A stretch of 64,000 nucleotides of DNA from contig JBLDXI010000019.1 of NCBI GenBank assembly GCA_047495785.1, positions 1,550,001 to 1,614,000 on the forward strand, in the 5' to 3' direction. Positions 1 to 64,000 of this stretch are shown here, piece after piece. The DNA comes from Lepidodermella squamata. Lineage: Eukaryota > Animalia > Gastrotricha. Below the pieces are notes generated by a model. That model was not told the origin of the DNA. It saw only the letters and a list, made by a program, of their open reading frames with translations, and made no database searches. A program made the position numbers and the translations under genes. Positions within the stretch are counted from its first letter, which is position 1; each line of letters begins with the position of its first letter.

Positions 1-69
1 ATTGAAATAATTGAATTGAAATTGAAATTAATTTTAGTCTGAAAAATTTAATTTGTATATATTTTGCAG

Positions 70-799
70 AATGAAGCAATTCAGCGAAACTCTGGAGCAT
101 ATTCGATGCCTGTCATGGCTTTTAATCGGCGCTCTGAGCCAAATGGCACTAACTGCCCGGCCCTGTGCGCCAATCCCAACTGATATGCACAGCCGAGTTT
201 CCGATCAAATCCTCCTAGTCCTATCATCCTACGTCGATCACGAGACGGCCTCAGTCGCTCATATGACAGCGCTATTTCATGCTTTTCTACTCTGCGAATT
301 GTGGACACTTTACGTGGAGCAACTCGTCGTTTATTCGCCGACTTCCCCATCACCGCTCTCAGGAACAGGCCACATTTGCACTTCTGCATCTGAATTCTGG
401 GCCAAAGTCACGCCCACCTTAATTCATCTGTTCAGCGTTACGGGCGAGCGATTGACCGCTCGTCTAACTGAGTTATTCACCCTGCACTTCGTAAATTTGA
501 TCGAGTCACTACAACGAGCTCGATCGTCGACTCTGGCTAGTCTAATGCCACTCTGGTCGCCGATTTTATTCTCAGCCTTTTCGGGCACGCTCTCTGGCAA
601 TACGAATGTCCGCCTTCAAAATGTTTTAAGCTGGATGCCCCCGGCGCCGGGTGATGTTTTCACATTGCTGCCAGATCGAGAAACAATCGCACCAAGCGAT
701 TCGGCCTACAACATCTTGGCTTGTTTGGCAAAACTACGCTTTAAATTATCGCAAATCGAGGTTCAATCTTCGGCTGCCGTTCGTTTGTACCGCGTTTGA
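70..799 (+). CDS. unc-79: Last coding exon of an UNC-79-like protein (NALCN channel complex subunit); gene begins upstream of the window
   Basis: Acceptor ttttgcag ends at 69. The C-terminus LAKLRFKLSQIEVQSSAA..Y resembles the UNC79 end (QFKMAQVEIQSSEAASQFY, from recall), as do internal segments WLLIGAL and FHAFLLCELWTLYVEQ. Confidence 0.75.
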
Positions 800-1188
800 A
801 AATGACGAATGAATTAACAGTGCAAACAAATATTGTGTGATTATTTTGTATTTTTTGGAGTATTTTCTCACCCCTGGTTTTTCATCGCTCATTGTTGCTT
901 ATGAACATATCATTTTTCTAGTCGAAAGCTAAATCTCTTCGTTTGAGTCGAATCTTTATTGCTGCTTGCCCTGACTGCCGTATTTTTATAAAACTGCCAT
1001 TACTTTTTTGTCAATTTGTCGTGTCAAGTCTTCTTAGACGGTGCCTCTCGGACGAGAAATCCTATTGCATGCATTTTTCTATACTATTTTTCTATATATT
1101 TATTTTAGCGCGTCAAATATTGTCATTAAAATTCTCCTTAATTATGGTCTTATTTTTCTAATTTTTAGGGATTTAATTTAAGTTTAAG

Positions 1189-4100
1189 ATGGCTTTGGCT
1201 GATTTGCCGTGCTACACCTTGATCCACGCTTCTGCCGATCAGGAGCCGATCAATGAGATGAACATCCGTCAAACCTTCGAAAAGGGACGCCCTAACGAGA
1301 AAGCCGATGCTTTGAAACGCGTCATCGTCGCCATCATCGCTGGTGAAAAAATGAGCCCTTCCATGCTGATGGCTGTGATCCGCTTCGTCATGCCCACGCA
1401 CGATCATTTGATCAAAAAATTGCTGTTGATTTTCTGGGAGGTTGTGCCGAAACACGGCGCCGATGGCAAGCTGTTGCATGAGATGATTTTGGTCTGCGAT
1501 GCCTATCGTAAAGATCTGCAGCACCCTAACGAGTTCTTGCGTGGCTCAACTTTGCGTTTTCTGTGCAAGTTGAAGGATCACGAGCTGCTTGAACCACTCA
1601 TGCCGGCTATTAAGGCCTGCTTGGACCATCGCCATTCATACGTTCGTCGCAACGCTGTTATGGCTATCTTCACTATTTACAAGTAAGTCGAAAAACTCTA
1701 CATTTTCAAAGTGAAATGCATTACTTCAAATTTGAAGCCAGCTTTATCAGTGACTTCTTGAATTGATTAAAATCGCTTAAATGTTCTTTTTAATTACCTA
1801 AATTTCAAGAAAATCACGAACTTCTTGCGAGTCTTGAAAAAATCGTCGGCCAGTTTTTAACCACAGGTAGCTCTTAGGTATGGCTAACGCCAGGTAAAAT
1901 TGTGCTCTTATCGGGTCATCTACTGTTTCGTAGCAAAAATTTCAAATGCCTTCGATCACAACCCTGATTTGACCTTGCGAGAAAGCATCAATTATTTCGA
2001 TTTTATGGGATTTTGATCATCAATCGGCCCAAGAATATATTTTTCGTAGAATGCCTAGTAAAATCGCTAAAACCCTGATATTTTTCAGTAAAAAATTACA
2101 AAGAAGTTTAATATAATTTTGTAATCAGAGCAGCCTGGTTCTTCGACCTAATTTCTTAAGGTTGACATTTTTAAAATATTTTTAATTAAAATTTTTGAAT
2201 ATTTTTCAATCTATACCATTATTTTTTAATTTATTCTATTTTTTTATAATTATAATAATTTTCCAGGAATTTCGAGTTCTTGATCCCCGATGCTCCAGAG
2301 TTGATTTCCAACTTTCTGGACACCGAACAAGACGCGTCATGCAAACGCAACGCCTTCATGATGCTGATCCACGTTGATCAGGAACGCGCGTTGGGCTACC
2401 TGTCGCGCTGCATGGACCAAGTCGGCCAGTTCAACGACATCCTCCAACTCGTCATTGTCGAACTGATCTACAAAGTGTGCCACAACAACCCGTCGGAGCG
2501 CGCTCGCTTCATCCGATGCGTCTACAACCTGCTGTCGTCATTGAGCCCCGCTGTTCGTTATGAAGCCGCCGGCACCCTGCTCACCCTCAGCTCGGCACCT
2601 ACAGCTATTAAGGCGGTCGCCAGTTGTTATATCGAACTCATTGTGAAAGAGAGCGATAACAACGTGAAACTCATTGTTTTGAACCGATTGATTGAAATGA
2701 AGGAAGATCCTGTGAAAGAGCGAGTTCTGCAAGACATGGTTATGGATATTCTACGAGTCCTTGGCTCGTCCGATCTCGAGGTTTGCCGTAAGACACTGAA
2801 CCTAGCCCTTGATTTGGTCACGGCTCGAACTGTCACTGAAATGGTGATGGTCCTGCGGAAGGAGGCTATCAAAACCGCGAGTGCTGTTGAGCAGGAAGAG
2901 AACGGCAAATTCCGCCAGTTGCTGGTCCGAACCCTGCATCAGTGTTCGTGCCGCTTCCCGGAGGTTGCTGCCGCTGTAATCCCAGCTCTTTCCGATTTCT
3001 TGACCGATCAGCAAGACACAGCGGCTGGTGATGTTATGCTGTTCTTCCGCGAGGCCGGACATCGTTTCGAGCACCTTCGCCCTATTGTTGTATCGAAAGT
3101 CCTCGAGGTGTTGCCGTCGGTTAAAAACGTTAAAATTTTCCGATCTGGCCTGTGGATTCTCGGCGAGTATTGCCGATCTGCCGAAGACATTCAGGCGGTC
3201 ATGTGCGTTGTCCGCCAGACCCTAGGCGAGCTGCCGATTGTTGAAGACGAATTGAAACGCGCGGCTGGTGACAATAAGGAGGAAGAAGTCGCTCAGGTTG
3301 CGGCGGTTGGCCCGAAGAAGCTGGTCACGGAGATGGGTACGTACGCTACGCAGACGGCGTTTTCGGTTAAGCAGAGCCAGGCGGCGTCGCAGCGAAACAA
3401 GGACAGGCCGCCACTTCGCAAGTTTTTGATGGAGGGCGATTTCTTTATTGGCGCCGCGTTGGCTACTGTTCTGTGCAAGCTGGCCTACCGCTTCCAGAAA
3501 TCGACCGATCACAAGAAGCTGAAGAATGTGAGTTTTATTTTTTTGACTTTCCCATTTTCCCAAAATAACAAATTTTTCGAAGAAAACCAGGTAAACCCCC
3601 GATGTTAACTGTTTCGGTAAATTTATCGGTATTATACGAATTTCTCCCGTATTTTCTTTACTCCTGTTTCCAAATTTTATTTGCAATTATCAATCCGATC
3701 ACATCTGAAATTTTATTGAGCCATGAGCGTAGGACATCGTTCATCCATTATAGGTCATTTTCCTGTATTTCCATTGGCTGCGAGGCTTAATTTCATTAAG
3801 ACTGATTTTTAGTCAATTTCATGGAATTTTTCGAAAATTAATCGGGTTTTACAAAATGAAAAGATTTGCCTCTGTAAACTTCTGGCCGTTAATTTTTAAA
3901 TAATTCAAATCCGAAATCCTAATAAGGTATTCAGAAATTTAGATTTTTATTCCTAATTTTCTTGCTTTGATTTTCGATGTTTCATTCATTTGATGGCTTA
4001 TTGTTGAATTTCGGGTTTTCAGGGATTCACTGCGGAAGCTATGTTGGTTGTTGCTAGCGTCCTGCACCTGGGTCGCAGTGGCCTGCCGGACAAGCCACTG

Positions 4101-5419
4101 ACCGATGACGATGCCGGCCATCTGGAGTGCTGTCTGCGCACCCTGTGCGACCTCATCGATGAAGTCGGCGAAGTTTTCATGAACGAGTGCTCCACCTCGC
4201 TGTCGTCGATGCTTGGCGGAGGCGGTGACATTATCGCTGACGCTGTCACCAAGGCGACGCAGAAGAAGCAGGAAACGGTGACGAAAGTTCGCGTCCACGT
4301 CGACGATGCCGTCAATTTCTTGCAACTGCTGTCGAAAACCGACGCAGGCACAACTGAAAATATGTTCGATTTGACGCTGTCGCAAGCGCTCGGCACCGCC
4401 AAGACGAAGGAACAGGACATTTTGACGTCGACGAAACTGGCCAAGGTTAAGCAGTTGTCCGGCTTCTCGGACCCGGTCTACTGCGAGGCATATGTCAACG
4501 TTAACCAGTACGATATCGTGTTGGATGTGTTCGTCGTCAATCAGACTGGCGATAATTTGCAGAATTTGACCCTGGAATTGGCCACCCTGGGTGATTTGAA
4601 ACTCGTCGAAAAACCGCAGCCGATCACTTTGGCTGCCCACGATTTCACCAACTTTAAAGCCGCTGTCAAGGTAAGCATATTCAACAAGAACCTATTAAGA
4701 CCAAAAAAAATTTTTGCGTCGAATTTCTCAAAAGAAAATGGAATGTAAATCTTCCTTAATTGTTTAATAATTTCTCAATATTTTACATTCAAAATTAAAA
4801 TAATTGTATTGTTGAACCCCAAATTTATGGCAAAATTGTAATTTTTCATATTTTTAAGGTGGCGTCAACGGAAAATGGCATTATTTTCGGAAACATCGTC
4901 TACGACGTGAAAGGTGCCGCTTCCGATCGTTCGGTCATCGTTCTAAACGACATCCACATCGACATCATGGACTACCTGGTGCCGGCCGTGTGCTCGGACG
5001 CCGAGTTCCGCCAGATGTGGGCCGACTTCGAGTGGGAGAACAAGGTCACCGTCAGCACGTCGATGACGGACCCGCGCCAGTACTTGCAGGCCATCATTCG
5101 CGGCACTAATATGAAATCGCTGACCCCGGAAAAGGCGCTCGCCGGCGACTGCGGCTTCCTCGCCGCCAATTTATACGCTCGGTCGATTTTCGGCGAAGAC
5201 GCGCTCGCCAACGTCAGTCTCGAACGCCCGCCGGCTAATGCCGAGGGCGCGCCCGTGCCATGTCTCGGCCACATTCGAATCCGCGCCAAGAGCCAGGGCA
5301 TGGCGCTGAGTCTCGGCGACAAAATCTCGGCCCTCCAGCGCCAGATGATCAAGGGTGTTGCTCAACCGGTGCCGCAGGAAACCGCGAAGCCGGCTGAAAC
5401 TGCGGAAAATTCGGCTTGA
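1189..5419 (+). CDS. COPB1: Coatomer subunit beta (beta-COP); exons ~1189-1682, 2267-3527, 4023-4670, 4859-5419
   Basis: Motifs [59 protein letters not shown] and [20 protein letters not shown]. Canonical GT-AG junctions join the ORFs in frame. Confidence 0.97.
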
Positions 5420-5824
5420 AAAATTTAATTGACCCAAAAATAACACTTGAAATAACCCGAGGTAACAATAATATTATTATTTAGTACCGATAAGCTGCTG
5501 GTTCAACATGATGAGAAAATGTTGTAAAACTTCATCGCGGTGGCAATTTATTGTTTAATTATTATTTGCCTGGTTTCGGTTATTCTTTCTTCGGCGGTTG
5601 TGTGTGACTGGTGATGGCTTTTTGACCAAAATTTTAGTTGTGCTTATAATGATTGCGATGAAAAAATAAGATATAGCTGTGAGGTTCAGTCATATTTGGG
5701 TTGATAAATATGCTATATATTATTGAACAGGTATATAATATTCCATCTATGAATAAAACAACTGCATGTTATTATTCGGATATTCTCGTTTATTTTGTCA
5801 TTAATATTCCTAAACACTACGCAT

Positions 5825-6373
5825 TCACAATAGGACGAAAAATGCGGCGATTAGGAGACCTAACAACGTGAGGTGAGATCTGAAATCAAACGACTTGGGA
5901 CCAGCGTTGCACAGATCGCTGAAGCAGCAAAACACACTGAAAAATTGAGAAGTTTAGAAATCAGATTCGTGTTAAAAATTCTGCCTTAATATTTCAGAAA
6001 TTTTCCTAAAATATTCAGCACCGATTAAACTTACTTGACGTCCTCAGACTGGCAGCCTACGTCAGCCATACAACTGCGGAGTGCATTTCTGAGACAAAAA
6101 AATCACATTAAAAAAGGAAATTCGGGTGAAAAATGGGCTCGGAACGAACATTTGGTTGATTTTCACGCAAGCGTATTGGAAAGTTGGCGGGCACACTTGG
6201 ACGTCGAAATTTTTAGGGTTGTTGCAATTCGATGTATTGGTTGGGAAACAGGAGTAGCACTTCGACACATGTGTTGATGTGACGCGGGTTAACAGCAATA
6301 AGACTAGCAAGGCTGAAACTGCATTGGCGCAGATGAAGAGCCAAAATCTCTTCGCAAGTAACTTCACGGTCAT
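5825..6373 (-). CDS. Small secreted, probably GPI-anchored Ly6/uPAR three-finger protein (3 exons)
   Basis: Hydrophobic N-terminus, then CYSC..C..C..CVK. My spliced reading continues NALRSCMADVGC (exon ~6035-6088) and VFCCFSDLCN followed by a hydrophobic tail (exon ~5825-5936). CCxxDLCN is the LU-domain signature. Confidence 0.85.
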
Positions 6374-6760
6374 GTTTTTAAGAAAAATGTTCGTAGACAC
6401 ACACCAACGCGGCCCCTAATTTTGACAAGAGACGGCGCCTTGATATAAAAATAACCTCCCTGTGGGGGTCATTTTTATTTGTGATCACCAGAAATAGATA
6501 GGATTTTCGAGAACCCCTCTCTGGTGACGCTCATTATTATTGACAGGAATAAATGCGCAGTTGGTTTTTCGGCTGCTCCCGCATGGAAATAACATCGACT
6601 TCTTCCAGATCGCATGACAATGCGCATAAATCAATAGCCAATTTTATTTTCCAGACAAAAATCACAGCAAAATATGATAGACTTTCCCCAATCGATTTAT
6701 TCATGCGCAAATCACAACGATTGCACTTGATGCTAGTCCGTGATAATTCGGTCAAATTCG

Positions 6761-7354
<594 letters not shown>

Positions 7355-8930
7355 CAAACAATCTAGTTTGCAAAGTTCAATTTTCAGTTATCACACTCTT
7401 ACTCTTCAGAGAAATTATACAAAATTCCCACAGGTGAAATGATGATCAAAGTTAGGGCTATAAAGTGAAAATGTCCCAATCCTTGGGGCCGTAGTGAGTT
7501 TTATGAAGCTAACAGTTTTTCAGCACCAAATTACGTTAATTGAAGCACCATTCTAGTACACCTCTGACCCAGCATGCAACTGATAGGATCATAATTGCCT
7601 AGCAGAAAATATAATCGAGATACGACGGATGGTAAAATATAATTGTATCATCTACTTCAGAAAATAAGTTTAATACTTGGATGACGGTGGACTGAAGTAG
7701 GAGTTGGAATGAAAACTACACTGAAATTGAGCCAAGAGAACAACTAATGATGTAGCTACTTTCCGGTTTTGTTGGTTAACTAAAGGTACTTATATTTCTT
7801 CAAGACTTGTAGCACGCTCCTTGGCTTGAACCACTGGACCATGATAAAATTCCATCCATCATATCGCCAACGTAATAAAAATCTCTTAAGGCAAGTGTCT
7901 TATTAGCCTGTCTCTATGAAGTGGCTGGACGTAAGACCCTGCCACCATTTACGGTGATTTAACAGGGCGTCGGTTGATCAGAAAACGAATGAGAGGTGCA
8001 GAGATATCATAGCAAAAAGTGATCTAGTTCATTAAGAAACCTGATCGACAACTAATTTTGGCAGATAGGCGGCTTTTGTTGCCAGATTTTAGCTAATGAA
8101 AGGATCATACTGACTCCAAGCCTTCGATCCACGGGTCAGATAAGTAAGCACTATTTTGAGCAAAGTGACTTTGAGGTTACCTCTGTCAGAGCTGCGCAAT
8201 TTAGAGTTCACTTTGCTTTGAAGTTTTGTCTTAGCTGGTTTAAAGTCTGAAATACAGTGTACTAAAATATATCAGCGGCTTCTAATCAGATAATGCAACG
8301 GGTTAAGTAAGTATTTGAGTGCTCAGCACTACCTCAGCTTCAGTTTTCCAGCAATAATCCACTTGTGGAAGTCCTTCATCTTTCCCACCTTGGCTCTCTG
8401 CTATGTCCGAGTCACCTCATTCAGCACGCGCATCGTCGAATCATCGTCACGCCGCATCTAAACGGTAGGCGAAATAATGCTGTGTGCTTTAGCTGCGGCA
8501 AGACTGAAAACGAAAGTCATCATCAGGGAGATCGAAGAAAACTGCAATCAGATTTTGTCAAACAGCAGACTAGCAACTTACAAGAGTTGGGATTTCCGAT
8601 AAGCAAGCGATGGACCCGAATTCGAAGTCCCTGGAAGCCATAATCACATGATCAGTTTTTTGTAGTTTTTTGGCGGAAGCAAAACGCCTGCACATCACCC
8701 ACGTGCGTTTGGGAGATCGCGGCATAAAAGTAGTGGAAAATAGCGCCAAAAGTATTCACAAGGTTTTAAATTTTCATAATTCGCAAATTAGTATTATAAT
8801 ACATTCAAACAAACATCAATAATTCTTATTGTTGGCGTCCTTAGTTGTCGCTCGCTGTCCTTCGTAAAAAAAAAAGGCGAAACAATTTTTGAAGAGAAAG
8901 GTACCAATATCCACAATCACATCTTTCAGC

Positions 8931-10888
8931 ATGAGCTCGCCATTGGCTACTCTCAAGAAGGGTTCAGCCAGGTAAGCAACATTGAATCCTGGCCTCGTGG
9001 CATCACCATTTTGCTTTGTTATAGAGCGGTACCGTTTCGCGCACAGCCAGAGTTTCAACTTCCGACTATCGTATCATCAAATGAAGACGACAAGGCCTTG
9101 CTAGAAGACGTCTTGAATTATGAGCTGAAAAAGAAAGAGAGTGAGTTGAACACATACTTATTATCGGAAGGCTGTGAAATTTCTGTGCCAGGTGTCACTG
9201 ATTTTTCGTTGATGCAGTCAATGATGTCTCGAATTCAGCAACTAGAGAAGCAAGTTCAGTGTCAGGCAAAAGAAATCGTTGAAAAGGACAAGCTGATATC
9301 CAAATACGAGGAACAAATGTCAATTTTGAAGCAAGCGAATGGTTTGAGAATGAAATGCTTTATTGGTCTTTATCTTTATAATTGTTCGCGCTCTAGAAGT
9401 CGCCGATAGTAAATCTAGGACAACTGAGCTTCAAGCACAGTGCTTCATTTTACGGAAACAAGTTGAACAAATGGAGGTTCGTGTTTGATTAATGGTTTCT
9501 CAAGTTAACATTTTAGCCACCCAGGAGTTTCTCGCTGATTATGGATTAATTTGGGTTGGCGATTCAGAAGATGACGAGTCAGACTCTCCCGTAGTTAAAA
9601 TCGACGGCCACAGTGCTTCCGTCCTTCCCCTGACAGCGAGAACATCTGAATTTTGGAGTCAAGGTGAGAGTTAAATCTACATTCAGAATCTTGGATAGCT
9701 AATTTCAACTAAACTATCCAGATGCTTCAGTGACGGATATTCAATCTGACTTCAAGCCTGACTTCAATCAAATCTTGAAAAACATCAAGGAGTTGAACAT
9801 ACTGGCCGGTGAAGGTCAGTCGAAAGTCCACTGTGATTCAGATCGAAAAGAAGCAAGATTGAAGGTTATTATTTGTGGAGGTTACCGTTGCTCACGATGT
9901 AATAATTATTCTTTCAGCCGATGGAATCTATTCCCCTTTCTCTGTACAGCAACGGCTTGTTGCTGTTTGATGGGCCTTTTAGACCTTTTTCAGACAGCCT
10001 AACTCGTCAATTTTTAATTGATATAATGGATGGATATTTCCCAAGTGAGCTGCAGCAGCGTTACCCCGAAGGCGTACCTTTCAAGGTTCTTGATCGTCGG
10101 GAAGTCTTATTCAAAGACAAAATTACTGAAATATTTGCCGGCGAGGGTCGACGACTCAGATCGGCAGAGAGCTCGAAAAATGTTGAGATTAATACCATAT
10201 CTCAGCCTTCCATCACTTCTGATGAGCATAAGATGCAGTCAGGCAATGTTGTATCCGAAGAGAATTTTCTGGCTAAGCTACCAAGAAATGTCATAAAGAG
10301 TGGTAAGATAGTTGACGTAAGAACTGGCGTGGCAAACACGATTCATAGCAGCAATAAGGAATCAGAAAAGACTGAATCTGACTCAAGTTCAGTTCAAGTT
10401 ATCGAAACGAAGCTGGTGAAAGAATTACGAGACAGGTGAGTGATAATGACTCTAATTAAATTTCCTTTCATCAATTTGCTTGTTACAGAATGAGTATGGG
10501 CGAGGGCAGATTTTCTGCAAGCCAGAAAACCCGACCTGGCACACCTCGTGGTGGGGGATTGCTGATTACCCTTCGCATCAGGTCAGAAGATGGCTCTCAA
10601 ACCTACGTGCTAAAGCTGCGTCCGACTGAAACGATTGGAGATGTCAGAAATTATATCAATGCCCATCGGAGAAAATCACCTGGAAATCACAAATCCGAGC
10701 TGCCTAGTGAGGATTACGCAATCGTTCAAAATTTTCCGAAAATCGTTGTATTCGAGGATTCTAATTTAACCCTGCAGCAATGCGGTCTTATGGCTAATGC
10801 CGCGCTCTTTCTACGCCGAAAAGCTAAATCCCAGCCGTGTGATATAAAATTGCTGTCAACTGTCACTAAAGAAATTCAGACATCTTAA
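8931..10888 (+). CDS. UBXN11: UBX domain-containing protein 11 (coiled coil, SEP, UBX), multi-exon
   Basis: Start MSSPLATLKK; EFLADYGLIWVG; SEP-like LYSNGLLLFDGPFRPF..DIMDGYFPSELQQRYPEGVPF; C-terminal UBX (LRIRSEDG..ETIGDVR..FP..TLQQCGL..NAAL). Confidence 0.9.
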
Positions 10889-11610
10889 AATCAATTATGT
10901 CCTGCTGTCTGTGATACTAATGCAGCTTGCTGATTTTTTCGAAGGCTGAATGAATTTCATCTCACAATAAATTTCACGAATGAGTTTTTCACACATAGAG
11001 CACTTTTTTATTCAAATTATTCCAACCCGGTGCGTTTTATGAATGTAACGTGATTTCAGTTCATTTTTTCGAAAGCACAAATTTATTCTGAAAATTGAAT
11101 AAAAATTGACATGGATGATACATAGCTGCCCCCGCGTCCGCTTGAACTAATAACAACATGGTATTATCATCGGCTACATCCTGTCAGGCCACGCCGACTT
11201 ACTATAGCTAAACTAGTAGAATCAGCGCATAAAAAACGCGAGTTCCGTTTACAGCTTTTGCACCGGAAAGAACGAAAAGCCCAGCCCAGGCGTAATTCCC
11301 ATATGTGTCAGCAGCTTTGATTTTTTACGCAATGACATGTTTTTGCTTTTACGCAAAATTAACGACACTAAGCATCTGCGATATTGGCGTCATCCTCCGA
11401 CTCTTTTTCACGGCCTCATGGGACGCAGGAAGCAGGCAGCTACGCACTTTACATCACTCATAGCATTTCGCGATATAGCATTAATCTAACTGAATAGTTG
11501 TCAGCTTTAGAACGAAAGCATATAATTCCAAACGCGATTGCATTTCTCGGCGATGAATTATGGCAATGACCGGCAGTGATCTTCAGTCGACCTAAATTCG
11601 GAAACCGATA

Positions 11611-13601
11611 ATGTTCTGGTTATTTCTGGCCTCATTCCTTGGCGTATATACGCTATCTAATGCAGCTTCATTTCAAAACGAACGTTTGCCGAGTTGCAGG
11701 ACTGTCAGAGGTGAGTATCGTGATAATTAGGTCAAAGCTCAATATACGATTAAATTGTCCAGTTTCGGAGCGAGACATTGCTAGAGCTTTCTTTCAAGAG
11801 AACATAGGATGGCAAAGACCGATTTTATTTGGCGCCGGGGCCATGACAGTCAACGTATCGCTCAATGTCTTTTCATTAAGCGAAATTGTAAGATAGGAAT
11901 ATGAAGCCATCAAATCATAGACTAATTTCCTTATGATTTCAGACAGAGGGAGAACGGACCATCAAGTTTCTCGGCCACTTGTCGATGTCTTGGAATGACC
12001 AATTTCATGCGTGGGCTCACTCCTTCCCGCACAACTGCATTGACTATGTAGTATTGAAACCTGCTGATAAAGTATGGATCCCAGATCTCGCACAACCCTT
12101 TTCGTGAGAGCCAGTTTTAGCATCCTATCTTTGTTAGCTTTTGACTTGTTTAGGGAGAACAAAAATAATTTGATGACGCATCCCGGAGAACGAATCCGCA
12201 TACATAGCGATGGGACAACGAGCTTCAGCCCAGGTGGATACATCTCAGCTTACTGCGAGTTCGACCTAAGTCACTTCCCATTCGACTTCCAGGTATGTCG
12301 CACAAATAAAAGTTCGCCGGTTTTAGATTCTTGAATTTGAACCAAGAAATGTACGGTCAGAATTGAGAGTTGGAAATACACACATAAGCATTTGCGCTTG
12401 TCTTTCGGCAATCCTCCTATTCTTACAACGCACTGGATCGACAATGAACTGTGGCACCTTGTCTCCTGGCAGCATCATCTATCTCGAATCGCTTACATCG
12501 ATTCAGAAAACTCTTACGACAGAATGGAGTTTGTGTTCATGCTGAGACGCAAGCCGTCTTTCTACGTCTGCAGTATTGTCGTACCCAACTACTTGCTTTC
12601 ACTTGGAACTCTTTCCATCTTTGCCTTACCGGTAAGTCCAGCTGCGATTTAGACTGAATTTGATCTAAACATTCGTATTCTAGCTGAACGAGGTGATGAG
12701 ACTTCATGTCGCATTCACCTGCCTTTTCGCTCACTCGCTCTTCCAATTATTCCTTACACATGACGTCCCAAGATCTAGCGATAACTATCCACTCCTTGCA
12801 ATGTTTGTCGACCTTCAAATGGTCTACGTTTCGGCTTTAATTGCCGGGCAGTGCGTGGTCTATGTATTCATGCAGCTGTCAGACCCTGAGCGTGGAAACG
12901 AGGATCCGACTGTTGAAAATGCGAAAATCGAAGCAGCAATTGCCATGCCTTTGAAATGCTACAATTCAATCTGCATCTTGGGCAAGGTTTTGAGGGTTGA
13001 ACCTCCCTTCTCGATGGTGTTCAATAGCGGGCCGAAAAGCAATGCCAAGCCAAGTCAACAGTATAAATTAACTAATTTGGCATTTCCTCCAGGACATGGA
13101 TGCCTCGGGAAGGCGCCGTCGGGGTCATGCACTGTGAACACCGAGCAGCAAGCTAAGACCACGGCTCCCGCTGGTGGATCAATGTGGATGTTTGCGTATT
13201 GCCCAACTTTCTTCACAACTCGCAGGAGCTCTGTCGGCGCGATCAATGCGCAAGAGCAGCAAGATAGTTCGAAGAAAATTAACGAAAGCAGCACTACTAC
13301 TTCCGCAGGTCCTGATACCGCCACTAGCACCCCAGGTCTCAACCGTAGCAACAGCAGTGCCCTTGGTAGCACGGCTTACAATCCGATAACCCGAACACCG
13401 GCAACAATAACTGCGTCAAATGCATTGGATATGGCTACAACACGTCTTTTGATTGACTTCAGGAAAAAACTGTGGCGCTTCTACGCCAAGGTTGTTGATA
13501 GACTGACGCTTTTGATTTACGTTTGCTGCATTCTGTTAACGCCATTCTTCATGGGTATTGTCTCCGCTGCAACTTGGCGAGATGTCTCAAGTCACAAGTA
13601 A
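11611..13601 (+). CDS. Divergent Cys-loop ligand-gated ion channel subunit (nAChR-like fold, non-alpha), multi-exon
   Basis: Signal peptide MFWLFLASFLGVYTLSNA; Cys loop CEFDLSHFPFDFQ.C; pre-M1 RRKPSFY; M1-M3 helices; long intracellular loop; M4 preceded by AKVVDR. Confidence 0.9.
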
Positions 13602-13723
13602 CCGTAAAATTTCCACAATTTATTGATTATTGATCAAAGTTTTCCTCTGTATCATATTATTCATCGCTTATTTACACTTCTGAGAGTAACGAGAGAAGGA
13701 AAAATAAAGTTTTCAGTTTGATT

Positions 13724-15718
13724 TCAGTCTTTTGAAAGGATCGAAGACAATCTTTGTACAGACTGTCCGATCATTGGCAGCATTAATTTGTGTAGCAGCG
13801 TTTCGTCCCCAAAGCGGATGCGCGCGATGTCCTTGAGCTTTTTCAACCAGAAGCGAGCTTTCTCGTAATCCTTCTGCGACAGGTGAAGGTCAGCGAGTTT
13901 CAGCGCAGCGGCTTGAGCCTCGAGCATCCAGCCAAGCTCGACACGTCGTTGGAAAACCTCCTCTGTAGTAGCAATGGCTTCCTTAATGTCTTTGATTTCG
14001 CAATCTACGCACAACAGCGCTTTCATCACCATTTCAGCGAATGGAACGTCGATGGTCGTTTGCTTCCGCAGCTTTTTGATTGCGTTTGACTGCTTCTTCT
14101 CCAGGAAGAAGCTTCCGAAATGCGACTTCTTGCCATCTGATCCCTCGATCTTACGGTGAATGCAGCAAGCTAGCTTCCGAATGACAGGCGTTCCTGACTC
14201 TTCGAGGGCACAAAGCCTGCAATTGCACTTTGTCATACGGCGATACCGCAATAGTCGCTGTTCGTAGGGGAGTGTTACTACCGGGCGAAACTGGAGAACC
14301 AGCTCCTCTCCCTCCCAAACGTCGCGGGTTGTCCGAATCATGAAAAAGTCGCCGATTATGAGATGATCACAATTACTGTCGACACAAGCCAAACGGAAAA
14401 ATGAGGGCAAAGCCCAAAACGCTGTCATGTAAGCCTGTTGCTCTGAAGGCAGTGTCGCAACCCGCACCAGGTTCAACTTGTAAATATCGTATATCTTTTT
14501 GATTAAATACAAATCCTCGTACTTGGGCTCTTCGAAGTTGATTACTACACCCTTTTCGTCCGCGCGGTAGAGCTCATGCATATAATTCGGTAATTTAGGA
14601 TCGATTGTCACGTGATGAGCGATCTTTTCCGAAACGACCCGTTGCCAGTCCCATTCTTCCTCAGGTTGCAGGTAGACAACCGCTTTAGATGCGCAAATTA
14701 GAGTGCCAGCCGGAATTTTACACCGAGAAAAAACTGTCATGCCCGAATTTGCGTCACGCTTTCGTAGCTCAGCGAGCTCCGTGTTGAAAAATTCACCATG
14801 GTCCAAGATTGGTGACTTGATCGACTCTTCCCACATTCCTAGAATGTCATAAGAGCCAAGCTGAGCTTCCTTGTGCCTGGCCTCGGTCTTCGCTTTCAGC
14901 TCTCCAATTTTCTTTACGAAATCTTCTTCTTTGAATGTCAGACATTTGTCACTGTTGATGACAGCTAGACACGAGTCATATTCCCGCAAGTGGTACAGCG
15001 CCTGAGCTTCATGTAACCACAAGTCGGGTATCAACGGATTGAGCCTCAACCCCTCCTCAGCATCTGCAAGTGCTTGTCTCGGCAAACTTAATGAAAGGAG
15101 AATAGAGGCTCGATTCGCAAAGCTCATTGGGTCGAGGGGATCTTCCTTGATAGCCGAGTCGTACCATTCCAAAGCATCTTCGAGCTCTTGATTTTTAAAA
15201 TGGCGATACGCCCTGCTCTTCATGGTCTCGGATAGTTGACTGTTCCGCGTTGCAATTGGCTCGATGCGTGCATGCCAGCGTATTCCTTTCAGCATCGAAT
15301 GGCTTGGGTCGAGAACAATTACGTCGTCCTCGTGCTCGACTTGCAGGACCATTTTGAAATCTGCATCAACTGTTAAATAAGGATTTCTGACCGCAATAAT
15401 TGTGCCAGCACGTAGGTCGATGTCGTTATCCGTTATGACATAGAGACTGATGGCTTTATCGCCCTCTGGATCGTCGAGGAGACATTGCAAAACGCTTTTG
15501 CCGCACGCATTTTTCCGATTAATTGTCGGAGCGATGATTCGAGCGAGTAAAAATTTACCAGCGTGAACTGTCCCAGAACCAATCCGAAGTAATTGGTCAA
15601 TTGTGAGGTTGTTTTGCGGTAGCAAAAACGACAGAGGATTGAATCGTTCAACTTTAAGTTGGTCCAGATGGTTCTTGAGCATGACTTCTCGACGGTACTT
15701 CAACAAAAAATCCGCCAT
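13724..15718 (-). CDS. Intronless TPR + SET-domain protein (degenerate SET motifs), paralog 1
   Basis: TPRs (ALEWYDSAI..FANRASILL); SET-like TVFSRCKIPAGTLI..SKA and FWALPSFFRLAC..IIGDFFMIRTTRDVWEGEEL; post-SET CNCRLC. First ATG at 15718. Confidence 0.85.
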   Translation of the reverse strand: MADFLLKYRREVMLKNHLDQLKVERFNPLSFLLPQNNLTIDQLLRIGSGTVHAGKFLLARIIAPTINRKNACGKSVLQCLLDDPEGDKAISLYVITDNDIDLRAGTIIAVRNPYLTVDADFKMVLQVEHEDDVIVLDPSHSMLKGIRWHARIEPIATRNSQLSETMKSRAYRHFKNQELEDALEWYDSAIKEDPLDPMSFANRASILLSLSLPRQALADAEEGLRLNPLIPDLWLHEAQALYHLREYDSCLAVINSDKCLTFKEEDFVKKIGELKAKTEARHKEAQLGSYDILGMWEESIKSPILDHGEFFNTELAELRKRDANSGMTVFSRCKIPAGTLICASKAVVYLQPEEEWDWQRVVSEKIAHHVTIDPKLPNYMHELYRADEKGVVINFEEPKYEDLYLIKKIYDIYKLNLVRVATLPSEQQAYMTAFWALPSFFRLACVDSNCDHLIIGDFFMIRTTRDVWEGEELVLQFRPVVTLPYEQRLLRYRRMTKCNCRLCALEESGTPVIRKLACCIHRKIEGSDGKKSHFGSFFLEKKQSNAIKKLRKQTTIDVPFAEMVMKALLCVDCEIKDIKEAIATTEEVFQRRVELGWMLEAQAAALKLADLHLSQKDYEKARFWLKKLKDIARIRFGDETLLHKLMLPMIGQSVQRLSSILSKD

Positions 15719-16643
15719 CAAGGTGGATTGGAAAAAGCCGTACGTTGACCGGCCTACAGTGTTTCGCAAAATTGTTGACTATGAAAATACCAAGTCATGA
15801 GCGTTGTTTGAAGTGATACCGGCGGGGTAAATCTATAAAATCGATCAGTGCGCGCGAATTAAATGCTGCGCTGTGCAAAGTTTACATTGTGGCCTTATTG
15901 TGTCTATGATAACAAGGATACGGTATTTGCTCTGCGCTCAGTGGCGTATGGCAGAACAGGCGGCATCGATAAGCGCGGCTCGACATGAAAATCATACCGA
16001 CCTTATATGAATAATTTATTTAGAGAGTATATAAAATCATCACGCGGGAAAAAGCCGAGATCTTTGCGCTAAGAATTACAGGCATTTTTTTGCAGACCGC
16101 AGCTATATCCACAAATAGATGAATATCTTCCACCACACAGGGGGAGAGGGATGGTAAGCACTTTCCTAATCGCTAACACTGATCATCGAATCAAATGATG
16201 AAGATATTACTAGAAGGGTGTGCAACTAACTGCGTTTTAATGCTGTCATAAAATAGTGATGAGAGCCTTTCTGATAGATTTTTTGCCATCAAATTTTTTG
16301 CCGTGGAAATATCTGGCGCTCATCGCCCGACATCCGGACTTCCGTTTAGCAGAAACAATATAATAATATATCTCAACACTTAACACGTATTTCCTAAGGG
16401 AGTGTGCGCGGTGTAATCAGTATTAAAGCCGTATAGTGTCGAGTATCAATGAGCGCCTTCAGATGTGATGGCAGCTGAAATAACCGATTATTTTGCGGCG
16501 AAAATCCCTGCGAAAACAAACTTTTTACTCAAGGCACTCAAAATGACCACCAAATGCTACTAAATTCTACGAAAGCAGTTTACTCAGCAAAAACAAGAAA
16601 TTTATGTACCGAATCTGATTTGATTTATTAAAGTTAGAAATAA

Positions 16644-18695
16644 TCATCTGAAGGAAGCATTAGAGAATCCGCTGCTAAACAAGGTATCCGGAGTTTTTAG
16701 GGAACTAGCTGCCAAAACTAGCTCCGAAGGCGCGAGATGGTTCAAGAGGTTTTCATCGCCGTAGTAGGTTTTAGCCAGAACTTTCAGCTTCATTTTCCAA
16801 CTATTCGTTTCTTCGACACTCCAGCCACCAAGAGGACTGTTTAATGATAGAATTAAGGCTATACCGATGCATTCTAACACCCAACCGAGACCTTCCCATT
16901 GTGTGTAGATCTCCTTATAAATTCGGAGGCCTTCCTTATACTTTCCAGAAGCGATTTTCATCTTCGCGACAATAGCTTGCATTCTGCCAGATAAAGGGTC
17001 CAACGATTGGTCCAGTCTCATTCCTCGCATCTCTACCAGAAATTCGGAGAACTCCACAGCCACATCTGTGGGGTTGGGGGTAGTCAGCTGGGATTTAATC
17101 TCGAATGCATCAAGTTTCGCTGTGAAATACCGCATTTTGTTGCGACAGTTCGATGCCTCGGTAGACTCGAATGAGCAAAGCCTGCATTTACAAGAATAAC
17201 CGCGCTTCTCACGGTAAAAAACTTCGCGATGCTCGAAGCTCAACTTGGTCGGATGGAGTTGCAAGAACAGCTGATCGCCTGGTGCAATATTTTTTGTCGC
17301 TCTCAGAAACATGAAATCACCAATGGTATATCTGTCGCAATTACTGTCGACACAAGAAAAATTGAAAGCGGAAGGTGCTAGCCAAAAGCCGACACTTCTG
17401 TCATCAGTGCCGGAGAAGACGTTATTTTCGAGAATCGCCTTAACTCTTTGGGGGTCTATTGGTGTGAAAGATGCTTGTTCAAGCCGCCTCAATACAGATC
17501 CGGCGTATAACTGAAAGAATTCTCGAGCCGTTGTTAAGTTGCTTTCTAGCTCCTTAACGATTCGAGCCAATAATTCAGAATTACTTTGACTAGGGCTAAA
17601 AACTAGGGCCTTTGAGCAACAGATAAGCGATCCACTTGAGATGGGCTTCAAGGCCACCACGCCTCGCTCGTAACCGGGTAAACTTTTCACTTGGACAGAT
17701 GACTTGTCAAAAAAGTCTGCATGGTCGAGGTATGGCGAACCTTGCGATTCGTTCCACATGCCGAGCAAATCATACTCACCGAGTTTGGCCTCTCTGCTCC
17801 GTCTATTCGCCCGAGCTGTCAGGACAAGAAACTCTCGATCTGCAACATGCCGCGATCCTTCGCTCGACAGAAACGATGAGCACTCTTCGTATCGCTGCAG
17901 CATATAAAGCGCCTTGCCTTTTCTAAAGACTAATTTCTTATTTGTTGGGTCGAACGTCAAGCCTTTTCCCGCATCAGCCAGTGCTTCTTTCGCCTTGCCC
18001 AGCGAAGCGTAAGTTGCTGATCTATTCGAATAGAGCAATGCATTATTCGGCTCCTCAACAATTGCATTGTTGTAGCATTCGAGAGCTTGCTCGAACTTTT
18101 GATTCTTGAAATACTCGTTTCCTCTATCTTTCCATTTCGACGTGGAGAGGTCAGGCTTTTGAGGTAAAGGTGTTTGCAGGGGTGTTCGCCATGGAATGCC
18201 CGAATGGAAGGGATGGCCAGGCTCAAGGATCCCAATATGATTTGGATTGTCGCATAGAAGAGCCTCAGGAGGTGAACCCAAAATCAGCGTATGGAGAGGA
18301 TTCATGATAATGAAAACAGTGCCAGGTTGCAGTAAAGTGCTAGGCAGTGGCACCTTGCTTATCAAGCAGAGCGGTAGTGCATAAATTCCAGCAGGATCGT
18401 CGACAACAAGCCAGTTTAAAACTCCAAACGTTTTATCGTTCACCGGTGGCACAAGAGACCTTGCTAATAAATACTTTCCCATATGAATAAAATCAGGACC
18501 TTCTCGCAGAATTTTGTCGATGGTTATCAAATTTCGGGGATCGAGTGAAACTGGAGGCAGGTTTGAGTTCATGGCGATGTAAGGATATGGCGCCGAGCTT
18601 CCATTGATGAAGGCAACAGGTTGTTGAGCCATTCTCAGATTGTGCTGTTTTATCACAGCATCACGCTGGAAAAGTCGAAGTTCAGCCGAGTTCAT
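16644..18695 (-). CDS. Intronless TPR + SET-domain protein, paralog 2
   Basis: KDRGNEYFKNQKFEQALECY..LYSNRSA TPRs; RGVVALKPISSGSLI; GFWLAPSAFNFSC..IGDFMFLRATKNIAPGDQL; CKCRLC. Confidence 0.88.
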   Translation of the reverse strand: MNSAELRLFQRDAVIKQHNLRMAQQPVAFINGSSAPYPYIAMNSNLPPVSLDPRNLITIDKILREGPDFIHMGKYLLARSLVPPVNDKTFGVLNWLVVDDPAGIYALPLCLISKVPLPSTLLQPGTVFIIMNPLHTLILGSPPEALLCDNPNHIGILEPGHPFHSGIPWRTPLQTPLPQKPDLSTSKWKDRGNEYFKNQKFEQALECYNNAIVEEPNNALLYSNRSATYASLGKAKEALADAGKGLTFDPTNKKLVFRKGKALYMLQRYEECSSFLSSEGSRHVADREFLVLTARANRRSREAKLGEYDLLGMWNESQGSPYLDHADFFDKSSVQVKSLPGYERGVVALKPISSGSLICCSKALVFSPSQSNSELLARIVKELESNLTTAREFFQLYAGSVLRRLEQASFTPIDPQRVKAILENNVFSGTDDRSVGFWLAPSAFNFSCVDSNCDRYTIGDFMFLRATKNIAPGDQLFLQLHPTKLSFEHREVFYREKRGYSCKCRLCSFESTEASNCRNKMRYFTAKLDAFEIKSQLTTPNPTDVAVEFSEFLVEMRGMRLDQSLDPLSGRMQAIVAKMKIASGKYKEGLRIYKEIYTQWEGLGWVLECIGIALILSLNSPLGGWSVEETNSWKMKLKVLAKTYYGDENLLNHLAPSELVLAASSLKTPDTLFSSGFSNASFR

Positions 18696-19074
18696 TTTTA
18701 GAGTGTACTATTTCGATAAGACGATGTAGTTCAGAAACAGCGGCTGGCCAAGCATAATTACTCGTGGCTGCGGTGTATTTTTTGAATGAGCGCTTTTGTG
18801 TTGTATAACTACAGCTGCGTAGCTCTCCTGAGGGAATAAAAGAATTTCGCACGAGCGGCTGAAAGCAAGTAAATCGATATATTGCATGAATGGCTTGCAG
18901 TATAAGAAAAGGTGATCCATTCACTACATGCATGCTGCGAATAAATTTTTAATGACCGTGTCAGTAATATATAAAATTTAGCTGAGAAAACTCTACAACC
19001 CTCTAGCAAGCCATCATAAAGATTTTGTCTACCAACTACTATTCGTGAAAAATTTGACCCACATCAAATCTTGA

Positions 19075-19177
19075 GACGAGGTTATGGTTTTGTCAATCTT
19101 TGGTGCTAATGTAGCCGGAGAGTATGGCGAACTTCGGCTACGTTGGCAACAAAGACCAACGATGAACCCTTCTCGTT
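19075..19177 (+). ncRNA. Candidate pre-miRNA hairpin whose 5' arm starts with a miR-9-type seed
   Basis: 24-bp upper stem (19097-19120 with 19132-19155) with 1 mismatch and 3 G.U pairs that form only on the + strand; 11-nt loop; extra basal pairing. The 5' arm begins UCUUUGGU. Confidence 0.45.
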
Positions 19178-19366
19178 ATCAAGGAAGATGAAAAATGCAA
19201 AATGCCAGAATGAGCGCAATTCACGGCCTTATCAACTTGACGGATGATTCATCTTAAACAATGACGCAATTATTCATTTCCAAGTGAGACTGCGCATTAA
19301 TGGTGAAAGCGATGATTCACAACTTGCTGTTTATTTATCATACATACAAATGAAAGCTTACGATTT

Positions 19367-20525
19367 TCACCGTGGTATCAAAACAGCGATAGCTGTTATC
19401 ATGCAAGACGAAATGAACAAAAGCACTGAGTAGAAAGGGCATAAAGAGGAACACAGTTTTTTGCGTTGAGCGTCCCATATATCCAGCAAATTATTTGCTA
19501 CCGGTGGCAGTTGATCGCTTACTTTCTCCTCAACAGGAGTCAACATTTGTCTCTGATGACTGTAAACTTTGCGCTTTATCAACCCGCCTCCCAATAGTTT
19601 CAAGTTGCCAAGTAGGATAGGAACAGATATAGGAGAGGAACCTTGTGACTGAGCTTTCCTTCTCAGCCCAAGAAGTAGCAATGTCTTCCTGCTTTCAGCG
19701 ACATTACTCAGCCAAGGCCAATCAAAGTTTGAATCGTAAAAATACCAAATTGCAGCGGCTTTACGAGCATCCTCTGCACAATCACCAAAGCCGATGGGAC
19801 ATCCACTTGAATGGTCAAACACAATGAACACAGTTCTATTTTCGTCTATGACGAGAGATTGCGCCTCGATCGAAGAGTCACTTGATATGCTTCCGGGATC
19901 CAAAAGATAAGAGCTCGTTTCGTTCATTTTAAGCAGCGTATCTCGGAATGGCTGCGAGACCAGCAAGAATTTCTCTATACTTTTCCCCAAGTCTAGATAA
20001 ATCGCATAGACCAAAGCCTTGTAGACAATACTTAAGGACTGGGGAACATTTAGGACCTCTACGCAGTTTGATAAAGAAGAGTGGCGATATGATGGCACGT
20101 AAAAGCAACCCATTTTGCGTTTATCAGGGAAGCTTTCGTAGAACGTTTCCAATCGGCTCACTTTTTTGCGGCTAGCTACGTCCATTTTCACGAGACGGTG
20201 AATTTTTTGCCTAAATGAAAAAGAGTACATGCATTTTGGGTTTTAATAAACTTGAGAAATCCTACGCAATAAGTAGAGAAGCTATGAACTCAGGGCTTGT
20301 AGAAACGATAGCTAATCTCTCGCTCAAGCTGTTGGTCCGAATTAGGTCGTCGACAACTATTTTGAGTAGTTGATCGCCAACTTGAGCCCATAGTTTGTGA
20401 TTTCTTGCATTCGTATCAAGTGCCTGTTCGGAATAACGATGCTACAAAACGAGAACTACTTCAAGTGGCCATTGGCTAACCAATTTTAACAGCTTCTTGT
20501 TGGCAATTTCGTACGAGAACAGCAT
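19367..20525 (-). CDS. Degenerate (likely catalytically dead) RNase III + dsRBD-like protein with C-terminal hydrophobic helix (copy A); 5' end uncertain
   Basis: Spliced reading LFSYEIANKKLLKL|ALDTNARNHKLWAQVGDQLLKIV..LIA|QKIH..VPQSLSIVYKALVYAIYLDLG..GFGDCAEDARKAAAI..WPW, homologous to copies B and C. Ends in SVLLFISSCMITAIAVLI. Confidence 0.75.
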
Positions 20526-20886
20526 GGAAGCTCGAGAGTTCACAAAACTTGCTGTAACTTGCCTTGTTTAAGATTAGAGCGGCAAGGAATGGGATATGAG
20601 CTTCTTGCTGAGTAGACAGTTTTCTGCGAAACGATCGTTTTTACATGGTTGGCTCTGCTGAGTGCACCAAAATCGATTGTCTAACGTGCTCACCTGCGGC
20701 ACACGCTGTTAAATTACATCGATCGATCGATGATTTATCAATCATGCATGGCGAAGGTTGGCAACTAAATCTAACGAAGCATCGTAAAAGTAGAACTTTT
20801 CCTTTATTACTTATCGAACTCTTAGGCAAATCAAGAAATCTCTTGGATTATACGCAAATTTGTTCAGAAGCAACTGATAGGAGACG

Positions 20887-21053
20887 GATTAAGATTTCTC
20901 AAGGCTGAATCGGCTTGAATGCTCGCCAAACATATCCGACAGGGGAAACACGAGGGAACATTATTATATCTCACAATCCCGTTGTAGTTTGAACTCTTAG
21001 ATGTTTGGCGAAAATTCAAGCTCAAGCCGATTCAGCCTTGATAAAAGTTAATC
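20887..21053. repeat. Inverted repeat/foldback in the predicted 3' UTR of RNase III copy B
   Basis: Perfect 20-bp core TCAAGGCTGAATCGGCTTGA (20899-20918) pairs with 21022-21041; arms extend imperfectly to ~47-53 bp. Confidence 0.85.
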
Positions 21054-21078
21054 ATCAAAAGTCTGAAGCGATCCTCAA

Positions 21079-21928
21079 TCACCCAGACTTCGAAATGCGC
21101 CAAGGCCACTTCATAATGCTGGACATTTTCAGGGCTGATATCGACGCAGCCTTTTTAGCCAAATCTATATTTCGGCCCCGTCCGATTTCCTCGTCTCCGT
21201 AAAATGCCGAAAAGTCAGCTGTACCCACTTGCTGAATCTCCAAACTCTGCGGGAAAGTGCTGTTCGATTTTTCGTTCATCAGGGCGAAGGGGTCACGAAT
21301 ATTTGTGGCCTGTAGGTAAGCTAGAAGTCAATATTAGAAAAATACCACTCCTAGTTATCATATAGCTTACCGATAATAGGTGTGAATATCGGTACAAGAA
21401 TCGACTCTAGTTTTGCCACATGACTGCCGCAGTCAAGGTAAATCGCGTATACCAAAGCCTCGAAGACGTCACCAAGTGTTTTCGGAATGAACAAAACTTC
21501 ACAGCAATTTTTCGAAACCCGGTAGCATGGCAGGTAGAAAGCTTTACTGAACTTTCTTCTGTCCTTCGATAAACTTTGATAGTATTTCTTGAGGCGAGCT
21601 ATCTCGCCATTCAGCTGAACATCCGCTGAAACATGACTGGCGATTCCCATGCTGTGTAAAGAATATGAGATAGAAGTTCAGGGTTTACAGTTTTGACCGG
21701 ATCATACGCAATTATCATCGATCCGTACAAGTTGTTGCTCTCGGCAATCTGTTTGATATGATTTGAGGCTTTCAGCTTGGAAATAAGTTTGCTGATAATT
21801 TGCTTTAAATAGATATCGCCTTGCAGAGCCCAATTCACATGCTCCGAGTATGACTTGTTAAGAGCTTGAAGCAACAGATGAGGCGACTTGAAAGTATAGC
21901 CGAACTCTTTCTTAACTATGAGTTCCAT
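21079..21928 (-). CDS. Stand-alone RNase III + dsRBD protein resembling the Dicer RNase IIIb/dsRBD C-terminus (copy B, 3 exons)
   Basis: FGYTFKSPHLLLQAL..WALQGD; IPKTLGDVFEALVYAIYLDCG; last exon IRDPFALMNE..IGRGRNIDLAKKAASISAL. Own ATG and TATA box. Confidence 0.88.
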
Positions 21929-21993
21929 TTTCGATTAGTGATGATGAGTGGTAGATGGTAGCGAGTGTGAAATTACTTTCCTCGAATATCGCT

Positions 21994-22045
21994 TTTTATA
22001 GAACTTCATTATCAGTGTTTTCTTGTTTTGCTGCAAGATGAGTCA
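21994..22045 (-). promoter_or_regulatory. TATA box and AP-1-type TGAGTCA site upstream of RNase III copy B
   Basis: TATAAAA on the minus strand at 21994-22000, ~66 bp before the ATG; TGAGTCA at 22039-22045. Confidence 0.5.
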
Positions 22046-22612
22046 ACCCCCTATACTCGCAAAGATGAATAAAACTCAACAATGCAATATGAATCACTTA
22101 TAGATATCGCTGTTCCTCCGCTTAAGGTAAACGTAATCCTAAACTAACACTCGCGTCGAATGATCAATGCGAATGAGCAGTCGAACCTGGTTGCTGTACT
22201 AAGCCGCTTCTTGCACACGTCAACAAAAGCGTGAACAAACTCATCCTGTTTATTCCAGTAATGGCCTTTTTCGTATCACTCCGTTTAACAGAAAATCAGA
22301 AACTTTCGCCACAAGGATTTTGTACAGGCCATATTTCTGAAAGTCTAGCAAGCTTCATATAGGTAGTATAATGCGAGATCACCATACTTTACAGCTGAAA
22401 CCGCTTGGCAGGATGAAACTGCAATGTCTTTTCGAACATATTGTTGAGAGGATTATCAGCTCATTCACCCGCGTGAAAACAGAACCGTTAGTCACCATCA
22501 GTCTTTAAAATTAATCGAATAGAATACTTTATTCAATGAAAAATCAAACAGAGACAGGGTGTAGCGTTATATTTGTTGTTTAAAGGACTTGGTGCCCTAA
22601 TATTTTCCGTAT

Positions 22613-22758
22613 TTGGTTCGACTGCGATGTTCGCCGCACAGTAACGATCTTGGTAAAATCATGAAGAAGGGGCGAGGTGAAAACTATTTTTCAACTCATC
22701 CCCTCTTCATGACTTTAGCTTAACCTTTCGCACGCGGCGAATATCGCAGGAGAACCAA
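22613..22758 (-). ncRNA. Ungapped 71-bp imperfect hairpin (hpRNA candidate or old palindromic MITE)
   Basis: By-hand pairing gives 52 Watson-Crick pairs, 8 positions that are G.U on the minus strand versus 2 on the plus strand, 9 other mismatches and a 4-nt loop. Confidence 0.45.
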
Positions 22759-23456
22759 CAGCGAATGATGCGATTTCACTGGCAAGCAAATAATATATAT
22801 ACATCAAAGTTTTCGTAGGAGGAGCGTCGGAGCAAATCAGCGCTTCATCGTAGGTTTAGAAAATGATCCAAACCATTCAGCCATTGCAAACATGAAAGCT
22901 TCTTGGATTCCTGCTAGTATTGTGACGAAGTACAGCTCCATCCCTGATAATTAATCGTGGCGTCTTCTTCCTTAGATCGAGTTTCTTTGGTGGAGCAGGA
23001 ATTCTTGTTCGCGATTCCAACAGTTAACTGCCACGAGTGACGGTTAACACATATTATTTTCCATGGTGTGCATACGCATATGTTTGATGGTCGTATCTCA
23101 TTAATAATTCGCACACAGAGGTGATAAGTATGTATGATTAATTTTACATTTTGCAAGATGAATCATGCATGGATAATATGGGTATCGCTGTTTCAAAAAT
23201 AGACTCTTTCACGGGATCACGTGTTGAAGGTAAGCTGGAATACATGCGAAGATTACGAGGATAAAAATAAACGCTGTTTATTCTCAATTCATGCCATCAC
23301 TGGGATAAATAGTCGGAATAGAGGGAACTTCGGATGAAATTGCAAAAATATTCAGGAACAAATCAGGAACATCGCAGTCAAACCAAGCCCGAACATCGCA
23401 GCAATTAATCAATGTAACTCAAAATAGATGGATGAAAAGTGAGAATGCCAATTCAT

Positions 23457-24311
23457 TTAGCGCCTTATAAGCCAAGGCCACTGCATTATTCCGTTTGTTG
23501 CGAGCACACTGATAGCAGCTGCTTTCCTGGCCAAATCGCTGTTTTTAGCTCTAGCCACCTCTCGTCCGTCGTAAAACGCAGAAAAGCTCGATGGGGTATT
23601 TTGGTTGATTCTGAGAGCATAGTGAAAGCTGTTATTTGTCCTTTCATTAACCATCGCATAAGGGTCTCGAATTCCCCTTTGCATGAGAAAATCTGTTAGG
23701 GAATTAAAGGTAACATTTATAACAAGTGAAATATAAGAATTTGAGCATTGTGGATTTACCAATAACAGGGGCGAAAATCTTCGTAATCATATCTTCGAGG
23801 AGCGACTTGTTTTGACCACAATCCATGTATATGGCGTAAACCAAAGCTTCAAAGACATCGCCCAGAGTTTTCGGGACGAATACAGCTTCGTATAATCCGC
23901 CGTTTAGCAAATAGCATGGGATGAAGAAGGCTTTCCAGTATATCCCAGAACTCTTTAATCTGTTACCGCAATCAACAAGGGTGTTTATGTCAGCCGATAA
24001 TTGAGGATCGTATTTTATGTATCTGCCAAGATCAGCACTGAAAAACACGATTAAAGTACGTTTACAATGAAACATTGAGAGTGGACTTACGAAATCAGGA
24101 TCGATCCAAACAAATCATTGCTCAAAGCTACTTGTCGGATATAGTCCGACGCCCCCTTTTGCCGGACAATCTTTCCGATGATCGAACCGAGAAGGTCATC
24201 GCCTTCCAAAGCCCACTCTGTGTGGCTGCTGTAAGACTTGTCCAGAGCTTGCGTCAGCAGTGCTTGGGACCTGAAACGGTAGCCAAATGTGGTGAATATT
24301 GCAGTTTCCAT
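23457..24311 (-). CDS. Stand-alone RNase III + dsRBD protein (copy C, 3 exons)
   Basis: FGYRFRSQALLTQAL..WALEGDDLL; VPKTLGDVFEALVYAIYMDCG; IRDPYAMVNE..ARAKNSDLARKAAAISVL..WPW. Same intron positions as copy B. Confidence 0.88.
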
Positions 24312-24376
24312 TTTCTCAGAAGAATAGTGAACTCCAAATTCCGCGGAGCGCGCGTTACTGGATAATACCTATGAGT

Positions 24377-24449
24377 ATTTATAGCTGCAGAAGGCCATGA
24401 CTAAACTTGAAAAGCTTATCTTATCTGCGAAAAAAATGAACATGAGTCA
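24377..24449 (-). promoter_or_regulatory. TATA box and TGAGTCA site upstream of RNase III copy C
   Basis: TATAAAT on the minus strand ~66 bp before the ATG (same spacing as copy B); TGAGTCA at 24443-24449. Confidence 0.5.
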
Positions 24450-24847
24450 GATTAATAGCCCAACTTTGAAGCTGCTGATTGTTTTCTCACTTATTCATAT
24501 TGCAATTTAAACATATATTCCATAGCCAAAATCATACAATAGCTCCTTCAGTCGTTATGTGCTGTGCTGCGAATAAACGTTGATATACCTTGACCAAGGT
24601 GACCAGTAGAAAAAGGGGCAAAACTAATATTTTACCTCAGTTTGGGCGGCTGATATCAAAGAGATATTTTTGGTAAACGTAGGCAATCCAGAAATTCGAA
24701 ATGAGTAATGCTTCCGCATTGCAGGATCAAAGTCCGCATGGTCACATGAATAGCCAGTTGCGAGTCGGTGTTTTTTCGCTTTCTGTCGTTTCGTCGTTTT
24801 CTCGCTTCGTCATCTGACTGAAAAAACTGAAAAAGAAAAAAATAATT

Positions 24848-24918
24848 GGGCTTAAAGGAGGATTCGAACCCTGGACCACTGGGTATTGACCCATGACGAG
24901 ACCACTGCGCAATAGAGC
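24848..24918 (-). pseudogene. tRNA-like Pol III element (pseudo-tRNA or tRNA-derived SINE head)
   Basis: A-box-like TTGCGCAGTGG and B-box GGTTCGAATCC at tRNA spacing, followed by a T-run. The acceptor stem pairs poorly and the anticodon arm (TGGGT-CAAT-ACCCA) has only a 4-nt loop. Confidence 0.6.
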
Positions 24919-25386
24919 TAGCTCATGATAGTTATCCTCTTCCGGCAATTTTGCATACCAAACGAACACTACTCATTAGCATTTGCTCTGTCAGTCTCGG
25001 ATAGGAAGGGCTCCTATTGTATAGTGGCCCCAACCCATGGTTCTAATCATAACGGCCCCGGGTTTGACTTGCTCATGGAAAAGCTAGAAATTGACCAGCA
25101 CTTGGAGGAGCATTGTAGCGAGATTTCCTTGTAGCGAGCTTCTTCACGGTATAACGGTGCCACGTAAAAAAAAACTAAGGTGCACGGTAGTTCTCGTGTG
25201 ATTTTTTTTATTTTTTTTGTACCCAACTATTTGTCGGGGATAGCGCGTATTCGTGTGCACATAAATGCATTTATTACAACCATCGTCACGATATTCGAAA
25301 ATTGCTCGGTACATTAGCGCGATTGTTGAAAAACTTTTAAATTAACACCCGTACCTTATCGACAACGTCGTTAAATACAAGGTTAA

Positions 25387-25552
25387 ATAACTTGGATTTA
25401 GGCTTGTATACTTCAGTTTGAAGGTCTTGGCCGCCTAATAAAAATTAAAAATTGAGTAGTTTTTTCCTTCAAAACTCGCGTAAAACGAAACTTTTTACTA
25501 CTGGCATTTATCAGCTTAGTATTTCACGCAAGCAATCCTAAATCCGAGTTAT
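25387..25552. mobile_element. Degenerate MITE-like element
   Basis: Terminal inverted repeats ATAACTTGGATTTAGG ... CCTAAATCCGAGTTAT (15/16 match) around an AT-rich interior. Confidence 0.5.
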
Positions 25553-25684
25553 CCAATGAGGCTACAGGCGCCCTTAGGGCTACGGGCAAACGGGCTAACG
25601 CGGTCAGTTGAATGGCAACTCAGATTTCGTGTGGTACTCAGAAGAATGAAACATTAACTTGTGGCATAAATAGAGAACTCTGTT

Positions 25685-27301
25685 ATGATTAAAACTTTGG
25701 AGTGCATTGCCTTTTTGCTATTTGTTGAGTTGGTACTTGCTGAATACAAGCCAACGCCGCATCAACTGGTGCCGCCTATCACTTTTGCAGCCGCATTCAA
25801 TAATGTCACCGAGATACTTCGGCTGTTGAAAAATGGCGCCGACGTTAACGAGGCTGACTGGGTCGGCCAAACTCCCCTTCATATGTACTAATAACCTCGG
25901 ATTTAATTTCTTGTTTTTAATCCTCTAAATTCAGGGCAGCGAAGTTTGGTAGGACGGAAGCTGTCGATGTGTTGCTGAAACATGGAGCGAACGCATCTGC
26001 AACTAATACAGATTACATTGAAACGCCCCTACACATAACCAGCAGAACAGGAAACAAGGAAATATGTCGAATGCTGCTACAAAACGGAGCAAACATCAAC
26101 GCTTTGGCTAAAAATCCCAACTTCCCAGGTGGGACTCCGTTAATTTACTGCGCATGGTTCTCGAATTCAGTCGAGGCAGCAACATTTCTTCTTGAAAACG
26201 GAGCTTCGACGTCAGCAGTTCGCTCTGATGGAATCACATCTCTTCACCTCGCGGTTTCGAACAACAACTTCAAAATGGCTGAACTGCTGTTGAAACATGG
26301 CGCAGATCCAAACGCGAAAGATAACATGGGGAACACGCCTCTAAACTGGCTCTCGCAACAGTCAAAGCCGCAAATACCATTGATGGCACTTCTTATCAAC
26401 AACTCAGCCGATGTGAATACCGTGAACAATGCAGGGAAAACCCCCATCCAGAACGCAGCTGATCTAAATAATTTCCCTGTCGTGCTTTTTCTATTAGAGA
26501 ATGGAGTAAAGGGGGCGAAGTCAGAGGTGATTTTCTATTTTATTTCAAACAATTTTTACTTGGATTCTGTTATAGGGAGATTTCCCTTATGTTTCCAAGC
26601 TTTCCTTTCTTGCCGCATATGGTGAAGCCCATGCAGTCGATTCATGGCTGAAGAAAAACGGCGGGTCAGCAATTGTTGACCAGAGTGATTGGTTAAACCA
26701 AACGGCTCTTCATACTGCGACCATGTTTTGCCGTCTTCAAGTTGCTGAGATTTTAATACGATACAAAGCAAATGTGAACGCAATGGATCCATCTGGTTTA
26801 ACGCCTCTGCTTCACACCGCTAAATGTGGTGACCGTTACCTATTGCAGCTTCTTATTGACTCCGGTGCTGATACAACAATTATGCATCCAGATTACGGTA
26901 GCGCCCTCGCGACGGCAGCCCAGTTTGCTAACGGATTCAGATTAGCAGTAAGAACATTAATTAAAGCTAATCCAAAGATGATTAATGTAGCAGATGCGAA
27001 GCAAGGATATACGCCGTTACATTGGGTGGCACTCCACCTGAACATGAAGATTATCGACCTGCTACTCGAAAATGGCGCTGATATTGAGGCTAGGTCAGCT
27101 AAAGGTGAAACTCCATTCAATCTCTTGATGGGCTCTAATTGCTGTTATCCGCAACTTCCAGTTGTTCAGTTTTTACTCGACAAAGGAGCAAATATCAACA
27201 GCCCTGATTCATCAGGCTGCACGCCTCTTTGTAAAGCTAAAAGAGGCGGTAAGCGGCCAGAAGTCTTACAATTTCTTATTGATCGCGGTGCAACATTTTG
27301 A
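25685..27301 (+). CDS. Ankyrin-repeat protein with N-terminal signal peptide (3 exons, roughly a dozen ANK repeats)
   Basis: MIKTLECIAFLLFVELVLA-E leader; repeated G.TPLH/LL..GADVN motifs; in-frame GT-AG introns near 25884-25934 and 26527-26575. Confidence 0.92.
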
Positions 27302-27328
27302 TTAATAAAACGTCAACTATCTTAATAT

Positions 27329-28597
27329 TTATTTTTCCGAAAATATTTGAGGTGGGCTGCATTCGCCAAAAAAGGATTTTATATCGTTGAGTTTGGTTAG
27401 TTCATTATTTTCCAGCCATAATCGTTCGCACAATTTCTTCCAGCCAAACTTGAACTCACCGAGCCTATTTAAGTAATGCGTTTTCCCGTCGAGTTCATAC
27501 CGCAGCTGATGGGTATATTGCCAGGAGAAATAGCTTGCCATCTGATTCTGATAACTCCGCTTGGCCAGATCTCGCAGCAGCTCAACCAGATTATCTATCT
27601 CCATACGGGTCGCATCGATGTAAGAACCAGGTGGTAAAATCTCACTATAAGACCCTCGACCAATGATGACAGGTATTAAGCCATGTCTGAAATTGTGGTA
27701 GAGACCCTCGAATGCTATCTCAGTCGCGAAGTCTTGGCAGAAATGATCTTCAATTGCTATGAAATACCTGAAGCGCAAAAAGAACCTCCGAACCAATCTT
27801 TCACTCTTCCAATCTTCCTCAGGGAATCGATGGCCCCAATTCTCGCTGCAGGCACCCCAAGTTTCGACTTTCAGGCCTAGCTTCTGAAGTCTTCCAATGA
27901 ATACCTTTGCTTGTGAGGAAGTCGCGTTGCAGCTTCTAGTGAACCAGATTGCATCGATCGGGCGTTTCGAGAACCCTTTCACGTAGTTTTCGATTTCGCC
28001 TTTCCTCTCGCCTGGGTTTGGCACTTCAGTAAATTTTTCAACGCGACCATATGGGAAGTAAATGTCTGCATGCAAGTGATAACTCATCAACCAATTGAAG
28101 CCTAGCTTGTTAGCCTGATTGAAATCATCTGTCTGTAAACTCAGCATATCCGGACTGTCAATTTGAAAGAAAACGTAGCGCTGCCCTGACTTTCGTTTCG
28201 CTGGCATTTTCTCACTTCGAAAGTCGTTTGCATTGAATACGAGTGCATCTGCCTCATCTAGAAGTGCTCGGTCAGTTGTAATTGTGCAGGGATATTTGTC
28301 GATTTCTCCTGAAGGTTCGTTAAGCTTTGCTGTCTTGAGCAGATCTAGCATTTCAGTCCAATCATGGCCGCGAAATTTCGTCCATAGAAGGACAATCTTT
28401 GGTTTTACGGAACTCTTTGTAGTGGCTGGGAGATGGGTGGGAGCAGTTGTCGCAACACTTGAGGGGGCAGAGTTGAAGCTCGACAGATGAGACTTGATCT
28501 TGGATCCGTTATCGTAAAAGTAGCTGAACACCAGGAAATTCACCGCCGTGAAGAAAGGAACAGTTATAAGAAAAAAACATACTCTCGGTTTGTCCAT
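27329..28597 (-). CDS. Alpha-1,3-fucosyltransferase-like (GT10) protein with degenerate catalytic motif, intronless
   Basis: Type II TM anchor; IVLLWT, CTITTDR..ADALVF, FNWLMSYH..ADIYFPYG; alpha-1,3 motif altered to FRYFIAIEDHFCQDFATEIAF. Confidence 0.88.
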   Translation of the reverse strand: MDKPRVCFFLITVPFFTAVNFLVFSYFYDNGSKIKSHLSSFNSAPSSVATTAPTHLPATTKSSVKPKIVLLWTKFRGHDWTEMLDLLKTAKLNEPSGEIDKYPCTITTDRALLDEADALVFNANDFRSEKMPAKRKSGQRYVFFQIDSPDMLSLQTDDFNQANKLGFNWLMSYHLHADIYFPYGRVEKFTEVPNPGERKGEIENYVKGFSKRPIDAIWFTRSCNATSSQAKVFIGRLQKLGLKVETWGACSENWGHRFPEEDWKSERLVRRFFLRFRYFIAIEDHFCQDFATEIAFEGLYHNFRHGLIPVIIGRGSYSEILPPGSYIDATRMEIDNLVELLRDLAKRSYQNQMASYFSWQYTHQLRYELDGKTHYLNRLGEFKFGWKKLCERLWLENNELTKLNDIKSFFGECSPPQIFSEK

Positions 28598-28829
28598 AAT
28601 ACTGAAATGCACGATGTAAATCACAATAAGGCTCACAGCACATAGATCAATAGACAACCACCAGGTTTTGTCTTATTGCGATACCTTTAAATAATTTACT
28701 GTTATGCACCGGCCACATGACTCTCACAAAAATAATTGAGTAGCTCGAGGTATTTATTTTATTGAAATTCCAAAATCGCGGTTACTCGTCTTTGGTATAA
28801 TAACGAAAAGTTCGAATAGGAAAAATGCT

Positions 28830-30170
28830 TTATCGAGGTATTGATTGTTGAGAATCATAGCACTTGCCGAGTCGAGATCTCAAATCGGAGATAGTATTCA
28901 TTTCGTAATCAGGGGTGGTCCACAACTTCCGGCAGAGGGTCTGCCAGCCAAATTTGAGACCGTAATTTCGTTTGAAGTAATGAGGGTTCAATCTGTAGTC
29001 CATCGTATACGTGAATTGCCATTGGTAGTAACTCTCTAACATATTTCGATTCTCCGGCTTTGATAATTTGAGCAGCAGCTCAGCTAATTCATTCACTTCC
29101 ATTCTAGTTGCATCGATGTAAGAACCGGGAGGTAAAAGTTTGCTGTAGTTGGCAGCGCCGAATAGGATAGGAATCATGCCATGGTTGATATTGTGGTAGT
29201 ATCCCGCAAATGCCTTTTCAGTGGCGTAATCATCACAGAATGAGTTTTCGAATCCGAGGTAAAACTTGTAACGCTGGAAAAACGCAGCAACCTTTGCTTC
29301 GCTAGTCCACTCTGCATCGGGGCGCTTGTAACCGTTTTCGCCGCAGTTACCCCACCGGTCCATTTTAAAGCCAACCTTCTTCAAGTTATCGAAAAATTCG
29401 TCCCGTTTCGAAGCTGAATTGCAGTGGGAGACCATCCAAAAACCATCTCTGGGGCGGACATGGAAGCTGTCGACGAAATGGTTGATTTTATCTGCGACAG
29501 CTTTTCGATCAACCTCAATCATCTCAGACGGACGAATATCGACAGAGCCGTAGGGAAAATAAACGTCTGCACTAGGTCTGTAGTTCATCACCCAATTGAA
29601 GCCTGCATGATCAGCAGCTTGATATGAATCCTCGTTCAAGCCGCTGTTTAATGGCGACTCTAGCCCATACATGACCCAACGCTGCCAGCTGTAACGAGTT
29701 TGCGGAAAATCGACTCCTCTGAAATCACGCGTGTGAAAAATGACTGCCGATGCTTCTTTCAATTTAGATTTATCGCTCGTCATCAAACACTTGTACTGGC
29801 CATTTGCATTGAAGCCATCCGGGTCGTAAATTTGCCCAGAAAATGATATGACTGGTGAATTTTCATTTAGCTCAAGAAATTCTCGCCAGTCTGGGTCGCC
29901 AAAGTATTTCGTCCACAGCAGAATCACCTTCTCCCGCGGATTCGGGTTAGCATGTGGTTCATTTGGCGTATCAGTGGAAGCTCCTTGTAACGCGTTGAAG
30001 ACGAAAGATGTGACATGCAGATGTAGTTTGGTCAGGTCAAACCCGTAATGAACAATGGCAAGATTGATCAACGTGAAAGTCGGCAGCAGGATAAGGAATA
30101 CGCGCGATTTGGTGCATGTCGATGACCATTTCGATGAATTCTCTATGTCATTACGCGGAGAAAGTTTCAT
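28830..30170 (-). CDS. Alpha-1,3-fucosyltransferase (GT10), intronless
   Basis: Type II TM anchor; VILLWT, AVIFH, GLESP, FNWVMNYR, WMVSHC..KR, YKFYLGFENSFCDDYATEK, LLPPGSYID. Confidence 0.93.
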   Translation of the reverse strand: MKLSPRNDIENSSKWSSTCTKSRVFLILLPTFTLINLAIVHYGFDLTKLHLHVTSFVFNALQGASTDTPNEPHANPNPREKVILLWTKYFGDPDWREFLELNENSPVISFSGQIYDPDGFNANGQYKCLMTSDKSKLKEASAVIFHTRDFRGVDFPQTRYSWQRWVMYGLESPLNSGLNEDSYQAADHAGFNWVMNYRPSADVYFPYGSVDIRPSEMIEVDRKAVADKINHFVDSFHVRPRDGFWMVSHCNSASKRDEFFDNLKKVGFKMDRWGNCGENGYKRPDAEWTSEAKVAAFFQRYKFYLGFENSFCDDYATEKAFAGYYHNINHGMIPILFGAANYSKLLPPGSYIDATRMEVNELAELLLKLSKPENRNMLESYYQWQFTYTMDYRLNPHYFKRNYGLKFGWQTLCRKLWTTPDYEMNTISDLRSRLGKCYDSQQSIPR

Positions 30171-30670
30171 CTTGCTGCCAAGACTTTTGCGACTCCATTG
30201 TTATCAGCCGACAATTCGCAAGTTTCGCCATAAAAAATAGATGAGCCGAATCGACAATGCGGTGAGTCAACAGGACTGTCGTTTTTTCCATGTTTCACTG
30301 TTAATTGGCTGCTTTTATTATTCATGCCAGCGTAACGATATGGGCGGTTCGATAACCCATCGATATACCTCCTGCGTCATTGTAATGCGCGAGTGCACAA
30401 AATAAAACAACGCAATTTTATTGTCAAACTGCAATATCAAAGACAATTATGCACTCAATGTTACAGTCTCGAGGCATGAGAGCTACGAGGCTACGTCTCA
30501 TGGGCCAGGTGTCTCAGGAACCTCATCTCTGAATATTTCTTATTCAACTTAGGTTCCTGGTCAATGGGCGAGGCATTCGAAATTTGCAACACAATAATAT
30601 TATCACAGTATCACAGCAAAATCTCAGCTACATAGATGTTAAAGTTATTACTCTGTTTCAAACAGTTTGT

Positions 30671-33600
30671 TTAGAAGACCAATATTTCAGCCACTGGGAT
30701 AGAGTTAGGAATCGAGACCATCGATCTATAGATGAAAACGTAGCGGCCAGTGGTTGGGGTCAAACACCACAGTGTCGTCATCCCACCCGATGTAAAAATG
30801 GTCGGATCGACCGAGTCGCAATATTTAGCCGCCGCAATGTCAGTCGAGTTTCCAACCTTGAGATCCAGGCTTGCAATCTGCGTCTCGGTCATGTCATTGC
30901 TGAAAACGATGACCAGACGAGTAACAGGACTGATCGTCCCCAGATCAAAGTAAGCAAACTGTCCGGCTGTGTCGAACGCCAGCGAGTTGGCTGCAGATCC
31001 CTGAACCTCTCCGTCGGTAGCTTTGGGTGCATTGCCTGAAGAGGCAAAAGTTCCTCCGCCAAGATTGGCCCTTCGATTCTGTGCCAGGCTGATGGCTGCA
31101 TCGCTGTTAGCTGAAACCTCGCATAAAGCCAAATCAAGCGATGGAGAACTTGCTGCAATAGTAAGGAAACGGCCCTTTGCACCCGGTTTGCATCTCAAGC
31201 GCAAAGTTGCGCCCGTGTAAGAAGCTGCTGCGAAGGTGCTGCAGACCTGATCACCTGGGCTGCTTGATGAGTTCGAATAAGTGACAGTGATCGGAGGCAT
31301 CACAGGCAAAGAATCATAGTTAACTACAGATGGTATCTATCAATATCATGCCAAGTAAAAAGGTCAGGTTTCTTACCGTCACATCCCTTGACCCCAAACC
31401 GACCAACCATGTTCGTGTTGTAATCCTGAGGATGGAACCGAACAAATTTCGCGATGAAAGGCCCAACTGGATTCTCGACAATCGTACTTTGGTCAGTATT
31501 GCCTTTGATCAGCTAAAGCACAGCATAAAACGTATATCGAAGCAAGTCGAAGAGAAGGGCTTACTTTCAAGAATCCGTCTCTGTCACGCTCCCCGTTCCA
31601 ATTCTGCCCATCGCGGCTGTATCTGAAGAAGTAAGTCGAGGTCCACCCGGCCCCGTTCGATCCTTGAGTAACAGCTTTTGTGACCTTTTTCAGTGAAGTC
31701 AGCTGAGCCTGCCACCAAACGTGGGTATTAGCCGGGATCGCAGGAACACCGGGCTGTATTGCAGCCCAGTACCCTGCACTGCCAATATATCCTCGATACG
31801 CTTCATTGCCGCCTACTTGATTGAAAGCTGTTATTTGAGAATCTGGAACATCGGCTAGCAGATCGGCTCCGCAAATCGGAACTAAAATTCAACATTCAAT
31901 GAAACAACTAAATGGCAGCAAGCTGTTTACGATCGCATCCAAATAACTTGACTCTCATGCAGACATTTTGGTACCAGTTGTTCGGCAAAATCCGCAAGTA
32001 CATAGTATCGATTTCAGGAATTAAGCGAGTATGAACTCCTCTGCTCACGTCTCCATTGTTGCCGCGGAATAACTATAAACAGAAAATTGATGTAAAATGA
32101 CAAACACAATACTGTATTGCAACTGACTAAATTGGAACCAGTCACTTTGTCCAAATAATAAGCCCAGTTAGCGGCGGTGCTTTCAGCTCGAGCAGCTGTC
32201 TGAACGTAGTAGTCCATAACATAACAGTCAGCAATTGCTTTATCAGAGCTGCCTCTAATAGCGATGGCATTAAGACGTTTGATAGTCGGAAAAGTAAACT
32301 ATAGATACATATGTTTTTAAGAAGAAACGTAGCTGATGTGGATTTTACCTGTAACCAGGAATTTGCATTAGTCACTGGTCTCCAGCAGCAGGCCTTGCCT
32401 GATGCAAATACATTCTCGAAACTTCTGGCGAGCTCTGGATTCCAGTTGTAGCCAGCGGTCGCCGTTGCATAAGAAGAGGCGGTAATTGACGAGTCAGGAA
32501 CTAAAAAGTGAATTTCACCACGGCATTGCCTTGGTTCGTATTGCGTCGGGAAGGGGCAACCATTCATCATTTCATTGATCTCTTCAGATGAGAGAGCATG
32601 TTTGAAAATTCGAATGCATTGGAAACAAGCGTTCAAGTAGTTGCTATTCCATGGGACATAGCCGAATGTGGCATAAATCTGCCCTTGTAGCACACAGTTC
32701 TGTGCTGATTGCACATCAATTGGAACGCCGTTGATGAAGATGATGCTAGCGCCGCCAACTGGATCATGCACATGAGCGTAGTGGAACCAAACTCCAGGTT
32801 GCAAATTTGATACAGAATCTTTGCAGCCTCTAGGCGATGCGGGTGCTGCCCAAGTATTGTCGCTCGCACATTTCGAGTTACCATCGATACAGTAAGTTGA
32901 ACCTGAGAGTTGGTAGAAGTTCGAACCGGTAATCTGAATATTTTTTAATATATTTTTAAATTTTTCGCCCTGGTATTTTTTACCGTGGCACTGTTGTTGT
33001 GCAGATGAAATATGGGCGTTCCGGAAACAAAGTTATTGATTTTGATCTGCAATTTTAGCAAATTTTGCCTTGATTTAGTTCAGAGATGCGAAATCTAACC
33101 CAAAACATAATCGTAAAGCGGTAGTTGACTGATATACTTGCGTCAATCGTTGCTTTCATGTACTGATTGTAAGCAGGGTTGATACAGAGGGAATGCTCGG
33201 GGTAGTCTTTCTGATATGGCGGCGAACCTCCCCAAGTACAGCCGTTCATGCATTGCAGATTAGGGCCAGTTGATGGCCGTGTCACGTCTTGTAAACTTGT
33301 CAGTGAAGGGCAATAGAAGTTGCTTGTTCCGGACCAAACTGCTACAGCCTTATATTCGGAGGCTATTGAAATAGTGATAGTCGCAGCACTAATTTTAGCG
33401 AATTCTACTTACGAATTGTTAATGGACATGTTCGTACCATATTCACATGCCTCTGGCTCAAAGCTCGGTCATAGATGTTGAGGCAAGCTATTTTGCCAGT
33501 GATACCTCCAACAACAATGAACTGCCCGCTTTGAGGGTTGATGCCACAGCTATCTGGAACCACTCCACTAGCAATCGGGTGTCCCTCGATGTAAAACGTT

Positions 33601-36600
33601 AGGAATTTAGTCAAATGGTCGTAGGTGAACCCGACATAATAAATATAACTCATGGCGATGAGGGCAGTTCCTGTCACGGAAAAGGGCGATGAGCCACAAG
33701 GGAAACTGACTTCATGAGTCGTCGCAGACTTGAATAGTTCAATTTTCCATTTGAAATCATTAGTGTTAGTTTTCAGTGAGCCGAAGATACACGGAGTTGC
33801 GCCACATTGAATATAATGAAAAAATGAGAACGACTTTGATAGTTTCGCAAAAAGCGAGGACTGCTGCAGATTGAACGATATTGAAGTGGTTATTTGATAG
33901 GCTGACCTTAGAAAGTTCTTCATGTTCGTAATTGAGAAAGAACCAGCGAGAGCGGCATTAAACCCGTTTCCACTCTGATCATTTTCCCCTGTTATGTTGT
34001 CAAAGTAAATGGAGACGACAGGTCTTGGAAAGTCTGAATAAAGGTATGATAAAGGTTTGCGACTGTAAACATTCGAATCTTACCAGCCCATGGACATCTT
34101 AAGGCTGCGTTTATTTCTGATTTGGTCAACAGTCGATTGTACCATTGCATGCAAAAGACCCACATGTCGACTGTTGGACGATCGTCTATACAGCGTGCTC
34201 GCCAGGTTCCAACGAAAAAGGAGTCTCGAGCGTATCGAACAAAATCCATCGGAGCTATGAAATCAGTATCAATTTCGCCGTTGTAGTACCAAGTTAGTCT
34301 AGATGTTGATGCTTCGTAGGTCCAGCCAATGTTCACCCATGTATTTAGCGGGGGAGTTGGTGGTGTAGCACCGACGTAAACCGGAGCTCCGACTTCAGCG
34401 TTTGGACGAAAAAATCTCCCTCTGTAATTTCCGCATTTAGCGCTCATACTGAATGCAATTACGACAGCAACTCACCCATTATAAACAAACCAAAGATGTA
34501 GCCCTTGGGGAATAAAACAATATACACAATCCCATTTTGAATCTCAGAATAGGACAAACCATAAGTTGCGAAACCCTGGGAGATGTCGGCCCAGTTAACG
34601 ATGCTCATTTCCAAAAACGCGGAAGTTCTGATCCAGACAAAGAATGAGTGATCACCGGGAACACCAATAACCTGATGCCAAGTAAAATATATTGATATTG
34701 CCTATTAATTAAACGCAAATTCTCAAACCTGATTATGAGCGGCGGCATACATGAAATTTTCGCCATCTGGAATTCTTGAAGCTCCATTCACTCGTCCGAA
34801 TGGATCAGTGACAAAATTTATCGACTGAGAGTAATGTATATGATTTCCATTTCCTGACATATCTTGACCACGGCTGAAAATGTCGAACAGCCAGAGACCG
34901 GCCGGGCTCAATTCTTGCTCCATCAAAGGAGTTATCTCAATGTGAGAAATATTTTTCACAGAGCCCAAATCAATATTGATGTACCCAGTTTCTGGTGGCG
35001 ATGCAACGATTCGGCTACAAGTATCCATCCTACCATCCACAAGTGTCGATACGGCTTTGTGGTATACAGTTTGGTTGTTTGTAACAACTGACGTCGCAGG
35101 GCTTGTAACACTGGCCAAGAATGATTGTGCCTCGAAGTTGTAACACCCCAAAACTTCGATTCTCATGCAGCTGAACTGGCCAATGATGTCGCGTGGGTAG
35201 AACCGAATTTTCCGAGCAACAATTGGGTAATCGAAGTAGTTGAACATTGCTTGACTCGGACTTGACGATCCCTGAAAAATTGTTTTCCCTAGCAAATCGG
35301 TCAGCGAAATCCAATCGATTCCAGCATCGTTCAAATAAGCAACGGAGTAGGTCGTCACATAATTTGAACCAGTTACACATCCCTGATCAAGCAAATTGTA
35401 ATTGGTTACCGCCCTTGTCATCAAGGAACTCACTTGTATCGCTGCTCCAGTGACGTAGCGATTTTTTAGGAAGTCAACTTCTAAATAAACATCAGATCTG
35501 TGTGGGGTATTCTCAGCCCATGATCCCCTTTGTGACAGTAATCTGCCATATGCAGGAAAATAAGGATTGTCATTTTTTGTCGAAGTTGCTGTCAGCTGGT
35601 TGTCAGCGATGTCGAAGGAGTGAATACCGAGAGGGCCTGAAAATGCCATGCATCAATGAATTTTACTAAAGATGGGCTCATACTTCGACATTGGGAGTTG
35701 CAGCCGTAGATTGCAACGCGAAGGCAAGGATAAGTGTTGTACAAGATTGGTAAGAACTTGACCCATCGGGTCAACATCGGCCGCCAAAGTTTCCTCGTTA
35801 CAACAGTTAAGCGGTCAGAATTACCTATGAACGTCTAGAAAGAAGGGCGATCATCGCTGAATAGATTAAAGATTCGAAACAACTTACAACTACGTTGCCA
35901 GCTTTGTCGCTGTACTGTCGCCAAACAGCTCCGGCTGGGTCCATGCTGAACTCCAAGCGGTAAGAAGTTACCCAATAAGCATTCACGTCTCCGCCAGAGG
36001 TCGCAACTTTTGTCACCCATTTCGGTGATCCAAGGTCAACGCGTAATTCACCGCCGCCATTGCAAGAACACCAGCTGTATTGCGGAGCATTCAGTCTCGC
36101 GAAAAACGGTTTCTTCAGGATTGTAATAGTTAAACGTGATAATTATTCAATCTCTGTCTACCTGAGTGTCGGACACACATGTTTGAACTCCCACAAAGGA
36201 AGTCGATGGGATTTCGTTGTTAATTACCCCAAGCTCAGTCTCGGTTGGGCAAACAACTGGAATTCGCATGTAAAGTGAGTTGTTAAGGCTCCGCAGATCC
36301 ATGTTCCTCTTCATCTGAGGAAACGTGCTAGCTTCCGGAATTGTTATCCTTACGTAGATAGCTTTGTTTGCAGAATCAACTAGGTTAAAGAAGGATGAAG
36401 AGTCTGCCTCAGCATCAATAAGATCACAGCTTTGAGTCGATGTGTCATGAACGGCAGATCGACACTTGTCATTTCCCGAACATCGAGCCATGCAAATAGC
36501 CTTACCCGCCACAGTGAAGGATGAGATCCTGTATGAAAAGGATGACGCAGAATCACGGAAAGCTGATTCAGTCTTACTTGTGATTGGCGTAAGTGTCTCC

Positions 36601-36711
36601 GGAAATCGCCGGAGTGACATCTTTTCCCGTGATGATTCTATAGTTTTCACCACCACTTACCCTTGCTAATAGAGCCGAAAAGGCTAATATCAACCTGATA
36701 ATGACTTCCAT
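30671..36711 (-). CDS. Large secreted multidomain lectin-like protein, copy 1: signal peptide, PAN/apple, 2x F5/8C, ~3x LamG/pentraxin-like, 2x F5/8C, 2x F-type-lectin-like; many short introns
   Basis: Leader MEVIIRLILAFSALLAR; PAN CMARC..CRS..CDL; discoidin YLEVDF..VTG..Q and ARKIRFYP..CMRIEVLGC; LamG WVNIGWTY..WYYNGE and WFHYAHV..IFINGV; FTP-like GRFLTI..LALCEV and ATDG..YFDLG..VGN..GRYVFI. Confidence 0.85.
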
Positions 36712-37042
36712 TTTTTCAGAACTGAAGCCTAAGGCGTACGGGAGTGTTCGATGAGACCTGTTATTAATAAATCATACGAGGAATCGACCTTGCCTTATTT
36801 TTTTCTTTTTAGCTACGCTGGGAACAAAAGAAAACTTTTCATAGCCTTCTAAAAATTCAAGATGATAGAACATTTATTCCGAGCAGAGGAATAGCACCAA
36901 GCAACCAGCTAAATGATGCTGGCAGATGCATCAGCAGTTGGCTATTCATAACGATATCGATCAAGAAGTTCTGGTTTAATTGATCGCGCTGTATTTTTTT
37001 CGCTTGTGGGAATTTTTTAGCACACTTTGAGATTGTCAACAT

Positions 37043-37690
37043 TCAGTTCAAAGTTTGTGACTTTATCAAAGCTTGTTCCATCACAAGGAGCTGTGCTATA
37101 TCAACTTGGCCTTGTTTCATAGCGATCGATAGTGCTGTATCGCCAGCTCCGTTTTTCAAGCTTATATCCGCCTCACGTGAAATCAACAGTTCAACCAAGT
37201 CAATCCTACCAAGTTGAGCGGCAAACATCAAAGGAGTATTCTCGCCGCCTCGAATGAGTTCTTTATTCGAATGAGCTGAAATAGTCCAAGAACCTGTCGT
37301 TGCATCCACATCAGCTCTGCCTCGATCTATCAGCAACTTGGCAGTCGATAAATGACCCGCAATAACTGCACACATTAGCGCAGTTAATCCTCCATCATCT
37401 GACGTAACTGCATTGACATCTGCACCCAGTTTTATCAAGGTTTTCACAACGCTGTCATGTCCTCGAAAGGCAGCAGCCATCAGTGGTGTGTAATTTAAAG
37501 TTTCTGCCTGATTCGGATCAGCTTTGTAGTCTATGATGAGAGTCTTCACCAAATCCTTGTCGCCATTTGCTGCGGCTGTCCAAAGGGACCACGTTCTGTC
37601 CCTGGGCGCGTTGTTATAGTCAAGAAATCTGGCTGACCTCGCTGCTATAACATCGTAACACGGGCCAGTGGAAAGAGGCTTGCGATACAT
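37043..37690 (-). CDS. Ankyrin-repeat ORF (separate gene or 3' part of the pseudokinase-ankyrin gene)
   Basis: TPLMAAAFRGH, GLTALMCAVIAGH, NTPLMFAAQLG and GDTALSIA repeats. Confidence 0.85.
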   Translation of the reverse strand: MYRKPLSTGPCYDVIAARSARFLDYNNAPRDRTWSLWTAAANGDKDLVKTLIIDYKADPNQAETLNYTPLMAAAFRGHDSVVKTLIKLGADVNAVTSDDGGLTALMCAVIAGHLSTAKLLIDRGRADVDATTGSWTISAHSNKELIRGGENTPLMFAAQLGRIDLVELLISREADISLKNGAGDTALSIAMKQGQVDIAQLLVMEQALIKSQTLN

Positions 37691-37771
37691 TGTGAAAACT
37701 TTATTTCAGTAGTTTACCCAGAATATGAGAACATACAGCTGATACGCACGAGTACATTTTTAATGCTAATT

Positions 37772-39676
37772 TCATTTGTCAAATTTTGAATAACGCAAAG
37801 GTCGAGTTGGCATAGAACTAAACGCTGTAAGCTGTTCAATCTTCTCATTTTTCGCGTAATCGAACGCCGTCCAGCCGAATTTGTTCTGATGTAACCGATG
37901 CGGCTTTTCGCCAGGTTTCAGTTGCATCATGTCAAGTTTTGACAGCAGAAGTGTTACCATTTCAACGCTTCCTATTTCACTGGCCCACATAAGCGGTGTC
38001 CGGTCATATTGGTCACGTTGATCGACGAGTTGCCCGACTTCTAGGTTTGATCTATCTTTTAGAAGCTCATTTGCTTCCTTAACATCGCCAGCTTTTACAG
38101 CACCCAAGAACGCAATCTATCATAAGCCAGTGTTACAAAGCTATCGAACAATTATTAATTATAGTACTTTACCTTCAAAAGTAGCAGACGTATTTCTTGG
38201 ACGAGATCCGAAATTTTTATGCGATCTTGCGTTGATTGTAGCAACATTTTATTGGTGACTAGCTTGCATACATCTTTAGGCTGCTTCTTGATGTCTTGCC
38301 ATTCCATAACTTTGACTTGCCCCCTTCCGTTCGGGGCTTCATAAGGCACGTGACAATTTCTAAAATGATAGTTCATAGAGTTTTGAGTCTTGATGAGAAT
38401 GTCGCTGTCCTTACTTAGCAATACTATCGAAGACTTCGATCGGTCCTTTGCCGGGAAACTTGGAAAACAAAAAAGACAATCTCTTAACTTCAAAGCTGCA
38501 TTTTCCATGACCAATATAGGACATCCATTATTTGTCATGATTTTTCAGATCCTGGATTATTGTAGAAAAGTAGAAGGTGGTTATATACCGGTTGTCGTAT
38601 CGTTAAGAGCTGGAAGAAAATGACTCCGAGCGACCAAACTTCACCGGATTGATTTCCTAACATGGCTGAAGTAAGGGACCATGTTGTTTTGCAATGCGTT
38701 TCCGCATGAGTGATTGCAGCCTGTAAAATTTCAGGCGCCATGTACTGCCAGCTACTTGCAAAGCTCGAGCCATGAGAGCACGTTCTAAAATGGATAAAAA
38801 ATACAAAAATGTATCGTAGAAATTATGATGTCCTTACTCGAAAAGCTTTGGAGTTGTGTAGTTGCCAAGTTTAATTATTCTACCATTATTAAATATTAAA
38901 ATATTTTGAGGCCGTATGTCGCGATGGTAGATTTTACGTGAGTGTAAAAATGCAACACCCGCACAAATTTGGGCCATACATCCAAGAGCTTCCGAGCATT
39001 TGAACGGCTTCCCCATCTTGAAATTGGCATTTATCTGTTCAAGCATAGTGCCTTGGTAAAATTCCTGAGCGATCCCGTCATGTAGAGGTGTAGCTGAACT
39101 GCTTTCTCGACTTCTCAGGGTTGTTTTCAAAAATTGCCGGCGCCGCTTTTCTCGACTTGTGTAAATGAATGAGAAATTTCCGCGCGGCTTTTTCGGAGGT
39201 TCGATCAAGTTCATTTCAATGTAAATCCGCTTCGAACTTTCGTAGACAACCTTACCGAAATCTACTAGATTGTCATGCTTCGGCAACTTGGCCAGCTCTT
39301 TGAACTCCTTCATAACTTTTTGAAATGTCTCGAGATGATGCCGGCATTTCCAATCGCTGAGACTGATTTTTCTCAGGGCAACGATTTTCCCATCTACGAG
39401 TCGTTTGATTCGATAGACCCTAGTGCAGTGTGAACAGCCGTTCGTGCTGAGAAGTTGCTTGTTAAGCCAGTCATATTTAGCGAAAAATTCACGCTTCAGT
39501 TGCTGACGATTGATAACTGGTCGTATGGAATTGATGGAGCTTGCGAAGGAGGCGGCCAGACTCCGATGACCGCTCTCCAACCGCTCATCTTCTGAGTAAT
39601 CACTCGCGAACGACGAGGCGTAGGATGATACTGAAGATGACCGGTTGGATCTCGCCGAATGCGATCGAGATGACAT
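37772..39676 (-). CDS. Pseudokinase + ankyrin-repeat protein, with an apparent 1-bp frameshift near 38541-38545
   Basis: Kinase subdomains VALRKI, HDNLV, YHRDIRPQNIL, KLGNYT, YMAPE and EVWSLGVIF, spliced to RTPLMWASEIG/GWTAFDYA ankyrin repeats. Confidence 0.75.
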
Positions 39677-40073
39677 GCTTGGAAAAAGCACGTAGCGTGT
39701 GTACCGCGAAAAGCAATAATAAAAGTCCTTTGTATTTGTAAAATTGATTTGTTCGTATATGGTCGATATTGCCATGCAGCCAGCTGAGATTAAAAATGTA
39801 TAGCGGCCCTGGTAAACAAACAGAAGGATGCACCTGCAACACCTCGAATTTCACCTAGCAATGACGGGAATTATAATATTCGAAATTAATATATTTTTCG
39901 ATTTTCTTCACATTTTATTTACAATATGATTACCGATTTATTGGTGATCTGCAGAGTCAAGACCTTAAAGAGCTTTCTATTTATTATTCAGTGTGAGAAA
40001 TTGTGTGAGAAATTGAGAAATTAACACTAAGGGAAATTGTTCCTTGATTTTCGAATCAAATTCAATCGATTTT

Positions 40074-40349
40074 TTATTTTGATTTGCTCTTGTCGATTCG
40101 AGATTCGTATTCGGCCTTTTTGAAGGCGTTGATGAGTTCTCGGGCCTCAGCGTAGCCGTCTGGTTCCGGTTTCAGGCCGTAAGAAAGCATAAAGTTATGC
40201 ATTCCACCCCACGGCTTCACGATCGAAGCAGTAGATATCGCCGATTCCCATGGTCCTTCCTCGTCGTCCGATTGATTGTGCGCATTGCCGCCGTTATTGT
40301 TGTTGTTTTGATGTTTCGTGGACATGGATACCGATGAAGTTTTATCCAT
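40074..40349 (-). CDS. Microprotein, GGxHNFMxSYGLKP family, copy 1
   Basis: KPWGGMHNFMLSYGLKPEPDGYAEARELINAFKKAEYE; conserved across four tandem ORFs. Confidence 0.85.
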   Translation of the reverse strand: MDKTSSVSMSTKHQNNNNNGGNAHNQSDDEEGPWESAISTASIVKPWGGMHNFMLSYGLKPEPDGYAEARELINAFKKAEYESRIDKSKSK

Positions 40350-40936
40350 AGGAAAGAATAACGATCTGATCTAATAAACAGAACACCAGAAAAAAATAAC
40401 CATATTGACCTATAATTCAAGGTGAGTTTTTTCGATTTTTGAGCATGAATTCAGATAAATTAAAAAAATCGGCGAATTATGATATTTACTTACAGGGCCC
40501 TAATTAAGAGGATTTCTCAAGCTAAAACCCCATCCCAATTAGGGTGATTTTTTTTGAAAATCCGGTACCAGTTATTAGTTAATGAGAAGAAATCCCATTA
40601 TCAATTATCATGCAAAGAATATTTGCTTGTTGGAGTTTGGAGCCACCGTCTCTATAATTTGACACCTGACGCATCGGTCGCGAGATTTCTTCATCGCCAT
40701 GCCACGCGATTATTTCTCCATTAATTTCGAGTCAATTCTTTTCGATTTTCTGATTTTTCTCGAAATTCCAAGACTCAAACTGGTTTTTCCAACAAGAAAT
40801 AGAGACACAACGAAATGCTAAACTTCAGTTTATTTACAAATCTTCAGGGTCTATAGGCTAAATAGCAGTCAGTAAAATCAAAGTCCAAGGAATTTTTCTA
40901 GTTTTTTCGCCATAAAGTTGCTATGACGCTTTCTTA

Positions 40937-41191
40937 TTATGGATGATTCCCGCTTTTCGTGTTCTCGTAGTCGGCCTGCTTGAACGCGTTGATGATTGAT
41001 TTAGCCTCAGCGTAGCCTTCAGGCGTTGGTTTCAGACCGTAGGAAGCCATGAAATTGTGCATTCCGCCCCATGATTTCGTGATTTCCGAAGTCGGAATCG
41101 ACTGCCAGCCGCTGCTGTTAGCGCCGGAGTTGCTCGGCTGGTTACCCGATGTCTGATTGTTGTAGCTGTTACTGTTGTTCTTCGACGACAT
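40937..41191 (-). CDS. Microprotein family, copy 2
   Basis: KSWGGMHNFMASYGLKPTPEGYAEAKSIINAFKQADYE. Confidence 0.88.
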   Translation of the reverse strand: MSSKNNSNSYNNQTSGNQPSNSGANSSGWQSIPTSEITKSWGGMHNFMASYGLKPTPEGYAEAKSIINAFKQADYENTKSGNHP

Positions 41192-42779
41192 TGCCGCCCT
41201 GAATAGTTGAAGATGAGCAAATTCGATAAAATCTAAAAAGACAGAAACAGATAGAAAATGAATATCTCAATCGGCTATGGCTATTCAGTTCTGTTTATAA
41301 CAGACATGGCAAAGCAATGAAAATAATAATTCAGGAATATGACCTTTCATCCCCTTCTCTCTGGTAATAATGATGATCAAAAAGGAGGTCAAGTGTTTTG
41401 ATTCAATTTTTCAATGGCGTTTTTCTTGAAAATGATTCACGGGAGACATGTAAAACCATATATGCCTGAAATAGATTTTTCAAGGAGATTCCTCTATTTC
41501 TCCTAAGATCGGTGTAATTTCCGGTTTCAAAAAATGTCACAACATGTTTATGACCTACTTCCATGCGCAAGGATGATTAGGGTAATAAATAATTATTATT
41601 CACCCGGGTAGGTCACCGGCAATTTTGCGGACGCGGGCTGTAATAAAGGTTGCGAAATGAAAAGGAGAATGGCCGGTCGATTAATGAATAGAAATCAACC
41701 CGCAATGGTCACCACCATCGCAGACATTCGCAGACGAGTTCTCGCCTCCGGCATACATTTTTCATACATTTTTGACTGGAAAGGAACATGAAGAAAACTT
41801 GGCCAGGTAATAAGTATATCAGACTTAAATCGATTCGATAGGTGTCGATTATATTATGTTGATTGAAAGATTTGTCGACTTTTATAACCTCGTTTGAATT
41901 TTCGTTAACCAAAAAATTCCAGCTGACTGTGTAATTTCCAGAAAATAATATTCGCCTTCAATGCAGTTTTTGAGGCGCACATACAACGTGTCCCATAAGT
42001 AACGCAAGCGAAGAAAACACTTGGAAAAAGGTTCAGAAACTCTAAAATAAGAGACGAGAACACATCTCATGGCCGGAAGTTTTTTTAAGAATTTCAAAAA
42101 TCACGAGAATATTAATCAACGAGAATGTCACTTGTCAATGGGATTAAAAATTCCGGAGAAATTTGGTCCTATTAGGTATAATACCGAAAATTACCGAACC
42201 CATTTGAGTTTTCCGGGTAAATTGTGTATTTCTTCGGTTAAATCGCGCATAAAAGTTGGAATATTCTCTCGGTAGTTTTAATGAATTAGTTGAATTTCCT
42301 ACAAGAAGTTGCCAAATTAAAAATGCGCAACTTCTGGGACACGCCGTATGTGTTTTCAAAATTTGTTTGCCTTCAAAGCTGAGCCAAAATTCATATGTTC
42401 AGGGTTTTACTTTTAGCGGAACCGAATTTTGAAAATTAATTCGCCAAAACTGTCATTTCTGAATTTTCTGGAAATTTACTATTGATTCGGAAACTCCAAA
42501 TAAATTGCGTTGAAATCCCCTTGAAATATGTCGAAGTAGAAAGCCTGGTCCTCAACTTCCCAACGAGACGCATTCCTGATCGAAAATAAATATTCGAAAC
42601 CGGCATATTTTGAACATTTGCGTTTGCTGTCAAATTAATCGGCCAAAAATTCGGATATGTTTTTATTTAGTAAAATCAGGGTTATCAGAGCGAATAGGTG
42701 ATCATCATTTAATTGTCAATGAAATGTTTCAGTTTTGTCTTGACTTGGATTGGCTATATCAATTTGACACCAAGTGCTT

Positions 42780-43034
42780 TCATTTCGATTGATTACCGCT
42801 GCTGCTTGCTTGGTAATCAGCCTGCTTAAAAGCGTTGATAATGGCGTTGCCCTCCGCATAGCCTGACGCTGTCGGTTTCAGCCCGTAAGAAGCCATGAAG
42901 TTGTGCGTTCCACCGTACGAATTCGTGATAGCCGAATGCGGAATCGACTGGCCGCTGCTGCCGATGGCGCCTGAACTTCCCGAGTGATGACCGTAGGCCT
43001 GAGTACTGCTGCTGCTGCTTCCCTTGGAAGACAT
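42780..43034 (-). CDS. Microprotein family, copy 3
   Basis: ATG at 43034 (MSSKG..); NSYGGTHNFMASYGLKPTASGYAEGNAIINAFKQADYQ. Confidence 0.87.
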   Translation of the reverse strand: MSSKGSSSSSTQAYGHHSGSSGAIGSSGQSIPHSAITNSYGGTHNFMASYGLKPTASGYAEGNAIINAFKQADYQASSSGNQSK

Positions 43035-43502
43035 GTTCCGATAAAGTTGCCAAAGGAAAATAAACACAGGTTAAAGTCTCTAAAAAACATACATTTGATT
43101 TGAAAATTTGAATTATAAATTAAACATCGCGTTCGATTGACGTGTGAGTCATAAAGAGACAGCAACCGCGCAATAATCGTAACGACACGTAATAATAAGG
43201 GACATAAAGGTCAGGTCTCAGGTCATTTTTAAGAAACGTCCCAGTTTTGTTTACGATACAAAACGCATTTTACTCAATAGGTATGAAGGATTTGCCGAAA
43301 AATGGGCGACAATGATTTAGTCTTTTAATTGGAAATTATTTGCGAATAGCGTAATTAGGAATTTTTTACTTGGAAAAATAGGCCAAATTTGCATTATCTA
43401 ATACTGCAAAATTCAATAAATATTCCAATCGATTTCTGTCAAATTTTTACTTGAATCAATCGTATAGAGTAATTTCAGTCAAATTGGACCAGTGGTTCAG
43501 TC

Positions 43503-43769
43503 CTACTTCGATGAGCCGTTACTTTGGCCGCCTTGAGACTCGTAGTAATCTGCCTTCTTGAATTCATTGATCAGCGACTTGGCCTCGCCGTAAGCGCCAG
43601 GCTCGTGCGGCTTGATTCCGTACGAATGCATAAAGCCGTGCATCCCACCGTACGGCTTCGTGATCGAATAGCTCGAAATCGATTGCCAGCCTGATGCTTG
43701 GCTAGCGCCAGCTTGGCCGCCTCCGGTGGCGTTGCTGCTGCTGTTGTAATTTCCATGGGATGACGACAT
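43503..43769 (-). CDS. Microprotein family, copy 4
   Basis: KPYGGMHGFMHSYGIKPHEPGAYGEAKSLINEFKKADYY; TATAAAA ~90 bp upstream. Confidence 0.87.
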   Translation of the reverse strand: MSSSHGNYNSSSNATGGGQAGASQASGWQSISSYSITKPYGGMHGFMHSYGIKPHEPGAYGEAKSLINEFKKADYYESQGGQSNGSSK

Positions 43770-44181
43770 GGTTATAAGATTATTTAAATCGACGTTATTT
43801 CCGAGAGCGAATTTCGCGGCTGTTGAAAGGCTGATATTTCCAATGAACGTACACTGATTTTATAGGGTGATTAAAGTGTAACAGCAGGCTGCTAGGTGCT
43901 AGTAAACACGACGAGCACGTGCCTATTCCACCCGCGGATCAATTGTTTTAGGGTCGAATCGGTGCTCTTGACAGTTCATTTTACATAAGAAAAACTTCAA
44001 ACTTGAAAACCTTCTTGAACCAAGGTTCTTTTAGAGTTTATTCGATGCAGCTATTTATACTCCAATGAGTATCGTCAATGTACATTATGCAGCAGGGTTT
44101 CATAAAATATCAAGTTTCACTGCTTTTTGACTGTTCAAAAATCTAAGAGAGCTTTTATTTAGTGATTGTTTTTTTTCCAGG

Positions 44182-47100
44182 TCAAAATACCATAATCTCC
44201 GATATCGATATAGAATTTGGATAGATTGCCAAAGCTCGGTAGATGAACACGTATCGGCCATAGGTTGGCGCCAAGCACCACAGCGTGCTAATGCCACCCG
44301 ACATCATGTCAGTCGGATCAACCGAGTCGCAGTATTTAGCTGAATTGACGTTTGTCGTGTTTCCAACCCGCATGTCAAGACTGGTTATTTGCGTTTCTTT
44401 TCAAAAAACAAATTCACGAGTAAAAACGAAATTTCTGAGGAATTTACCTGTCATATCGTTAGCGTAGACTACGACTACTCTCGTGATTTTTGCTGAGTAA
44501 ACAAGATCGAAATAAATATATTGGCCAGTTGAGTTGAAACCCAATGAGTTTGATGTAGCCTGGGGCAAGCCGTCTGTTGTGTAGAAGACAGCATCAGGAG
44601 TCTGAAAGTTAGCTCCAGCCATCCCGGGCCTAACATTTTTGACCATTGAAACAGCTCAATACATAAAAATCCAATATACGCTCAGCAAAAGATAGGCATA
44701 TGATCAATTTACCTGAATCGCTTGCAGCGTCGATTTCGCAGATTCCGAGTTCAAGTGATGGGGCTGAAGCAGCAACAGTCAAAAATCGACCCATTAAGCC
44801 AGGGTTGCACCGTAGTTTAAGCTTGGCTCCGCTGTATGAATGGCTTGCAGTCGCGAAACAAACCTGACTGAACGGATCTGCCGATGAGTTGGAGATGCCG
44901 ACGGTGATAGGCGGCATAACTGGCAGGGTGTCGTAATCAACTAAACTCATATTAGCGAGTGACCATAAAGAAGGCAAAATGATGTCTCTTACCATCGCAA
45001 CCTTTCACACCGAAACGTCCAGCCATAGGACCTGCGTAGTCTTGAGGGTAGAAGCGAACAAACTTTCCGATGAATGGTCCAACTGAACTTTCGACAATGT
45101 CATCTCTATTACCGGTCAAGAGCTTAAAAACGTTACGATTTATGATTGGATAATCTCCATAAACCTTAGCACAATGAACCTTTAAAAATCCATCCGGATC
45201 TCGCGGACCATCCCAGTTCAAACCATCTCGGCTATACCGAAAGTAATAACTCGTGATATACCAGTTGCCCCCGTTCCCCCGAATTGCTGCTTTTGTGATC
45301 TTTTTCAGTGAGTTCAGCTGAGCTTGCCACCACACATTCCCACTGGATGGCGCAGCAGGAACCGATGTCGAATAGCCAGCGAGCCAAAAACCAGCACTCC
45401 CTATGTAGCCTCGAAAAGCCTCATTTCCAGCATATTCGTTCAATGCTGTTATCTGGGAATCCGGCACATCGGCCAAAAGATCAGCATTGCAACTAGGCAC
45501 TGAAAAAAACAAGGATTTGCGTTGTATCCCGGAAACTTCGGTAAAACTCACAATCACAGCCGTAGAGGGCGACGCGAAGAGCAACAGAAATATTGAAGTT
45601 GTTCGGCACAATTCGAATGAACATGGTATCAATTTCAGGGTACAAGCGGGTATGTGCTGCAAGGTATGCATTATTACTACCTCGGAATAGCTGAAATTTC
45701 CGTTAAGTACAAGCGATGTAAAAAGATTGGTACGAAGAATTACGGAGTTATTTCCGGAGGCTTTGTCCAGGTAAAATTGCCAGTTGACTGCAGCGCTACT
45801 GCCCCTGGCAGCAAACTGGACGTAGTAGTCAAAGACATAATAGTTCCCGCCTATCGACTTGTCGCTTGTTCCTTTCACAGCTACAGCAGCGACACGTTTC
45901 ACCATCGGAAATTTGAACTGCAATATCATGACAAATTGGTAAGCTTTATCGATTTGTGGGGAGCCATAAGTTACCTGCAACCAGCCCGGAGCAGTGGCTG
46001 GTCTCCAGCAGCAAGCCTTCGGCGAGCTGAAAACACCGTCGAGACCTTTTGCCCGTTCGGGTGTCCAGTCATAGCCATTTGTAGCCATTGCGGAGGACGA
46101 TGCTGTAACGTCAGCATCTGAAATAATGCTTGTCAGATCGCTTTTGCATTGTCTCGGTTCGATTTGGGTTGTTGGGCAGCCGTTCATTACGTCGTTTATT
46201 TCCTCCATGGTAAGTGCGTATTTGTGAATTCGCAGACAATGGTAGCAGAACTTCGAATATGCAGAAGACCACGGGACTTTTCCAATACTCATCATCATCT
46301 GGCCTTGCAGGGTGCAGTTGGCCAACGCTTGAGAACTAACGCTTGCCCCGTTTATGACTATTGATAGTTTTCCATTCGCTGGATCAGCAACGTAAGCCAA
46401 ATGGTACCAGGTACTTGTTGTGAGACTATTAACTGAGTCTTTATAAATAGAAGTATAAACGCCTGCGTATGATCCATTGGCACATCTATGATTTGCATCT
46501 ATAAACGGGTTACCAGATCCATTATGGTTATTCATTGCAACAACCTGAAAAATCAAGGTGCTATTCTATCAATACGCTGCGATCATAGAGAACGTAGTCA
46601 TCAACACTACGTCTCTATGGCTGCGATTTTCGATGAACGCTTACTTGACCAGTATTATTGTGCAGGTGGAAGATGGGCCCATCGACGAAAGCAGTGAAAT
46701 AAATCTATCAAGAGAGTCTCGTGAATGAGGTTAGGATTTACAGGAAAAGCCAACCCAGAGTGATATGGTGAAGGCGTAATCGAGTGAATAATACGCTGGA
46801 ATCTGGCTCTGTTGATAATTTGAGCCGTTGAAGCAAATCGAAGTCAACGGAAGGTTGGCTTTATACGTCGGTGAACTGCCCCATAAAACTGATGTATTAA
46901 AGCCCATTACCTGCCCGGAAACTGGGCGAACCATATCCAGGAAGTTCGAGTTGCATTGGAAAGCTTGGTAAGTAGCATAAACAGCAATGGCCTTAAACTC
47001 GTTCGCTTCAGAATCATTAGCATTAGACTGCAAACATGTAAAATATGATATAATTACTTACCAACACTGAGCGGGCAAGTGCGCAGCATATTGACATGCT

Positions 47101-50100
47101 GCTGGCTCAGGGATCGATCGAAAATTTTGATACATGCAGCCCTTCCGCTCACTCCACCCACAGAGAGGAACTGCCCCGCGGTAGGGCTGATGGCGTAAGT
47201 TGACGAGAGGCTCCCGCTACCAACTGGGTGTCCTTCGATGAAGAATCGTAGAAGTCTCGTAACATGGTCAAAAGTGAAGCCCACATAGTAAGGAACATCC
47301 TGGCAAATTAAAAATTAAAATCATTCCGCCCAAATCACAGAGCTTACCCTGGATAGAGACGCTGTTCCCGTAATTGTAACCAATGATCCACCGCAATTTA
47401 TGACGACGTCGTTAGTAGTCGCTGTCCTGAACAAGTTGATACTCCAAGTGGCATTAGTCCCATTGGTCAGGATCCCAAAGGTGCAAACTCCAGTTGAACA
47501 TGCCACATGATGGAAGAAGGAGAAGGACCTCGAAAGTCTGGTCAGCAGCGTCGTGTTATCAAACCTCACCGATGCAGTCGTTGACAGCTGATACGCCTTA
47601 TTCGGGAATTGCGCCAGGCTAGTCAAATTTGGCGAGCCAACAGCTGCAGCATTGAACCCATTTCCACTCTGATCCGACAGGCCTGTCAAGCCGTCGAGAT
47701 GGATCGAAGCGATAGGGCGCGGGAATTCAGCCCAAGGGCATCTCATCGCTGCGTGAATGTCAGATTTGGTCAAAAGGCGGTTGTACCACTGCATGCAGAA
47801 AACTGATATATCACCAAAACGATTGTCTTGACAGGCGGCTCGGAACATTCCGATGAAGAACAAGTCTGTAGCATATCGTGGAATGTTGACCGTAGAGTAG
47901 AAATCAGTGTCGATTTCGCCGTTGTAGTACCACGTTAGCCTGTTTTTAGCCAACTCGAATGTCCATCCGATGTGAACCCAAGTGTCGACAGGAAAGCCAG
48001 CAGGGTTTTTGCCGATATACGATGATTCATTAGATGCAGATCCTCCTCGAAGATATCTCCCGTTTCTAGAAGAATAATATGAAATTTTATCCTAGGCATG
48101 AACAGTTGGAAACAGACACAAGCCAAATCTGCAGGCCTGGAAAATGTAAAAACTGATCAACATCATTTGAACGCAGGGAAACTGCCTCACCCCCAGCTGC
48201 TGTATCCGCGGTATTGTCAGGCCAATTGACAATGTTACCTTCAAAGTACCCCGTCGCACTTTTGACCCATATGAAGAATGAGTGATCCGTCGCGGTGTTC
48301 AGAACAGGGTTGTGCGCAGCTCCATACATCATGCCGTCCTCAACTTTTTGCACTCGCGATGCTCCATTAACGCGCCCGAATGGGTCTGGGACAAACGTGA
48401 TCGACTGGGAGTAGTAGATGTGGTTACCATTCCCACTCATATCCTGGCCACGGCTGTAGATGTCGAAAAGCCATAGCCCAGCCGGGTTAAGTTCTCCCTC
48501 CATTATCGGCGTGATTTCGACATAGTCCACTGATTTCGCTGAGCCCAAATCAACCGTGACCGAGGCCGCCTGAGTAGCACTGGCTACGATACGGCTGCAA
48601 GTGTCCGCCCTCCCGTCAATCAGCATCGAAACAGGCCGGTGGAATACAGTGAAATTCGTGAAAACTGATGCGCTGGCTTGACTGATCAAATCAGTCATGT
48701 AAGACCTAGCATCGACGTCGTAACAGCCCATTACTTCCAGCCGCATGCAACTCAGAGTGCTGAGAGCTTTCGGCCAGATGCGGATCCATCTAGCGACTAT
48801 AGGATAGTCGAAGTAATTGGCGATGGCTTGATTCACGTTAGTATTTCCAGCGAAATCGGTATTTCCTGATATGGTTGTCACGTAACTCCAATCCGGGTCT
48901 GAATCAGACCGGTACAAAACCGAGTAACTCGTCACCCACCAAGAGTTCGTAATACAACCCTAATAATAGTTTTGTGAATTGGTGGTTATAAAAGATCTTC
49001 TATGTATATTACTTGAATTATCACGCCCGTAACAATGCGGTTCCGTAAGAAGTCGACCTCAAGATGGGAATCGAGACGGCTTGGTGCAAGCTCGGCCCAC
49101 GATCCGCGTTTTGAATTCAGTCGTGCGTAAAACGGAGGAAAATTAAACCTGGCCGAATTTGAAGTCATCTGGCTATCATTCACGTCAAACGAATGAACAC
49201 CAAGTGGGACTAGGAAACAAAATCTGTCGAAATCCATGCTATAGATCAAGAACGCTTACCTCGGCAGATGGAGTTGCAGCCAAATACCGCCATTCGCAGG
49301 CACGGAAAGCCATTCCACGTTACGGCCACGAACCTTACAAAACGAGTGAGAAACGCCCGCCAAAGCCGGTTTGCGACGACTGAGCTTCGATCGGTATTTC
49401 CATTAGAGATCTACAAAAGCATGCGTTTTACAATTGAATAGGCGAATGTTTTAGTCTGATAGGATATTGATACTGATTTATTTGCGCAATTTGTCTCGCG
49501 ACGTTTAGCAATTTGTATAAAAGGGTCAAGGCGCCTCGCCACTGATAAATAGTTTATTTTTCAAGTTCACAAGCAATAAGCAATCCTTTCTTAAGAGACA
49601 CTCAGCAACTATATTTTCGTGCCGTTATATAGACCTCTCGGCAGTCTAAGCTCCACCCACCGCAGGATGACCACCGCCACCCACGCTCTGCCTTTTCACG
49701 GTCATCATGCACGGTTGCTAGCAGATAACGTCATTTGGGGCTATCGCATATCGCAGCTTAAGCGGCTATTCTGTGACACGTTCGTTCAAGCAGTAGAATG
49801 AGGAAATAGGAGATGGAGTGAAAGTCGATGCAATTTGCAGGGAGTTACCTCGATAGCAGACACTTATTCTGTAATCTGAGGTCAAAGAGTAAATGTTTCT
49901 GAAGCTATGGACCCACCTTTCAGGTGTAAGTTTAACTCAAGAAAATCTCTGTGTTGCATCGAATTTACTGGACCCGAATATATCGACCCGAGAACGTCGC
50001 CCGATTTCATTTGAATCTACAGACGCTTAGGAACCTTAGAAAATGTAAAACCCCCGATCCGATGCATAATTGTGTCTTCTGTCAAATTAATTGCGCCCGA

Positions 50101-52147
50101 ATAGCCCCATCGAAAAGTGAAGCTTAGGGGTAATTCTTTCATAATAATTGAATATTCTAATGAGCTGCATTGTTGTAAGATGCAATCTGGGCCATTTCCG
50201 ATTACTCGAGTCTCGACTGCGTCCAATTAACGATACCTAGGTGATCTAATTTGGATCGTTGTAAAGTGTTTTCCGCTTTATCCAATGCTAAGAGGTATTA
50301 AACTTGAACAAAATTTGATGAATACCATGTCTGGATTGGAGTTCAACAATTCAGTAGCTGAAGAATAAAAATTAATCCAGTGTGTTCTTTCAATTGTAAA
50401 ATAATGCGCATTGAAAAGCATGCAAATCAACCCATGATTTACATGCTTTCATGAAAAACGGGAATTCGAGTTTTTCCCCAAATTTGATGTCGCGTGCTGA
50501 GTTTCATGGATATGAAAAGTGAATTCATGCATTTTATCCTGTTTAAAAATATCACCCCAGTTAGGGTGCTTTTTTTCTGGTGTAGCCAATGACCCAAAAG
50601 TCACCCATACCGCACGAACCCCGCTACCCGCGCACAGATTTAGAGTATTCCAAACTCTCGGAATTCCACCTGTTACTGAACATGAGAACTAAAATTTCCA
50701 TCGAAAACACTTGTTCCATAGCGCATAGACCTGTCCTGTCAAAACCAACCTCAAAATGTGAAAGTACCCTCAGAAATGTACCCTAATGCATACTCAAGTT
50801 TCTCTGTGCGAAAGTTGTGATTTGATTAGATATAAATTGGTCTGATGATTTGATTTGATTGATTTACAAAGACCTGGGATTCTCTAAATAAATCAAATCA
50901 AATCAAATTGAAGTCATTGGGGGAGAGAACAATAGGTTGGCCAGTGTATTGTTGTACGCGCCTACCTCCGCCGGCATTATACCCGAGAGCGATGATCACA
51001 GTATTTCCAGATTTAGGAGGTCCAAACTTGGACAGCCCAAGTCCGGCGGCCCGAGTGCAGCGCGCGCAAGCGCTCAACAATAGTTCGTTTCCATTGTTCT
51101 TCACCGTTCTCGGGCCAACACCTCGGCTGGCCCGAGTGCAGTGAAGCGATAATTCGTTAAACTCGTTAAATTTGCAATATACGTCGCATATACGTCGCAA
51201 TATACGGGCGCGCTTTAGAGAAGCCCGAGCGCGGATTGTTAAAGCGCCCTTACCCAACCGCTGATCATTAGCTAAACGTTCAAGTTTCTTACTATATCCT
51301 GGCCATTCCGATCCTTGTAGCGAAACCAGTTGACGCCAGCTGGATCCAAGCTGAATTCGAGGCGATAAGTTGCTGTCCAATATTGGGTAGCATCACTATA
51401 TACCAAGCCTGATGTTGCGACCTGAGTGACCCATCTCGGTAAGCCGAGGTCGACTTGAAGGTAGCAGTTCGTAGTACATGAACAGCCGCACCAAGAATAC
51501 TGCGTCGCATTGACTCTCGCCGACCAGGGTTGCTAGACATAACGTAGGCGATTCCCGTCTTGAAAAGCCAGATCACAAGACTTACCTGTAGGTTGTTGGC
51601 GCAGGTTCCTACAGCTGAGAAGGCCGATGTTGGCAGTTCGTTATTAACCAATCCGAACTCAAATTCAGAGTCACAGACTGGTTGAATATACGGCAGTTGC
51701 AAATCTCTCATAAATATCGAATTGTTGATGCTTTTCATATTGTCCTTGCCGTGATTTAATTGCGGGTAATTGCTACGACTGGTTTTCAGCACTTTGACGT
51801 AGACATCTTTCGTGGGACTGTTTGTCATGTTGAATGCTGTGCCATCGCCGTAAGCATCCAAAATATCGCAACTTTTCGCCGCAGTGTCATGGACTGTTGT
51901 CAGGCAGTTGCGATTCGCTGAGCATACAGCCATACAATGCGATTTTCCCACCACAGATTTCTCGACTGCGAGCCTGAACGATCAAGATCAAGAACTTAAT
52001 GCTACATGCCTTGAAACTCGCAAACCTATGAGCTGTGTAGGAATCATCGGGAATGATAGCCACAAGACTCTTCCCGGAGTAAGTCTTGAACATTTCGGCT
52101 GCATTTACGAGACCAATGAGGTTAAGCAAATACGTCACGTAAATCAT
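44182..52147 (-). CDS. Large secreted PAN/F5-8C/LamG/F-lectin-like protein, copy 2
   Basis: Signal peptide MIYVTYLLNLIGLVNAA; exon-by-exon homology to copy 1; one intron expanded to 49411-51292. Confidence 0.85.
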
Positions 52148-52357
52148 GTTTTGCGTGCAATGATGGAGATTTTCCGTTTTGCATGGCTTTCGTTGTTTCG
52201 TGCGCCGACCTTCTCACCTCGAAGCGCGGCGATTATCGATTTGACGACCACGCACTACTGCCCCAACACTGGCTAGCTTTTTACCGTTCATGCTGGAAAT
52301 TCGCGCCTTCGTTGTGCGATACATTACATTACATCATAATTATTCTGTTCGTCAAAT

Positions 52358-52569
52358 TTTCTCTATCCGACGATATACAATTTTTCAGGTAAATTATTTA
52401 TTTTGATTTTCCGATCGTTTTCAGCCGTGCATATTGGACTTTGAATTTTCTCACAGCGTTGCTTTGTTCAGAAACATTCTAGCAAATAATAATTTTTCGA
52501 GCTGAGAAAAAATCGGAAAATCAAAATAAATAATTTACATGAAAAAATGTATATCGTCGGATAGGGAAA
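52358..52569. mobile_element. Foldback/MITE-like inverted repeat
   Basis: ~67-bp arms (52358-52424 and 52501-52569) are nearly perfect reverse complements (CTATCCGACGATATACA..ATTATTTATTTTGATTTTCCGAT). Confidence 0.8.
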
Positions 52570-52619
52570 CTTTTCAACGTGGATAAACAAATTTTCAACA
52601 ATGTTTCATAATTTTTTCG

Positions 52620-52659
52620 AAATGTTGCCCAAAATGTTGCCCAAAATGTTGCCCAAAAT
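52620..52659. repeat. Tandem repeat, 12-bp unit AAAATGTTGCCC x3
   Basis: Read directly from the sequence. Confidence 0.9.
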
Positions 52660-52921
52660 CACCAATGACGAATTTTAGAAAATTATCGTAAGCGTTTTCA
52701 CTGCTAATTTTCCAACAGCCTCGTTGTTAAAAAGAGCCTTCTTCGAGTATTTCGCCGTAATTTTCTTGATAGCGTCGTTGATTCGGCGGCATTTCGCCTT
52801 CTGCTTGTTAATCTGCTGGCCAGCTTCTTGCAGTAGCAAATCGCTATCTGTTTGGTCTTCGATGGTGATAATAAGGTGGCAAAACCGCCAAAAGGCAAGA
52901 TGACTACACTGTAGTAGCGGC

Positions 52922-55722
52922 GTATATTCAACTCTCCCCAACGGAAATTACCCGAAGCAACGCACCCAATGCGATTATCCCCGTGCGCGCGCGCCCAACG
53001 CGATAATCCCCAAAATTAATGCGCACCGAGTAAACAATTGAGTAAATAAACTTTATTCAAGCCACAACAACGAAAAGTAAAAGGAAAAGACCAAGCAACA
53101 AAGCCACAACAAATTACGAGTTACAAATAGAAATTTCAACAAATTTTCTAATATTTTTTTTTCTTCAACAATTTTGAGACGTTATCAAGAAATTCAATGA
53201 GCAAATCATTTTTCTTCTTATGCTTCAACGGGTCCCGAGAGGCGGCTAGGTGAACTAAATTTTCGTTAAACGCTTTTTCGACATTAATTAAGGCTTGATT
53301 TTTTAAACACTGGTTCTTCTTCGACTTGCACAACGGCTTGCCCTGTTTTTCGAACTTGGCCATCTTGACAGCTACTTCGGCCTCCTCTTTTTGAATAGAC
53401 TCAATGAAAAACCAGATAGCAGGGTGTTTGCGATGATTAGCGACCACGTTCATGCGGTGATGCCACCCTTCGACGCCGTTGTTTGTTCGAATGCACTGTC
53501 CATGAACATTCCATTCACTGATTGGAAAACGCTTCATCCAGGTGCCGCGGAAATATTTTTCGAAGTCCTTTTCCCTCAGCATAGGTGGCAATTTGGAGAA
53601 GAGCAACTCAGCGGCGGCCTCAACTTCGTCTTCTTTGAGCAGGGCAAGAGCCTGGAAGCGGCGAATCGTGACGTAGACGACGTTAGACACTTGACGGCCG
53701 TCTGATCCCATGATCCGGTTGCCATCGTCGTCGGTCGGCGGCCCCGATTCATACTCAGTCTAAAAGTAACAGGTTAAAATCGAATTGAAGAGGAAGAAAT
53801 TAGCTCACCTTTAGGCCATTTTCGTCGACCCAGGTACGGAGGGCTTTGCAGAAATGAAAAAAGCATCCCACGATCTTGACCAGCTTGCCATTCTTGCCCC
53901 GCAACTTCCGAATTACGGGCAGGAGGCCACTCTCGAAGTCGCACGTCGCCTCCTCGAGCTGCAGCTCTTCGTGCGTCGCGTCGATTGCGTTCATTAGAGT
54001 TTCAAAGACCCGAGTGTAAAGGGCCGAGCTCTTCTCAGACATGAGGACAAATGCCGCCGGAAATGTCGCGCCGTCTCTCATCGTGTGAATGGAGAACATT
54101 TGGTAAAAGATTTTCGGGCTTATCGCGAAAGTGCCGTCGAAAAACCAGCGGCTCGCCCTTGCCAATCGCTGGAATCCACGGCTTGTAGCGAAAACGATGT
54201 AGGACTTGCCGTCCTCACCTTTCTCCAGATGATACAGAAACTTTTCGTTCTTGTCATGCGTTAAGATGAAGGCTTCAATTTTCGCTTGTGTTTCCTCGTC
54301 TAGATCTTTGGCGATGGCTGATTGCAGCAGCTCAAACAAGTCGTCCAACGACGTCGGGTTTTTCGGGTACTTCTTGCCTCGGCGCTTGTACAGCCCAGAG
54401 ACGATCTCGTCGAGGTCCGGGAACGCCTCGCGTACCTCCAAGTCCGAGATCTCGCTTTTCACTTGACGGTAGTGTTGACCGGGAACGACGGCCGGCTGGT
54501 TGGAGATGAGCCACCGAACTTTAGCCATGTTGATTTCAACCTCGACTCCAACTCGGTCTGGTTCGTGGTTGTGCTCTAACAACAAAATTAAATCAAAATC
54601 AAACAATTTTAGTCGAAATATCGAATTACCTCCATGTTTCGGCGCCTCTTCTAGGTTGAACCGGTAACAAGCGCTGTTATGCCCTTCTGGCCACTCGGGA
54701 AGCGGGCTAGTCCACGTACAGTGGCAGTTCAATTCGCCACGGTGGTCGTAGCAGCGGACGTAGACGGCGCCGTTTTTGCGTCGGTCAAACAGGTACCGAT
54801 GGCCGGCGTGACACAAGACTTTGCCATCCTTGGACGACTTGTAGTAAACAGCGTGCTTCTCGGGCTGAAAATCCAACATGGCCTGCATTTGATCAGGGGT
54901 GAGGCTCAAGTTCGTTGCCTGTGGAACTGTTTGCTGCTGAACTGTTTCTTCGAGCTGGCGAACGCGGGCCTTCAGCAGGCGCACGGTGTTCGGCGAGGCG
55001 AAATCGCTTGAGTCCGCTACTTGAGGCGGGTGCTGTTCCGGCACTTCGACGCTGAAGTCGTTTGAAGCCGAGTTGCTCTGATTCTCGAGATCCGGCATGC
55101 TGTCCTCGCTAAGTTGCGGCGAGGCCACGCGCGGCGGTATCGGCGGTTGAGTGGCCACAACGACTGGATTAGCTCTGCTTGCCTTAGCTGTTGAGAACGT
55201 AATCGGATTAAAGACGGGCGGTGGTGTTGACGCGGGTGCCACTCGCTGTGCCGTCTTCTTCTTAGCTTGCGCTTGTCTGACCGGCGGTGGATCGACAGCC
55301 GGTTGCTCAGACACTTTCACCTTGTTTTTTGAACCAGGCGGCCGCCCGGGTTTACGCTTTACAGGTGCTGCTATGCGGATGGTACCATTAGTAAAAAAAA
55401 AACCCAGCTTAAGAAAGTGTGTACCTTCAGCGTTATCAGCCGTAACTTGAGAATCGGTAACGATTGCTTTGCGTTTACCCATCAGAACGTCGAATATCAA
55501 ATATCAAAATGATTGCAGGTTGATGATGAATGCGAATTCCTCGTGCTTTCCTGGCTACTCTACTCTGTGTCATCAGGTGTGGGCGCCTGCCTGCGCGCGC
55601 GAGTTTCCTTGTGTGTGTTCGTGCGCGCGTGTGTGTATTGTTATAATCCACTTGGGGAACGCAACAGCGCGGTGGGGATATGGTGCTATGGGTATTTTCC
55701 GTTGGGGTGAGTTGAATCATTC
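52922..55722 (-). mobile_element. Complete Mutator-like DNA transposon (MULE), 2.8 kb
   Basis: ~40-bp imperfect TIRs (ATTCAACTC[T/A]CCCCAACGGAAA[T/A]TACCC); identical 9-bp TSD AGTAGCGGC at 52913-52921 and 55723-55731; internal transposase. Confidence 0.93.
53148..55482 (-). CDS. MULE transposase with AT-hook and FLYWCH-like zinc finger, 3 introns
   Basis: KPGRPPGSKNK; GHRYLF..YVRC..CHC; WFFDGTF, CDFE, GCFFHFCKA, YFRGTWM..WN, RTNNGVEGWH (DDE triad plus CxxH). Confidence 0.92.
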
Positions 55723-56094
55723 AGTAGCGGCTGTTATTGCCCTCCATGCCGTTGTTTGTGTGAACAACGTCGTAAACGCTGTTACTTCGTGGTAAAATCT
55801 CGGTGTTAACTCGACTGCGGTGAGCTTGTGAGTACTACACTGTAACAATATTGCTCTATATACATTGCTCACAAGGCGGCGAGGCCATCCATCGCTGTTT
55901 GGCCGGTTTCGGCTTGCAGTTTTTGCCATGTGTTGGGCCACACTGCGGCCATCGCCGAATTGTTCGCACTTCGCACTTCGCGCACTAATTCTGTTTATTA
56001 CCCGAATGAATGAATTTTCGTTATCTAATATTGCAAAACATCATCGGCGATTTTTTAATGAATTCAGATAAAATTTTTTGACTTGAACCGATTC

Positions 56095-56360
56095 ATACAA
56101 TCGCATACAAAAACTGCAATCGTTACAAGACAGGGCTGTGAGAATTGTAATAAATGCGACTGATTTTGCTGATACTTCTGCTCTCCGAGACGAACTGGAA
56201 TGGCTCAAGCGAAGTGTCCAATTTGCCACGCTAATGTACAGATGCCTTGTTGGGGATGCACCTGACACCTGATGCATGAAATCTATTTTTGTACCTAACC
56301 CTCCTTCTTGCACTCGCTCTTCTCGTCTTAGCTTCAAACTTCCAGTCGTAAAACTTGACT
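56095..56360 (+). mobile_element. L2/CR1-clade LINE ORF2 3' fragment
   Basis: Translates KLQSLQDRAVRIV..SALRDELEWL..LMYRCLVGDAP, matching the post-RT LQxxQNRAARI..LxWL..YKxL..AP pattern; followed by a stop codon. Confidence 0.7.
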
Positions 56361-57667
56361 AAGGCCAATCTTCTCTTGGTTATGTTGTCTTTTGTTTAAT
56401 AACCTATCTCTTAATCTCCATCGCCCTCGTCATCGCCCTGTCGACATATCTTCCTACACTAACCTTCCTCCTCGATGCGACTGCGGCTTCAAAATTTGTT
56501 ATGACGATCATTCTTGCCGGCAGCTTGTTTATGAATACAGTGACAATCAAAAGATCCGCACGGTGGAATTGAGGCGACGCTAGTTGAAATTGTTCGCAAG
56601 AGCGAAATGAGGCTGGTTATCGCCAGCAAAACGGACCAAAATGATACCTTTTTCACGAGCACCAAAAATAGTTCCGAGGAAAGAGGGGTAGTTTCAATAA
56701 TATGAATAATATATATTCATGAGATGTCATGAAACTAGGACATTCTTAGTTAAGTACCAAAAATTGCAGAAAAAAATGAGCACTTAGAATAAGGTTACAA
56801 CAAATCAAAAATATTTTTTCCGGAATTTTTCTGACATAATTATCAACTTTGAGGGCTTCAGAATATTAATTAGCACAGTGGTGCGCAAACCTATTCAACC
56901 ACCGGCTATTTTGGCAGCCGGAAATGTCCCTAATCGGCCCCACTCTCGACGTCTTAAACCGGCCGCACTGCCGGAATATTTTTACTTGTCACTTGTCATT
57001 GGCGAAATCAACTGATTTTCTTAGTAAACATTTTCTCTAAATGAATATTTCGATGACAAAATTCAAAATTAATACCTATTTGCAATTTTCCACGGTAGAT
57101 GATGCAGAACATTTTATGAGACTAACCAAAAGCTGCAAATGAAACCCAGCCTTCTTGGGTTAAATCATTGATCCCCTATCTTGGTGCCAGTCTCAAATTC
57201 CAGATTCATCTGAAATAAAAAAATTGCATACCACGTTCCAATCCATGGTTCCAAAATTTCAAGTCCAAGTTTAGTCCAAGGTGAAGTCATAAGGGAAAAG
57301 TTAAAAAAGTTGCACACGAAAAATTGCACAAATTACCCCATTAAATTAAGGTGGCTAGACCTATCGATTAAGGTGGCTAGACTCAAAATTTTGGAGCTGG
57401 GTGCCTTCTCTCCCCCTATAATTCCATATCACAAGCCTCGACCGGACGCACGTAACGTTACGGAGCCGAAAGGCCAGCCGGCCGCCAAAAATGCCTCGAC
57501 AGGCCGCAAGCGGCCGGAAAAACCGAGTTTGCGCACCACTGAATTAGCACCTTATGAATATTCATATTTTCAAAACTATCAAAACTTCTTGGTCTGTGGT
57601 CTGTCCGAGTTACACTTTTTAGTTTTAGCTGAGTTTAACCCAAGCTTCGAGCTAAAAATAGTTCGGG

Positions 57668-59020
57668 TGCGTGTGATATATTTGTATGATATAACATGAG
57701 TAGGAATCTATATTTGAGTGAAGCACGAAATATAGATCGAGTAAAACGAATAAAACGAGTGAAATCGAGGCGGAACGAGCCGGAAGGCGAATGGAGACGA
57801 GATTTCACGAGGTGAATGAGTTTTACGAGATCAATACGAGTGAATGAGTTTTACGAGATCTATACGCAAAATAATAAATAATAAAAAATCCAACTTAAAA
57901 TGTCATTGAAAAATTGCTTTCTATTCATTCTCGCTCACTTTTCTCATTCGTTCGAATTTCGTCTCGTTTTGAAGGTCGATTTTCTGTCCGACCGGAATTC
58001 TGCTCGAATTTCACGAACAAATGTCCCAAGAATTCTGCTCCGATTGGCAAAGCTGCCGCAATTGAAGCCGAATGGTTCGATAAACCATCAACCCTGAAAC
58101 CTGGTTCCTTCGAAATAAACGTTCGCGAAAACCATGCGCATTTACAATCCGAAGAAACTGGTTCGATTTGAACGACACGTTTGGTGGCGATGAAAGAAGG
58201 TCAAGCAGTCCGTCGGAATTTCATTTCTGGTTGTTGAAAATGGCTCAGTTTCGGATAAGCGCGTCGCAACAGTGCTTGGTACGTCGATGTTTTCAACGTG
58301 ATCGAATCGGAACTGTCGCTGGCAGAGTGCTCCAAGTTCAATCAAGTTTCAAGGTGGTGATTTCTGCGAATTGGGGTCAAAATGCTGTCCGACTTTCTGC
58401 TCAGTGTTCCCGGCGCGTTCTATCGATCTAAGGAGGCGACTTGCTGACCGTACCTGTTCAATGATCTTCTGCGTGATCCGACCCACAAATCGCTGCGAAT
58501 TCATGCACAGCGGGGACGAAATGCTGCCCGATTTTCCGGAGTTTTCTGAGAAATTCTGGTTCCTACGGCCAATTTTTGCAGCCCGCCTGTCAAGCTGTCC
58601 CCGTCTAAATTATTCTCAAAATTGAATTTCTCCATTTTTTCATAATAAATTGCGTTGCGAAAACTATATCCCTGTGGTTTTCCGTTAGAATTAGCTGTTT
58701 CAAGACCTCGGAAGTATTGTGCTTGGAAATGGGCATCTATATTCAAAATATAGATTTTCCAGGTCAAAAATATAGATACACCTGAATCTATATTTCAGAT
58801 ATAGATCAGAAAAATAGTTCATATTCAAATCTATATTTGAAGTATGAAAAAATATATGTTTGTGTTTCAAGGTTAAAAATATAGACACAGTGTTATATTT
58901 GTATGGTATGACATGAGTAAAACGTTTATATCTGTACGGAGCCGCCCGAGATTTACGAGTCGGAACGAGCCGGAGGCGAGTTGCGATGAGTAAATCGAGT
59001 GCGGCGAGTTCAGATATGAA
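57668..59020. repeat. Complex non-coding repeat block: diverged direct repeats (~57668-57800 vs ~58889-58985), 28-bp tandem duplication (~57811-57866) and ATCTATAT/ATATAGAT array (~58735-58840)
   Basis: Shared ATATTTGTATG.TAT.ACATGAGTA and CGGAACGAGCCGGA blocks; GTGAATGAGTTTTACGAGATC occurs twice. Confidence 0.7.
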
Positions 59021-59699
59021 CGATTTACGAATGTTATACCGTAAAATATAGAATTGTCAAAGCTGCTCGACCTATATTGGTGACGAAAATGCTTTTTGTT
59101 ATTTTTGGTGAATAGTGGTTGAATAGTGAATGAATATTGGTACAGCTCTTGACTAAATCGGAACCTTCTGACAGGGAAAATGATAGTCACAAGTCTCTTA
59201 TCGAATGCAAATTAGCATTTTTCAAAAATGAACCTTTCACCAAAAATCACAAGAGGCATCCCATTTTAGCGAGGATTTTTAGGAAAGTTCACACCTGACT
59301 AGATCCATCGACTGGTGAAACCAGGGTTGCCGCTCCGAATACTTCCTCATATTTACGTTATTAGAAAACTGCGAGGCTAATAAATTATCATCCGTACTGT
59401 GCAAGGTGAAAGTATACACGATGAGCACGTGCCTAATATTCTACCCGCAGATCAATGCAACGATTTAGTTTCAGGATCGATCGGTTCAACAACTATTGAA
59501 AACTATTAAAAATGACAAAAACCTTGGCTGAAAGCATTCTTGAACCAAGGTTCTCAGAATTTATTCAGCTTAACGATGCAGTAATTTACACACCGCAATG
59601 AGTATCGTCAATGTTATTCATTATGAAACAGAGATTCATAAATAATCGAGTTTCACTGGTTCTAGACTGTTCAAAAATCTAAGTGAATGTTTTCCAAGG

Positions 59700-62600
59700 T
59701 CAAAACACCATAATCTCCGATACCGGTATAGAGTTTGGATAGATAGCCAAAGCTCGGTAGATGAACACGTATCGACCATAGGTTGGCGTCAAGCACCAAA
59801 GCGTGCTAATGCCACCCGACATCATGTCAGTCGGATCAACCGAGTCGCAGTATTTAGCTGAAATGACGTTTGTCGTGTTTCCAACCCGCATATCAAGACT
59901 GCTTATTTGCGTTTCTTTTCAAAAAACAAAGTCACGAGTAAAAACGAAATTTCTGAGGAATTTACCTGTCATATCGTTAGCGTAGACTACGACTACTCTC
60001 GTGATTTTTGCTGAGTAAACAAGGTCGAAATAAATATATTGACCAGTAGAGTTGAAACCCAGTGAGTTTGATGTAGCCTGGGGCAAGCCGTCTGTTGTGT
60101 AGAATGCAGCATCAGGAGTCTGAAAGTTAGCTCCAGCCAAGCTCGGCCTCACATTTTTGACCATTGAAACGGCTTCAAGCAATTTAAACCATTAAATCGG
60201 CCATCAAGCTTTGCTTGGCTTACCTGAATCGCTAGCAGCGTCGATCTCGCACATTGCTAGTCCAAGTGAAGGGGCTGAAGCAGCAATTGTTAAAAATCGA
60301 CCCATCGAGCCAGGTTTGCACCGTAATTTAAGCTTGGCGCCGCTGTATGAATGGCTTGCAGTCACGAAGCAAACTTGATTGAACGGATCTGCCGATGAGT
60401 TGGAGATGCCGACGGTGATAGGCGGCATAACTGGCAGGGTATCGTAATCAACTAAAATAAGTTCTCATCAGCCAGTGACCATAATAAAGAAGGCAAAATG
60501 ATGTCTCATACCGTCGCAACCTTTCACACCAAAGCGTCCTCCCATATTGGTCACGTAATCTTGCGGGTAGAAACGAACAAATCTGCCGATGAATGGCCCA
60601 ACCGTAGTTTCAACTACACTGTTTTGATCGGTATTTCCAGCCAACAGCTAAACAGTAAAATAAACTGTATCAAATGCCTATGCTAGGAAAAGTAGAATCC
60701 CGAACCTTCAAGAATCCGTCAGGATCTCTAGGGCCTCCCCAGTTCAATCCATCTCGGCTGTATCTGAAGTAGTAACTCGTGATGTAACCACTCCCTCCGG
60801 ACCCTTGTATGACTGTTTTTGTGATCTTTTTCAACGAATTCAGCTGAGCCTGCCACCAGATATTGCCGCTGGTTGACGGGGCTGGAACAGCTTGCGAGTT
60901 GGCCCTCCAAGCACCCGCGCTTCCAACATAGCCACGAAAAGCTTCATTTCCAGGTAATTCGTTCAGTGCCGTGATCTGTGAATCTGGCACATCGGCCAAC
61001 AGATCTGCACTACAGCTAGGTACTGAAAAACACGGGTTGTAAAATCCATTTATCCGCGCGAATCTTGATTCAAACTCACAATCACAGCCGTAGAGTGCGA
61101 CTCGAAGAGCGATAGCAGCATTAAAATTGTTCGGTACAATTCGAATGAACATAGTATCGATTTCCGGATACAAGCGGGTATGTGCCGCGAGATATGCATT
61201 ATTGCTACCTCGTAATAGCTGAAATTTCCGGTAAGTACAGACAATTTATAAAGGAGGGGAAAGAAGAATTTACGAAATTATTTCCGGAGACTTTGTCCAG
61301 GTAAAATTGCCAGTTAACCGCTGCGCTGTTGCCCCTGGCTGCAAACTGGACGTAGTAGTCGAGGACATAATAGTCCCCGCCGGTCGTCTTGTCACTTGTT
61401 CCTTTCACAGCTACAGCAGCGACACGTTTCACCATCGGAAATTTGAACTGCAACAAGATAACAAATTGTTGAGCTTTTTCGATTCATGGAGAGCCAACTT
61501 TACCTGCAACCATCCCGGAGTAGTGGCCGGTCTCCAGCAGCAAGCTTTTGGTGAGCTGAAAACACCATCGAGACCTTTAGCCCGTTCGGGTGTCCAGTCA
61601 AAGGCATATGTAGCCATTGCCGATGACGATGCTGTAACGTCAGAATCTGCAATAATGCTAGTAAGGTCGCTTTTGCATTGCCTCGGTTCGATTTGGGTTG
61701 TTGGGCAGCCGTTCATCACATCGTTGATTTCCTCCATGGTAAGTGCGTATTTGTGAATTCGCAGGCAATGGTAGCAAAACTTCGAGTATGTAGATGACCA
61801 CGGGACTTTTCCAATACTCATCACCATCTGGCCTTGCAGAGTGCAGTTGGTCAACGACTGAGAATTAACGGTGGCGCCGTTTATGACTAATGATAGTTTT
61901 CCATTTGCTGGGTCAGCGACGTAAGCCAAATGGTACCAGGTACTCAATGTAAGGTTATTAACTGAGTCTTTGTTAATAGAAGCAGTATCGCCTGCGTACG
62001 ATCCACTAGCACATCTATGATTTGCATCTATATACGGATTACCAGGATGGTAATTCAAGGCAACAACCTGAAAAATCAACGTGCAATTCAAGCAATACTT
62101 AGCGATTTTTGATTAAAGCCTACTTGACCAGTATTATTGTGCAGGTGAAAGATGGGCCCATCGACGAAAGCAGTGAAATAAATCTATCAGGAGAGACTCA
62201 TGAATATGGTTAGGATGAATAGGAAAAGCCAACCCAAAGCGATATAGTGAAGGCGTAATCGAGTGAATAATACGCTGGTATCTGGCTTTCTTGATAATTG
62301 GAGCCAGCGAAGCAAATCGAGGAATAGGGAACGCTAAATTTATATGTCGGTGAACCACCCCATATAACTGAGCTGCTGTAGCCAAGTACCTGCCCAGAGA
62401 CAGGGCGAACCATATCCAGGAAGTTCGAGTTGCATTGGAAAGCTTTGTAAGTAGTATACACAGCAATGGCTTTGAACTCGTTCGCTTCAGAATCATTAGC
62501 ATTAGACTGCATACATGTACAATTAGATATAATTACTTACCAACACTGAGCGGGCAAGTGCGCAGCATATTGACATGCCGCTGGCTCAGGGATCGATCGA

Positions 62601-64000
62601 AAATTTTGATACATGCAGCCCTTCCGCTCACTCCACCCACAGAGAGATACTGCCCCGTGGTAGGACTGATGGAGCAAGTTGACGAGAGGCTCCCGCTACC
62701 AACTGGATGTCCTTCGATGAAGAATCGTAGCAGTCTCGTAACATGGTCAAAAGTGAAGCCCACATAGTAAGGAACATCCTGTCAAAAGTGACATCAGAAT
62801 TATTCTTCCAAAATCAAAGTGCTCACCCTGGATAGAGACGCCGTTCCCGTAATTGTAACCAATGATCCACCGCAATTTATTGTGACATCGTGAGAATTCG
62901 CTGTCCGGAACAAGTTGATACTCCAAGTGGCGTTACTGCCATTTGTTAGGATCCCAAAGGTGCAAACTCCAGTCGAACATGCCACATGATGGAAGAAGGA
63001 GAAGGACCTCGAAAGTCTGGTCAGCAGCGTCGTGTTATCAAACCTCACCGATGCAGTCGTTGACAGCTGATAGGCCTTATTTGGGAATTGCGCCAGGCCA
63101 GTCAAAGTTGGCGAGCCAACAGCTGCAGCATTGAACCCATTTCCACTCTGATCCGACAGGCCTGTCAAGCCGTCGAGATGGATCGAAGCGATAGGGCGCG
63201 GGAATTCAGCCCAGGGACATCTCATCGCTGCGTAAATCTCAGATTTGGTCAAAAGGCGGTTGTACCACTGCATGCAGAAAATTGAAATATCACCAAAGCG
63301 ATCGTCTTGACATGCAGCTTTGAACATCCCGATGAAGAACAAGTCTGTAGCATATCGTGGAATGTTGACCGTTGAGTAGAAATCAGTGTCGATTTCGCCG
63401 TTGTAGTACCATGTTAGCCTGTTTTTAGCTAACTCGAATGTCCAACCGATGTGAACCCAAGTGTCGACAGGAAAGCCAGTAGGTTTGTTGCCGATATACG
63501 ATGGTTCATTAGATGCTGATCCTCCTCGAAGAAATCTCCCGTTACTAGAAGAACAATATGAAATAAAATTCTAGGCATGAGCATTTTGAAACAGACACAA
63601 GCCAAATCTGCAGGCCTGGAAAATATACAACATCATTTGATCAAAATCATTTGAACGCAGGGAAAATGCCTCACCCCAAGCTGCTGTATCCGCGGTATTG
63701 TCTGGCCAATTGACTATGTTACCTTCAAAGTACCCCGTCGCACTTTTGACCCAAATGAAGAATGAGTGATCCGTCGCGGTGTTTAGAACAGGGTTGTGCG
63801 CAGCTCCATACATCATGCCATCCTCAACTTTTTGCACTCGGGATGCTCCATTGACTCGCCCGAATGGGTCCGGGACAAACGTGATCGACTGGGAGTAGTA
63901 GATGTGATTGCCGTTTCCACTCATGTCCTGACCCCGGCTGTAGATGTCGAAAAGCCATAAACCAGCCGGGTTTAGTTCTCCCTCCATTATCGGCGTGATT
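59700..64000 (-). CDS. Large secreted F5-8C/LamG/F-lectin-like protein, copy 3 (5' part beyond window)
   Basis: Very close paralog of 44182-48510, including near-identical exons and conserved 3' flank (~59415 vs ~43906). Confidence 0.88.

Follow-up and report, generated by a model that had tools for sequence, protein, structure and literature searches.

Stand-alone, expressed RNase III genes related to the RNase IIIb end of Dicer, and their associated hairpins, in the gastrotrich Lepidodermella squamata

The 64-kb window of Lepidodermella squamata DNA (the whole stretch analysed) contains three tandem RNase III paralogs, here called A, B and C, all on the minus strand and located where the first-pass annotation had placed them. 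A tblastn search of the 64-kb window found no further RNase III segment. The coding region of gene C (23457..24311, minus strand) consists of exons 24311-24091, 24037-23760 and 23692-23457 and encodes 244 aa, and that of gene B (21079..21928, minus strand) consists of exons 21928-21708, 21651-21371 and 21320-21079 and encodes 247 aa. Splicing and transcript ends were determined from the RNA contigs of run X1, in which both joints of C were covered by a spliced contig and both joints of B by a spliced contig of 972 nt. Translation of C and alignment to Dicer IIIb revealed an RNase IIIb-like domain followed by a dsRBD, probably of Dicer type, and a WPW tail; B has the same architecture and the two proteins are 46% identical.

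All four introns of B (21652-21707 and 21321-21370) and C (24038-24090 and 23693-23759) were seen in spliced RNA contigs at exactly the predicted positions, with GT..AG joints. Exon 3 of gene B starts 12 nt before the best-looking acceptor, which adds the residues AYLQ to the protein. A shared intron position had been proposed for the three paralogs, and this held for intron 1 (phase 2), common to A, B and C, but not for intron 2 (phase 1), which is present in B and C only and has no counterpart in A. The host is a small-intron invertebrate.

The promoter of gene C (24351..24383, minus strand) carries TATAAATA at 24376-24383 and that of gene B (21968..22000, minus strand) carries TATAAAAA at 21993-22000. 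The transcript 5′ ends, at 24351 and 21968 respectively, were marked by the SMART template-switch adapter abutting genomic sequence, and in both genes lie 40 nt upstream of the ATG and 32 nt downstream of the TATA box. Each gene therefore has its own start codon and TATA box, as first proposed, with a TATA-to-ATG distance of 72 nt rather than about 66 nt. The 294 nt 3′ UTR of gene B (20785..21078, minus strand) contains AATAAA at 20803-20808, ends at a poly(A) site at 20785 and is covered by an RNA contig continuous over 20785-21320, in which the B mRNA is present full-length and uncleaved. The definition of transcript ends that the first-pass annotation had called for was thus obtained from RNA contigs, as adapter-tagged 5′ ends for B and C and a poly(A) site for B. 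Because they have these ends of their own, B and C are not exons of one long Dicer, in agreement with the earlier reading. Their transcripts run from a single RNase III domain to the dsRBD rather than encoding the two RNase III domains in one chain of a Dicer, and the 244-247 aa are filled by the RNase III domain and dsRBD, with no PAZ/platform or helicase. A rotifer spliced-leader sequence had no match in the window, which is uninformative either way, and ARAGORN found no tRNA in the window.

All three genes are present as originally described, but only B and C are intact. Gene A (19367..20441, minus strand) is a transcribed and spliced relic with an intron at about 20210-20264 and a run-on C-terminal ORF; its splice joint (20209/20265) was observed in RNA and contigs extend across 19316-20156. 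An in-frame TAG at ~20442-20444 lies inside the homologous N-terminal part and is not followed by an ATG, and the catalytic Asp and Glu have been replaced (SLSIVYKAL). Gene A is a decaying copy.

Among ~5.8 billion protein clusters we found one relative only, consisting of two tandem copies from an uncultured animal with about 33% protein identity to the L. squamata proteins. Word-indexed protein searches with the A ORF, with P0001 (a protein of this relative) and with a family profile returned nothing beyond two metagenomic proteins, from a collection that L. squamata proteins lie outside. The conserved peptides of the family retrieved no relative from JGI metagenome contigs or IMG/VR viral contigs, leaving a viral or bacterial donor without support. 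The dN/dS between the two foreign copies is 0.18-0.20 (about 0.19), and the family is under purifying selection in this second species; for B versus C the ratio is not computable because synonymous sites are saturated. Absent expression combined with a dN/dS near 1 had been named at the outset as grounds for dismissing the genes; B and C are expressed, and the ratio is low in the relative. That B and C, like A, are non-functional debris of a partial Dicer duplication is an extremely improbable explanation and largely refuted: it would fit the clear decay of A and the lack of the family in almost all sequenced animals in protein searches, but the ORFs of B and C are intact, their splicing is precise, their promoters are defined and both are expressed, they are old paralogs that still keep their motifs despite 46% identity and saturated synonymous sites, and the relative shows a dN/dS well below 1. 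The family to which B and C belong is lineage-restricted, and both are expressed as independent genes.

Four lines of sequence evidence, namely profiles, database matches, a small tree and an intron, point to descent of this family from the RNase IIIb domain and dsRBD of animal Dicer. Exon 2 of B alone matched the human Dicer IIIb domain (2eb1) with E = 5.6e-5 and bacterial RNase III with E of ~1. A profile built from family members alone gave E values of 5e-11 to 1e-9 for the IIIb plus dsRBD part of mouse and human Dicer, 6e-8 for plant DCL1, 1e-7 for fly Dcr-2 and 4e-4 for bacterial enzymes, with an alignment running through the dsRBD of 3c4b; the best match of an N-terminal exon profile was bacterial RNase III (E = 0.002). 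A profile that included Dicer rows (A2) had given very strong Dicer matches and was discarded as circular, the search being redone with family members only. Up to E = 10 the family-only profile found no Drosha and no mL44 chain, and Pfam gave no match to the mL44 marker PF22892, so the family is not a case of mL44, an outcome that the first-pass annotation had kept in view. Outside the family, database matches are nearly all Dicer IIIb; an exhaustive protein search covering 1.84 billion representatives gave the one relative as its only close match, and among the other matches listed were animal Dicer IIIb fragments or C-terminal parts and one low-complexity repeat protein.

In a maximum likelihood tree of 14 sequences, which has a long stem branch, the family (support 100/100) is nested in animal Dicer IIIb (96/97), apart from Dicer IIIa and bacterial RNase III. 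The phylogeny suggested earlier was in this way built for Dicer and bacterial sequences only. Intron 2 of B and C is in phase 1 and follows the residue aligned with human I1842, which matches human DICER1 intron 25 in position and phase (exon 25 ends at c.5527; PMC10541835), and a phase-1 intron is also present at the homologous site of a spider Dicer. In sequence and gene structure alike, by profile matches, tree and an intron common to human and spider Dicer, the family is of RNase IIIb type and closer to Dicer than to bacterial rnc, as its motifs had first suggested, and than to Drosha or mL44.

The family originated from a partial duplication of an animal Dicer gene that took in its 3′ end, namely the RNase IIIb and dsRBD exons. 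It later acquired a TATA promoter of its own, together with a start codon at the N-terminal border of IIIb. In the product of ~245 aa, a single RNase III domain is followed by a dsRBD, probably of Dicer type, and by a C-terminal WPW tail specific to the family. Animal Dicer IIIb plus dsRBD (mouse 3c4b, human 2eb1, 5zak) is its best match in sequence, tree and structure. The similarity is co-linear over the whole stretch between the FGYxF that opens IIIb and the C-terminal limit of the dsRBD, and human and spider Dicer share the phase-1 intron at the IIIb/dsRBD border. In contrast to Dicer, which has about 1,900 aa, members of the family have about 245 aa, lack the helicase, PAZ, platform and RNase IIIa parts, use their own promoter, and have a shorter IIIb insert, a WPW tail and Ala in place of the signature Glu.

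The Pfam comparison proposed for the genes, made with single exons only, gave sub-threshold scores for the RNase III models PF00636 and PF14622 (at best 19.9 bits against a cut-off of 27, for B exon 2); dsRBD models were likewise below threshold on the pieces scanned (PF20932, E = 0.16; dsrm, E = 0.018). A structure predicted from P0001 included just half of the RNase III domain and was poor (pLDDT 59); its dsRBD was modelled in the alpha-beta-beta-beta-alpha order at pLDDT 73-84. The best structural matches of this weak model were to Dicer IIIb plus dsRBD (Foldseek 3c4b, E = 0.03; VIA 8dfv, Z = 5.8 over 137 residues); an Atlas structure search with it gave meaningless matches, and an ESM Atlas feature search returned generic RNase III and dsRBD neighbours only. 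P0001 matched DUF7821 (PF25134, cut-off 23 bits) with 27.8 bits over profile positions 94-172 of 177, and P0023 scored 23.7 bits, whereas Dicers had no match; B exon 2 reached only 13.4 bits and C scored nothing. We found no mention of DUF7821 in the literature.

In class 1 RNase III (bacterial Rnc; yeast Rnt1 and budding-yeast Dcr1; plant RTL1), too, one RNase III domain precedes a dsRBD, an arrangement in which the active centre should be formed by a dimer. The family differs from class 1 enzymes in descent, by profile and tree, and in the absence of the catalytic Glu of ERLEFLGD (E41 in E. coli), which is Ala in A, B, C and both foreign copies (five of five copies, two species). The first-pass annotation had credited B and C with three of four catalytic carboxylates, the signature Glu being changed to Ala, and the alignment with Dicer IIIb agrees: both keep the GD Asp as well as the Asp and the Glu within GDVFEAL. 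The GD, GDVFEAL and WPW motifs are invariant in all four intact genes. Three of the four metal-binding carboxylates are conserved across two distant species, whereas every member has Ala at the fourth. In human Dicer, loss-of-function changes have a hotspot at E1705. The Ala corresponds to the E. coli mutant E41A, which has weak activity and low dsRNA binding (PMC8708148). Such a change in every copy could mean that the proteins are pseudo-enzymes that kept the fold and dsRNA binding, lost cutting, and either sequester dsRNA and hairpins or pair with full Dicer, tuning small-RNA production; solved structures do show pairing of isolated Dicer domains (2eb1). We judge this unlikely, since E41A is weak but not dead and the other three carboxylates are strict in intact copies and were quickly lost in the decayed A, a pattern which argues that metal binding still matters.

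A long imperfect hairpin in the 3′ UTR of B (20887..21053, minus strand; inverted repeats I2 and I4) starts 26 nt after the stop codon and lies within the sequenced mRNA. It folds at -69.4 kcal/mol (z = -7.35; none of 200 shuffles as good) and is single-copy in the window. In the 8.6-kb foreign contig, the two strongest inverted repeats begin 30 and 59 nt past the two stop codons (z = -12.3 and -9.7), and none of the seven other genes on that contig has such a hairpin. Three of the four intact genes, from two species, therefore have a hairpin 26-59 nt past the stop. No hairpin was detected in the proximal 3′ UTR of C (z = -0.57), and the hairpin nearest to A lies beyond its probable poly(A) site. 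In Rfam, no family reached its gathering score anywhere in the window, and matches near the hairpins were at chance level only.

The hairpins share no alignable sequence, and this leaves room for independent insertions of foldback elements; the two foreign hairpins are not alignable with each other and are identical in three contigs, so they provide no covariation test. On such an account the hairpins would be unrelated to the enzyme, as foldback or MITE-like insertions or generic 3′-end elements, and the family would be an ordinary diverged RNase III paralog with a housekeeping substrate. The near-perfect stems of the relative could indeed be young, and the mRNAs of C and A are without one. 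We nevertheless regard this account as somewhat unlikely, given the recurrence of the hairpin at 26-59 nt past the stop in species with about 33% protein identity, its absence from the other foreign genes, and the fact that each hairpin is single-copy in the sequence at hand.

Taken as a whole, we consider it fairly probable that these are Dicer-derived stand-alone genes whose likeliest substrate is the hairpin in their own 3′ UTR. Every single-domain RNase III must pair, so a dsRNA-processing centre would be expected to form between two copies of the protein, between paralogs or, possibly, between the protein and a Dicer domain; this centre may bind long stems and probably cut them at reduced efficiency. 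The post-stop hairpins of B and of both foreign copies are the likeliest candidates for cutting, which could result in negative feedback on the enzyme's own mRNA, in small RNAs from its own 3′ UTR, or in both. The full-length, uncleaved B mRNA among the RNA contigs speaks against this reading. The stricter proposal of a self-contained module, in which a single-domain RNase III cuts its own 3′ UTR hairpin, limits its own level and releases small RNAs, is quite unlikely in our estimation. Drosha-DGCR8 feedback is an animal RNase III system in which a cuttable hairpin in the system's own message provides homeostatic control, with hairpins in the 5′ UTR and coding part of the mRNA of the partner DGCR8, and with two RNase III domains in Drosha; the present family has no Drosha similarity by profile (up to E = 10). 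E. coli rnc is self-regulating through cleavage of a stem in the rnc mRNA (Bardwell 1989, cited in PMC8708148), which sits in the 5′ leader rather than in the 3′ UTR as here.

The C-terminal fragment of C. elegans DCR-1, tDCR-1, is also a free polypeptide with nearly equal domain content (RNase IIIb plus dsRBD), although it results from proteolysis rather than from a separate gene. This caspase-made fragment reportedly nicks chromosomal DNA in apoptosis, in work attributed to Nakagawa and colleagues in 2010. By the identity of domain content the L. squamata proteins might likewise be DNA nucleases, but nothing at the locus points to cell death and the conserved 3′ UTR hairpins point to RNA, making this very unlikely.

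Teaching commonly credits animals with three proteins of RNase III type, namely Drosha, Dicer and the inactive mL44, and we did not find a stand-alone, Dicer-derived RNase III plus dsRBD layout in the literature on animals. Surveys of RNAi genes usually require PAZ and Dicer-dimer domains, as in a rotifer survey (PMC7943196), and such a family would be invisible to them. The cluster shows that part of a Dicer gene can become free-standing, expressed and selected, with a bacterial-style layout. Since exact transcript ends and splice sites are known, the B and C proteins can be made and tested, and the recurrent post-stop hairpin offers a concrete first candidate substrate. Should this hairpin be cut, the family would illustrate RNase III feedback in a compact natural form and might be a new small-RNA source; if such a circuit of enzyme and substrate has long been kept in a little-sampled animal lineage, it would add an undescribed pathway of small-RNA biogenesis to those of Drosha and Dicer.

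Of the three local inverted repeats that are strongest in the 64-kb window, two fall within the 5-kb cluster. A second long hairpin with 71-nt arms (22613..22758, minus strand; inverted repeat I1) folds at -79.5 kcal/mol (z = -9.58) and has at most a tentative link to the family: it sits between B and C on a different minus-strand transcript of high coverage (about 22511-23083) with a poly(A) site at 22511. Just downstream of C, a 20-nt element (23367..23386, minus strand; I5) is complementary at 19 of 20 positions to the 3′ arm of this hairpin, a match with E = 0.002 within the window.

The minus strand of the window carries three paralogous RNase III-like genes (A, B and C) between 19367 and 24383. 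Their models were drawn by eye and afterwards checked against public reads, and one of the two runs covering the window (X1, 2015) was found to be RNA on the basis of GT..AG joints, poly(A) tails and a SMART-type template-switch oligo in its contigs. Gene C comprises exons 24311-24091, 24037-23760 and 23692-23457, separated by introns of 53 and 67 nt, and encodes a product of 244 aa; gene B comprises exons 21928-21708, 21651-21371 and 21320-21079, with introns of 56 and 50 nt and a product of 247 aa. All four splice joints of B and C are seen in the RNA contigs, confirming tandem spliced paralogs with a common intron 1 position, and the acceptor used in B lies 12 nt upstream of the one initially expected. 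Template-switch adapter abuts the genome at 24351 for C and at 21968 for B, placing each minus-strand transcript 5′ end 40 nt before the ATG and 32 nt downstream of a TATA box (24376-24383 and 21993-22000, respectively). The first-pass annotation had thus correctly assigned both genes their own ATG and TATA box, but its spacing of ~66 bp does not agree with these positions. A poly(A) site for B was located at 20785 (minus strand), preceded by AATAAA at 20803-20808. Spliced contigs, adapter-tagged 5′ ends below a TATA box and the poly(A) site of B make B and C complete, independent transcription units, and their own transcript ends and splice joints exclude for both the scenario in which they are exons of a long Dicer. 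The cluster is real, and the interpretation first placed on it is largely right. Identity between B and C is 46%, and their synonymous sites are saturated.

Pfam RNase III models remained below threshold when single exons were scanned (best 19.9 bits, cut-off 27). Queried by itself, exon 2 of B gave E = 5.6e-5 with the RNase IIIb domain of human Dicer in isolated form and ~1 with bacterial RNase III. A profile of the three exon-2 pieces, run exhaustively with HMMER against 1.84 billion representative proteins, returned 21 matches at E ≤ 0.001, one of which, P0001 (E = 1.7e-12), is a true relative; the remaining matches inspected came from animal Dicers, as fragments or C-terminal portions over RNase IIIb, save one low-complexity repeat protein. 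Among solved structures, a family-only profile built from exons 2 and 3 of the family members matched mouse and human Dicer IIIb plus dsRBD (E 5e-11 to 1e-9, aligned through the dsRBD), plant DCL1 (E 6e-8), fly Dicer-2 (E 1e-7), fly Dicer-1 (E 1e-6) and bacterial RNase III (E 4e-4). Neither Drosha nor mL44 was matched up to E = 10 in this search, which argues against placing the genes in the mL44 family. An exon-1 profile matched bacterial RNase III at E = 0.002 over the FGYxF...QAL...GD segment, so both halves of the domain are recognisably RNase III, and the full alignment follows Dicer IIIb plus dsRBD co-linearly over its whole course, first residue to last helix. In a small maximum-likelihood tree of four family members, five Dicer IIIb, three Dicer IIIa and two bacterial sequences, without Drosha, fungal, plant or viral sequences, the family (100/100) was nested on a long stem within the Dicer IIIb group (96/97). 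The structure model, which covers P0001 alone (half an RNase III domain plus the dsRBD), was weak (pLDDT 59), with an alpha-beta-beta-beta-alpha C-terminal part at pLDDT 73-84; its best structural matches were Dicer IIIb plus dsRBD, at non-significant scores.

Intron 2 of B and C is in phase 1, after the residue that aligns gap-free with I1842 of human Dicer. The last base of human DICER1 exon 25 is c.5527, which opens codon 1843 (PMC10541835), and in the Dicer gene of a spider (assembly GCA_000611955.2) a phase-1 intron follows the homologous PAL, before K. With position and phase the same in human and spider Dicer, intron 2 is an old Dicer intron kept in the family. Its retention favours partial duplication of a Dicer gene at the DNA level over retroposition or acquisition from a viral or bacterial source. 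No counterpart of intron 1 was found in the human or spider Dicer gene. Profile E-values, the small tree and the shared intron 2 all uphold the proposed resemblance to Dicer over bacterial rnc; the family descends from Dicer IIIb and retains a single RNase IIIb-like domain and a dsRBD. The papers on Dicer evolution that were consulted contain no description of stand-alone RNase IIIb plus dsRBD genes; a survey of rotifer RNAi demanded PAZ and Dicer-dimer domains (PMC7943196), a requirement by which such genes would be missed.

Two tandem genes, carried on contigs from three ENA metagenome assemblies (L001-L003) that represent one species, were the only relatives detected; 5.8 billion clusters, JGI metagenomes and IMG/VR yielded no other. 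Kringle, protein kinase and ubiquitin-like repeat neighbours identify these contigs as animal. The foreign genes have intron 1 in common with B and C but not intron 2, and their identity to both is ~33%. P0001 scored 27.8 bits against Pfam DUF7821 (cut-off 23), B fell below the cut-off and C gave no score; no description of DUF7821 was found in the literature. Values of dN/dS were 0.18-0.20 between the two foreign paralogs and likewise between strains, and the family is under purifying selection. With B and C expressed and these values in the foreign copies, unexpressed genes evolving at dN/dS near 1 are not what is observed. On L001 (1842-3711 and 6425-8056), and also on L002 and L003, five tandem-ubiquitin-like-domain genes are interspersed with the RNase III-like pair. 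At residues ~90-140 of copy 2, L002 and L003 carry a stretch identical to copy 1 where copy 2 of L001 differs, a pattern that suggests gene conversion between the tandem paralogs.

In an alignment anchored on GD, all five copies (A, B, C and the two foreign ones) have Ala in place of the signature Glu of ERLEFLGD (E. coli E41, human E1705). All four intact genes retain the GD Asp together with the Asp and Glu of GDVFEAL, bearing out the earlier reading that B and C keep three of four catalytic carboxylates. The E41A mutant of E. coli RNase III has weak activity and low dsRNA binding (PMC8708148, Table 1); by analogy, nuclease activity of the family is plausible but probably reduced. A main rival to this reading, on which the same substitution and the three retained carboxylates bear, is that the proteins are non-cutting modulators of dsRNA or of Dicer. 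A C-terminal WPW motif is invariant in the family, unlike in Dicers, whose C-terminus lacks it.

B and C are independently expressed, and the B mRNA contains a hairpin: a long stem at 20887-21053 in the 3′ UTR, beginning 26 nt past the stop codon (z = -7.35) and falling within the sequenced message. The top two inverted repeats of the foreign contig begin 30 nt (z = -12.3) and 59 nt (z = -9.7) past the stop codons of the two family genes, and a hairpin follows none of the seven other genes there. No structure was found in the proximal 3′ UTR of C. A hairpin directly behind the stop is thus common to three of the four intact genes, in two distant species, with its position kept and its sequence not; the hairpins cannot be aligned with one another and are single-copy in the sequence available. 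This is suggestive, not proof, of a functional tie to the family, the main rival being foldback insertions unconnected with the proteins. The family protein would pair into a dimer that binds long stems and cuts them, weakly, and cutting of its own 3′ UTR stem could provide feedback on its own message or release small RNA. Drosha cutting the DGCR8 mRNA is a precedent. Another is rnc autoregulation in E. coli, as cited in PMC8708148.

Between B and C, a separate minus-strand transcript at ~22511-23083 has the highest contig depth of the region (~600-1240, versus 110-190 for B and C); its poly(A) site at 22511 is preceded by AATAAA at 22528-22533. It contains a 146 nt hairpin in its 3′ part (22613-22758, minus strand, z = -9.58) and a sole ORF of 34 codons (22941-22837), and may represent a precursor of hairpin RNA or a gene for a microprotein. 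Plus-strand poly(A) ends of RNA contigs at 22618-22621 coincide exactly with the base of this hairpin, convergent with the minus-strand poly(A) at 22511, and could mark an antisense transcript that terminates, or is cleaved, there. Just downstream of C, 20 nt at 23367-23386 are complementary at 19 of 20 positions to the 3′ arm of the same hairpin, from which they are 700 nt distant; a tandem short repeat, two copies of CTGCGATGTTC, occupies 23367-23401.

Transcripts of gene A are spliced (RNA joint 20209/20265), and the joint falls where intron 1 of B and C does, in phase 2. The gene has an in-frame TAG within the part homologous to the B/C N-terminus with no ATG afterwards, it lacks intron 2, other residues stand in place of the catalytic Asp and Glu (SLSIVYKAL), and the reading frame extends ~110 codons beyond the conserved WPW; we read A as a decaying copy, whose mRNA probably ends near 19316. 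Two haplotype contigs in the DNA run X2 differ at 24 of 310 positions at 19592-19901, a very high allelic divergence over the decayed gene, and smaller variant blocks occur at 23414-23487 and 24334-24395. A smaller hairpin at 19093-19159 (z = -4.6), ~160 nt past the probable gene A poly(A) site, gave chance-level Rfam mir-548 matches on both strands.

The neighbours are ordinary animal genes, namely SET-TPR pairs, a Cys-loop channel, ankyrin, fucosyltransferases, discoidin-domain proteins, a kinase and a MULE transposase. The minus strand carries a tandem pair of intron-poor paralogs (13724-15769 and 16644-18695; ~680 aa each), in which TPR repeats accompany a SET domain, and a tandem pair of family-10 fucosyltransferase genes (27329-28657 and 28830-30170). 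The strongest inverted repeat of the window (52354-52573) has 67-nt arms that are 91% complementary and lies 1.2 kb from the MULE transposase ORF (53800-55500), which carries a FLYWCH zinc finger.

Follow-up and report, generated by a model that had tools for sequence, protein, structure and literature searches.

Four short open reading frames (ORFs) in the window, the 64-kb stretch of gastrotrich DNA analyzed here, are real, old paralogous genes that are conserved at the protein level. Profile searches place the core that they share in what is, judged by sequence, a large and previously undescribed eukaryotic family, well represented in fungi and found in some protists as well. In the account that we favor, the genes would be separately transcribed, would encode binding modules, and would probably descend from an old horizontal acquisition; as a whole, we consider this account evenly poised between right and wrong.

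The first-pass annotation had described four co-oriented ORFs of about 85-90 aa without coding introns, a description that holds: all four genes are intronless, lie on the minus strand, and encode proteins of 84-91 aa (~9 kDa), with no stop or frameshift seen inside them (Table 1). The mechanical ORF of gene 3 extends to a GTG at 43067, and the ATG at 43034 was taken as its start. Gene 1 diverges most from the others and has an acidic stretch preceding the core; gene 4 represents a long-loop subtype (KPHEPGAY). Searching the six-frame translation of the whole 64-kb window with the family HMM recovers exactly these four copies; the rest of the translation contains no score below E 2.9, and the 1.6-kb gap between genes 2 and 3 does not hold a decayed fifth copy. 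An AATAAA or ATTAAA signal is found 67-174 nt 3' of the stop codon in each of the four genes, and the TATAAA box upstream of gene 4 may serve as its promoter. Acceptor-like sites stand 41-50 nt 5' of the ATGs and may reflect introns in the 5'UTR or trans-splicing. A scan for sigma-70 promoters and terminators was set aside, as the host is eukaryotic. Each gene would be transcribed on its own and yield a soluble intracellular protein. A look-up of the window's proteins in a transcript and assembly index returned no record.

Table 1. Genes and putative expression signals of the four-gene array, in window positions.
Feature	Position	Strand	Description	Evidence
Gene 1	40074..40349	-	91-aa protein, CDS with stop	ORF, alignment, family HMM E 5e-35
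Gene 2	40937..41191	-	84-aa protein, CDS with stop	Family HMM E 1e-35
Gene 3	42780..43034	-	84-aa protein from ATG at 43034, CDS with stop	Family HMM E 5e-30
Gene 4	43503..43769	-	88-aa protein, CDS with stop	Family HMM E 2e-32
TATAAA box	43859..43864	-	~95 nt 5' of gene 4 ATG	Sequence read and pattern scan
AATAAA polyadenylation-type signal	39980..39985	-	89 nt past gene 1 stop	Pattern scan
AATAAA signal	40829..40834	-	103 nt past gene 2 stop	Pattern scan
ATTAAA signal	42708..42713	-	67 nt past gene 3 stop	Pattern scan
AATAAA, second gene 3 signal	42662-42667			Pattern scan
ATTAAA signal	43324..43329	-	174 nt past gene 4 stop	Pattern scan

The four proteins share a core of 45-50 aa with 23 invariant alignment columns and the consensus W.SI..SI.K.(W/Y)GG(M/T)H(N/G)FM.SYG(L/I)KP..(G)Y(A/G)E...(I/L)IN.FK.A.Y, a pattern far beyond chance. 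As initially noted, this conserved core follows a variable N-terminal tail rich in Ser, Asn, and Gly. Among the four paralogues, pN is 0.27-0.61 in the tails and 0.14-0.27 in the core, the latter against a pS of 0.54-0.80, so that the core is under purifying selection. Synonymous sites between the copies are saturated, and the 300-bp flanks of the four genes have no real mutual similarity in blastn. The earlier contrast between protein-level selection and diverged intergenic DNA is thereby confirmed. The single long blastn match between flanks (gene 3 upstream with gene 4 downstream) reflects the physical overlap of the two flank windows and was discarded. At third codon positions, the GC content (GC3) of the four genes (0.56-0.69) exceeds that of the neighboring genes (0.41-0.54).

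A second locus lies 330 kb away on the same 3.6-Mb contig. Read exon by exon, it gives a spliced gene in which GT-AG phase-2 introns, including one of 53 nt, separate four domain copies with linkers between them. Gene 4 of the array is nearest in the tree to repeat 1 of this gene. The gastrotrich thus has two loci and eight domain copies in total. The term microprotein family, used for the array in the first-pass annotation, suits the four stand-alone genes but does not extend to the whole genome, which also encodes this four-domain protein.

Searching 1.84 billion representatives with a profile returned 390 matches at E<=1e-3, 62 of them at E<=1e-10, the family representatives being clusters at 50% identity. 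With the gene 2 protein alone as query, a single-sequence search already retrieves a Geranomyces protein at E 9.5e-10. Against a broader-family profile whose alignment includes them, the window genes score E 1.5e-24 to 7e-30. Their core matches the profile of the WGG-NFM-SYGLKP domain family over its full length, and they have the layout of the family, in which a low-complexity N-terminal tail precedes one helical core or the cores stand in tandem; the same tail and core are seen in P0013, P0014, P0020, and other members. The four proteins have no match in the Pfam library, not even at E<=1, or in NCBIfam and PHROGs, and no Pfam, NCBIfam, or PDB entry covering the family was found. A literature search for the motif and the fungal locus tags returned nothing relevant.

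The initial annotation noted a similar motif in uncharacterized small fungal proteins and knew of no named animal family, and the homolog searches bear out both statements. Named eukaryotic homologs are all fungal and come from five phyla: Chytridiomycota (Geranomyces, Rhizophlyctis, Phlyctochytrium), Blastocladiomycota (Paraphysoderma), Mortierellomycota (Mortierella, Gryganskiella), and, with many members, Basidiomycota and Ascomycota. The ~45 named homologs, a minority of the matches, include no animal, choanoflagellate, or other holozoan sequence, and the only named non-fungal member is a bacterial HNH_repeat protein from Enterococcus pallens. The nearest ESM Atlas clusters are also fungal hypothetical proteins (score 0.86), which we treat as a lead only; an AraC-type bacterial protein in the P0075 cluster is unrelated in sequence and represents a clustering glitch. 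Outside the named sequences, one family copy adjoins a COX11 gene on an alveolate-like contig (L018), the best named relatives of this COX11 being from Perkinsus, dinoflagellates, Vitrella, and Plasmodium. The closest relatives of the gastrotrich proteins (59-71% identity) are located on eukaryotic contigs with 24-26% GC from the ENA assemblies ERZ23491350, ERZ19032966, ERZ19571327, and ERZ27313306, in which the neighboring ORFs are orphans, unmatched in the gastrotrich genome, and no Rfam match was found.

Horizontal acquisition, proposed from the sequence at the outset, is favored by the lack of animals among the named homologs, but the alveolate-like carrier and the poor resolution of the domain tree stop short of establishing it. 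An old acquisition from a microbial eukaryote is plausible and is the origin that we rank as likeliest; once in the host, the gene would have been duplicated and would have gained introns and duplicated exons. The domain trees are combs. The gastrotrich copies fall within a subtree of 53 of the 271 rows, together with chytrids, Mortierellomycota, and environmental sequences, on unsupported branches. In the free tree, the eight gastrotrich domains are not monophyletic; an AU test for a single clade gives a borderline result (p 0.077).

Alternatively, an old eukaryotic or opisthokont domain could have been inherited vertically, kept by gastrotrichs, and either lost or left unannotated in most animals. 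This is consistent with the span of the family, from five fungal phyla to an alveolate-like protist, with the age of the gastrotrich copies, as seen from their saturated pS, with their diversity (two loop-length subtypes and the non-monophyly in the free tree), and with the host-type introns at one locus. Moreover, the AT-rich contigs that carry the nearest relatives could themselves be animal, perhaps from other small animals, and genes of ~80 aa are routinely missed by annotation. Nevertheless, we find vertical inheritance rather unlikely: the protein collections cover many annotated animal proteomes and still yield no named holozoan homolog, the gastrotrich copies group with early-diverging fungi and environmental sequences instead of branching basally, and their GC3 is above that of the neighboring genes.

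The structure of the gene 2 protein was predicted with AlphaFold2 (AF2) from an alignment of 148 sequences. The model displays helices at residues 28-31, 34-39, 44-50, and 57-80, with pLDDT values of 90-95 for residues 31-78, while residues 1-27 are disordered and mostly below 65. The core is thus confidently predicted to be a small, compact helical domain of ~50 residues behind a disordered tail. Structure prediction followed by Foldseek, the check suggested in the first-pass annotation, gave this helical core but no structural neighbor: all Foldseek E values for two models are above 5, and VIA-align yields no structural match for the same two models, the best Z being 4.2. The helix-turn-helix proteins that appear at Z ~4 (lambda CII, FocB) sit among many unrelated rows and were not taken as evidence. 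Searching PDB sequences with profiles produced nothing above chance level.

The sole apparent tie of the family to a curated one is to PF18780 (HNH_repeat), a repeat of bacteria and archaea associated with homing endonucleases. Profile-profile comparison with hhalign gives a probability of 93.5% and E 2.4e-7 over 24 columns, which correspond to the second half of the PF18780 unit and the linker; the PF18780 motif RFGSWxxFLxxAGLEP aligns with KxWGGMxNFMxSYGLKP in the family. Conversely, the family profile finds an Enterococcus protein that carries 20 HNH_repeat units (E 6.6e-12). Just two family members pass the Pfam gathering cut-off of 26 bits, P0006 (33.5 bits) and P0010 (27 bits), and neither the four window proteins nor the 49 single-domain members contain an HNH_repeat at E<=1. 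The family motif (K/R)x(W/F/Y)GGxxNFMxSYGLKP seems to be a remote relative of the second half of PF18780 over this 24-column match, which could also be a convergent helix-GG-helix motif. How readily such a motif matches is illustrated by P0006, a metagenomic repeat protein, in which the stretch (W)..GGWxxF..xYG matches the Bcl-2 BH2 model TIGR00865 at E 6e-7. We rejected kinship with BH2, since the match scores 29.5 bits where 283 are required and amounts to a helix-GG-helix likeness at the motif level. TIGR00865 does not match the window proteins, and no Bcl-2 chain appears in the profile searches of PDB sequences.

In other organisms, fusions join the domain to Tubby, CCCH zinc fingers, or an Upf1/MOV10-like helicase (AAA_11+AAA_12). 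These fusions and the tandem repeats suggest a small module that binds RNA, another nucleic acid, or a conserved partner protein, and the stand-alone gastrotrich proteins may work as small binding factors or regulators. The domain is not basic, and the Dikarya versions are acidic, a poor fit to direct nucleic-acid binding; a structural neighbor with a binding fold did not emerge from the Foldseek and VIA-align comparisons. Signal peptides and hydrophobic N-termini are absent from all four proteins, which speaks against their being secreted defense peptides. A more specific and, in our view, unlikely reading combines the fusions with the PF18780 match: an undescribed eukaryotic binding module, descended from the PF18780 repeat, would have moved among fungi, protists, and one or more lineages of animals, and would serve the gastrotrich as microprotein regulators and a four-domain protein. 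It would work in RNA or RNP biology, as the Upf1-like helicase and CCCH zinc-finger fusions suggest.

The proteins could instead be hydrophilin-like stress protectants, expanded in tandem, that act through bulk physical effects, not specific binding, to keep cells or resting eggs safe from drying or freezing. They are very hydrophilic and Gly-rich (GRAVY -1.11, -1.11, -0.60, and -0.90; Gly 7.7-17%), lack cysteine, and have disordered N-terminal tails, and their elevated GC3 could reflect high expression. In small size, hydrophilicity, glycine content, partial disorder, and tandem genes, they would resemble hydrophilins, LEA proteins, yeast Hsp12 and Stf2, and tardigrade CAHS proteins, with which the Pfam scan shows no sequence kinship. 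However, only two of the four combine glycine above 6% with a mean hydrophilicity above 1, the values that define hydrophilins, the other two falling short in hydropathy. In contrast to hydrophilins, what is conserved here is a folded helical domain carrying a strict motif, while the low-complexity tail evolves freely, and, unlike bulk protectants, this domain is built into helicase, zinc-finger, and Tubby proteins. We regard a protectant role as quite improbable.

Whichever origin applies, the array is physically integrated in the host genome and is not a contaminant, because it lies on a 3.6-Mb contig, host genes flank both loci, and the introns of the second locus are of the short host type. 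Kinase, ankyrin, and F5/8-type-C genes flank the array, and an acyltransferase-3 gene is also among the genes flanking the two loci. Multiple-displacement amplification (MDA) yields chimeric reads. The published L. squamata assembly was made from MDA DNA and was cleared of 370 non-metazoan contigs (PMC11660948). Fungal or protist DNA stitched into the assembly is nonetheless a most improbable explanation, given two separate loci on one contig with ordinary animal genes on both sides of each, 53-nt GT-AG introns at one of them, synonymous differences too saturated for repeats of one inserted read, and a nearest outside sequence that is merely 61-71% identical.

If the favored account is correct, the array would introduce a new domain family with hundreds of 50%-identity clusters across fungi, absent from Pfam and with no solved structure, for which the confident fold model, the link to a bacterial repeat, and the helicase, CCCH zinc-finger, and Tubby fusions would be the first anchors. 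It would also provide a clean case of a family of fungal and protist distribution at home in a gastrotrich, with two loci and introns gained. Such a case bears on the foreign or patchily kept gene content of small freshwater invertebrates beyond rotifers and tardigrades, and the array illustrates how readily annotation omits 80-aa genes.

Among known systems, PF18780 repeats differ from the gastrotrich domain in unit and in setting. Their unit of ~54 residues begins with a first helix and a GRxP turn, and this first half is missing from the eukaryotic family. PF18780 repeats form arrays of 17-20, often with a homing endonuclease, whereas the window genes encode one domain each and the Pfam scan of the flanking ORFs found no nuclease domain. 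Closer counterparts are the fungal hypothetical proteins, exemplified by KAF9962284.1 (Mortierella alpina), HDU86_003676 (Geranomyces michiganensis), KAG0050864/5 (Gryganskiella cystojenkinii), and AGABI1DRAFT_113057 (Agaricus bisporus), which, being hypothetical, give no clue to function. The gastrotrich proteins differ from them in their animal host, in an identity of just 40-50% to the named fungal members, and in the loop, which is longer and acidic in Dikarya members (KPWDxDD). On the other hand, the fungal proteins have the same full-length domain (E 1e-20 to 1e-50 against the family profile) and the same build, with ~75-90 aa and a Ser/Asn/Gly-rich tail followed by the core. A W.SIP...I extension before the core is common to gastrotrich, chytrid, and Mortierellomycota members, and tandem-repeat versions are known in fungi and the gastrotrich alike.

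Alignment of the four proteins encoded by the array (g1-g4) revealed a core of about 47 residues with 23 invariant columns. When all stop-to-stop pieces from the six frames of the window were scored with an HMM of the family, the four ORFs were recovered at E-values of 1e-30 to 1e-35 and the best other piece reached no lower than 2.9, so the copy number in the window is exactly four, with no decayed copy besides. Pairwise Nei-Gojobori counts place synonymous sites near saturation (pS 0.54-0.80), with non-synonymous change of 0.14-0.27 in the core versus 0.27-0.61 in the N-terminal tails. The 300-bp flanks of the genes show no real similarity to each other by blastn; one long match was rejected because the two flank windows overlap physically. 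The near-saturated synonymous sites, the constrained core and the dissimilar flanks indicate that the copies are old and kept by protein-level selection, in agreement with the first-pass annotation, which had described co-oriented ORFs with a conserved core and a variable N-terminus under such selection.

Coordinates of the array genes, the second locus and associated features
Feature	Location	Strand	Description
g1	window 40074-40349	minus	ORF, 91 aa
g2	window 40937-41191	minus	ORF, 84 aa
g3	window 42780-43034	minus	ORF, 84 aa counted from ATG at 43034
g4	window 43503-43769	minus	ORF, 88 aa
Acceptor-like site, gene 2	window 41232-41240	minus	pyrimidine-run-AG sequence
Acceptor-like site, gene 3	window 43080-43087	minus	pyrimidine-run-AG sequence
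Acceptor-like site, gene 4	window 43820-43830	minus	pyrimidine-run-AG sequence
F5/8-type-C (discoidin) ORFs	window 34723-35649, 44952-46556, 48087-48935	minus	one also LamG-like
FLYWCH/MULE ORF	window 53800-55500	minus	566 aa; local GC peak 52%
Second locus	L011:5072-6854 (contig 19 about 1,920,072-1,921,854, outside the window)		four domain copies
Helicase fusion	L017:71-3292		1074 aa

A polyadenylation-type AATAAA or ATTAAA lies 67-174 nt 3' of the stop codon in all four genes, and a TATAAA is found 95 nt upstream of the g4 ATG. Each ATG is also preceded by an acceptor-like sequence, at 41-50 nt in genes 2-4 and about 21 nt in gene 1; judged from the DNA, these sites could belong to 5'UTR introns or serve in trans-splicing. 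The array is flanked on both sides by ORFs for a protein-kinase fragment, ankyrin repeats and F5/8-type-C/LamG proteins, of which the F5/8-type-C ORFs suggest a local lectin-like gene family. Further along the window, a probable Mutator-like transposon is marked by an ORF that combines FLYWCH zinc-finger and MULE transposase domains. The contig measures 3.62 Mb in an assembly of 121 Mb in 151 contigs; the published L. squamata assembly (122 Mb, 157 contigs, N50 3.9 Mb) derives from multiple-displacement-amplified DNA with BlobTools filtering (PMC11660948).

Searching the genome in full with a profile turned up four further copies of the domain, some 330 kb from the array on the same contig. 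Reading this second locus exon by exon, copy 1 starts with an ATG at L011 5072 and ends in a GTGAGT donor at 5293, followed by a 53-nt intron closing with TTTTAG at 5345, after which the frame runs on into copy 2. Neither copy three nor copy four has its own ATG, and the donors and acceptors between copies 2/3 and 3/4 are also frame-preserving, all inter-repeat introns being phase 2. The locus thus resembles a single spliced gene in which each of four domain repeats occupies its own exon, a layout that appears to be a textbook case of repeat growth by exon duplication. It shows that the domain is well established in this genome. The earlier term microprotein family suits g1-g4, at 84-91 aa, and does not extend to this apparent four-repeat gene.

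A word-based search with g2 returned three proteins, two metagenomic and one from the chytrid Geranomyces michiganensis. These were combined with the eight gastrotrich domains into a family profile which, scored against 1.84 billion representatives, matched 390 proteins at E<=1e-3 and 62 at E<=1e-10, many of 60-90 aa with one domain and others with two to eight repeats. About 45 matches from this and a second word-based search are named, and all are fungal except an Enterococcus HNH_repeat protein and an unrelated AraC-type protein, taken as a clustering glitch. They comprise Chytridiomycota (Geranomyces, Rhizophlyctis, Phlyctochytrium), Blastocladiomycota (Paraphysoderma), Mortierellomycota (Mortierella, Gryganskiella), many Agaricomycetes, Rhodotorula and scattered Ascomycota, and include no animal sequence. 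The small uncharacterised fungal relatives mentioned in the first-pass annotation are therefore real; their sequences are already public, annotated only as hypothetical. The closest relatives of g1-g4 (59-71% identity, with even the MSS(K/N) start common) come from short eukaryotic contigs with 24-26% GC. A metagenome scan found another domain copy beside COX11 on an intron-poor 16-kb contig of 45% GC (L018), which also encodes phosphatidylserine synthase, a Sec31-like gene and a kinase. Among named proteins, its COX11 is closest to those of Perkinsus, dinoflagellates, Vitrella and Plasmodium, placing the family in an alveolate-like protist too. The family proteins P0029 and P0041 adjoin on one metagenome contig (ENA assembly ERZ27275342, 3949 bases); their weak grouping with different gastrotrich subtypes in the tree points to tandem pairs of distinct subtypes outside the gastrotrich as well.

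Domain trees are largely without resolution, both with 271 rows and in a careful 89-row version. In the 271-row tree, whose branches are largely poorly resolved, the subtree that contains the gastrotrich domains also includes chytrid, Mortierellomycota and unnamed sequences, most Dikarya being outside it. The gastrotrich domains do not form one clade in the free tree, and a single clade is not rejected by the AU test (p 0.077). GC3 is 0.56-0.69 in g1-g4 versus 0.41-0.54 in eight neighbouring ORFs, which could reflect high expression or a foreign past. For P0171, a close environmental relative, GC3 is 0.55; its contig, L015, has 21% GC. On balance, we lean slightly towards an old horizontal acquisition of the family; its vertical retention in the gastrotrich is the less likely alternative, and contamination is very unlikely, as both loci lie among animal genes and the introns are of the host type.

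AlphaFold2 was unsure with 11 sequences (pLDDT 65). With 148, it predicted residues 31-78 at pLDDT 90-95, preceded by a disordered tail, with helices at 28-31, 34-39 and 44-50 and a long one at 57-80; Foldseek and exhaustive VIA-align found no solved fold resembling the model above noise. The g1-g4 proteins are very hydrophilic, contain no cysteine and have no hydrophobic N-terminus, and are thus expected to be soluble proteins that do not enter the classical secretory route. Elsewhere the domain is fused to a Tubby domain (Rhizophlyctis), occurs as six repeats followed by CCCH zinc fingers (Phlyctochytrium), or ends an AAA_11+AAA_12 (Upf1/MOV10-type) helicase on a metagenomic contig of 60% GC (L017). 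The helicase copy is bordered by CxC ... HxxCH, apparently a zinc-clasped form, and the same bordering occurs in the family proteins P0007, P0008, P0070 and P0095. The models and architectures show a small, strictly conserved helical domain, predicted to be folded and used alone, in repeats, or on RNA-handling or ligand-binding proteins. Tentatively, it may be a binding module, the stand-alone gastrotrich proteins acting as small binding or regulatory factors. A bulk protectant role in stress is a weaker proposal, since the tail evolves freely and what is conserved is a fold that enzymes also use.

Taken together, the array genuinely belongs to an undescribed family whose link to a known bacterial repeat is weak, and it lies in an unexpected host. 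No paper was found on the motif, the fungal locus tags or the function of PF18780, the bacterial homing-endonuclease-associated repeat (HNH_repeat). Interest is moderate overall, the distribution and fusions of the family being the parts worth following up. The g1-g4 proteins have no match in Pfam, NCBIfam or PHROGs, in keeping with the earlier remark that no named animal family is known to carry the motif; the family's one tie to a curated family is to PF18780. In the metagenomic four-repeat protein P0006, residues 243-275 (GGWxxFMxxYG) matched the BH2 region of the Bcl-2 model TIGR00865 at E 6e-7; scoring far below the model cut-off, this was set aside as a common helix-GG-helix motif and not as kinship. 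The Pfam cut-off of PF18780 is passed by two members, P0006 and one Somion occarium protein; 49 single-domain eukaryotic members give no PF18780 match of any kind. Conversely, an Enterococcus pallens protein with 20 PF18780 repeats matches the eukaryotic profile at E 6.6e-12. Nothing in the eukaryotic family corresponds to the first half of the PF18780 unit. With bacterial repeats cut so that each piece joins the end of one unit to the start of the next, profile-profile alignment gave 93.5% probability (E 2.4e-7) over 24 columns, matching RFGSWxxFLxxAGLEP of PF18780 with KxWGGMxNFMxSYGLKP of the family. Convergence is the alternative; from these alignments, the core is probably distant kin of the PF18780 half-repeat.
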